29,417 bases of DNA from positions 1 to 29,417 of IMG/VR virus record IMGVR_UViG_3300029319_000333. The stretch is one strand, 5' to 3'. This document shows, piece after piece, positions 1 through 29,417 of the stretch. How positions within the stretch are numbered: the stretch's first letter is position 1; each line of letters begins with the position of its first letter. Source of the stretch: a virus (lineage: Duplodnaviria; Caudoviricetes). The notes under the pieces were generated by a model. That model ran no database searches. It was not told the DNA's origin and worked only from the letters and a program-made list of their open reading frames with translations. The translations under genes and the position numbers were made by a program.

Positions 1-771
1 AATGTTTCTTGCGCCAAGCTTTCCTTGAGCCCTAAGCTGCTCTCGTTCGCGCAGCCCGCGCATGTAGCCAGCAGGCAAGCCCTGAGCAAATCGTCCGCCA
101 GAACCAAGCACGTCAAGAATGCCAACACCAATATCAACAAAGAACTTGCCAACTGGGTTCCTGGCTTCAGATGGTGCCTTCCTTGTTCCTGGCGGCTTGC
201 GCTGCAAGGTGTCCATTCTCTCCTGCATCTCAATGCGCATCTCTTCTGGAATCTTTGGATCTTCAAGCAGAAGGTCGCCAGGCCTCTCTGTAAAATGTGG
301 CAGGATGTCTTCAGGCACGTCGCCGTCTAAAAGCATTTGCCTTTTTACCTGTCCTGCCGTCAGCTTATAGCCGCGCCCATCAGCAAGCGATTTGCGCTGC
401 TCCTCATTCAGCCTAACGTCCTCAGGCTTAATCATGGCGCCTTGCTTGATGGCCTTTCTCAAGCGAATTCGTTCGTCCGTGTCAATTAGGTTTCGCTTGG
501 CTTTGCCCTGAGAGTACGCTTGCTCCGCTCTTCGCTGAACCCAGGCCCTGTCGGTAATGCTGCTTTGGTTAGCTTCCCTGATTGCAAGGCCCACGCTTTT
601 TTTCCAAAGCTCATCGTCATCGAAAACGCTCTTGGCGTAGTCAATCTCCATAGCTTTGCGCTCAGCCACGGGCTCGTAGAGAAACTTCTCCGCCTCCTCT
701 TTCCTAAGGCGTTGTCGGTATTCAACCGGCTCATAGAATTCTATGAGATCTTCAAGCCTGTTTGTGCTCAT
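1..771 (-). CDS. Large internal virion/ejection protein, N-terminal 257 aa (runs off the window; absent from the ORF track)
   Basis: ATG at 771 overlaps the upstream TAA (TAATG). Read by hand as open to base 1 (MSTNRLEDLIEFYEPVEYRQRLRKEEAEK...FFVDIGVGILDVLGSGGRFAQG). Function inferred from position after the small ejection proteins. Confidence 0.75.
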   Translation of the reverse strand, partial: MSTNRLEDLIEFYEPVEYRQRLRKEEAEKFLYEPVAERKAMEIDYAKSVFDDDELWKKSVGLAIREANQSSITDRAWVQRRAEQAYSQGKAKRNLIDTDERIRLRKAIKQGAMIKPEDVRLNEEQRKSLADGRGYKLTAGQVKRQMLLDGDVPEDILPHFTERPGDLLLEDPKIPEEMRIEMQERMDTLQRKPPGTRKAPSEARNPVGKFFVDIGVGILDVLGSGGRFAQGLPAGYMRGLREREQLRAQGKLGARNI

Positions 772-1559
772 TACGGTTTAGTGAAGTCCTCTACTTGAAA
801 AGTTTTGGTTTCAGATGGCTCTTTACCCGGCTCTCCGCGCAGCAAGCCTGCGGTCCCTGACAGGTCAGGAATAAGCGCTGCTATGTCCGGTCCAATTGAC
901 TGAATAAGTCTTCTCTCCTCCTCAATTAGCTGAGGCAACTGGCCTCTGGTTCTAGACATAGGCTGCTGTGCGTCTTTAATTCTTTGCCGGGTTATCCTTA
1001 GAAGCTGCATGGCTGTTTGAACTTGTTGGCTTGGCTTAAGGGCTTGCGCTGTAACCTCAGCGCCTTGCAGTCTTAAGTCTTGGCCCCGCCTGGTAAGCGC
1101 CTGGCTTTGGTCAAACCTGTCTTGACGACTTTGCTCAACGTCTCTTTTGCGCTGCTGCTCTATTGCAAACTGATTAGCAAGGCGATTCTCTTTGTCCTGT
1201 CTTTGCTTGGCCTTGATAAATTCTTGCAGTGCCTCCTGCTGCTTGTCTTGGCGCCCAACCATTCCCTTCATGCGTCCAGACTTGTAGGTCTGCGTAAGGC
1301 GAGGATCTGTCGGAAGCTTTTCCTCTTGACCAAGCAACGCGCCGTACTCAGCTTGCAAAGCAACCGTGTCCTTGTATCGGTTGAACTCGTTTTGTTTTTG
1401 CTGCTCGCGGAAAGCCTGCTCCTTTAAAGCCATGCCTTGAGCAGCAAGCATCTGACCTTGCTCTCGCTCCCGCCTTGCCAGTGCCCGATCAACCTGCGTT
1501 GGTTGGTTCAAGGCCTGACGAGCCCGGTGCAACAAGTACATATCGCCTAAACTTGCCAT
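771..1559 (-). CDS. Putative internal virion (ejection) protein, Q/R/E-rich coiled coil
   Basis: 262-aa ORF tightly packed in the late operon; helical composition; position downstream of the tail nozzle. Confidence 0.65.
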   Translation of the reverse strand: MASLGDMYLLHRARQALNQPTQVDRALARREREQGQMLAAQGMALKEQAFREQQKQNEFNRYKDTVALQAEYGALLGQEEKLPTDPRLTQTYKSGRMKGMVGRQDKQQEALQEFIKAKQRQDKENRLANQFAIEQQRKRDVEQSRQDRFDQSQALTRRGQDLRLQGAEVTAQALKPSQQVQTAMQLLRITRQRIKDAQQPMSRTRGQLPQLIEEERRLIQSIGPDIAALIPDLSGTAGLLRGEPGKEPSETKTFQVEDFTKP

Positions 1560-1560
1560 G

Positions 1561-2193
1561 CTACCGCCCCATCAGTTCCATGTTGCGACGCCTCCGCTCC
1601 ATTAGGGACTGGGCTTCGCGGTTTTGCAGTTGTCTGTCCAGCAGGTTTAACTGGTCAGCGCCTGTAGAAAACGGCTCACGAAGACTAAACCCCTCGTCGT
1701 AAGACCTTCCGCTTGCTGTTGGCTGAGCTGTTTGGCCGGGAACGCCTACCGCTCTTGCTGCCCTGGTTGCGGGGTCTTCGGTCAACGGGTCTGCTCCTTG
1801 AGCCCCTCTTCCAATTCCCATGGCAGCGCCCGTAGCCATTCGAGGATCAAGGTATTCAAACTGCGCCCCTATATCAAAAGGATTGCCGCCAGAGGCAAGC
1901 GCCTTGCCACCACCAAGCAGCGTTCCTAAACCAGCACCAAGAAACGGCATGCCGAAGGTAGAGCCGACAGCAGTGCCAAGAAGAGTCCAGTTAAGCCAGT
2001 TAGAGTTCCTTCTCTCTAGCTCGTTTTTTTTCTCAATCTCGGACTTACGAATATCTCTTTCCATTTGCCGCCGAACATCGTCCGTATAAGCACTGCGCGC
2101 TCTTACAGCACCGCGAAGCTGGCCAAGGCTGTCCTTCCTTGCCTGTTGCGCTTGCGCCATCCTTTGCGCCGGGTCATCGTACTGGTAAGCCAT
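1561..2193 (-). CDS. Putative ejection protein with glycine-zipper hydrophobic segment
   Basis: 210 aa; LLGTAVGSTFGMPFLGAGLGTLLGGG; AGGAG RBS. Confidence 0.7.
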   Translation of the reverse strand: MAYQYDDPAQRMAQAQQARKDSLGQLRGAVRARSAYTDDVRRQMERDIRKSEIEKKNELERRNSNWLNWTLLGTAVGSTFGMPFLGAGLGTLLGGGKALASGGNPFDIGAQFEYLDPRMATGAAMGIGRGAQGADPLTEDPATRAARAVGVPGQTAQPTASGRSYDEGFSLREPFSTGADQLNLLDRQLQNREAQSLMERRRRNMELMGR

Positions 2194-2202
2194 GCCGGTC
2201 TC

Positions 2203-3624
2203 CTAGTTGTAATTGATGTAGCCTTTTTCAATCATAAAGTCTTCAAGCGCTGTTGGCCCCGGGTAGGCACCGTTGTTTTCGTGTAGGTAGCGACTAAAGA
2301 ACTGTTTGATTTCTTCTACCTTGTTCATGTTGCCGCCGAAGCGATAATTGCCGGGACTGCCGGACATGAAGTTACTTTCGCCAACCCATTCGTCATCAAG
2401 GCCAACAGCGTTCATCATGCGCTCAATCGCGCCAGTCATTTCCGCTGTGCTTACCTCGTAATCGTGGTTTGCATATTTGGTTCTAAAGTCTCCGCCGACG
2501 CTGTAGGTTTCAGCGTTGCCAGCAATCTCAGGCGCGCTGCCCCCGCCCGACTCTGACCGCGCACGGTCCACAACGTCAACAGCCTCGCTAAACTTGCCCT
2601 CGTCCATTAGCTCTCGATACTCTTCTGGTAGATCGATGCCCATGCGTACGGCCTCAAGCTCAATTTGATTTGCCTGCTCTTGTGCCGACATCTCTCGACC
2701 AAACTTTCTATTGATGTCGCGCTCTTTTAGCTCAAGCTGACGATCCAGCCACGACAGCTGCATGTTCCTGGTTCTTTCGCGTGCAGTAATTTGAGCCTCT
2801 GCTCTTTCGCGGGCTCCAAGGGTGGCGGTTGTAGCAATGCCGCCCATTAAGCCGCCGCCAACAGCCCCACCCATTGCCGCGTTAATTTCAGCCTGCCGCC
2901 TCTGAGCCCGAGCAATGTCTGCATCAATGCCCTGAAGAGCCGCTTCCTCATCAGCCTTAGCCTCTGCAATCAGCGCCTCATACTGGGCGCGCTCATCGGC
3001 ATACGGGTCTCCGCCCGCTGCCGCACCCTGTTCTCCCATGCCACCAGCGCCACCAAGCTGCGGACCCTCTCCTGGAAGCTTCGGCACCCCTGGAGGCTGT
3101 CCTCCCGGCAATGGGCCAGGAGCAGGCATCTGCAATGGTGGCGGAACTTGCTGCATCCCACCAGCCAGGCCAGGGCCGGGCTGACCGGGCATGACCTGCG
3201 TCTCGCTGCCACCAGGAAGCTGCTGTGTAAACACGGAGCTTTGGGGGCTTGGGCCGGCTGCCATTGGTGCGCCGCCAGGAGAACCTGCTGGCACCTGCAT
3301 TGGAGGCATTGCTCCCTGAGGAATCTGCTCGCCAAACCCAGCAAATCCGCTGCCACTCATTGGCCGAAAGCCACCTCCGACCTCAGACGGCAGCTGCATT
3401 TGTTGCTGCATTGGCGCCTCTTGCTGCGGTGGTGGCGATGGCGCGCGTGGTCTTTGCCTTTGCTGGCTTCCTGATGGAAACCCCGCTACCTGCATAGAGG
3501 GCACACCGGGAAGCTCTGGGCTCATTCCCTGCCCTGAGCCTTCTCTTGACTGGCGAGCCCTTTCGTCAATGCGACGAAGGTTTTGCTGGCGTGCGCCATT
3601 CTGCCGGTTGTTCATTTGTCGCAT
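2203..3624 (-). CDS. Putative ejection protein; P/Q/G-rich disordered N-half, glycine zipper and coiled coil
   Basis: 473 aa; AMGGAVGGGLMGGIA segment; operon position. Confidence 0.65.
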   Translation of the reverse strand: MRQMNNRQNGARQQNLRRIDERARQSREGSGQGMSPELPGVPSMQVAGFPSGSQQRQRPRAPSPPPQQEAPMQQQMQLPSEVGGGFRPMSGSGFAGFGEQIPQGAMPPMQVPAGSPGGAPMAAGPSPQSSVFTQQLPGGSETQVMPGQPGPGLAGGMQQVPPPLQMPAPGPLPGGQPPGVPKLPGEGPQLGGAGGMGEQGAAAGGDPYADERAQYEALIAEAKADEEAALQGIDADIARAQRRQAEINAAMGGAVGGGLMGGIATTATLGARERAEAQITARERTRNMQLSWLDRQLELKERDINRKFGREMSAQEQANQIELEAVRMGIDLPEEYRELMDEGKFSEAVDVVDRARSESGGGSAPEIAGNAETYSVGGDFRTKYANHDYEVSTAEMTGAIERMMNAVGLDDEWVGESNFMSGSPGNYRFGGNMNKVEEIKQFFSRYLHENNGAYPGPTALEDFMIEKGYINYN

Positions 3625-3633
3625 GTTTTACCC

Positions 3634-4212
3634 CTAAGCCTGCAAGTCTCGTTCAAGAAGCAAAGTTACCCCAACAAACCCAGCGGCGTTAAGCACGCCC
3701 GTGCCCGTAGTCGCCCCTTGCCGTAAAACCAACACTCGGTTCTGGCTGCTGTGGTAAGCAACAGCCGTTGCATCAAGCGTTGCCTGGCCAGAGTTGCCGC
3801 TCCCGTCTGCGCTAACAGTCAGAGACTCTTCGTCGATTAAAACCGTAACGTCAGTTAGAGTTCCTGAATTATAATACGCCAGTGCTACGTCAATTGTTCC
3901 AGCGGCAGAGCCCGTGTCCGAGATGAACCATGCAGCTGTTTTTAGCGTCCAGTCGTTTTGCGTAGATGACAGACCAGGGAGAGGAGCTATGGCAATGACG
4001 GAGCCGGCGCTACCCCAGGTGTAAGCGGTGTTGTCGAGCACGATAGTCACGTACTCCTTGGACGCCGCAAGCTTGCTAATTGCAATGCCTGCTGAGGCCT
4101 TGATGTCGGTATTGTCGATTGCACCAAACTTGTTAGCAATGGACGTAAAGTTGCCCTCAAGCTCTGACTTTGTGATCGTGCTTGAAAGCGATGTCGTTAA
4201 GGTCAAAGACAT
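3634..4212 (-). CDS. Virion structural protein (tail appendage-like, beta-rich)
   Basis: 192 aa, S/T/A/G-rich; IKASAGIAISKLA resembles fibre N-terminal segments; AGGAG RBS. Confidence 0.6.
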   Translation of the reverse strand: MSLTLTTSLSSTITKSELEGNFTSIANKFGAIDNTDIKASAGIAISKLAASKEYVTIVLDNTAYTWGSAGSVIAIAPLPGLSSTQNDWTLKTAAWFISDTGSAAGTIDVALAYYNSGTLTDVTVLIDEESLTVSADGSGNSGQATLDATAVAYHSSQNRVLVLRQGATTGTGVLNAAGFVGVTLLLERDLQA

Positions 4213-4221
4213 GGGTTTCTC

Positions 4222-4875
4222 CTATGAAATTTCTGCGCCGAGCTTTGACAGGTAAATTACCCACGGCACATTAACCTCGTACTCTTTGCTAAACTGGCTC
4301 AAGGGTATTTTAGCAGGCATTGGGCTTAGTGCGCTAGTGAAGGCGGCTGCGTCATAGAAGGCCGGGATAAGCCTGTTCGCAGAGTTTTCTACGCACGCAA
4401 CGCCGACCTGATGGCCCACGTTAATGCCCAAGTAGTACACGCTGCCAACCCTTAGGGTCGCTGGGTTTTCTAGGGTTTTCTCAATAACACCTGTTGCCCC
4501 AGCAGTTACCCGCACCTCTGTACCCGACACAACCCTAAAGGCCCGCTGCCCGTGCTCTCTGTCGTATCGGTATATCGCAAACCGGATTAACCTCGTTGCC
4601 CCTGGCGCAGAGGTAATTCTAACCCTGGCTTTCGCTACCTCAACGCCGCGCACTAGCTGCGGAAAAGTAAACAGGTACAAGCCAAACTTGTTAAACGTTG
4701 ATGCTGAGCCATCGGATGTTAGGGCAGTAACGTCTGCGCCGTATGGGTCAACGGTCGATACGTACCATCCATCGTTGACAGGTATTTCGCGCACCCGCGC
4801 ATTGCGGCTTTCAATCTGATTGACGTAGGCATCCGGGCCTCGGCGCTCGCCCCTGCCGTGTGGGATCTGCACCAT
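4222..4875 (-). CDS. Hypothetical virion protein (beta-sandwich-like)
   Basis: 217-aa ORF immediately after the nozzle gene. Confidence 0.65.
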   Translation of the reverse strand: MVQIPHGRGERRGPDAYVNQIESRNARVREIPVNDGWYVSTVDPYGADVTALTSDGSASTFNKFGLYLFTFPQLVRGVEVAKARVRITSAPGATRLIRFAIYRYDREHGQRAFRVVSGTEVRVTAGATGVIEKTLENPATLRVGSVYYLGINVGHQVGVACVENSANRLIPAFYDAAAFTSALSPMPAKIPLSQFSKEYEVNVPWVIYLSKLGAEIS

Positions 4876-4877
4876 GG

Positions 4878-6944
4878 CTATCTCCTGCCGCCGGGATTGT
4901 AGCCAACATCAACGCCCGCAATTGTCATGGGCGTATTCTTCGCGTCGTGAGATATTTTGACTTGGAAAAAGTCAGCTTGCTTTCTAAACGACAAGCGCCG
5001 GGCAAGCCTTCTGTCCTGCACGTACTTGTCAGTGCCCGACACGGCTGTTCCGTAAACGGCGTCGCTGGCTGTTGTCATGGAGATGGTGCCCGAGGACTCA
5101 CTGTTTTCGTCGTCGTTGTGTCGCAACGCAACAGACAGCGATGACGATTGATTGTCCCCAAGAATCTCAACCTGTCTAACCGTGGTTTTTACGTTTGAGT
5201 TTTGTCCAATGCGTTGCGTTAGTATGTTGCTGCTAATTGCAGCGCCGTGGTCATTGTTGCCAACGCCAAACTCAAAGACCTGCGAATGTTGATTGATAAA
5301 GTACAGGCGAAGATTGTCATACGCGTCTTCATCCGCTAACCAAAACTTGGCCGCTACATCCCAAATCCAAAACGCGTTGTTCTTGTAGTCGTAGACAATT
5401 GTCCGGTTGTTGTCGAAAGATCCATCGACCGCCACAGAGAGAAGATAGCAGCCCTGTGTTTTCCAGTTTACCGAAGCTGCCACGTGCCTTCTTGACGGGT
5501 TGATAGACCTAATAGTGTCGCCAATTCTGTCTGACAGCTTAATAATGTTTGGCGTTCCGTCGAACCGATAAATACCGTCTTCCGCCAAAAATATAAGAGC
5601 GCCTTTAACCCGCTGAATGCTGGCGTTGCTCACGCATCCAACGCCAGCTACAACTCTGATTGGGATAAAGTTATCGACACCAGTTGCTTGGTTTTCTCCA
5701 GCCGCAACCATTGTCCAAATTGAATCACCCTTAAAGATAACGACACTTTCGCCAAGAGCAGCCATTCCCGTAATGGGACTGTTGTCGTCCTCCATGATTG
5801 GAGCAAAGGCCAAAGACGTCCACACCTTATGATACGGAGCAGCCGCAGACCAGCGCACGGTAAATGGCTCATCCTCCATACCAGCACACCAAAGCCTGCC
5901 GTTGTAGAAAATGTTAAACCTAGCCTTTGGCCACTCCTCAAGGAGCACAACAAAATCCCTGTCATAGGGCGCGTCTTCGCCGACCGCAAAGTCAGCATCC
6001 TCGACAACTGCTAGGTCTGCGTCAACAGCGGTGCTTAAGTCCTTTGAAGAGGTAAACCTCATAACCACACCAGCATAGGCAACAAAGGCTTCGTCAAACT
6101 GAGGAACAACTGCAATGTTGGCTAGGTCGTCCTCAACAACGCGAGCAATGTATCCAGAGACGCTAAAGTCTTCTAAATCCAGCGTTGAGCCCAGTACAGC
6201 CCTAGCTCCAGCCGCCGGGTTGGTAAGATAGAAATAACGTTTCTTTGTTTTAAACTGTGCGACAAACAATCCGCGAGTAACGTCAAACTCTGGGCTTACA
6301 ATTTGATTGGTTGCGTCGGCATTGTTTATCTCGACCTCAGAATCAAGCGCGTTGTCTTGAATGGTGAATCGCAAGTAAAAGGCCGTTTTGTTGTTAATTG
6401 TTGATGACGCCCAGTCACCAGGGGCAACAAAAGAAAACGTAAACGAGCTTGCATCACCAAGGTGCTTGGACACTTTTGACGTGGAGATGCGCTCCGAAAC
6501 GCGCAGGTACTTGTACTCTGTGCCGTTCCAATACTCTGCTTTAAACCAGGTGTTGTTGGAGTTTGACCTGCCGCTTACAAAGGCGCCCTTATACCCAAGA
6601 AGCTGATCCCTATCGTTACTTGTTCCTAGGCTGGATATCTCCTCGAATCCAATAAACCAATGGCTACCGACACCTAGGCTGTCGAGAGTAAGCACCTCCC
6701 CCTCAGTGGCACTTGTGTATGTACCACTGACGAGCTTGTGCATTTCTTGTGATTGGGTGGTGATAGAGTCACCGGCTACTGTCATAGAGTCAAAGCCAAC
6801 AAACCCTGGTCTCTGCTCAACAGCGCCGTTTGGCGCCCACACGTTTAGGGCGTCAGCGCACTCGTCCGGATCGGCTAGGTCGGTCTGCTCGTTGATACCT
6901 TTATTGCACCGAAGAACAAGGTGCCTGTAGTTTTGCCGACCCAT
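4878..6944 (-). CDS. Tail nozzle / tail tubular protein B (P22 gp10 / T7 gp12-like beta-propeller)
   Basis: 688 aa; N-terminal GIN...L.DPDEC.DA.NV...NGAVEQRPGF; YNGRLW..G; ITGMAALGESVVIFKGDSIW; GVGCVSNASI; LIFLAEDGIYRFDG. Confidence 0.85.
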   Translation of the reverse strand: MGRQNYRHLVLRCNKGINEQTDLADPDECADALNVWAPNGAVEQRPGFVGFDSMTVAGDSITTQSQEMHKLVSGTYTSATEGEVLTLDSLGVGSHWFIGFEEISSLGTSNDRDQLLGYKGAFVSGRSNSNNTWFKAEYWNGTEYKYLRVSERISTSKVSKHLGDASSFTFSFVAPGDWASSTINNKTAFYLRFTIQDNALDSEVEINNADATNQIVSPEFDVTRGLFVAQFKTKKRYFYLTNPAAGARAVLGSTLDLEDFSVSGYIARVVEDDLANIAVVPQFDEAFVAYAGVVMRFTSSKDLSTAVDADLAVVEDADFAVGEDAPYDRDFVVLLEEWPKARFNIFYNGRLWCAGMEDEPFTVRWSAAAPYHKVWTSLAFAPIMEDDNSPITGMAALGESVVIFKGDSIWTMVAAGENQATGVDNFIPIRVVAGVGCVSNASIQRVKGALIFLAEDGIYRFDGTPNIIKLSDRIGDTIRSINPSRRHVAASVNWKTQGCYLLSVAVDGSFDNNRTIVYDYKNNAFWIWDVAAKFWLADEDAYDNLRLYFINQHSQVFEFGVGNNDHGAAISSNILTQRIGQNSNVKTTVRQVEILGDNQSSSLSVALRHNDDENSESSGTISMTTASDAVYGTAVSGTDKYVQDRRLARRLSFRKQADFFQVKISHDAKNTPMTIAGVDVGYNPGGRR

Positions 6945-6956
6945 CTTGGCTCCATG

Positions 6957-7865
6957 TTACGCTTCCGGTTGCACGTCTTTACTTTTGCTACGACGCCTTG
7001 CCTTCGTAAGCTGCTTTTCTACCTGGTCTACCACGTCACCTTCGACCTGTACCTCTTGTTGCACAGTGCCCCTAATAAACTCGTTGAAGTCTCGACGCGA
7101 TGGCACGGGGTATTGAGGGTCTGCAAGTCGAAAGAACAAGCGCTTCATGATCAAGTTCTTCTCTTCCTCAACGTGGACCTTAATCTCTTCAGGCTTGCGA
7201 TGGTTTCTCTTTTTTGCGTCACGGGTAACCTGCTCTTCGCTTCGACCGTTTTCCGCCTCTGGGTCCATAAGCTTCAGGTAAGCCCGCAGGTCATCTAGCG
7301 ACCAGTCGTCAATTGTGCTTGGCCGGGGCTCAAAGTCTGAAGGGGCGCGAGACTTGATAGCGGCTCCTCGGCAATGAGGCTCCGACACCGCGTCTCGGTT
7401 TAACAGCCAGCGAGCCTCATGTGCTGGCAAAGCGCGACGCTTGTACGGAGGTATTCTGATAACTTTTTTGCCAAGGTTAAGAGCCTCAAGGGCACCGTCT
7501 TTTGCCGTGTATTCTTGCATTCCAAGATCACACTTAAGCTGTATTGGTCTTGGCTTTTTGTTGGGATTGTCCACCTCGGTAAGCTGCCATTGCTTGTTAA
7601 CAAAAAGCTTGGCCAGCGCAATGTCTGAAGAGTCTGGATTGCCTGTCATGTTTGCAACCCACACAACGCTGGATGAGGCTTCTTCGTACACTCCGCCGAT
7701 GTCATCCTGCACAACGCTTACCAGCGGTGCTCGAACCTCAAGGAACTTGTCGGCGACAGGCTTAACGTAGTCGCCTTCCTCATGCGGCCCAATGATAATT
7801 TGCTTGCCCTCAAACACAATGTTTTGAGCAATCCCCGTATTGTTGCGTAGTTTAACTAAAGCCAT
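6957..7865 (-). CDS. Hypothetical phage protein
   Basis: 302-aa ORF with RBS; IDDWSLDDLRAYLK may be a small helix-extension-helix motif. Confidence 0.75.
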   Translation of the reverse strand: MALVKLRNNTGIAQNIVFEGKQIIIGPHEEGDYVKPVADKFLEVRAPLVSVVQDDIGGVYEEASSSVVWVANMTGNPDSSDIALAKLFVNKQWQLTEVDNPNKKPRPIQLKCDLGMQEYTAKDGALEALNLGKKVIRIPPYKRRALPAHEARWLLNRDAVSEPHCRGAAIKSRAPSDFEPRPSTIDDWSLDDLRAYLKLMDPEAENGRSEEQVTRDAKKRNHRKPEEIKVHVEEEKNLIMKRLFFRLADPQYPVPSRRDFNEFIRGTVQQEVQVEGDVVDQVEKQLTKARRRSKSKDVQPEA

Positions 7866-7875
7866 CTCAATCCCC

Positions 7876-8523
7876 TTAGTAAATAAAATCAGCTGAGTCT
7901 GGGTAGGATGACCGGATGCTTGTCACATCAGAGTGCGGTCTGCCTCGACTCATGTCCTTGTACAAATCCATGCGCAACTCTTCCCGCTCGTTTAACCATG
8001 CGGGTGGCGCCATTTCATCAGCTCTTGTTTTTAGGTCAATCGCCGCTGAGTAGAAAATAAGCTCGTGATGGTCTGGAGGCAAAAGCTCTGGAACATCGTC
8101 GTCGTTGTTCATCTTCTCTGGCTCAGGGTAAAACTCAAAGCGAAGGGTCTTGTCCTCGTTTGGCCCGGTTTGCCCCCACTGAAGGGTTACCCTGTTTTTC
8201 CAAAACACATCGCCAAGAAAACCTCGCTCGTCAAAAACAATTGCCGTACCAGGGTCTGTGGCGCTTACGTCTGTTACCTTGCACAGCTGTGCGTGCTTTA
8301 AGCCGTTAGGCAGCTCAATGGTAATAGTGTTTGCGCTCCAGGTAATATCAAGCGTGGTCGTAAAGTAACGACGTATGCCTTCCTGTCTGGCCTTGCGGTA
8401 CTCGCGAGCGTAGGACCTGTTAACAGCCTTTTTAATCTGCAAAGCAGAAAAGTCCTGGTCTGCCTGCAAGCTGTTAAAATTAATCAGCTCCGACACTTCG
8501 TCCTGTAGCTCTTTAAAGTTCAT
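7876..8523 (-). CDS. Head-tail adaptor / tail tubular protein A-like
   Basis: 215 aa; MNFKELQDEVSELIN...IKKAVNRS and DDVPELLPPDHHELIFYSAA pattern typical of podovirus adaptors; lies between capsid and nozzle. Confidence 0.75.
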   Translation of the reverse strand: MNFKELQDEVSELINFNSLQADQDFSALQIKKAVNRSYAREYRKARQEGIRRYFTTTLDITWSANTITIELPNGLKHAQLCKVTDVSATDPGTAIVFDERGFLGDVFWKNRVTLQWGQTGPNEDKTLRFEFYPEPEKMNNDDDVPELLPPDHHELIFYSAAIDLKTRADEMAPPAWLNEREELRMDLYKDMSRGRPHSDVTSIRSSYPDSADFIY

Positions 8524-9158
8524 GACTTCACCGGAGGAAGCTCAAAGGCATCCTCAAGCTTTCCACGAGCCTCGACCTGGCGCTCAAGTTTTTCAAGCTC
8601 TGGCTTTGCGTGCTTGTTCGCCATAACCACTGTTGCTGCATCGGTCTTGTTTGCGTCTCGCACAAGGTCACCCGCAACTGTATGACCGACGTCGTCAACA
8701 GCCCTGGCAAACGACTTTCCCTTTTCCCGTGCGGACTCTCTCATGCGGCGCTCAATGGAAGTCATCCAGCGCTCAATGGAGCTTAGAAACTTGCCGTTTA
8801 AAACGTCGCGAGTTGTTAGCCCGTAATCCTCGTCAAGTGTCGCCACAAATACAGGGACTCTAAACGCCGGATCCCAGTCACGAGAACACCCACCATTCTT
8901 GTTGTAGATAGGCCCGCGCTCTACTTTACGAGTGCGAACCTCGCCGTCTTCGCCCTGATACGACTCAGAGTTCCACAGCATTCTATACGTAGTGAGGTCG
9001 TCAGACTTGCCTGTATCGCTAATATGGTAGAGCTGAACCAGGGCGAATGACCCTGGATTCAACTCACCATCGTAGCTTTTATCTTTACCCGCCCACGCCA
9101 AGCGCAACTGCGGGTGAAGATCGTGCAGCCTGCGACACACCCAAGAAGGTGCATGCAT
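8520..9158 (-). CDS. Hypothetical phage protein
   Basis: 212 aa; stop overlaps the next start (ATGA). Confidence 0.75.
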   Translation of the reverse strand: MHAPSWVCRRLHDLHPQLRLAWAGKDKSYDGELNPGSFALVQLYHISDTGKSDDLTTYRMLWNSESYQGEDGEVRTRKVERGPIYNKNGGCSRDWDPAFRVPVFVATLDEDYGLTTRDVLNGKFLSSIERWMTSIERRMRESAREKGKSFARAVDDVGHTVAGDLVRDANKTDAATVVMANKHAKPELEKLERQVEARGKLEDAFELPPVKS

Positions 9159-9160
9159 GC

Positions 9161-9487
9161 TCAGTCTCCGCTAATTCCGCCACCAGCCGCATCAGCAAAA
9201 TCAACATAAACATCTACCACAGCGCCGGTAATATCACCGCCCTGAGGAACAAGAAAGCGCAAGCTCACTGTGTTTGCTGACGTGCTTGAAGCTTCCCAAG
9301 ACATAGAAACAGGGTCTTGAGATGTTGGCTGAGTTGTAACGTTGTGCGTTACATATTTTGGCGTAGCACCGCTTGGACCACCATGGGCAAGGGCCGTAAG
9401 GGCGCCCGCCGTAATAGTGTTAAGCGTAATCTTGGTTTGGGTTCTGTCGCCCCAACCAGTGTTTTCTGTACTTGCAATAGTCGCCAT
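9161..9487 (-). CDS. Small virion structural protein
   Basis: 108 aa, T/S/G-rich; AGGAG RBS. Confidence 0.65.
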   Translation of the reverse strand: MATIASTENTGWGDRTQTKITLNTITAGALTALAHGGPSGATPKYVTHNVTTQPTSQDPVSMSWEASSTSANTVSLRFLVPQGGDITGAVVDVYVDFADAAGGGISGD

Positions 9488-9498
9488 AACCTATCTCC

Positions 9499-10245
9499 TT
9501 ACTGGTGGCCCGCAAAAAACGACACGAGTACCGGCGGGGTGTCTGAACTGGTTGCAGCCTTGGTGAAGGCCATAAACGGAATTACAACATCACCGTCGTC
9601 AAACGTCAGAGTGTTGGTGTTGGTTGTTGGGGCCACACCGTCAATCTGAAAAGTAGCAACACCAGACGCACTAACCAGAACGCTAAGCGTTTTAGTTGCG
9701 TCATCTGCAAAATCGTCATCAGTGTCTGTCGCTGTACCAGTGCCGCTGTTGAGACGAGTACACGTATTAATGTTGCCAAGGTTTACGTTTAGAGCCGCAA
9801 TGTCTGTGTAGTCAGTGATAATTTCACCATCAGCCTCAAGCGCGGCTGTGTATGCCTCTTGCTTACGGAAACCAACACATGCAACGTCGTAGTCGGACAC
9901 GTCTGGAATCTTTACCTTCATGTCAACGCGAAACGCAGCATCAGTCCCAATTGTGTAGCAGGGTCCGGTACTATTGAGACTGTCAGAGACTAGGATCTCA
10001 ACACCCTCGTTAGCAGTGTTATCATTAGGGATAACCAGGCCAACGCCAGCTGATTTAACAGGAACGATGTCACTGTTTGCCGCAGTGGCCGAGCATTCTA
10101 GCTGAGCACCGTTTGCAAACATCCACTGGTTTACGTTGTTGTCTGAACCTGCGGCAGCACCCGTTCCACCTGACGCAAGCATAAGCTGCGTAGCTGGCTC
10201 TGGGCCGCCGAGAAAGTCTACATAGCACTTCTTCTGAATAGCCAT
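9499..10245 (-). CDS. Virion structural protein (capsid decoration or lectin-like beta fold)
   Basis: Start re-called to ATG 10245 (MAIQKK) after AGGAGAA RBS; 248 aa, D/T/N/A-rich. Confidence 0.65.
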   Translation of the reverse strand: MAIQKKCYVDFLGGPEPATQLMLASGGTGAAAGSDNNVNQWMFANGAQLECSATAANSDIVPVKSAGVGLVIPNDNTANEGVEILVSDSLNSTGPCYTIGTDAAFRVDMKVKIPDVSDYDVACVGFRKQEAYTAALEADGEIITDYTDIAALNVNLGNINTCTRLNSGTGTATDTDDDFADDATKTLSVLVSASGVATFQIDGVAPTTNTNTLTFDDGDVVIPFMAFTKAATSSDTPPVLVSFFAGHQ

Positions 10246-10255
10246 TTTAATTCTC

Positions 10256-10618
10256 CTAAACTCGTACACAAGCTACGTAAAGCTCACCTGTTCCGGATGC
10301 GCTTGACGCTTGAAGTTTTCCGCCCTTGCGCACCTCGTAGTACGCGTCATCAATTTCATCGGCTCGCCCGATGTCTTTATCCCCAGATGCGGCAGCCGTG
10401 GTGGCAATTGTGTTTGTTCCATCAGTTAACGTCACAACGCCACAAGCACCGCCGGTAGCATTGCACCACATGTCAACCACTCGAACGCTAAAGTCCAAGT
10501 TGTCCACAACGCTTTGCGTTGATGTTGTTACCGATAGGCACAAAACAAATTGCGGCGTACCCAAGGTGTTGCCTTTACGGGAAAGGGCTCGACCTGAAAT
10601 ACCTCGTCTATCTGCCAT
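10256..10618 (-). CDS. Putative capsid decoration protein
   Basis: Start re-called to ATG 10618 (MADRR) after GGAGGAG; 120 aa; directly after the major capsid gene. Confidence 0.6.
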   Translation of the reverse strand: MADRRGISGRALSRKGNTLGTPQFVLCLSVTTSTQSVVDNLDFSVRVVDMWCNATGGACGVVTLTDGTNTIATTAAASGDKDIGRADEIDDAYYEVRKGGKLQASSASGTGELYVACVRV

Positions 10619-10632
10619 AATGACTCTCCTCC

Positions 10633-10666
10633 AAACCAACCAGAAGCGGGGCCGGAGCCCCCCTCC
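10633..10666 (-). terminator. Hairpin/leaky terminator after the major capsid gene
   Basis: GGAGGGGGGC-TCCG-GCCCCGCTTC (cUNCGg tetraloop) followed by an interrupted U-tract TGGTTGGTTT. Confidence 0.55.
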
Positions 10667-10675
10667 ACAGATTCA

Positions 10676-11914
10676 TTAATATGCGATGTTTCGGCTTTCG
10701 TTGAGGTCCTCAATTTTACCGCTTGTAAAACGCTCTTTAATGTACAGCTCTGCAATTTCGATTGCAGTAGCAGTGTACACACCGGATACGTCAGACCGCT
10801 TGAAAATGCTGCCACCCTCGCGACGCCAGCCAAGCTGCTTCTGAACTGCTCGATAAATCTTTGAGAAGTCACAGAAGAACATCTTGTTGTGCAAGCAATC
10901 GGTGTCAACGATGATATCAATTCGCCCAAGGGCTGACTGAAACGCTGCAACCGAAAGACCACCTACGTTGGTGTCGGGTGTAAGCCGAAGCTCACCTTCG
11001 TACAGCTCTTCAACGTTAATCGCCTGCCAAGAGTCACAAAGAACGGAAAGCCCATCAGCAGGTCGCTCTGAACCAGACCGGGTCTGAATTCCAGCAAGCA
11101 TTGAGCGGAACAAAGACGGAGTAAGATCTCTCTTTGTGCCGCTGTTGCTTAGGACCGTAGAGGTGTAACGAGGGAAGTTAGCCATCGTTACGCCCTGAAA
11201 AGTTCCGCTCAAAGAGTCATCAATAAGCTTGTCTAGCCCGGTGATTGCTCGGTTCTTGGTGCCGTTCCAAACAAGAACATCACTGCTGGCTGTAGTGGCG
11301 GGTAATCCGCCAGCGTTGCTCAGATTAATCAGAGAATCGCCGCTTGTATGAAGAGCGCTCTCAACATTGCTAATCTGAATGTCGCCGTCTTTGGTGCTAA
11401 GGTCAGCGGGGAATACGTTGTAAGTACCGCCGTCCCAGATCAAGCGAGCATCATCAACCCGAACGTCAGACGTAGTGCCACTTGACTGACCATCAGTCAA
11501 AGTTGCCACGGTGCCTGAACCGTCACGGAAGAAGAAGCCGTTTTCAAATTTAAGAATGTTGTTCATAAGGCCTTTGACCTCAGAGGTAACAACATCTCGC
11601 GCTACGTTTGGTGACTTTGCCGCAGTAGCCATAGCACCGTCAGTAATCTGAACAGAGCCAACGGTGAACTTACGGTAAGCCTTGTACGGAGTGTAGTCTT
11701 GCTTATCCGCTACAGGAAAAGCTCCACCGTCCTCAACATAACCAATAGCAGTGCTACGTGCGGTGTGGATACGACCCTCGATGTGAGAACCAGTCCACTT
11801 GTCCTGCTGGCGAACCAGCGATCGTGCTTTTGATGTGTGATTTAAAGTCTCAACAACACCGTCTAGAAAACGGGTGAAGGTGAGGCCTACGTTGTCAATA
11901 TTTACGCCCGCCAT
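10676..11914 (-). CDS. Major capsid protein (HK97 fold)
   Basis: 412 aa after scaffold; GYVEDGGAFP, GSVQITDGAM, FFRDGSG, AITGLDKLID motifs typical of this MCP class. Confidence 0.88.
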   Translation of the reverse strand: MAGVNIDNVGLTFTRFLDGVVETLNHTSKARSLVRQQDKWTGSHIEGRIHTARSTAIGYVEDGGAFPVADKQDYTPYKAYRKFTVGSVQITDGAMATAAKSPNVARDVVTSEVKGLMNNILKFENGFFFRDGSGTVATLTDGQSSGTTSDVRVDDARLIWDGGTYNVFPADLSTKDGDIQISNVESALHTSGDSLINLSNAGGLPATTASSDVLVWNGTKNRAITGLDKLIDDSLSGTFQGVTMANFPRYTSTVLSNSGTKRDLTPSLFRSMLAGIQTRSGSERPADGLSVLCDSWQAINVEELYEGELRLTPDTNVGGLSVAAFQSALGRIDIIVDTDCLHNKMFFCDFSKIYRAVQKQLGWRREGGSIFKRSDVSGVYTATAIEIAELYIKERFTSGKIEDLNESRNIAY

Positions 11915-11925
11915 AACCGAACTCC

Positions 11926-12936
11926 TTATGAGACTGGTGGCTCGTTTGCCGCAATCCAGTCTACGTGAGAATCAAAACCTGCCTTGCGCAACTGAGACAG
12001 AGTGGGCATTCCCATCCCCTCTCGTGCCTGCCTGCGCCCCGCAGGTGCTGGCCTTGGAACTGCTCGACTCTTACGCACCCTTTTACCCTCACCATTTGAC
12101 CGAGTCTTAAGACGAGCCAAGTGGTAATTGTCCATGTACGCCTTGAGCTTTCCAGCAGCTTCCTTTGGCTCAATTCCAAATGCACCTGCATATGCTAAAA
12201 TCATCTCGTCAGCTTCCGCTGCCAGACGACTTGCGTCTTCCTCAGCAAAACCATTTAGAAGAGTCTGGCTTCTGGCCTGCTCGGTCTGCTGGGTGTAATA
12301 CGCGTAGCGTGCATTACGGTCAGCTTCCTGACGAGCCTTCTCCCTGGCCTGCTTCTCTTTGTTCAACTCTTGCTGCAAAGCGGTAACCTGTTGGCTAACT
12401 GCTTGGCTGCTTTGCGCTCCCGCCTCTCTGAGGATGTCACGCTTGAGCTGCTCCATAGGAGTCAGGCTGTCATACTCTTCTTTCTGCCTCTGCTGCTGAA
12501 GCGCCTGCAACTGTTGTTGTTGCAGTTGTAACTGCTGAGACAGCGCATCCTGATTACCCCTTTGACTGGCCTGCTGCTGCATCTGATACTGCATCTGGGC
12601 CAGCTGCTGCTGGTAATACTGCTGCGTTTGTCCAAGCTGTTCCTCCAGCTCTTTCGTGCGGCTTGATAGGGTCTGAATTCTCTTTTGCGCCCTAGGCGTT
12701 GGCTCGTCTGGTTCTTCAGACTCACCCTCAAGAGACAGACTATCAATCCCACGATCTACATATTCGGGCTCCTCTGGCTCCGCGTCTTCTGAGTAGCCCG
12801 ACTCTTGGCCAAGCTCATCACTCAAGCCCTGAAAGCCTGAGTAATCTTCCAGCGCAGAATCATCTACCGCACCTTCAAGTGGCAACCCTTCGTTATCTGA
12901 AGCATCACCAACGTCACCCATCGACACATCTGCCAT
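11926..12936 (-). CDS. Capsid scaffolding protein
   Basis: 336 aa; very acidic N-terminus, RAQKRIQTL motif, Q-rich coiled coil, basic C-terminus; between portal and MCP. Confidence 0.8.
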   Translation of the reverse strand: MADVSMGDVGDASDNEGLPLEGAVDDSALEDYSGFQGLSDELGQESGYSEDAEPEEPEYVDRGIDSLSLEGESEEPDEPTPRAQKRIQTLSSRTKELEEQLGQTQQYYQQQLAQMQYQMQQQASQRGNQDALSQQLQLQQQQLQALQQQRQKEEYDSLTPMEQLKRDILREAGAQSSQAVSQQVTALQQELNKEKQAREKARQEADRNARYAYYTQQTEQARSQTLLNGFAEEDASRLAAEADEMILAYAGAFGIEPKEAAGKLKAYMDNYHLARLKTRSNGEGKRVRKSRAVPRPAPAGRRQAREGMGMPTLSQLRKAGFDSHVDWIAANEPPVS

Positions 12937-12949
12937 TTCAATCCCTCCA

Positions 12950-13008
12950 GCGAATTACGTCCGCAAAACGATTACAGGTGCATTCTCCGGTTACAGCGAT
13001 TACGTCGC
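12950..13008 (-). promoter_or_regulatory. Twin hairpins with identical CGUAA loops in the scaffold 5' UTR
   Basis: GCGA-CGTAA-TCGC (13008-12996) and GCGGA-CGTAA-TTCGC (12964-12950); the second abuts the GGAGG RBS. Confidence 0.55.
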
Positions 13009-13034
13009 GACTCGATACCTTCGACTGCAATGCA

Positions 13035-13063
13035 ATTAAACAACTGGAGACAGGTTGTGTCAA
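13035..13063 (-). promoter_or_regulatory. sigma70-type promoter for scaffold/capsid genes
   Basis: TTGACA-N17-TTTAAT; the spacer CAACCTGTCTCCAGTTG is itself an imperfect palindrome. Confidence 0.7.
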
Positions 13064-13151
13064 CAAACGTTTCACGTTGAGCAATCATGTAAACAAATGG
13101 ATACACGCTCGTGAGACAAATACCCTGAGGATATACGTCCCCCTGTTGAGC

Positions 13152-13187
13152 TGCGAATTCTGCGAATCCTGCGGTTTTTGCGATTCT
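13152..13187. repeat. 4 x 9-bp degenerate tandem repeat
   Basis: TGCGAATTC TGCGAATCC TGCGGTTTT TGCGATTCT. Confidence 0.6.
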
Positions 13188-13227
13188 GGTCCTAGAAAGT
13201 AGAACCAAAGTTGTTTTTATAGAGGAG

Positions 13228-15519
13228 TTAACCCTCTCGGTTCTGCTGAACCCTGGCTACGCCCTCGGCTGCCCGGTCGGCTTGACCAACCTGAGCCCCG
13301 GCGTCACTTGAAATGTCTCCACCTGGAGCCATGTCAGTCCCAAGTCTGCCTGGGTTGTTTGGCGTTCCGCCCATGTTTGTCTGGTCCGGTCCGCCGGGCA
13401 TTCCACTAACCGGAGCTGGGGGTTGGCCCTGCATCGCCCAGCCAACGTAGAACATCCACACCTGCCGACACTGGTCTCGCACGGCTGGGTCCGCCCGTCT
13501 GCCAGGACCGCGAAGCCACCCGAGAAGCTCCTCCGCAAAAATCATGGGGTCATCTTCTACTGATGGGACAAATGGCTGACCTTGCTCGATAAGGTATGGA
13601 ATCTTTGCAGCCACAGCCCGCTCGCTCGCCTCGTCATCGTAACCTGCGTGGGGAACTTTAACCTTGGCGTGACGCATAAACGCCTTGATGTCGGGAGCGC
13701 CTGTTTGTTGATCCATAAACACACCAGCATTCATAAGGTCCAAAGCCTGCGTTAGACGAACAGCCGGGTTTCGACTCAGCCCGTCCTCCTGCTCAATCTG
13801 AATATCGTAGCCTGGCTCAAGCCTAATCTCATCGAACGAGTAGGTCTGCATCCCATCTGCGCCTGCCGTCAGAAACTTGCGCTCTGGATGGTAGTACATC
13901 TGGACCAGCATCAAGATACATCGGTGCATCTCACGCCATTCGCTGTTGTTGCGCATGAGAATTGGACCTACTTGTTGGTCTGATTCGGCCTCAATAATAG
14001 CCATCGCTCGACCATTAGGGTCGGACATTGAGATGCCTGCCTCCTGGTCAGTAACCGCAGCCTGCATTCGAATGTCAGCTGCAAGCTGTGCATTCCGTCT
14101 AAATATATCTGCGGGCACTGGTGGCGGACTCTCAAAGTAGTTGCGACCCGCAGCCGCGTTGTAACTCACGACCTGAGCGGATGTGGCCGACAACTCATCA
14201 GTTGTAATGCGAGAGCCAATGGCTTTGAAGAACTTCGGGCGAAGAAGAAGCTCAACGTGCTCGCGTATCTGCGTTTCAATCTGATTGATTTCTCGCTGTC
14301 GATGCCAAGCTTGCGCCGCAAATGGCTCCCGCCAGAACTCCCCGTCGTTCTTGTCGAACCCAAAGTGGTAAAACGGAAACCGCCGAAACGCGCCGTACGG
14401 TGACTCCATGACCTTCACCACGTACTCGTTAACCATGTAGATTACTCTGCCCTTGCGATGCATGGGCGTTGGCGCTTCATGGTACTCGTAGACGTAGCAG
14501 TGATCGTCTAGCTCTTCGATTGTCCCGTAGCTATCAACCTGGTTGTATCTAAGCTGAGCTGTCCTATCGACCATAACGCCGTAGTCGCTGGAGATAATGT
14601 TTCCAAACTCAGGGAACCTTTGACGCGCTGTGGCAACAGGGACAACCTCTCGAAAGCAGATCATCTGAGCCTGCTCTAAAGACTCTGCTCCTGGTTCAAT
14701 GAAAATATCCCTAGGGTCTCGCACGTAAACCTTTACGTCCCCCTCATTTGCCTCAACAAGTGTCGGCACCTCTTGCTGAAGGGGCAAGGGCCCAAGCTGT
14801 TCGACGTCGGGTGGGGAGTCTGGCGCCTCCGGCAGCATGCCTGTCTGGGCAAGCTCTTGCTGGGCCCCTGCAATCTCAGCTTGCATCTTCTGCTGATACA
14901 GCATCATCTCCTGCTGCTTCTGCATTGCACACTGAGGGCACTCTTCGCCAAGCAAGTCGTCACCGTAGTCGTAGAAGTCACACACCTCACAGAACGAGAT
15001 GTCTGCTCCGGCGGAGCTATCCCAGCAAACCTGCATAAATGCGTTGCCAGCCCACGGTAACTTGTTGTTTACGTCCAGGTATTTGACGTCCAGGTCTTCC
15101 TTTCTCCTAACATACTGAAGAAAGGCGCTAGCTGCGCGTGCCGCATGCTGCTCCTCAACATCCGTTGTCGCAGGAAGCACGGTACAAGTAGGCACACTCC
15201 GCGTTAGTTTACCGACCAGGGACCTTGCCGTTGGGCGCAACACGTTGTTTACACTGCGCAATCTTTTTGAGTCTTCCGCAGTTAGCCTTACAACTTCCCC
15301 CGTGTCTTTGTGCCTGACGACAAGCTGGTCGCCCTTTAGATACAGGCGGTATAATTCCCAGTCTCGGTCGTATGCGGTCCTTGCCTCGTATGCTTTTGCA
15401 AACCACTCTTTCAGGTTTGCTCCTAGCTTTTTTAGCTCTTCAGGCTCGCTGTATTGGTCTGGTGGCGTGTATCCATCAGCAATCCCGGCAAAGTCCTGGC
15501 TTTCACCGTTCTGAGGCAT
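13228..15519 (-). CDS. Portal protein (P22-like) with Zn-ribbon/Q-rich insertion
   Basis: 763 aa; NNVLRPTARSLVGKL, VRDPRDIFIEPGA, QREINQIETQI, SDPNGRAMAIIEAE; P/G/Q-rich tail; between TerL and scaffold. Confidence 0.9.
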   Translation of the reverse strand: MPQNGESQDFAGIADGYTPPDQYSEPEELKKLGANLKEWFAKAYEARTAYDRDWELYRLYLKGDQLVVRHKDTGEVVRLTAEDSKRLRSVNNVLRPTARSLVGKLTRSVPTCTVLPATTDVEEQHAARAASAFLQYVRRKEDLDVKYLDVNNKLPWAGNAFMQVCWDSSAGADISFCEVCDFYDYGDDLLGEECPQCAMQKQQEMMLYQQKMQAEIAGAQQELAQTGMLPEAPDSPPDVEQLGPLPLQQEVPTLVEANEGDVKVYVRDPRDIFIEPGAESLEQAQMICFREVVPVATARQRFPEFGNIISSDYGVMVDRTAQLRYNQVDSYGTIEELDDHCYVYEYHEAPTPMHRKGRVIYMVNEYVVKVMESPYGAFRRFPFYHFGFDKNDGEFWREPFAAQAWHRQREINQIETQIREHVELLLRPKFFKAIGSRITTDELSATSAQVVSYNAAAGRNYFESPPPVPADIFRRNAQLAADIRMQAAVTDQEAGISMSDPNGRAMAIIEAESDQQVGPILMRNNSEWREMHRCILMLVQMYYHPERKFLTAGADGMQTYSFDEIRLEPGYDIQIEQEDGLSRNPAVRLTQALDLMNAGVFMDQQTGAPDIKAFMRHAKVKVPHAGYDDEASERAVAAKIPYLIEQGQPFVPSVEDDPMIFAEELLGWLRGPGRRADPAVRDQCRQVWMFYVGWAMQGQPPAPVSGMPGGPDQTNMGGTPNNPGRLGTDMAPGGDISSDAGAQVGQADRAAEGVARVQQNREG

Positions 15520-15836
15520 CAGTATTCTCCGCTATCGTTTGTTTTCATGTTCTTTTTGGAGAACGTCTCTGAGCCCCTCGACTTGGCAGCGGCTCTCTGC
15601 ATAAGCATCTTGTGAATCATCTTCTGGTACGACATCATGTCGCCACCATCAGGCGCCATCTGTGGGGCCTCCTCCTCAAACACCTGCCCCGATGGCATAA
15701 ACTGAGGGTCGTTTGGAAACATGTCCCCATCAACAACAGGGTTTCCGACAGACTCATACATGTCCTCTGGCTCTAGCGGCCCATAGTCGTCCATTGAGTC
15801 ATAGCCGGTCATCTGTCCTATTGAATTCTTGGGCAT
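15519..15836 (-). CDS. Hypothetical acidic, Met/Pro-rich protein
   Basis: 105 aa; AGGAG RBS; stop overlaps portal ATG (TGATG). Confidence 0.7.
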   Translation of the reverse strand: MPKNSIGQMTGYDSMDDYGPLEPEDMYESVGNPVVDGDMFPNDPQFMPSGQVFEEEAPQMAPDGGDMMSYQKMIHKMLMQRAAAKSRGSETFSKKNMKTNDSGEY

Positions 15837-15854
15837 GTCTAACTCCTGCTAAAT

Positions 15855-17489
15855 TTAGGGACGGTACGGAACGCCAGCGATAGGCCGCTCTGGGAACAGG
15901 TTCCCAGGGCTCGTCATGTTGTACCGATATCTAACCCCTGGTGGCTTTGGATTAAGCATTTTGTCTGCTTCTGACCGTGGGTCATAGGCTAGCTCATACT
16001 GCCTTCTTAGCTCAGTCACGTAATCACTTATGTCTAGCGGCGGAAGCTGGAGAACTGGCCGTTGCCCTGGAAAGGTCTCCGGGGCTAAGGACTCTGCCGT
16101 AGCGGGGGCTGGTCCTGCAAGCTCTGTTGGTGGCCCCATTGGCAAAGAGCCTGGGTTTTCGGTGATATACTTCATCACTTTTGTCCAGTTGTTGAGCTTG
16201 TTGCCCTCTTTCGCAGACGCGGGCAAGCTGTTGTACCAGCTGTTATAGTCCCCCATGTCGTTGAAGAGAGCCATTACCTGGTTCTGCATTCGGCTTGCTG
16301 GCTTACCTCTTTTCGCTGTGCCGCCAGGCTGTGCCGGTTGGTCTACCTGAGCACTCATGTCCATCCCAGCACCAGGTCCCATTCGAGGAAATGCGGGAGC
16401 GCCTGTATCAACTCCAAGGTAGTCAGGCTGGAACATGCCCTCAATCATCCTGTTGAGACGGGCTCTCTGGTAATCAACGCCCCCAAAAGACTCACCCATT
16501 GAGTCCACTGAAGGTGTAGGCAAAGGTGCGGCGGTTGGTCCGCTCATCATTGCATCCTGTGGCACATATGCCTCTGCCATCGGGTCACCCGCTGGTCCCC
16601 CGACGGAACTCATCATCGCGCCTTGAGGAATAGATGGCCCCGCCATGGTGCCGGCCATAAGCTCCTGGTTCAAGTCCACCGGACCTGGGCCAGACGGTGC
16701 ACCCATCATCGCCGACAACCCAGATCGAAGCTGCTGGTCCTGCCTTCCGGGAATAGCCTCCAGCGGCAGCTGCCCAAGGGCGGCTGGGCCTTGTTCATAC
16801 TTTTGAGGGTTGGCCATCATGTCAGCGATGCGCATTCTTTCGCCCTCGCCGTACTGCATGGGGAAGGAGTCATCAGGGCTTCCGGATGCCGCTAACGTTT
16901 GGTCCAGGTCTCGCCCCAGGTCTACCATCGGCGGCACGGGTGGTCGGTCAAAGTCAAACTCAAAAGTCCCCGGTGGCGGACCCCCAAACTGCAACACCTC
17001 AGGGCCCGGAGGCGGCTCTTCGTATCTCTGTGGGTTTGCCACCATGTCCGCAATCCGCATGCGCTCACCCTCGCGGTATTGCATGGGGAAGGAGTCGTCT
17101 GGGCTCCCGGAACCAGCAAGGGTGTTTGCAAGGTCCTGACCTAGGTCTACTCTCTGAGGGACTGGATCTCTAAAGCCCCGAATCTCCATGCCTCCAAAAG
17201 CAGGCGCCTGGCCCCCAATAGTTGGCTGCCCTAAAGAGACAGCGGGCTGCTCGTATTTCCCAGGATTAGCCATCATGTCGGCAATCCTCATCCGCTCAGC
17301 TTCTCCGTACTGCATGGGAAAAGAATCATCAGGGCTTCCAGACAATGCAAGCGTTTCAAGCAGTTCTCGCCGCAAGTCTACCGGGGGCCTAGCCATGGGG
17401 CCCATGGTGATTGGGCCGGTCTGAACCGATGGCTCACCAGGCCTCGGAAGTCTTCCAAAAAGAATGTCCCCGATATCCACTCTTGCCAT
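15855..17489 (-). CDS. P/G/M-rich protein with three 44-aa internal repeats
   Basis: 544 aa; AGGAGAG RBS; repeats conserved at protein level with synonymous changes. Confidence 0.8.
   Translation of the reverse strand: MARVDIGDILFGRLPRPGEPSVQTGPITMGPMARPPVDLRRELLETLALSGSPDDSFPMQYGEAERMRIADMMANPGKYEQPAVSLGQPTIGGQAPAFGGMEIRGFRDPVPQRVDLGQDLANTLAGSGSPDDSFPMQYREGERMRIADMVANPQRYEEPPPGPEVLQFGGPPPGTFEFDFDRPPVPPMVDLGRDLDQTLAASGSPDDSFPMQYGEGERMRIADMMANPQKYEQGPAALGQLPLEAIPGRQDQQLRSGLSAMMGAPSGPGPVDLNQELMAGTMAGPSIPQGAMMSSVGGPAGDPMAEAYVPQDAMMSGPTAAPLPTPSVDSMGESFGGVDYQRARLNRMIEGMFQPDYLGVDTGAPAFPRMGPGAGMDMSAQVDQPAQPGGTAKRGKPASRMQNQVMALFNDMGDYNSWYNSLPASAKEGNKLNNWTKVMKYITENPGSLPMGPPTELAGPAPATAESLAPETFPGQRPVLQLPPLDISDYVTELRRQYELAYDPRSEADKMLNPKPPGVRYRYNMTSPGNLFPERPIAGVPYRP
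16794..17381 (-). repeat. Three 132-bp coding repeats (17250-17381, 17019-17150, 16794-16925)
   Basis: VDLxx[DE]LxxTLAxSGSPDDSFPMQYxExERMRIADMxANPxxYE. Confidence 0.9.
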
Positions 17490-17498
17490 CTTGCTCTC

Positions 17499-17819
17499 CT
17501 AAACTAGCTCGTAGTCACGTAAGTCTATCGTGCGCCCGTCATCCGTGTGGACATATTTAGGCTCATCCGCCTGCTCTGCCTCATGACTCAGTGCGTCTTT
17601 CAGCATCTCTACCCGAACATCCGCCTCTTTTTCCATCGTCTTTGCATGCACGGCCTGCTCAACATTCTGAGCCTTGAGGTGAATCATCGCATTGTTGATT
17701 ACACCGGCATACTCCTTGTGAACTTCCTTCAGTAGGTTCTGAGTTCTGAACATAAAGAAAGCACTTAGAGCGCACATGGCCAAACCAATCCCCACCAATC
17801 CTGCTACCGCTGCCTCCAT
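17499..17819 (-). CDS. Small membrane-anchored coiled-coil protein
   Basis: Start re-called to ATG 17819 (MEAAVAGLVGIGLAMCALSAFFMF = TM helix) after GAGGG; 106 aa. Confidence 0.7.
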   Translation of the reverse strand: MEAAVAGLVGIGLAMCALSAFFMFRTQNLLKEVHKEYAGVINNAMIHLKAQNVEQAVHAKTMEKEADVRVEMLKDALSHEAEQADEPKYVHTDDGRTIDLRDYELV

Positions 17820-17826
17820 GCTGCCC

Positions 17827-19713
17827 TCACTGAAAGTCAAACGGGTCAACTGAATCGCTGTCCCTGATGTCCCGGTGGATTTTCTCCCACTCTGCATCGT
17901 ACTTGCCTTTAATATCCAGCAAGCCCTCTGGCTCAGAAGCTGTAAACTCAAGCACAGCCGATGATAACGCCACACTCGCTCCGATGACAAGACTCATCAC
18001 CCGGTCGTCATGAGCCCCGCTCACTCCTCGGTAGCGCGTGGTCAGACCAGACTTCGTGCGCTCCTGCTCAAACGCCACCATCTCGCTGATGGTCGCCTCG
18101 CACCAGATATCAATTGCTCGGTCGCTTACGAATTGCTGCAATGCGGCAACCATAAACGGCTTGGTTCGAATGTTTGTCTCCACGCCGTAGCGGCTATCCA
18201 TCGTGTGTCCAGCCTGGGCGTGATTGCTCTCGTCTCTGAAGAGGTTCCAGTAACAGTAGTCCTGGCGCATCTTCAGCATTACCGCCTCACCGTATCCGCC
18301 CGTAAGTTCGATGACGGTAAGTGCGGAATTGTACCACACTGCCAGCTTGAAGACTTCCTCCGCATACAGCAGCGGGTTAATCCAGCCGTGCCACTGTGCA
18401 ACGAGAGAGAGCCTTGGGGATATCTCACTTCCGCATACCTTGAGCACAGAGGCACAACTGGCATCCCGCCCGGCCAGGCCTTTAGCGGTATCGACTGAAA
18501 CGATGTACTTGCCACCGGCAACAGGCTCTTCCCAGATGCGAAGCGGGCCGTCGTCCTGCTCGTGGAAACCAAAGCGCGTGGTGTCCACGATGTTAACAGC
18601 CAGTGTGTCTTCCTCAACCCTCAAAACTCCACGTCCGGGGGAAGTGGACGATCGCCGAAGCTCGGCAAGAGCCTTCCGGTTAAAGACTGGGTTTTTGGCT
18701 AGTGGGGCAGGCCGCCCGTAGACACGACTCTCAACCTCGAACTCATCCATGATGCCCATCGACATCTTGATTCGTTCGTGCGGAACGAGGCCCGCTTCAA
18801 ACTGGTCAATCTCATGCAAAGAGACGAAGGGGGCGCTGCTTGGATCTTCGGGGGAGATCCTGTTCCTTGGCGGCCCCTCAAGGTGAATCTTTGTCAGACG
18901 CTGATGCTCCCAAGCCTCGTGACCATGGAGAGGAGTGCCGGTTACGAGCAGACAAGAAGAACGACCAGCAGTTTGGATACGCTGAACAGACTCGTTAAAG
19001 AACTCTTCGTCGATATGTTCATCGAAGTGGCCGAGGACATACGAGCCCCCCTGCAACACTTCCCATCCCTCGGTATCCGAGAAAAGCCGGATAGTGCTCT
19101 TTGGGTGCGGGCATGTAGCAGCTTTCCCCGCATTCGCACACTTGGGACACGCGATTTGAATTTCATGACGCCGCTCGTCATAGCGGTGCAACCATTTCCC
19201 TCCAGCTGGGAACATAGGGCTCAGCGGGTTCCCTTGCTCCCCGGTGAGAAATTTCTTCTCGAAAACAGCTGGGCAGTACTTGGAAAAGTTGACCCCGATG
19301 ATGAATGTAGAATGAGGGCCGGTGGGAAACTCCCGCCACTTGTGCTGTTCTGTAGTCACAAAGTAGTGCTCTGCATACCCCGATTGAGTCTTAGATGTCC
19401 GGTTCCCAGCTCTGAAGTAGCGAACGAACGCGTTCGATGAGTGAAACTCCAGCGCTGCCCTGTTGGCTGGCCGGTACAAGATCATGGGGTCAGCAGCCAC
19501 GATACGGTCGAAATTGTCGTACAAGCCACGAAAGCGCTTGGCCCAGTCCATGAGCCAGGGTGTGTCGTCTTTCTTTCTCTGGGGCCAATCTCGGACGCAC
19601 TGGGATACAAGCTCTGCGTACTGGAAGAAGTTCTCGACGGTGAGCTGACCGGGCTCTACGTCAGCCATCTTCAGAATCTGGTCTGCGCGGGCCAGTACCT
19701 CTCGGTCATCCAT
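17827..19713 (-). CDS. terL: Terminase large subunit
   Basis: Walker A YFRAGNRTSKT, Walker B GHFDEH, coupling motif VTGTP; RNase H-like nuclease VSVDTAKG...DAS, VIE, HDDRVMS. Confidence 0.95.
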   Translation of the reverse strand: MDDREVLARADQILKMADVEPGQLTVENFFQYAELVSQCVRDWPQRKKDDTPWLMDWAKRFRGLYDNFDRIVAADPMILYRPANRAALEFHSSNAFVRYFRAGNRTSKTQSGYAEHYFVTTEQHKWREFPTGPHSTFIIGVNFSKYCPAVFEKKFLTGEQGNPLSPMFPAGGKWLHRYDERRHEIQIACPKCANAGKAATCPHPKSTIRLFSDTEGWEVLQGGSYVLGHFDEHIDEEFFNESVQRIQTAGRSSCLLVTGTPLHGHEAWEHQRLTKIHLEGPPRNRISPEDPSSAPFVSLHEIDQFEAGLVPHERIKMSMGIMDEFEVESRVYGRPAPLAKNPVFNRKALAELRRSSTSPGRGVLRVEEDTLAVNIVDTTRFGFHEQDDGPLRIWEEPVAGGKYIVSVDTAKGLAGRDASCASVLKVCGSEISPRLSLVAQWHGWINPLLYAEEVFKLAVWYNSALTVIELTGGYGEAVMLKMRQDYCYWNLFRDESNHAQAGHTMDSRYGVETNIRTKPFMVAALQQFVSDRAIDIWCEATISEMVAFEQERTKSGLTTRYRGVSGAHDDRVMSLVIGASVALSSAVLEFTASEPEGLLDIKGKYDAEWEKIHRDIRDSDSVDPFDFQ

Positions 19714-19714
19714 G

Positions 19715-20377
19715 TCATGCGCCGAAGGCGAATATCTCGGCCTCGGATGCTCCGGACTGGGCTATCAGGTAAATCTCTCGCGGGACGTCTGCCCCGACCT
19801 GTCGGTCAGCAAACTCGCCAGGAAGAACCAGCCATCGACCAGGCTTGAGCAGGTGCTTGTTGTATCCCATTCGCAGGAACGTAGCGGTTGTGTCATTCGA
19901 GCTATCAGTTGGGGCCGTCGAGAAAGTCAGCTGGTTGTCGCTGTTCTTGGTGGCAATTAGGAAGCTGGTTCGGTTGTTGCTGTTCGATGCATTGTTCGAG
20001 TGAATGACTTCACCAGCCTCGCAGTTGGCGAAGCTATCACCGCTTGCTGCGTCGGTAAGTGTCTTTGCTGATGCAGCGAAGGTGACACCAGAGCCGCCGG
20101 GGTTCGCGATGGTTTCGAGTAAGGTGTACCAGATCACCATGATGTCGTTGGTTGTCCCACGATTCCGGATAGCCACCCCTGTCGTTGAGGGCATCTCTAA
20201 GCCGTAGAGATTGGAGAAGTCCACGCCCATGCCGGGGGTGGTGGGTACGGAGACTATGTGGTGGTAGTGCTCGGTGGGCGTTTCCGTCTGAGCACCACTG
20301 AGCGTCTTGGCGTATGGGTTCGAGTAATCAGAGTTTTCCGAGATAAGCCCTTGGACAACAATCTTTCCATACGCCAT
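19715..20377 (-). CDS. Hypothetical protein, virion-like S/T/N-rich composition
   Basis: 220 aa; GAGGAGAG RBS; 1 nt from terL start. Confidence 0.7.
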   Translation of the reverse strand: MAYGKIVVQGLISENSDYSNPYAKTLSGAQTETPTEHYHHIVSVPTTPGMGVDFSNLYGLEMPSTTGVAIRNRGTTNDIMVIWYTLLETIANPGGSGVTFAASAKTLTDAASGDSFANCEAGEVIHSNNASNSNNRTSFLIATKNSDNQLTFSTAPTDSSNDTTATFLRMGYNKHLLKPGRWLVLPGEFADRQVGADVPREIYLIAQSGASEAEIFAFGA

Positions 20378-20457
20378 CAGTCTCTCTCCTCGTTCTGCCG
20401 CTGCAACTCCTTGAGGAATGCAAGCACGGGATCATAGATTTTCTTCGCCAGCGCCAC
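20377..20457 (-). CDS. 26-aa micro-ORF (MALAKKIYDPVLAFLKELQRQNEERD)
   Basis: GTG 1 nt after the upstream TGA; its TGA overlaps the next ATG; fills the gap exactly; no clear RBS. Confidence 0.4.
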   Translation of the reverse strand: MALAKKIYDPVLAFLKELQRQNEERD

Positions 20458-20458
20458 T

Positions 20459-20845
20459 TCACTTGGCTCGCTGTCGCTTTCCTTTTCCGAACTCCAGGAT
20501 GTTTTCAAGTGTCTCCCCCTCCACCTTCGGCACCATATCATCAGCACGCTGCTTGTTCGACAACAAACCGCAGATGCGGGCCTCAAGCTCTACATACCTG
20601 AGTAACTCCTTTACCGGCTCGATGGAACCAACCCGCACCCCCTCCAGATACGCCTTCACACCCTCCGCCCGGTCAGCATCAGACCGATTGGGCATCGCCC
20701 GCACATCCACCACCCGCCAACCACGCTGCTCACGCAGCCACTGGACCACCACATCCGGAAGAACCTCAGCAATATACAGCGACTTAGGGCGCTCGTCCTC
20801 CGGCGCCACGGGCCAACTGCGCCATTTGTCCAGTCCATCGCTCAT
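20459..20845 (-). CDS. First late gene, candidate terminase small subunit
   Basis: 128 aa, helical C-half, AGGGG RBS; identity inferred from position only. Confidence 0.45.
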   Translation of the reverse strand: MSDGLDKWRSWPVAPEDERPKSLYIAEVLPDVVVQWLREQRGWRVVDVRAMPNRSDADRAEGVKAYLEGVRVGSIEPVKELLRYVELEARICGLLSNKQRADDMVPKVEGETLENILEFGKGKRQRAK

Positions 20846-20865
20846 CTCAACCCCTAAAGGACCCA

Positions 20866-20898
20866 GTCACGCGTGACATCTGCGTTATTCACGCGTGA
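20866..20898. promoter_or_regulatory. Tandem palindromic operators TCACGCGTGA
   Basis: GTCACGCGTGAC (20866-20877) and TCACGCGTGA (20889-20898), centres 22 bp apart. Confidence 0.65.
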
Positions 20899-20987
20899 CT
20901 AGGCCAAAAAACCGGCAAAACACAGAACTCTGTCAAGCATAATCGACTATACACCCCTGAGCAATAACAGGGACTTAGAAAAAAGAT

Positions 20988-21017
20988 TTGACTCGGGTAC
21001 AAAATACCCCGTACTCT
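20988..21017 (+). promoter_or_regulatory. Possible sigma70 promoter
   Basis: TTGACT-N18-TACTCT preceded by an A-tract; palindromic spacer CGGGTA...TACCCCG. Confidence 0.35.
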
Positions 21018-21207
21018 TCGCGTATCCCCCCTCAGAGTACAAAGCGGCCCCAGATGGTACCAAGGGTCACCCCTCTAAGATAAACACGTCAGGCTCTGCT
21101 CTGCTACGCTCCACGGTGTCTAACAGGGTGTACCTAGTTTCAAACGATTTCGTGTGCAAAGGGGTGTTGTTTGCCTAGATGGTACCGTGTACGCCCTGCA
21201 CCCACAG

Positions 21208-21520
21208 GTACCTTACACCGCGCGCGCCCGCGTGCGCTCGCGTACACGCGCGCGTGTTAGTATCCCGCGCGTACACGCGTGCGGTATGTAGTACACTGGG
21301 GGGGGGAGTTCCGGCAATCGTGGAAAGCGCGGCTTTGGAATTCCCCAACGATTCCCCCGGTTTACCATCGGCACCACCCGTACCCCCGAAACAAGCTCAG
21401 CGTACACGCGCACTTGCGCGCACGTCGCACGCACGCCCGCGCGCACACACGCGTCACGCACGCACACGCACCGCGCGTCCGTGCGCATGCCCGCGTCACG
21501 CGCCCGCACACGCGTTGCCA
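21208..21520. repeat. Alternating purine-pyrimidine (CG/CA) low-complexity tracts
   Basis: No purine-purine step on + over 21400-21520 or 21208-21259; GCGTACACGCG occurs three times. Confidence 0.85.
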
Positions 21521-21531
21521 ACCCCGTGCCA
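21516..21531 (-). promoter_or_regulatory. Possible leftward sigma54 promoter
   Basis: TGGCACGGGGTTGGCA = GG-N10-GC with perfect TGGCAC. Confidence 0.4.
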
Positions 21532-21569
21532 TGTGACCAGCCGGTCAGAAACACAAGCCGTGCCAACTG

Positions 21570-21619
21570 GTGCGAATTGCATTACGCACTTTGGGCATAG
21601 TGCGCACTGGTTTACGCAC
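21570..21619. promoter_or_regulatory. Two palindromic enhancer-like sites GTGCG-N10-CGCAC
   Basis: 21570-21589 and 21600-21619, 30 bp apart, both containing TTACGCAC followed by TTT. Confidence 0.6.
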
Positions 21620-21691
21620 TTTTCTGGGTATTCTGTTTCGCACTGAACATATTCCCAGTGCAATTTCATTGGGTTTTTTCGCTGGTCAGTT

Positions 21692-21708
21692 TTGGCATCG
21701 GCCCTGCA
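21692..21708 (+). promoter_or_regulatory. sigma54 (-24/-12) promoter for the early arm
   Basis: TTGGCATCGGCCCTGCA: GG(21694-5)-N10-GC(21706-7). Confidence 0.6.
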
Positions 21709-21719
21709 TAGTCTCCAGT

Positions 21720-22246
21720 GTACCGCGACTCCGGGAATGACCGGATGATGCCTAACTACTCACCCAACTCCCCTGCGGGGGGTTTAACGGGCTGGTTGTC
21801 TCAGGGAACGTGATTTCGCGTACTGGGGCACAGAGGATACGGCAAGGGGGCCCTATAAGTCCCCCCGCGTACATAGGTACGACGGAAACGCGATTTTTCA
21901 ACGTACTGGTTCTAGCTATATGGCCCCCTTGTTCGGGGTCCCCGCGTCCACATGCGCTTGGCCCCTGTTGGGTCTATGGTGGACGATTCACGGGTTCACG
22001 TGTGGACGGATTTGGTTTTCCCGTCCTTGATAGCTAGAACCCATGCGTGCGTCTCTTTGCGCACCGTGTCAAGCTCGAAGGTTGACCTCTTGTGGCATGA
22101 ATACCCACACGGGCGATGAAAACGAGACAGAAGGTATGTTAGAAGCTAACCGGGGGATATCTCCTCCTGACACGGCTGCGGTGACACTTAGGGACAGCGC
22201 ATGCAATCCAACCCAGGCCCCTGGGTTGGCTCATAGATTGTGTGAC
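21720..22246 (+). ncRNA. Candidate large structured RNA/leader of unknown family
   Basis: Many helices with G-U pairs, e.g. 21842-52/21922-32, 21908-19/22030-41 (12 bp perfect, crossing), 21945-51/21979-85, 22004-09/22021-26, 22064-71/22168-75, 22208-16/22221-29; no credible ORF. Confidence 0.55.
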
Positions 22247-22262
22247 AGAACAGGAACGCGAC

Positions 22263-22487
22263 ATGGGCTATATGCACAAGCGACCTGTGTCTTCATGGCA
22301 CGGTCATACCGCACAGGCCAGGCTTCTTCGGAAGTCTAAGCTAGTCCCTATCTCACTCTTACACCGCCGCAGTCGGGTGACCAAGGTCTACCCGACTACT
22401 GTACAACTCAAGAATGGCGAAGTCTGGAAAGTCACAAAACAGACCAACGCCGAAGGTCATCCTTTGATGAAGAAAGTCACCAAGTAA
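22263..22487 (+). CDS. Small highly basic protein (74 aa), possibly nucleic-acid-binding
   Basis: AGGA RBS before ATG 22263; 16 K/R versus 2 acidic residues. Confidence 0.65.
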   Translation: MGYMHKRPVSSWHGHTAQARLLRKSKLVPISLLHRRSRVTKVYPTTVQLKNGEVWKVTKQTNAEGHPLMKKVTK

Positions 22488-22639
22488 CATATACCGTCGC
22501 ACAATCTGTGAGCTGCCCCAGGGGTTATACTGGGCTGGCTTGACGATTCCCATATATCCCGCGCTGCCTAGGATGCCATAGCGGCACAAACACTTATGCA
22601 TTGCGTGAACGGGTCCCTGTGGGGTCGTCTCTAAGCCTG

Positions 22640-22736
22640 CCTAGTACTGGGTTGGCTACTCAGTATGGTGGGCATAGCCAGTCTTTTAGGCTAAACACAG
22701 TCAGCCCGCCATACTGAGCAGCCAATCCAGGCTGGG
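22640..22736 (+). promoter_or_regulatory. Long RNA hairpin (27-33 bp), RNase III-site-like
   Basis: 22647-22673 pairs with 22704-22730 (2 G-U, 1 A-C); inner TAGCC/GGCTA hairpin. Confidence 0.7.
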
Positions 22737-22744
22737 AAGGAAAC

Positions 22745-23710
22745 GTGACAAGCATGAGCATCCAACTCATTACACCAGAAAAGCAGTGCAATAAATTCCC
22801 TGAACTCAACCGGGAGTTAATCACTATGCCGATCGCTCAGAGTGTGGACATTCTGGCCCGGCAAAGCGAGGACCCGCGAATCAGGGAAAAGTTCTTAGAG
22901 TCTGAAGTGGTCGAGAGCGACGACTTCAGCATGGTGATGTGGGCCGACACCAAAGAGGTGATCGGCGTCAACAGTGCCAAGTACAGGCTTGTCCATCATG
23001 CCGACGTTGCCAACATGGCAGTGGAGACAGTGGAGAAGCTAACGGGATACACTCCAGACTGGTCTTACCATAAGATTGGCAGCAAGGGTGAAGGCCTGGA
23101 TAGCATCGCTATCCACATGGACTGCCCTGGCTTCAAACCCATCCGGGTAAACAATAGTCAGTGGCTCGATGGAGACACCAACTACAAGCCGGAGGTGGGA
23201 GACCTGACAAATCTGAAGTTCTTTCTGCGGAATGGGCTAACTGGTGGCTCTTTGATTGAAGCGTGTGCTCGATTGATGCGCCTATGGTGTGCCAATGGAG
23301 CCCAGACGCCACATGAGATCGGCCACTACAAGCACAAGCATACCGCCGGGCTGGACATTGACCGACTGGCGCAAAGCTTTGACCAGATGACTCATAACTC
23401 TCGGAAGCTTCCGGCGGTGTTCAACCACTGGAACGCTACGAAGTTAGACGCATCTGAGATCGAGAAGCTTGCTAATAGTCTAGAGGAGGCAAAGGTGAGC
23501 AAGTATCACCTTAAAGGCTTCCGTGACGCAGTCTCACGCGGTGGTTATATGACCAAGTGGGCGGCGTTCAACAAGATCACCAATCGGGCAACTCACCACG
23601 CACCAAGCATCAAGAACCAGATTGCTTTCGATAAGATTATCTCGAAAGTGTTCTGGAGCGACGATGAGACCAAAGAACTGCTGAACAACAACCTTGTTCT
23701 AGCGGCATAA
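22745..23710 (+). CDS. DUF932/DUF945-family protein (start may be ATG 22754)
   Basis: IGVNSAKYRLVHH, LRNGLTGG...RLWCANG, HKHT, TKWAAFNKIT match the family motif pattern. Confidence 0.8.
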   Translation: MTSMSIQLITPEKQCNKFPELNRELITMPIAQSVDILARQSEDPRIREKFLESEVVESDDFSMVMWADTKEVIGVNSAKYRLVHHADVANMAVETVEKLTGYTPDWSYHKIGSKGEGLDSIAIHMDCPGFKPIRVNNSQWLDGDTNYKPEVGDLTNLKFFLRNGLTGGSLIEACARLMRLWCANGAQTPHEIGHYKHKHTAGLDIDRLAQSFDQMTHNSRKLPAVFNHWNATKLDASEIEKLANSLEEAKVSKYHLKGFRDAVSRGGYMTKWAAFNKITNRATHHAPSIKNQIAFDKIISKVFWSDDETKELLNNNLVLAA

Positions 23711-23715
23711 TGTGA

Positions 23716-23737
23716 GCGGCCCCCGCAGGGGGGCCGC
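23716..23737 (+). other. Strong GC hairpin after DUF932 (no U-tract)
   Basis: GCGGCCCCC-GCAG-GGGGGCCGC. Confidence 0.7.
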
Positions 23738-23759
23738 AGCACGTTTCCAACCAGCCAAA

Positions 23760-24070
23760 ACAAATCGCATAGTGAACCGTAGGCCCATAACGGGCTGAGT
23801 GACGTGGGTGAATTCTGCCATCGCAATACAGGTGGCCACTGTGCCTGCTGCAACGGGCCAAGTTAGCCGCGACGTTGACGGATTGCAGTCCGAAGGCGGG
23901 GAGCCCAGGTGAAACAGGCTGAAGCCTGGGGTCCTGCTGTGCATAATCGAAGACTTACCTCCTGGCAGCTTAACTGCTGCACGAGGTAATTGGGCAAAGC
24001 CCACAGGGATATCTGGTCAGCATATCCCCGCTGAATGGCGATCCGGGGCCTAGGACCCGAGCTGGCCACA
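23760..24070 (+). ncRNA. Second candidate structured RNA (multibranch)
   Basis: Closing helix GTGGCCA/TGGCCAC (23832-38/24063-69) encloses hairpins 23879-92, 23896-937, 23955-89, 23991-24003, 24006-28. Confidence 0.5.
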
Positions 24071-24099
24071 ATCGACTCTCAAAACAGGAGGAGCCAGTT

Positions 24100-24450
24100 A
24101 TGACTGATGAAGATGTGCATGTGCTTAACCTGCTACGCCACCGCGTTATGCAGTGCTCAAAAGGCATAAAAGAATTCGAAGGCTTGGACGGAGGACCATA
24201 CGACAGTCACATAGCAATCACTCTTAGTCAAAGGGAGTTTCTTGTGGAGAAAAGAAGCAGAGCACTGTACGCGATGCTTCTGATGAATACATGCGACGGG
24301 GTCGATGGGGCTATACGGCATTTGCGTGAAAAGATAAGCGCCGACGCTGACGACATGCACTTAAAGCATACGCTTGACGATCTACTGCGCTCCAAGCAGG
24401 CAGTGTTTATACACAAGGCATTCCAAGCAAAGGAGCCCGGTGATGACTGA
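24100..24450 (+). CDS. Hypothetical early protein
   Basis: 116 aa; AGGAGG RBS. Confidence 0.75.
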   Translation: MTDEDVHVLNLLRHRVMQCSKGIKEFEGLDGGPYDSHIAITLSQREFLVEKRSRALYAMLLMNTCDGVDGAIRHLREKISADADDMHLKHTLDDLLRSKQAVFIHKAFQAKEPGDD

Positions 24451-24694
24451 AGACCATGGATGGGACATCGACCCAGACGACGACGACTTCGTCGCACAGT
24501 GCGACTGCAAGCCAGTGTGCAGTACCTATTTGTGTACTGGATGCAAAGAGCGCAAGCCCTTCTGTAATGGCGGGGCTGATGACTATCCCGACCTATGCGA
24601 TGAGTGTTGGAAGGATGAGCAGTCGATGAGGTGTGGATGCTCCGACTGGGGGTGCCCTTGTGACGGTCCCAAAACGGGATACATGGGAGGATGA
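24443..24694 (+). CDS. Cys-rich small protein (83 aa, 12 Cys), likely metal-binding
   Basis: Start re-called to ATG 24443 after AAGGAG; three CxC and two CxxC motifs. Confidence 0.7.
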   Translation: MTEDHGWDIDPDDDDFVAQCDCKPVCSTYLCTGCKERKPFCNGGADDYPDLCDECWKDEQSMRCGCSDWGCPCDGPKTGYMGG

Positions 24695-24695
24695 T

Positions 24696-24905
24696 ATGGG
24701 TCCACTGTACATAAAGGCCAAACACAAGGACGCAAAGCGATACAGCAGAATGGGCAGAGGGATTGGGGGATTCGACATGATCGTGACGAATGTCATCTTC
24801 TGTGTTTTCTATCCAGAGGAGGATATCGAAAGGGTAAGGGAGCTGATTGAGGAGTTTCGCTCCTTAAACCCTGACTACCGATTTAAACTAGCAAGGAGAA
24901 AGTAG
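24696..24905 (+). CDS. Hypothetical protein (69 aa)
   Basis: Start re-called to ATG 24696 after GGAGG. Confidence 0.7.
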   Translation: MGPLYIKAKHKDAKRYSRMGRGIGGFDMIVTNVIFCVFYPEEDIERVRELIEEFRSLNPDYRFKLARRK

Positions 24906-24920
24906 GAAAGGAAAAACCGG

Positions 24921-25700
24921 ATGGAAACGCGACAAGCCATCAACAAGAACGGGGTCATCCTATACAGGGGGCCCAGCCTTATCGATGGCAAGCCCATCGT
25001 CGTCATTGCGACAGGCCTCAAGCGTAAGAGCAAGAACGCCAAGACCAATGACATGATTCAAACATGGATCCTTCGTGACGACGTTCACCCGAAGGATGCC
25101 ATATACAATGGCGAGGATGCATCTATATGCGGCGACTGCCCGCATAGAGTAAGAGAGCATGCTGAGCCCAACTATCTGACCAAGCTGATACGCACCTGCT
25201 ACGTCAACATGAGGACACCCATCACAATATGGAATTGCCTCAAGCGTGGCGGCTACGAGGAGGCAACGGTCGAGCATGTGCGTGCCATACGCAAGAGGCA
25301 TGTCAGGCTGGGGTCATACGGCGACCCGGCTGCCGTACCCTTTGGGGTGTGGAAGCTGATCAAGCCAGCCAAGGACCGACACAGAACAGGCTACACCCAC
25401 CAGTGGGACTGGCCTGGCGTCGATGCCAGACTGAAGCAGTTGTGCATGGCTTCGGCTGACAGCGAGCAAGAGCGAGAGCGGGCACAGGCACAGGGCTGGC
25501 GTACCTTCGAGGTTCGTCCGCTGGGTGCCGATGCCCCTGAGCGTGGGTTTCAGTGTCCGAGTGATCCGGCACTAGACACACACAAGAGCTGCGAGGACTG
25601 TGGCGCATGCCATGGTGCCCCGCGTGGAGTCAAAGCGAGTCCATGGATTTATGCCCATGGACCAAGCAAAAAAAGAGTAGGGCTTAACATCCTACAATGA
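24921..25700 (+). CDS. Phage Cys-rich putative Fe-S / radical-SAM-like (GP88-related) protein
   Basis: ICGDCPHR...CYV, VRLGSYGDPAAVP, TGYTHQW, CP...CEDCGAC...HG; fold assignment is inference. Confidence 0.55.
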   Translation: METRQAINKNGVILYRGPSLIDGKPIVVIATGLKRKSKNAKTNDMIQTWILRDDVHPKDAIYNGEDASICGDCPHRVREHAEPNYLTKLIRTCYVNMRTPITIWNCLKRGGYEEATVEHVRAIRKRHVRLGSYGDPAAVPFGVWKLIKPAKDRHRTGYTHQWDWPGVDARLKQLCMASADSEQERERAQAQGWRTFEVRPLGADAPERGFQCPSDPALDTHKSCEDCGACHGAPRGVKASPWIYAHGPSKKRVGLNILQ

Positions 25701-25711
25701 GGAGACGCGAC

Positions 25712-26287
25712 ATGGATTTGAGCGATGTAATTGATGAGATGGAGGAAGCTAGCAGCAGAGCGGATGAGGCCAAGGACCTCGCCGAGAGCGCCGTAGACCA
25801 GCTTAAGGACAAGCTGGAAGAGATCAACCAGCTCAACAATGACTGGCGAGAGTACCTCGACGAGCACGTACACGAAGGAGACATTGCCGAGTACGTCATC
25901 AACAATTGCGGGAACGCGGCGCTCAATGCCATTGGCGGGCAGTCGCTAATCTACAAGCAGAAGAAGCTGGAGTCCGAGCAGGTACAGGCAGTGTACTGGG
26001 AAGAAGTGGAGGCCAACCGACTGGCGCGGGCTCTGATGGAGGCTGCGTTCTTGGCGGAGGCTAAGAGCCAGACCAAGTGGGTCAAGCCCTTGCTGGACAA
26101 GTTTGAGCAGGACAAGGTCAACGCCCACTTCGCTGAGTCACTGAAGACCGACCTGGCCGAAGGGCTCAGGCGTGCCGATGAGGCTGATGCCAGGTTCGCA
26201 AGACAACAAAAGATCGACGAGCTGTGGCTGCGAATGAAGCAGGTGCAGTCTGAGATTGAAGGGCTGAGAGGAGACGCGAATGAGTGA
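25712..26287 (+). CDS. Acidic coiled-coil hypothetical protein
   Basis: Start re-called to ATG 25712 after GAGGAG; 191 aa. Confidence 0.75.
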   Translation: MDLSDVIDEMEEASSRADEAKDLAESAVDQLKDKLEEINQLNNDWREYLDEHVHEGDIAEYVINNCGNAALNAIGGQSLIYKQKKLESEQVQAVYWEEVEANRLARALMEAAFLAEAKSQTKWVKPLLDKFEQDKVNAHFAESLKTDLAEGLRRADEADARFARQQKIDELWLRMKQVQSEIEGLRGDANE

Positions 26288-26801
26288 TGTTGAAGGGTTT
26301 AAGCGGTGGTTGGAGGATGACCCTCGCACGATGTATGATTTCAACTGGGACGACTGGGCAGGGTGCGCGACGTACGTTACCACCGACACCAGCTACAAGT
26401 CTGGCCCCAGTAACGACCTTACCTTGATCTGTGTTGAGGCCAAGGTGCGGCGCCCCCTCCTCCCCTCCATTGTCGAGGGTGAGCTTGACTGGGGCACCTC
26501 GGACGTAGATGTTCGGGGGGCGCCTTGGTGGTGGTATCCGAACATGCGCTACGGGCGGGTGTCCGCCAAGTACATGATCGGTGACAAAATCTGGGGATAC
26601 GAGCAGCGCGACCATGACGCGTGTCTCTACCTTGGCTCGCACGAGATTCACCTTGAGCCCGGTGACATTATCCGGTGCCTCGATGGGCCAGGCATCAATG
26701 CCATCGACACGGAGTTTTACGGCAAGGACGCTGCTCGTGAGCTTGCCCGAATCGACAAGGCCTATGGCGATTTGCCTGTGGTTGATAGCTGGAATGGATA
26801 A
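26280..26801 (+). CDS. Hypothetical protein (acidic, W/Y-rich)
   Basis: 173 aa; GAGGAG RBS; overlaps upstream stop. Confidence 0.75.
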   Translation: MSDVEGFKRWLEDDPRTMYDFNWDDWAGCATYVTTDTSYKSGPSNDLTLICVEAKVRRPLLPSIVEGELDWGTSDVDVRGAPWWWYPNMRYGRVSAKYMIGDKIWGYEQRDHDACLYLGSHEIHLEPGDIIRCLDGPGINAIDTEFYGKDAARELARIDKAYGDLPVVDSWNG

Positions 26802-26818
26802 CAAAGAGGAGACGCGTG

Positions 26819-27016
26819 ATGGATAACCCAATCGTAAAGACCCACCTTGCTGCGACGTATGAGACGCAGGAGCAGTTGCATAAAGCAATAGAGGGCTTCA
26901 GCACGAACGGTGAGAAGGCAGCAGCCACTCTCTTGTTCATGCTAACATGGAACTTTTGCGCCAGGCAGTTTGATCTGGCTATCGAGGAGGCTGAGGATGG
27001 CGAACCAGAAACCTAA
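26819..27016 (+). CDS. Hypothetical protein (65 aa)
   Basis: GAGGAG RBS; ATG 26819 (or GTG 26816). Confidence 0.7.
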   Translation: MDNPIVKTHLAATYETQEQLHKAIEGFSTNGEKAAATLLFMLTWNFCARQFDLAIEEAEDGEPET

Positions 27017-27245
27017 GGGCGTAGACGTTGACTTTGTCTTTGCTGAGATGAATGCGCTCACTGAGCTGTGCCAGCAGAGTGGCATGTGCCCTGCTGAGTT
27101 CTTTACACACGTTTTGAACTACACGTTCAGCGCCCTCGGTGCTGCTTGCCCAAGCCCCACCGACCTCATGCAGGTTGTGGGCGAGGCGATGTCGTACGGT
27201 GGGCAAACTGCAAGCAGGATGCTGGAGCAAATGGATGAGCACTAG
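26997..27245 (+). CDS. Hypothetical protein (82 aa)
   Basis: Start re-called to ATG 26997 after GGAGG. Confidence 0.65.
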   Translation: MANQKPKGVDVDFVFAEMNALTELCQQSGMCPAEFFTHVLNYTFSALGAACPSPTDLMQVVGEAMSYGGQTASRMLEQMDEH

Positions 27246-27435
27246 CGCAGTGGCCTACGTTTTTTGGGCAGCCTACACATTGTTTGTCGCATTCTGCGTC
27301 AGATGGCTTGTTGTCTACATCGCAGATCTGCGGAGAGATCGCGCAGACAAGCTACGCGTAAAGATAAACGACGAGCAGTGGCGCAAGCTCAAGGAGGAGT
27401 TGCATGAGCAAGCACGCTTTACCGACCGACGCTAA
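27235..27435 (+). CDS. Small membrane protein (66 aa)
   Basis: Start re-called to ATG 27235 after GGAG; N-terminal TM AVAYVFWAAYTLFVAFCVRWLVVYI, charged tail. Confidence 0.65.
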   Translation: MSTSAVAYVFWAAYTLFVAFCVRWLVVYIADLRRDRADKLRVKINDEQWRKLKEELHEQARFTDRR

Positions 27436-28030
27436 CCCTCTCGCCAAAGCAATTGGCAAGAAGCTAACGTTTGTCGTCAAGCAACGCCAAGTGGAGTGGG
27501 CTGATGCTGCGCGCCAGTGCGGCATCGGACCCAACCGCTTTCACTACATCCTTCAAGGTGCGCAGGTTCCGGACGAGCGAGAGGCGCAGCGCATTGCTGG
27601 CTGGTTGTTCGAAGCCAAGGACTACACCAAGGACCCGCTACCCAAGACGCCTGCCAAGGTGCGCAAGGGTCGTGGGTTCAAGGCGGTCAAGGTAGACATA
27701 CCAGGCAAGCTTCACGATCGCATGCTGAGGTCAGCGAGCAGGCTTGGCTTGAGTCACAGCGGCATTGTGCAGCTTGCCCTGGAGAGACTGCTCGACAACG
27801 AGCCTATCATGTACGCTTTCGAGCTTGCCGGTGAGCGACTCAACCGAGCCCGCGTTAATGATTACCTAGAGGCTGCGCCAACAATAAAGATTATCCTAGA
27901 GGGTGACGTGGAGCTGGCTGTCCAGATGGGCGCAAAGCTCACGCCACCAAAGCAGAAACCCAAGCCCATGCAAACACACCAGGTGCTTGACGTGAGCATC
28001 GGGGAGGACGACTGGGAGGTAATCGAGTGA
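27404..28030 (+). CDS. Transcription regulator: XRE-like HTH fused to ribbon-helix-helix
   Basis: WADAARQCGIGPNRFHYILQGAQVP (HTH) and VKVDIPGKLHDRMLRSASRLGLSHSGIVQLALERLL (RHH); AAGGAGG RBS. Confidence 0.7.
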   Translation: MSKHALPTDANPLAKAIGKKLTFVVKQRQVEWADAARQCGIGPNRFHYILQGAQVPDEREAQRIAGWLFEAKDYTKDPLPKTPAKVRKGRGFKAVKVDIPGKLHDRMLRSASRLGLSHSGIVQLALERLLDNEPIMYAFELAGERLNRARVNDYLEAAPTIKIILEGDVELAVQMGAKLTPPKQKPKPMQTHQVLDVSIGEDDWEVIE

Positions 28031-28209
28031 GCGACGTAGCTATTCAAAACTGTGAGTTCCGCCTGCCCGGTGACGACAAGTGGATGCTCGCTCGCACTCG
28101 CTGGCCGATGACAACGGAGGAGCAAGACCGCAGGCTTCGCACCAAGTGGGGCCCGGACATAGAGATTCGTCGCAAGCCTAGAAAGTCGGCCCCTCATCTA
28201 GCCAGCTAG
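28027..28209 (+). CDS. Hypothetical protein (60 aa)
   Basis: GTGA overlap with upstream stop; GGAGG RBS. Confidence 0.55.
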   Translation: MSDVAIQNCEFRLPGDDKWMLARTRWPMTTEEQDRRLRTKWGPDIEIRRKPRKSAPHLAS

Positions 28210-28393
28210 ATGGGGGAATTCCAAACTCTCTTTCAATCATCACCGCTTGGAACAGGGTAGGCGGCCTCCTGCCTGTCGTAAGGTGTTGCAGCTGTCCGGC
28301 TGACATCTGCATCGAAGAGGCGACCTTTTTCTTCGTCCAGCCTTCTCGCAATCTTTCATCAACACACTCTTGCAATTCTCGTACAGGATCCAT
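28178..28393 (-). CDS. Cro/XRE-family HTH regulator (about 71 aa)
   Basis: GWTKKKVASSMQMSAGQLQHLTTGRRPPTLFQAVMIEREFGIPPSSW; start re-called to ATG 28393 (alternative 28405). Confidence 0.75.
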   Translation of the reverse strand: MDPVRELQECVDERLREGWTKKKVASSMQMSAGQLQHLTTGRRPPTLFQAVMIEREFGIPPSSWLDEGPTF

Positions 28394-28413
28394 AAAAACT
28401 GTCATACCAATGC

Positions 28414-28428
28414 TGCACAATCTGTGCA
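28414..28428. promoter_or_regulatory. Palindromic operator TGCACA-ATC-TGTGCA
   Basis: Perfect 6-bp inverted repeat between the divergent HTH and nuclease genes. Confidence 0.65.
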
Positions 28429-28443
28429 ACATAAGGAAACGCG

Positions 28444-29417
28444 ATGAACATAGTAACTGCATCAAGCCTAAACACTTACTCGAAGTGTCCTCGCCGGTAC
28501 CAGTACAGGTACATGGAGGAGTTCGAGTCCACCCTACCGCAAGAGGCCTTGCTTGTCGGCACAGCTGTGCATATTGGCATCGAGCGCTTCTGGCTCGGCG
28601 ACACGGCGACTGACATGTTCCTGGCTGTTGACGAGTATTACAGAGAGAGCCCCACGTTCTGGTCTAGCAAGCGGGGCGAGGTCGAGCAGGCCAAGGTCGC
28701 AGCATACCTCTACGGGTACATCAAGGAGCGATCTCCAATGGTAGGCGAATACGAGGTGCTGGGCGTTGAGGAGGAGTGGCGCGAAACGCTACACGTGCAG
28801 CAGATGGACTTGCACTCGCAGCGTGCCGGCAAGTTTGACCTGGTTATCCGACGCAAGGCAGACGGTGAGGTTTTCGTTGTTGACCATAAGACTAGCGGAT
28901 CTCGTGACATTGAGGACCCAGCGTCGCTGTTCTGGTCAAAGCTTGTGTTTGACACACAGGTCGTCATGTACCTGGACGCAGCGCAGCGCAAGTACAACTT
29001 GAGCAGGCGCCCGCGATTTGTTTACGACGTCATTCGCAAAACGAAATCCAAGCCGTCAATGACCAAGCGAGTTGCGCGGCGAAAGACTGAGACCAAGTTT
29101 CAATTTGAGTCACGCAAGGCGAGTGTCACTGAAACGTTTGCCCAGTACCGTGCACGTATTCTAAAAGAATACACGAACGACCCGTCACGGTACATGTGGC
29201 GAGAAATCCTTATCACCCACGACGAGGTAGAGCGCAGGCAGGACGAGCTGTTCCTGCTTGAGAAGCAGATTCAAAACGCACCGCTGGCGTACGACCTGCC
29301 TCGAAACCCAAACGCGTGCATGTCTGCATGGGGCGCTTGCCCCTACTTCCCTGTCTGCGCAGGGCAAGATGACCTCAGCACGTCAGATGCATACCGGCAC
29401 AAACCGGCCCACTCAGA
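28444..29417 (+). CDS. PD-(D/E)XK RecB/AddB/Cas4-like exonuclease with 4-Cys Fe-S staple (runs off the window; absent from the ORF track)
   Basis: Read by hand: MNIVTASSLNTYSKCPRRY, GTAVH, VLGVEEE, GKFDLV, VVDHKT, QVVMY, ACMSAWGACPYFPVC; AAGGA RBS. Confidence 0.9.
   Translation, partial: MNIVTASSLNTYSKCPRRYQYRYMEEFESTLPQEALLVGTAVHIGIERFWLGDTATDMFLAVDEYYRESPTFWSSKRGEVEQAKVAAYLYGYIKERSPMVGEYEVLGVEEEWRETLHVQQMDLHSQRAGKFDLVIRRKADGEVFVVDHKTSGSRDIEDPASLFWSKLVFDTQVVMYLDAAQRKYNLSRRPRFVYDVIRKTKSKPSMTKRVARRKTETKFQFESRKASVTETFAQYRARILKEYTNDPSRYMWREILITHDEVERRQDELFLLEKQIQNAPLAYDLPRNPNACMSAWGACPYFPVCAGQDDLSTSDAYRHKPAHS

Follow-up and report, generated by a model that had tools for sequence, protein, structure and literature searches.

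The window analyzed here is the full 29,417-nt stretch of IMG/VR record IMGVR_UViG_3300029319_000333, which forms part of a tailed phage genome. The source of the element described below is an uncultured marine phage, and the public runs with the best matches to the window are marine metagenomes; the 17 runs listed include no RNA run, which has no bearing on whether the element is transcribed. Genes for an SU10-type capsid, portal, and adaptor lie on the − strand together with the terminase, and the + strand carries small early genes, including one encoding a DUF932 protein. The region under study, 21720–22246, falls in the gap separating the − strand late block from the + strand early block. 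We retrieved related loci via the terminase and an adjacent 128-aa gene, which we refer to as the anchor gene; a close relative, G001, is 41.2 kb long and 92% complete. DNA contigs from independent runs span most of the region, its optional insert included, which argues against an assembly artifact.

A sigma54-type site lies directly upstream of the region and is conserved in place, in agreement with the preliminary description, which had positioned the region behind a sigma54 promoter. The site is one of two perfect matches to the sigma54 consensus, TGGCAY-N5-YTGCW, in the window, a count that is not significant alone. Such sites occur within 2 kb of the anchor gene on the same strand in 13 of 23 loci (two of the 13, L028 and L056, are near-identical), compared with 2 of 23 on the opposite strand. 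Five of the six carriers of the element have the promoter at the same place; L009 lacks the site. Paired palindromes are found approximately 75 to 125 bases upstream of the sigma54-type site, about as far upstream of a promoter as sigma54 activator sites are expected, and copies with one mismatch occupy a similar place in L004, L001, L006, L008, and L037. The tandem palindromes are likely upstream activator sites of the promoter. Repeated palindromes of the TGACA-N4/5-TGTCA type lie upstream of the sigma54-type site in L007 (6420–6480), L031 (4139–4302), L042 (2030–2100), L056 (5360–5440), and L071 (4360–4450) and are possibly an alternative activator site. Farther upstream, window positions 21216–21510 contain alternating CG/CA tracts and small palindromes, also seen in L004, L001, and L037; this stretch is possibly near a genome end or origin.

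Table 1. Features of the leader region and the adjoining gene array (window coordinates)
Feature	Position	Strand	Basis or remark
Two tandem GTGCG-N10-CGCAC palindromes	21570–21619	+	likely activator sites
sigma54-type −24/−12 promoter	21693–21708	+	predicted start near 21720
Module A, optional structured insert with the 5′ arm (21842–21857) of the crossing helix	21724–21876	+	contigs, L004
GGAAACGCGA start-associated motif	21884–21893	+	no ATG following here
Domain 1, predicted multibranch fold	21908–22041	+	covariation, alignments
P1	21908–21919/22030–22041	+	domain 1
P2	21922–21927/21935–21940	+	domain 1
P3	21945–21951/21979–21985	+	domain 1
P4	21960–21964/21970–21974	+	domain 1
P5	21989–21992/21999–22002	+	domain 1
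P6	22004–22009/22021–22026	+	domain 1
Domain 2	22042–22203	+	covariation; exchanged between alleles at closing stem
P7	22042–22056/22190–22203	+	domain 2
P8	22064–22071/22168–22175	+	domain 2
P9	22074–22077/22123–22126	+	domain 2
P12	22152–22157/22162–22167	+	domain 2
Hairpin P13	22208–22229	+	shares its 3′ strand with the start of the first-gene stem
Cassette 1, 74-aa gene (22263–22487) in a 25-bp stem	22221–22529	+	arms ~22221–22246 and 22496–22521
Cassette 2, stem-closed, noncoding	22530–22646	+	longest ORF 12 codons
Cassette 3, noncoding, small hairpin enclosed by a 26-bp stem	22647–22731	+	
DUF932 gene, first early gene past the array	22745–23710	+	

The preliminary description had presented positions 21720–22246 as a single, densely helical, ORF-free RNA of about 500 nt with a preference for the + strand. 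All four helices that it named are present where it placed them, and the region folds better than its shuffles, with a + strand energy of −212.6 kcal/mol (z = −3.31, reached by 0 of 100 shuffles) versus z = −1.71 on the − strand (6 of 100). The strand preference thus holds for the 527 bases as a whole, but the bias is weak in the conserved core, where z is −3.72 on the + strand and −3.36 on the − strand in the window, and −1.94 and −2.07, respectively, in L009. Two ORFs, 21810–22037 and 22043–22339, do overlap the region, but no reading frame is shared among the homologues: all five have stops in all six frames. In the alignment, L001 and L042 have a one-base gap relative to the window. The GGAAACGCGA motif, which precedes early genes, is found at the same place in L004, L001, and L037 and is absent in L042 and L009; a leader peptide beginning at this motif was dismissed as not conserved.

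Searches against known RNA families were negative. ARAGORN found no tRNA or tmRNA, no Rfam family matched at its gathering score, and the only matches at an E value of ≤10 were seven to miRNAs (E, 1.6 to 7.5). No match to GOLLD, ROOL, OLE, raiA, or HEARO was obtained with the 4,227 models of Rfam 15, among which each of these families is assumed to be present, and at an E value of ≤1, L009 and L042 matched neither these families nor ribozyme or intron families. Rfam likewise gave no catalytic-core match for RNase P, group I or II introns, or small self-cleaving ribozymes, a search that could miss a core split by large insertions. Likenesses to Twister, group II introns, T-box, HEARO, and RNase P, noted by eye, were dropped for want of Rfam support.

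Besides the window, five phage sequences carry the element: L004, L001, L037 (partial), L042, and L009. The conserved core comprises approximately 325 bases (21908–22232) and is 56 to 99% identical per domain. Identities to the window in domains 1 and 2, respectively, are 86 and 99.5% for L004, 71 and 77% for L001, 75 and 71% for L042, and 59 and 56% for L009. The spacer upstream of the element is 50% identical between the window and L001, compared with 71 to 77% for the domains of L001. The proposed extent of about 500 nt needs revision: the region is mosaic and combines an optional module with a conserved domain 1 and a domain 2 that can be exchanged. Its last bases, 22221–22246, form the 5′ arm of the stem that encloses the next gene rather than a separate part of the RNA.

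Domain 1 contains an invariant GCGCTT and a TGGKTT loop. When five rows were aligned by sequence only, 84.6% of cells were paired and 8 of 40 pairs had changed on both sides, whereas slid controls were only 30 to 44% paired. The covariation score was reached by 0 of 500 shuffles, a control that is inflated by the relatedness of the sequences (six distinct sequences, two of which are near-copies of others). In a fitted six-row alignment, a procedure that leans toward the structure, 19 of 39 pairs had changed on both sides. All six sequences keep P4 and P6 fully paired. The perfect 12-bp helix singled out in the preliminary description corresponds to P1 and was matched by a perfect 12-bp helix in 0 of 150 shuffles; across the six sequences it keeps 12, 11, 9, 9, 4, and 4 of its 12 pairs, the two low counts being the pairs in register in L001 and L037. 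A model of five sequences excluding L009 found L009 at an E value of 2.8e−6 in 90,475 bases (next match, 0.12), although this model scores sequence as well and L009 had already been spotted by eye. A short pseudoknot between the P6 loop and 22037–22041 is possible in the six sequences (96.7% paired); it shows no changes on both sides and is therefore unproven. An alternative involving the P5 loop fails in L009.

The second multibranch domain of the preliminary description, closed by P7 and P8, is also present. In its alignment, 91.6% of cells were paired and 9 of 48 pairs had changed on both sides, a result reached by 1 of 500 shuffles and lowered by one helix lying one column off. The domain 2 model recovered L009 only at an E value of 0.99 (0.0088 in an 801-base search). 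We consider it highly likely that the RNA structure is real and under selection. The region could instead be a passenger that does nothing for the phage as RNA, either a mobile or DNA-level element in decay or a structured spacer that is inert. Its patchy distribution, an optional insert with short GTAC end repeats, and the weak strand bias of the core are in keeping with that idea, but compensatory changes in many helices down to 56 to 59% identity, conserved loops, and a position fixed between the promoter and the first cassette make it improbable.

Contigs in five runs (X3, X7, X8, X10, and X12) match domain 1, depart from the window at 22043, and rejoin it at approximately 22187–22202. Domain 1 stays identical where these alleles change. 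When matched by eye, the allele ends (21 to 30 letters) remain complementary, for example CACGC and GCGTG in the closing helix, a sign that domain 2 is swapped as a whole at the stem that closes it. Because each end comes from a separate contig, the linkage of the two is presumed. These contigs point to replacement of domain 2, from about 22044 to about 22201, by different self-pairing alleles. A GCGC-GCGC pairing between the domains was discarded, as domain 2 alleles lack it while domain 1 is unchanged. Downstream of domain 2, hairpin P13 has a predicted probability of approximately 1 without the downstream arm and 0 with it, and L009 has an 11-bp equivalent of different sequence.

Upstream of domain 1, module A is absent from L004, present in runs X3, X4, X7, and X11, and skipped by two X10 contigs; one X3 piece has the second half of module A between other flanks. 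The module has short GTAC repeats at its ends. Positions 21720–21907 fold with z = −2.95 on the + strand and −0.79 on the − strand. No homologue of module A was found among the loci except the identical L034, and among its few variants, a pair is retained with C21863T and lost with G21825A. Module A supplies one side of the 11-bp helix (21842–21852/21922–21932) that was proposed to be crossed by P1 to form a long pseudoknot. This helix is present but of a kind that arises commonly by chance (23 of 150 shuffles with at most one G-U pair). Its extension, 21842–21857/21917–21932, has 15 of 16 pairs, a match seen in 1 of 200 shuffles, and an energy of −26.1 kcal/mol. Could the whole region nevertheless be one RNA of approximately 500 nt built on the crossing helix, possibly acting in some strains as a switch between module A and domain 1? 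The strength of the extended helix would fit, as would the possibility of its pairing ahead of synthesis of the P1 3′ strand, and a nested fold forced to contain it is only 5.3 kcal/mol worse. However, the helix was chosen after sight of the sequence, nested folding cannot score it jointly with P1, and it is incompatible with hairpin P2, a predicted feature of the homologues. A search for an upstream partner in L004, L001, L037, L042, and L009 yielded best duplexes of −2 to −11 kcal/mol, equaled by 77 to 289 of 300 shuffles, so the crossing helix is missing in all five. We therefore consider the single-RNA model very doubtful. Needing module A, excluding P2, and having no counterpart in five homologues, the crossing helix does not define the family, contrary to the original proposal; it may be a strain-specific interaction.

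The element has a narrow and uneven distribution. It is absent from 10 further relatives with a covered leader; model R1 matched only copies of L004 among 27 further loci and gave no match in L006, L020, L025, L029, L031, L044, or L056. Searches by blastn against phages and plasmids returned no match to the element, an exact 20-mer search gave 0 matches, and genome scans found nothing. Gapped patterns hit 3, 14, and 4 stretches in viral contigs, the real ones being only three known contigs; L014, L089, and 11 of the 14 stretches were rejected as chance matches. The carriers do not form one clade on a tree of the 128-aa anchor protein (p-AU = 0.0008; a rough, short tree with long branches and no starred branch), which suggests that the element was probably gained or lost more than once. 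Judged by this tree and by the covered relatives that lack it, the element is dispensable. We found no description of it in the literature. An IMG/VR survey (PMC10690425) contains, in the part available, candidates of only 30 to 151 bases, and the covered part of its supplements held no match, so a fragment of the element of that size may be cataloged in the remainder. What was described as a new large phage noncoding RNA or leader thus stands, on covariation, the negative Rfam results, and the positional conservation of the promoter, as an undescribed structured element but not as one 500-nt RNA: a real and apparently undescribed RNA family with few known members and a predicted function.

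The element heads an array of stem-enclosed gene cassettes that the preliminary description had missed. Each of 17 cassettes from five phages is closed by its own imperfect stem of 24 to 30 bp, with its own arm as the best partner, and all 17 stems are more stable on the transcribed strand, with 58 G-U pairs among 458. For the 15 cassettes tested, 0 of 200 shuffles matched each, and three noncassette control intervals failed the same test. Content and order vary: the window, L004, L001, and L042 have different cassette sets, and some units are noncoding. Cassette 1 has homologues in L004, L001, and L042, and a scan with its protein returned only two known contigs. In L056 and L071, the promoter leads straight into a gene.

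Most cassette stems start with CTGGGYTGG, which raises the question of whether the element itself is a ribozyme or guide that processes the array, with CCAACCCAG (22208–22216) recognizing the cassette starts. This 9-mer can pair with the arm starts at 22221 and 22647, the element adjoins the first arm in all five homologues that reach that far, and no integrase, ligase, or reverse transcriptase was evident in 12 nonstructural G001 proteins scanned. Shared arm ends explain the complementarity, though, the arm sequences of L009 vary from cassette to cassette, and no ribozyme or intron family in Rfam matched. A processing role for the element is accordingly quite improbable in our estimation.

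RNase III processing stems flank 16S and 23S rRNA, early T7 transcripts contain RNase III sites, and the enzyme makes staggered cuts within the stem. The cassettes resemble these systems in having long imperfect stems, of at least two helical turns on the transcribed strand, around each unit of one transcript; they differ in enclosing small phage genes and noncoding units of variable content and order, and their cutting is only predicted. The reading that we tentatively prefer, granting it somewhat less than an even chance, is that the core is the first RNA transcribed from the sigma54 promoter, is released by an RNase III-type enzyme, and acts in trans on a host factor as an accessory RNA of host takeover. 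Host sigma54 polymerase would produce a single long early transcript, and folding would turn it into consecutive units, each closed by a stem. Cleavage of the 24- to 30-bp stems by a host enzyme of the RNase III type would then yield single-gene messages with paired ends. The first cut would free a leader of approximately 350 nt (approximately 510 nt with module A), whose 3′ end would refold as P13. The 3′ strand of P13 is shared with the first arm, and P13 is predicted to form before the far arm is made, not after. In the most speculative step, domain 1 would be the constant scaffold, and the variable domain 2 would offer the surface to which a host protein or RNA binds. We favor release and action in trans on the grounds that the element is dispensable, that domain 2 is exchanged, and that some cassettes are noncoding.

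A role in cis explains the leader position equally well. The leader might stay on the transcript and, much as put or boxA-type elements do, act as an antiterminator or shield an extended untranslated 5′ region from Rho. The put RNA of HK022 is an antitermination RNA that causes terminator read-through in cis. Like put and boxA/nut (PMC5725501, accessible part), the element opens an early phage operon with structured RNA, but it is much larger, has two domains, and lies in a leader without boxA. It is the first sequence behind the promoter, and L006, L007, and L008 carry GTTCTTTGAAAACTGAA at the same place, one base off the boxA consensus GYTCTTTAANA (as given in the accessible part of PMC5725501). 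In these phages, the boxA-like sequence lies on the − strand behind the same sigma54-type site in a different leader (L006, 3188–3204; L007, 6189–6205; L008, 373–389). Against a cis-acting leader, window positions 21700–22745 contain no boxA match at up to one mismatch, and a scan of 20400–24200 found two terminator-like sites versus 3.5 expected. Moreover, domain 2 is exchanged freely, and L056 and L071 have no leader between promoter and gene. We regard a cis function as unlikely, although it is the main rival to the trans-acting model. If the element is an antiterminator, it is an RNA solution much larger than boxA or put.

An extension of the trans-acting model, bolder and in our judgment also unlikely, is that the early operon is an RNA delivery array in which every unit, whether a protein gene or a noncoding RNA, is stem-closed and cut out on its own. 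The first unit would then be a new class of modular RNA effector that joins an unchanging domain to a host-targeting domain open to exchange; alternatively, it would itself process the array as a ribozyme or guide. If the trans-acting model is true, phages send out variable RNAs alongside small proteins within minutes of the onset of infection, and enclosure of early genes in stems is a general packaging rule. The predicted promoter, the predicted release site, natural insert-free variants, and natural domain swaps make the locus a testable setting.

GOLLD and ROOL self-assemble into RNA-only multimers. They share with the element a phage-encoded, noncoding, multidomain architecture, but the element lacks an Rfam match, is shorter (approximately 325 nt, against about 660 to over 800), and belongs to an early leader that precedes stem-enclosed genes. 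They often lie near tRNA islands, whereas the 29.4-kb window, the record being a fragment, contains no tRNA genes. Both are large structured RNAs borne by phages, with functions described as unknown; in the accessible part of the same source, ROOL is reported to be nonessential in one strain and GOLLD to have a conserved and a variable region (bioRxiv 10.1101/2024.12.08.627333). The PeSL regulatory cassettes of T4-type phages, according to the accessible part of PMC2839356, are units of a sigma70-like promoter and a terminator located between genes. Like the cassettes here, they are repeated units between nonessential early genes at sites where gene content changes. They differ in that the array here has one sigma54-type promoter and arms that pair around each gene; no PeSL-type sigma70-like promoter or terminator was found in 22200–22745.

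Several further observations concern the early regions of the window and its relatives. Unrelated strong folds occur in L001 (4467–4787, + strand), L031 (3600–4115, − strand), and L020 (4720–5420, − strand), with z-scores of −5.46, −5.17, and −5.62, respectively; the L020 segment may hold a 109-aa gene. A segment of L056 (4340–4960, − strand) is a further candidate, and L020, L031, and L056 gave no convincing Rfam match. A GGARACGCGA-type motif, found in the window at 21885, 22254, 22740, 24924, 25702, 26271, and 28436, precedes many early genes, in relatives too, and hardly occurs on the late strand; the motif may serve in ribosome binding or in regulation. In L004, a different 309-aa gene (3403–4332, − strand) occupies the site of the DUF932 gene immediately behind the array; beyond it, the flank matches again, at 96% identity. 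The stretch that follows the DUF932 gene in the window (23711–24100) is ORF-poor and helical (z = −2.43, 0 of 100 shuffles), and L004 matches it at 97% identity over the first 240 bases. Finally, a 15-bp inverted repeat at 20862–20903 lies just upstream of the late-gene block, and L001 has a changed copy of it.

Follow-up and report, generated by a model that had tools for sequence, protein, structure and literature searches.

Early mRNAs of bacteriophage T4 are shut off as a group by the protein RegA through a sequence in the region of the ribosome-binding site (RBS). RegB, also a protein, exerts a comparable group shut-off, inactivating T4 early mRNAs at GGAG/U in the RBS region, according to the account in PMC3014915. 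Cluster K mycobacteriophages carry at the RBSs of non-structural genes an over-conserved motif in one orientation, the start-associated sequence (SAS), of which four K1 genomes have a single copy in the opposite orientation (PMC3203893), and the same kind of RBS motif was described in Microbacterium cluster EF (PMC7302621); the sections of both reports that deal with the motif leave open whether it is read by RNA or protein. The phage-encoded regulators PreS, OOP and VpdS work by base pairing and have an unpaired seed. Host mRNAs are the main targets of PreS, OOP acts in cis on one mRNA, and a preprint's account of them presents none of the three as the reader of a private tag borne by many RBSs of its own phage (bioRxiv 10.1101/2024.10.31.621285). 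The C4 antisense RNA of P1/P7, as portrayed in PMC5320573, is a trans-acting phage RNA with two exposed segments, one of them over an RBS, and its specificity shifts through matched loop and target changes. C4 is further characterized by RNase P release and a role in immunity.

The locus described here was found in a 29,417-nt stretch of DNA from a marine virus of the Caudoviricetes (IMGVR_UViG_3300029319_000333; the window). Like SAS, it has an asymmetric conserved motif in one orientation at the RBSs of non-structural genes; unlike SAS, the sequence differs, with its conserved part between SD and ATG, a candidate for the reader that shows covariation could be identified, and no ESAS inverted repeats were noted. 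The 13-bp SAS consensus is not carried by the listed window starts. The candidate reader, a hairpin, is similar in size to C4, but it is one long interrupted hairpin with a bulge instead of the three stem-loops P1-P3, its targets are many, dispersed and non-homologous instead of one immunity operon, and it sits in the replication block. Rfam C4 models gave no match at E<=1 in L083, L073, L101 and L131, and no Rfam match was obtained for the hairpin. The RegB site is missing from the GGAAAC copies here, and no homolog of RegA or RegB was detected with Pfam and PHROG among 40 proteins (35 of the window and 5 downstream), a scan that left several small genes of the relatives outside. Literature searches for a phage RNA directed against several RBSs gave PreS as their one match and no paper on the arrangement described here, subscription papers being mostly outside their coverage. 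The 50,697 phage records searched for cultured relatives yielded no DNA match and capsid matches of only ~25%, and a search of genome contigs yielded distant initiator matches only. Early-gene shut-off in phages is known via proteins such as RegB; an RNA version, if true, would be a compact and evolvable alternative, a nine-letter tag letting one RNA silence accessory genes whose set can change.

The tag at early-gene starts

The original prediction described a conserved GGARACGCG box at the RBSs of early genes, and the box proved to be real. Six exact copies, all on the + strand (21884, 24923, 25701, 26270, 26808 and 28435), were counted in the window against 0.55 expected, a number reached by none of 100 shuffles, and variants were confirmed at 22253 (GGAACGCG), 22739 (GGAAACGTG) and 21804-05 (Table 1). 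Its reported absence from late RBSs was borne out as well: among 14 curated starts on the early strand, 7 had GGA(R)ACG(C/T)G in the interval -20..+15, and among 20 starts on the late strand none did (Fisher p=6e-4, a value inflated because the motif was defined on the same sites, so that independent support comes from the relatives). The label "early" derives from gene content and position. Most sites span the SD-to-ATG stretch and lie 0-2 nt before the ATG. Two copies were absent from the original list, one within a coding region at 25910 and a reverse complement at 23740-23748. For the DUF932 gene, initially assigned a GTG start at 22745, the in-frame ATG at 22754 is likelier, and the ortholog in the near-identical relative L001 aligns from this ATG.

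Table 1. Features of the window (energies in kcal/mol)
Feature	Position	Strand	Remarks
Leader copy, variant GGGAACGTGATT	21804..21815	+	no start codon; differences from loop complement all G-U compatible; -20.0 with G001 loop
Leader copy GGAAACGCGATT	21884..21895	+	no start codon; kept in L001; 12 contiguous pairs, -20.4
29-bp long-range stem	22218-22246 with 22496-22524	+	span 22218..22524; would enclose 74-aa gene; -56.0
Tag at RBS of 74-aa gene	22252..22265	+	one A shorter; -18.5
Second long-range stem	22647-22673 with 22704-22730	+	-56.7
Tag GGAAACGTG at RBS of DUF932 gene	22737..22756	+	-23.3
GC hairpin, then reverse copy CACGTTTCCAACCAGCC	23716..23756	+	complementary to DUF932 RBS, -29.1
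Tag in first codons of phrog_2554 gene	24921..24938	+	best pairing site in window; -26.3
Tag at RBS of 191-aa gene	25699..25714	+	-25.2
Tag at RBS of 173-aa gene	26268..26282	+	left crossover of cassette missing from L001
173-aa accessory gene	26280..26801	+	flanked by two tag copies
Tag at RBS of 65-aa gene	26806..26821	+	right crossover
Tag at RBS of PD-(D/E)XK exonuclease gene	28433..28446	+	-22.5
Exonuclease gene	28444..29417	+	truncated by contig end

The box was likewise seen in relatives with 40-48% identity in the exonuclease, again at the starts of non-homologous genes. Five consecutive genes of L077 have near-identical tags, and core genes, namely the exonuclease gene and the gene after the replication initiator, are tagged too; G004 and G005 showed no enrichment (1-2 matches). 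We read the nine-letter box as an address tag on the RBSs of many unrelated early genes of this phage and its relatives.

Three genes of L001 are enclosed by stems like the 29-bp stem of the window. The element at 23716..23756 is invariant in the window, L001 and L077, and its reverse copy likely forms a long-range stem in cis that closes the DUF932 gene. A Rfam scan of positions 20300-29417 gave one chance snoRNA match only, a tRNA scan found none, and a sigma-70 promoter scan stayed below shuffle level.

A hairpin with a loop antisense to the tag

The hairpin lies outside the window, ~1.4 kb past its end (L001:12374-12434), where the order in L001 is exonuclease, Sak4-like and SSB-like genes, hairpin and then replication initiator. 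We infer its presence in the window's own genome from near-identical relatives: L001 matches the window at 97.7% over the last 1392 nt, and single contigs of two runs span the exonuclease gene and the hairpin with the same length, depth and 926-nt offset. No RNA data set was listed as containing L001:9000-13400, which weighs neither way. The hairpin is on the transcribed strand and its loop is a single copy antisense to the tag. The 20 nt of the loop are invariant in 7 of 7 aligned spacers, and the inner stem covaries, being paired at 6 of 6 positions in all 6 distinct arm pairs, whereas 30 swapped pairs averaged 3.0 of 6 (maximum 5). The stem figures come from loop-anchored counting of arm pairs, used in place of RNAalifold on a MAFFT alignment, which gave a weak result. 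The only stem variant in four runs changes U-G to C-G. The + strand, with its U-G pairs, folds better than the - strand (-38.6 versus -31.6; z -4.1 and -3.85). All 8 reverse tag copies in 8 genome pieces fall in two non-coding elements. The 16-nt loop core gave 8 matches among viral contigs, 3 of them (L093, L097, L098) in unrelated contexts with no hairpin or tags.

Sites on the original list made up 8 of the 10 best pairing sites for the loop in the window. Early starts accounted for 5 of the top 10 sites in the window, 5 in G001, 4 in G002 and 3 in G010, counts reached by 0 of 60 shuffled loops; the weakest site, at the RBS of the 74-aa gene, was outside the top 10. The loop has an SD-like 3' end, and its weak pairing extends to numerous RBSs; a cut-off of -12 kcal/mol took in 8 of 23 late starts and separates early from late starts poorly. 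As in trans-acting base-pairing sRNAs, a conserved single-stranded seed is complementary to several targets, with covariation. Tag variation before ATG was wobble-type in 23 of 30 one-change variants and, at positions 5-9 outside SD, in 8 against 1 (a small tally), orthologs not being collapsed in either count; G1>A, seen four times, and G9>A, seen once, break a pair. Before ATG, C8>T was common and G7>A never occurred, and a collapsed tally, which includes spurious internal ATGs, gave C>T 15 versus G>A 4 (p=0.02).

The leader copies had been viewed as decoys; with 12-13 contiguous loop pairs, they look like further pairing targets. The one at 21804..21815 is missing from L001 along with a ~150-nt leader stretch. 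Loop pairing extends beyond the 9-mer at other non-start sites, namely L086 9940 and two G002 leader sites, so translation initiation does not account for them. In the G002 group, a copy without a start codon also stands just ahead of the probable promoter of the exonuclease gene; copies of this kind, like those in the leader, fit RBS occlusion poorly.

In the diverged genome G003, both the loop and the tags have changed, and the second loop (the bulge), which reads CCCTTGGTTGT, matches a second tag, ACCAAGG, shared by 6 early starts. The G001-type loop hit 0 of 10 at G003 starts, and the G003 loop 0 of 10 at starts in five other genomes. On G003 itself, the G003 loop had 1 of 10 top sites at starts, equalled by 3 of 60 shuffles, its best two sites being 25-57 nt inside genes. 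The bulges of G002 and L086 gave 0 of 10 at starts, and the G003 bulge also matched 2 of 10 G001 starts. Independent switches are few, one for the loop and about two for the bulge. As in C4, two stretches are exposed and match targets, one of them over the RBS: the loop in all lineages and the bulge in G003 and G010; the window's lineage is without a bulge. In the distant clade L129/L133, which has a similar hairpin, 2 of 10 sites were at starts, which was not significant (21 and 8 of 100 shuffles). The co-change of loop and tag, a prediction fixed in advance, came true in the G003 bulge.

We consider that the conserved hairpin is probably a small antisense RNA that shuts off the tagged early genes together. 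It would be transcribed and released as an RNA of about 60-90 nt, likely derived from a terminator or by processing, given the hairpin's place at the end of the exonuclease-Sak4-SSB block, just ahead of a pyrimidine run. Its loop would pair in trans with the tag across the SD-to-start stretch and repress all tagged genes jointly, in time with transcription of the replication operon. The 5' bulge may be a second address in most lineages; the window's lineage has lost it, and its exonuclease gene bears the loop tag instead. The loop/tag pair is testable in E. coli without the phage's own host.

Alternative readings of the tag

RNA pairing over the SD-to-ATG stretch usually blocks translation initiation, and most sites cover this stretch. 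That pairing leads to cleavage, transcription termination or activation, and not to ribosome occlusion, is unlikely on this ground, even though a start codon is missing at some of the sites that pair best (21884 and 21804 in the window, L086 9940, the G002 leader), early genes are enclosed in long stems suggesting processing, and PreS is recorded in the preprint's account of it as both repressing and activating (bioRxiv 10.1101/2024.10.31.621285). The tag reader itself is likely an RNA and not a protein. From the idea of a shared translational element, we retain that the tag is common to starts of non-homologous genes, is conserved and is most likely read as RNA; a RegA/RegB-like reader found no support. 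A RegA-, RegB- or CsrA-like protein could read the tag on mRNA, with the opposite-strand hairpin as a decoy, since the - strand also folds and would display the tag in its loop, and RegB is a precedent. This is very improbable, however: the U-G pairs, like the pyrimidine tail, point to the + strand, a single hairpin copy would be a poor sponge, the tag varies in a wobble-type manner, and the scan of 40 proteins found nothing RegA- or RegB-like. The 74-aa protein, which the original prediction proposed to test, was detected in one of the 7 relatives searched, G001, and is absent from the complete, tag-using G002.

The tag also acts as a crossover for cassette loss. The 173-aa cassette is missing from L001 exactly between two tags, leaving left flank, one tag and right flank, and neighbouring cassettes are replaced between strains. 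The fallback of the original prediction, a recombination scar, therefore holds for this one cassette, and the five-gene tag row of L077 would suit it; as a full account, a homology patch that stems from and serves the exchange of gene cassettes, and that lacks a regulatory reader, is slimmer still in likelihood, leaving the invariant antisense loop copy, the core-gene tags and the second loop/tag pair unexplained. Least probable is a double-stranded DNA site that a phage HTH protein would bind as an operator or promoter element. Two genes do encode HTH proteins, and in L086 one copy, read by eye, stands ~17 nt ahead of a TATAAT-like box that precedes the exonuclease gene, but the strict orientation and register to ATG, and the C8>T and G7>A pattern there, argue against a DNA site, as does the 208-aa HTH protein, whose helix differs among tag-sharing lineages yet is window-like in the tag-changed G003. 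The exonuclease promoter, moreover, has a separate palindrome.

Addressed regulons and start-associated sequences

Beyond the antisense RNA that we favour, we tentatively raise a broader and rather doubtful scheme, an RNA-addressed regulon, in which one hairpin bears two address loops, accessory genes enter by recombining at the tag, and genes are re-addressed as lineages diverge, the exonuclease gene having left the bulge tag for the loop tag upon loss of the bulge; it would explain at least some SAS of cultured phages. If true, every incoming cassette would come under control as soon as it recombined in at the tag, and the scheme offers a testable answer to a question left open in 2011, the reader of start-associated sequences. 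Loop pairing does not account for SAS of cluster K as a whole: the Ekdilam and Shandong1 loops have changed while SAS is unchanged, and the stretches of TM4 and Pixie that were examined contain no antisense SAS copy. In Anaya, the lone reverse SAS copy lies in a hairpin loop.

Distribution of the tag

The window is the complete record and covers part of the genome of a tailed phage that is uncultured, a close relative of which occurs in marine metagenome runs; no cultured relative was found among the phage records compared, and a search of genome contigs found no host. The original prediction placed a GGARACGCG box (the tag) at the ribosome-binding sites (RBSs) of early genes and at no late-gene RBS, and both statements were borne out. 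Six exact copies, all on the plus strand, are present versus 0.55 expected, and the tag, variants included, lies at 7/14 early-strand starts and 0/20 late starts. The proposed check in relatives gave the same picture: at loci whose exonucleases are only 40-48% identical, the tag precedes the ATG of many non-homologous genes, mostly at 0-2 nt, and in the relative G001 it is also found upstream of genes absent from the window. These loci provide independent support, and we conclude that the tag is a real feature.

Features of the window and of its relative L001
Feature	Position	Strand	Remark
Terminase, portal, capsid genes	up to ~20850	minus	
Low-complexity CG/CA-rich repeats	21216-21512		between divergent arms
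Enclosing stems	22218-22524; 22647-22730; L001 3664-4982		
Small genes	from 22263 on	plus	
Non-coding stretch, 390 nt	23711-24099		
Reverse tag in conserved stretch after DUF932 gene	23740-23756		complementary to DUF932 RBS, predicted -29.1
71-aa HTH gene	28178-28393	minus	divergent from exonuclease gene
Palindrome TGCACAATCTGTGCA	28414-28432		upstream of exonuclease gene, adjoins divergent HTH gene
PD-(D/E)XK exonuclease gene	window end, cut inside	plus	

A tagged early gene at L072:5013 (relative G002) and L070:851 encodes an N-terminus that by eye resembles a C5 cytosine methyltransferase. In relative L086, the site that pairs best with the loop (9940-9956) lacks a start codon. It falls after the last early gene and ahead of the likely exonuclease promoter, and L069, L084, L090, L091, and G010 have a counterpart in the corresponding position.

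A hairpin loop antisense to the tag

Every tag-bearing locus spanning the spacer between the SSB-like and replication-initiator genes has a reverse tag copy on the transcribed strand, with one base changed in G010 (Sak4-like and initiator genes were assigned by PHROG; the gene preceding the spacer appears SSB-like from its position and acidic tail). Within seven aligned spacers a 20-nt stretch is invariant in 7/7, and the varying flanks form a stem: with the loop as anchor, each of the 6 distinct arm pairs gives 6/6 pairs, versus a mean of 3.0 of 6 for 30 arm swaps, none of which reached 6. The plus strand folds better than the minus strand, with U-G pairs, and the sole stem variant among four runs converts U-G to C-G while the loop is identical. 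Because L001 is 97.7% identical to the last 1392 nt of the window and single contigs in two runs join the window's exonuclease to the hairpin, the window phage presumably has its own copy, a short way past the window's end. Of the eight reverse tag copies in eight genome pieces, five are in the loop and three in the conserved stretch following the DUF932 gene, both of them non-coding elements.

A scan of both window strands ranked sites by how well they pair antiparallel with the loop, and the top 10 included eight of the originally listed ones, namely five starts, the first-codon site at 24921, and both leader copies. Five of the ten were close enough to a start to count under the preset distance limit, versus a mean of 0.35 for shuffled loops (0/60 reached five); G001, G002, and G010 gave 5/10, 4/10, and 3/10, each above all 60 shuffles. 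Duplexes at nine window sites have predicted energies of -18.5 to -26.3 kcal/mol. The SD-like end of the loop pairs weakly with late RBSs (8/23 at -12), and specificity therefore rests on the CGCG part. In a more distant clade (L129:7240-7320, L133:11440-11500, L131, L132, L134), the SSB-like gene is also followed directly by a strong hairpin, and its loop is rich in pyrimidines; the match of these loops to starts was not significant.

Tag variation looks like an RNA pairing pattern. With orthologs kept separate and numbers small, 23/30 one-change variants that precede an ATG, drawn from seven early regions, are A>G or C>T changes that still pair as G-U wobbles, and outside the SD part variants favor the wobble type 8 to 1. 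The pair-breaking variants are five G>A and two transversions; G7>A was not seen among the 30.

The loop and the tag differ jointly across lineages, through few independent events. The usual tag is absent from G003, whose early starts have ACCAAGG in common (six carry it); the complement, predicted beforehand for the G003 spacer, was found there, in the 5' bulge and not the tip, and the bulge scan gave 3/10 versus 0/60 shuffles. The G003 tip is also altered and, read by eye, matches two G003 starts, GAGAAACACT and GGAGAACACTAC; its scan gave only 1/10, with the best two sites 25-57 nt inside early genes. In cross tests of the tip, a G001-type loop scored 0/10 on G003 and the G003 loop 0/10 on five other genomes. 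In G010 the bulge is likewise ACCAAGG, and the exonuclease and Sak4 genes carry the matching tag. In the G002 group the bulge is CCCTGG and these two genes carry ACCAGGGAG; this bulge scored 0/10 in the pairing scan. The bulge of the window's lineage is down to 2-5 nt, and the exonuclease has the tip tag.

How the tag may be read

The tag is probably a regulon address read by RNA, which would be a new form of antisense control in trans by a phage. In the likeliest scheme, the exonuclease-Sak4-SSB block would yield from its 3' end an RNA of 60-90 nt, whose loop would pair over the SD-to-ATG region of tagged mRNAs and block initiation. Early accessory genes would thereby be shut off, and the RNA would feed back on the exonuclease while replication functions accumulate. 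We infer the transcription of the hairpin RNA, its release and action in trans, and the sign and timing of its effect. Some tag sites lack a start codon, which leaves room for loop pairing that leads to cleavage or termination instead.

Reading by a protein, for which RegA and CsrA serve as comparisons, lacks a candidate: the 74-aa protein originally suggested is present in 1/7 relatives searched and absent from the complete G002, and the helix of a 208-aa HTH protein does not follow the tag across lineages. The fallback of the original prediction, a cassette-recombination scar, is partly right. Across the 173-aa gene, L001 consists of the left flank, one tag, and the right flank, and therefore the tag also acts as a crossover; however, a scar leaves the antisense loop unexplained.

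Known systems and neighboring elements

The tag and hairpin would act similarly to the C4 RNA of phages P1/P7, described in PMC5320573 as having two exposed segments, one over an RBS; however, the hairpin folds otherwise and is not a C4 member, and an Rfam search of hairpin-bearing loci gave no C4 match. As a motif, the tag resembles the start-associated sequences (SAS) of cluster K mycobacteriophages, for which PMC3203893 and PMC7302621 leave the reader open and report a single opposite-orientation copy in each of four K1 phages. In Anaya the gp96-gp97 spacer (L152:29840-29910), which is conserved and structured among cluster K phages, holds this single reverse SAS in the loop of a hairpin on the transcribed strand; the stretch was matched by 150 records. 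Among 8 aligned cluster K records the loop is exact in three, drifted in three, and lost in two, with SAS unaltered in two of the drifted-loop phages, and it was absent from the stretches of TM4 and Pixie examined. Evidence for a hairpin reading of SAS is mixed. Comparisons with T4 RegB and PreS draw on PMC3014915 and bioRxiv 10.1101/2024.10.31.621285, respectively. A literature search, supplements aside, found no publication on such a multi-target anti-RBS phage RNA.

The CG/CA-rich repeats are kept in L001 and are possibly a packaging or origin region. The 390-nt non-coding stretch contains several hairpins and has no Rfam match; its first 258 nt are 96% conserved in L001 though both neighbors differ. 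About 130 nt of the stretch is missing from L001, and almost the whole of it from L077. The palindrome before the exonuclease gene has similar counterparts in the equivalent position of G002, G003, and L086, is partly repeated in the stem of the 74-aa gene (22499), and is likely a DNA operator distinct from the tag. The enclosing stems, of 25-30 bp (-51 to -57 kcal/mol), each surround early genes and look like RNase III processing stems marking cassette ends; several have CTGGGTTGGCT in common.

Follow-up and report, generated by a model that had tools for sequence, protein, structure and literature searches.

Predicted tandem gene-enclosing helices in the early region of an uncultured marine phage and its relatives: putative RNase III processing units exchanged at shared junctions

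The sequence analyzed here (the window) is the whole 29,417-base record of an uncultured, podovirus-like marine phage. The minus strand carries the portal, major capsid, and terminase genes, and the plus strand carries early genes for a DUF932 protein, HTH proteins, and a PD-(D/E)XK nuclease. In the early region, a short ORF (ORF74) is enclosed by two complementary arms. A first-pass annotation of the sequence offered two explanations, namely a mini-mRNA excisable by RNase III or a protein encoded within the RNA that it binds. The locus raises the question of what the stem is for: whether it belongs to ORF74, whether it acts as RNA or DNA, and what may become of the enclosed message. The seven runs that contained at least half of the words of the region were marine metagenomes from two studies, and the record may derive from two of these runs. 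No relative was found among GTDB genomes or among cultured phages, for which the best match was 30% identity over 41% of the terminase. No RNA dataset containing 21900-23700 was listed, which is uninformative on expression.

The features of the first stem-closed unit (unit 1) are as follows.

22208..22229, plus strand: first junction palindrome, a local hairpin conserved in the related phages L001, L002, and L032
22218..22246, plus strand: 5' arm of unit 1 (inverted-repeat alignment, ORF74-orthologue alignment, unit catalogue)
22247..22262, plus strand: RBS linker, holding a variant, one base shorter, of the clade-wide start-associated motif GGARACGCGA(C)
22263..22487, plus strand: ORF74, a basic 74-aa protein of an orphan family, with homologues in relatives and no Pfam or PHROG match
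22496..22524, plus strand: 3' arm of unit 1 (same three sources as the 5' arm)

The helix 22218-22246/22496-22524 has 29 positions, comprising 24 Watson-Crick pairs, 4 G-U pairs, and 1 mismatch. It unites two pairings listed in the first-pass annotation, 22229-46 with 22496-513 (18 bp, two G-U) and 22218-25 with 22517-24, both of which were borne out. The proposed outer extension, 22208-16/22530-38, had a pair probability of 0 in a fold of 21719-22760, since 22530-38 serves there as the base of the next unit, paired to approximately 22637-46; hence, the earlier length of 35-40 bp is too long. The expected competition with the local hairpin 22208-29 was seen in the folds: eight of nine hairpin pairs had probabilities of 0.92-1.0 before the 3' arm was made and 0 afterwards. 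The 249-nt loop consists of the 16-nt RBS linker, the 74-codon ORF, and 8 nt, in line with its earlier description as an RBS plus a K/R-rich ORF (16 K+R, 2 D+E).

The pairing is well beyond chance. The unit 1 region folded with a z score of -5.9 (0/100 shuffles as good). The arm paired with the next 600 nt at -51.9 kcal/mol, compared with a mean of -23.7 for random 29-mers of the window (0/1500 as good). Among 33 window genes, ORF74 had the best flank duplex (-56.0 vs -30.4 for the runner-up). In the ORF74-orthologue alignment, the stem was 95.7% paired and more conserved than the ORF itself.

Upstream of unit 1, a promoter-like motif and two leader RNA domains were recognized.

21693..21708, plus strand: sigma-54-type promoter-like motif (TGGC-N8-TGC match upstream of the leader), with a predicted start near 21719
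21908..22041, plus strand: leader RNA domain 1, closed by the 12-bp helix 21908-19/22030-41; inner hairpins covary in four phages, and there is no Rfam family
22043..22203, plus strand: leader RNA domain 2, multi-helix (RNAalifold, four phages)

We take the motif to be of the sigma-54 type from the consensus GG-N10-GC. It was present in 9 of 14 regions (window, L001, L002, L013, L014, L022, L025, L032, and L033), some from near-identical phages. For early transcription in a phage, a promoter of the sigma-54 type seems unusual. Upstream of the motif, 21575-21665 contains TTACGCAC boxes in several copies together with an inverted repeat, and these could be activator sites. Between the divergent late and early regions, 21210-21510 is an approximately 300-nt tract of alternating purine-pyrimidine (GC/AC) repeats, also present in L002 and L032, and possibly lies near a genome end or packaging site. 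Elsewhere in the window, a 158-nt repeat occurs three times at a spacing of 225-231 nt (16769-17382) within a 544-aa minus-strand gene.

RNAalifold of the leader in four phages showed 21 of 91 pairs changed on both sides. Rfam returned no family for the window region or for six relative loci, and a tRNA search of 14 loci with ARAGORN was negative. Between 22200 and 22760, neither promoter-like nor terminator-like sites were found; since no terminator-like site separates the leader domains from the array, one transcript is plausible.

The start-associated motif GGARACGCGA(C) precedes many early starts throughout the clade, with or without stems. It occurs in the window at 21884, 22739, 24923, 25701, 26270, and 28435 and many times in L013, L014, L016, L034, and L051; with at most one mismatch to the 10-mer, the window held 8 matches vs 1.95 expected. 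Start-associated sequences of mycobacteriophages resemble it. In the sister subclade (L013 and L014), an exact 23-mer of the bacterial rRNA leader/spacer boxA region lies approximately 80-100 nt past the promoter motif. The 23-mer was exact in 49 GTDB loci and, of 12 inspected, three were 212-250 nt before the 16S start and seven after the 16S end; it is spread over too many phyla to point to a host. These sequences hint at mimicry of rRNA within the clade, but not in the window.

Relatives were gathered through DUF932, ORF74, the terminase, and a 128-aa gene. A strand-neutral inverted-repeat alignment was run on 10 early regions; L043 was read by eye only. Gene-enclosing stems were found in six of the ten (window, L002, L001, L032, L016, and L027). 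L013 and L014 have other long stems without the base motif described below, and the alignment found no gene-enclosing stems in the early regions of L034 and L051; therefore, the layout is not needed across the clade.

The unit 1 stem proved to be the first of a tandem array in the early region and is not special to the basic protein. The catalogue holds 18 units in 13 families from six related phages (17 from the scan and one added by eye), with up to five tandem units per phage. Two further stem-closed units lie in the window, beyond the single stem of the first-pass annotation.

22530..22646, plus strand: unit 2, a degenerate stem (22530-50/22622-46) with a 71-nt non-coding loop, found by eye; duplex -27.6, most pair probabilities >0.9 in the long fold
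22647..22730, plus strand: unit 3, a 27-position stem with a 30-nt loop (inverted-repeat alignment)
22719..22736, plus strand: last junction, where alternative upstream units rejoin the window sequence (loose ends and a joint in population contigs)
22754..23710, plus strand: DUF932 gene after the array (Pfam PF06067, E 4e-11), with no enclosing stem (flank duplex -20.2)

The duplex energies of the 18 units ranged from -27.6 to -53.8 kcal/mol. An RBS and ORF are tightly enclosed in 14, with the ATG 12-18 nt past the 5' arm and the stop codon 3-11 nt before the 3' arm; of the other four, three are non-coding and one carries an additional 106 nt. The helices share the base CUGGGYUGG/CCARCYCAG, which is degenerate in L016. 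Because this motif is common to the units, each junction is a short palindrome. Past the DUF932 gene, 23710-24100 is a 390-nt intergenic stretch rich in hairpins, the length of which varies among relatives.

Absence of compensatory change in the arms had been named in the first-pass annotation as a refuting outcome. Within the orthologous unit 1 stem, covariation was weak (2/29 pairs changed on both sides; 57/500 shuffles as high). Between units, the arms differ, and the best partner of each 5' arm was its own family in 18/18 units, with strong cross-pairing between families B and D, whose arms are related. The case for selection on pairing, as read from the sequences, rests on the different unit families and not on the ORF74-orthologue alignment.

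Several loci were set aside. Matches to L003 (portal gene) and L006 (unrelated virus) were due to chance. A scan for the junction pattern gave 39 loci, one of which was L001; among the other 38, the strongest seven were inspected and appeared to be chance pairing, mostly in GC-rich DNA. Window 26816-27016 had been suspected of resembling the first L016 gene, but no such resemblance emerged.

L001 carries a 260-nt non-coding unit (3468-3779) and a 106-nt tail past the ORF in unit E (4850-4955); both are candidate small RNAs from the same processing. On the reverse strand of 1-4883 of L013, a stem-closed 194-nt non-coding insert (2683-2928) with a tRNA T-loop-like piece is absent from L014 and had no ARAGORN or Rfam match.

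The strand on which pairing is preserved bears on whether the helices act as RNA. When one unit per family was counted (12 families, with two gapped rows omitted), sense-strand mismatches comprised 39 G-U vs 7 A-C (p 1.8e-6). Outside the common base, the count was 22 G-U vs 5 A-C (p 0.0015; two L016 units untrimmed), and the sense strand was more stable than the antisense strand in 17 of 18 units. This bias argues for RNA rather than double-stranded DNA operators or terminal repeats, and it speaks against the earlier proviso that the arms might be DNA operator sites only. The helices thus appear to act at the RNA level, although single-stranded DNA is still compatible with the bias. The repeats might act on DNA as unit-specific hairpins on single-stranded or circular intermediates and serve as recombination substrates, like attC in integrons. 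The units are indeed swapped at junctions (see below), attC also shows a G-T bias on one strand, and a circle from a junction-junction crossover would carry both arms as one local hairpin. This explanation is nevertheless quite improbable, for it leaves the A-form footprint geometry unexplained, no integrase-family Pfam match was found among the proteins scanned, and the PD-(D/E)XK nuclease, AAA_24 protein, and RusA would be enough for junction crossovers.

The helix geometry was examined in a register counted from the first base of the common motif. The helices of all 12 families end at positions 22-30, typically at about 26 bp, though their loops span 30-527 nt. At position 23, in the unit-specific part, 9 of the 12 families have a U-G pair (0/100000 within-arm permutations). 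A mirror-image G-U pair occurs at position 4 in 8/12 families; because position 4 lies within the common base, this wobble is inherited rather than independent. Unit 1 of the window keeps the position-23 U-G, but its position 4 is G-C, where L001 and L032 have G-U.

The two mirror-image U-G pairs span 20 bp. The idealised RNase III substrate is described as two-fold symmetric and 22 bp long, its 2-bp distal boxes included (PMC3867540). In the E. coli model substrate, the second distal-box pair is U-G, and a single box set is reported to suffice for specifying a site (PMC1540722); U-G is also reported to be enriched at the distal box in B. subtilis (bioRxiv 10.1101/2023.03.12.532304). If the U-G is read as the inner distal-box pair, which is our own reading, a 20-bp span is expected, as observed. 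The placement of the U-G pairs therefore fits, at the level of sequence, a 22-bp RNase III footprint and its distal-box geometry. The proximal box agrees poorly. Of the pair expected under the E. coli/Aquifex rule (A-U or U-A), A-U at proximal-box position 2 was found in 1/12 lower and 5/12 upper half-sites in the best register. The adjacent register gave 8/12 and 7/12, but lost the U-G symmetry, and the total scores were nearly tied (51 vs 49). B. subtilis RNase III is reported to cut duplexes closed over up to 505 nt.

The helices could instead remain uncut and hold the stop codon near its own RBS for re-initiation (closed-loop translation), or insulate genes from one another. The tight spacing of ATG and stop codon at the helix top in 14/18 units would suit such a role, and leader-trailer helices are described as having RNase III-independent roles (PMC11404451). 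We consider this unlikely, since the fixed length, the common base motif, the position-23 U-G, and the three non-coding units would be left unexplained, and a regular helix of 26 bp is described as a typical RNase III substrate (PMC3867540). When the 14 coding units were compared with shuffled arms, none supported a switch whereby the 5' arm masks the RBS as long as the 3' arm is missing.

The reading that we favor, with a probability of roughly 0.55, is that these are rRNA-style leader-trailer helices at which host RNase III is predicted to cut, which would release end-paired, monocistronic, likely stabilised mRNAs. A single transcript would start at the promoter near 21719, and each helix would close co-transcriptionally. 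A staggered mid-helix cut, in unit 1 at about 22234|22235 and 22509|22510 (+/-1), would yield an mRNA of approximately 275 nt whose ends are joined through about 12 bp and carry a 2-nt 3' overhang; this pairing would protect it from exonucleases. The units resemble leader-trailer helices in their complementary flanks around a product (18 units, 14 of them fitting tightly around RBS and ORF), in a regular helix of at least ~22 bp in all 12 families, and in the distal-box U-G of most families. The earlier proposal of an RNase III-excisable mini-mRNA gains indirect support from the G-U bias, the near-constant length, and the symmetric U-G; excision itself is a prediction.

The same structural evidence would suit an RNase III cut that acts as a shut-off signal, limiting or timing early-gene expression rather than stabilising the product; for the RNase III sites of T7, a role in promoting the degradation of transcripts has been proposed (PMC6938266). 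After a mid-helix cut, however, an intact RBS and ORF would still have its two ends paired through about 12 bp, and a simple local hairpin would do for decay. We regard the shut-off as improbable, though stabilisation and decay after the cut are indistinguishable from sequence. RNase III processing as such, with the decay variant included, is likely. A bolder extension, in which the product is an end-clamped or ligated circular mini-mRNA that resists decay and recycles ribosomes, as part of a general phage strategy of plug-and-play processed cassettes, is doubtful.

The enclosed proteins speak to whether the stem serves ORF74. Homologues of ORF74 are few: L002 (95%), L001 (50%), L032 (46%), P0002, P0003, and P0004. 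No usable Atlas match was found in addition to the null Pfam and PHROG searches. The predicted model (pLDDT 79.7) is mostly beta and had no match in BFVD or PDB (Foldseek, E 0.001). Homology to the second L016 gene was unconvincing (probability 3%). ORF74 could bind its own encoding RNA structure, in autoregulation or a ribonucleoprotein, as the first-pass annotation had proposed. Its basic composition would fit, and the enclosed proteins E and I are basic too. Against this, the same stem type encloses nine other protein families, seven of which are net acidic, homologues of two enclosed families occur without stems elsewhere, and the ORF74 model has no fold match. Binding of this kind is very improbable. 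Since the stemless homologues, in L051 and L034, belong to proteins enclosed elsewhere, the stem is a wrapper, separate from gene function.

The window, L002, L001, and L032 have unit 1 in common and diverge inside its downstream junction; the first three reconverge at the junction preceding DUF932, and the L032 contig stops earlier. Contigs of eight metagenome runs, compared with the window as a population check, likewise changed sequence at unit boundaries. Run X8 held a joint from 22524 to 22719; in runs X2, X4, and X6, loose ends lay before 22719, where another unit ends. One low-depth X8 contig had both unit 1 arms around 237 other letters, which need not be a different gene because a divergent homologue of 70 aa, for example P0004, would match that length. 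Another X8 contig, read by eye, ran in frame into 22674 from different upstream sequence and had a stop 9 nt before the 3' arm of unit 3; unit 3 is therefore likely a deletion remnant of a coding unit. In population contigs, a different 160-nt module, its ends again complementary, took the place of leader domain 2 (runs X1, X4, X5, X6, and X7: joint 22043-22202, or loose ends at 22043 or 22202).

From 22749 onward, immediately past the start motif, distant alleles take the place of the DUF932-like gene in L002 (38% identity) and L027, and also in population contigs.

Because both arms travel with the gene and the junctions share sequence, junction crossovers would move whole working units, and the helices would double as portable gene cassettes. 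No integrase-family Pfam match was found among the window genes scanned, and no integrase, RNA ligase, or RNase families among 49 proteins of relatives (46 chosen from 120 ORFs of two near-complete relatives (92%, 96%), mostly omitting structural and antisense ORFs, plus three from L001). The PD-(D/E)XK nuclease, the AAA_24 protein (which we take to be Sak4-like), and RusA are present and could recombine the junctions. No back-joint was seen in the assembled contigs of the runs examined, which is uninformative on cassette circles.

By the features tested, the array falls outside rrn operons, PeSLs, and integrons. Integrons are arrays of promoterless single-gene cassettes with palindromic junctions behind one promoter. 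The phage array shares the promoterless single-gene units, the probable single promoter ahead of them, and the palindromic junctions; unlike in integrons, no integrase was found among the proteins scanned, and the long complementarity reaches across the gene instead of being confined to a single site. In phage T7, RNase III sites are local hairpins between genes, whereas the array helix spans the gene and the product ends would stay paired. As in the array reading, host RNase III divides T7 polycistronic RNA at set sites (PMC6938266). The long-range RNase III sites described in B. subtilis are duplexes of 10-36 bp over hundreds of nt with distal-box U-G (bioRxiv 10.1101/2023.03.12.532304); as described, they are scattered in single mRNAs and form no repeated wrapper immediately beyond RBS and stop codon. 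The PeSL cassettes of T4-type phages resemble the array in that conserved intergenic linkers are the sites of gain, loss, and exchange of orphan genes (Arbiol et al. 2010, PMC2839356). A PeSL is a sigma-70 promoter with a local terminator stem-loop (PMC2839356), whereas the array has no per-unit promoter and its unit-specific arms pair across the gene. In its predicted working, the array is like bacterial rrn leader-trailer helices, in which complementary flanks enclose the whole 16S or 23S product in a polycistronic precursor; these helices are described as 30-odd bp long (~33 and 44 bp in Aquifex) and cut by RNase III (PMC11404451, PMC3074117). Unlike rrn operons, the array encloses mRNA, with up to five swappable units in tandem, and the window subclade is without boxA. 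In the titles and abstracts covered, which excluded most subscription journals and supplements, none was found on phage genes individually enclosed in such helices. To these systems, the clade adds 13 families on one register, a symmetric U-G geometry, and population-level swapping.

If the favored reading is true, these phages borrow the layout of rRNA maturation for their own messages, and the resulting gene format would have control of expression and portability in one and the same sequence. With twelve natural helices that differ in sequence but keep one geometry, the rules by which RNase III recognizes its sites could readily be tested for an unstudied marine host, and end-paired mRNA would be a simple design to try for transcript stabilisation in bacteria. 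The array also shows which orphan genes the phages exchange, and these are candidates for host-takeover or counter-defence functions.
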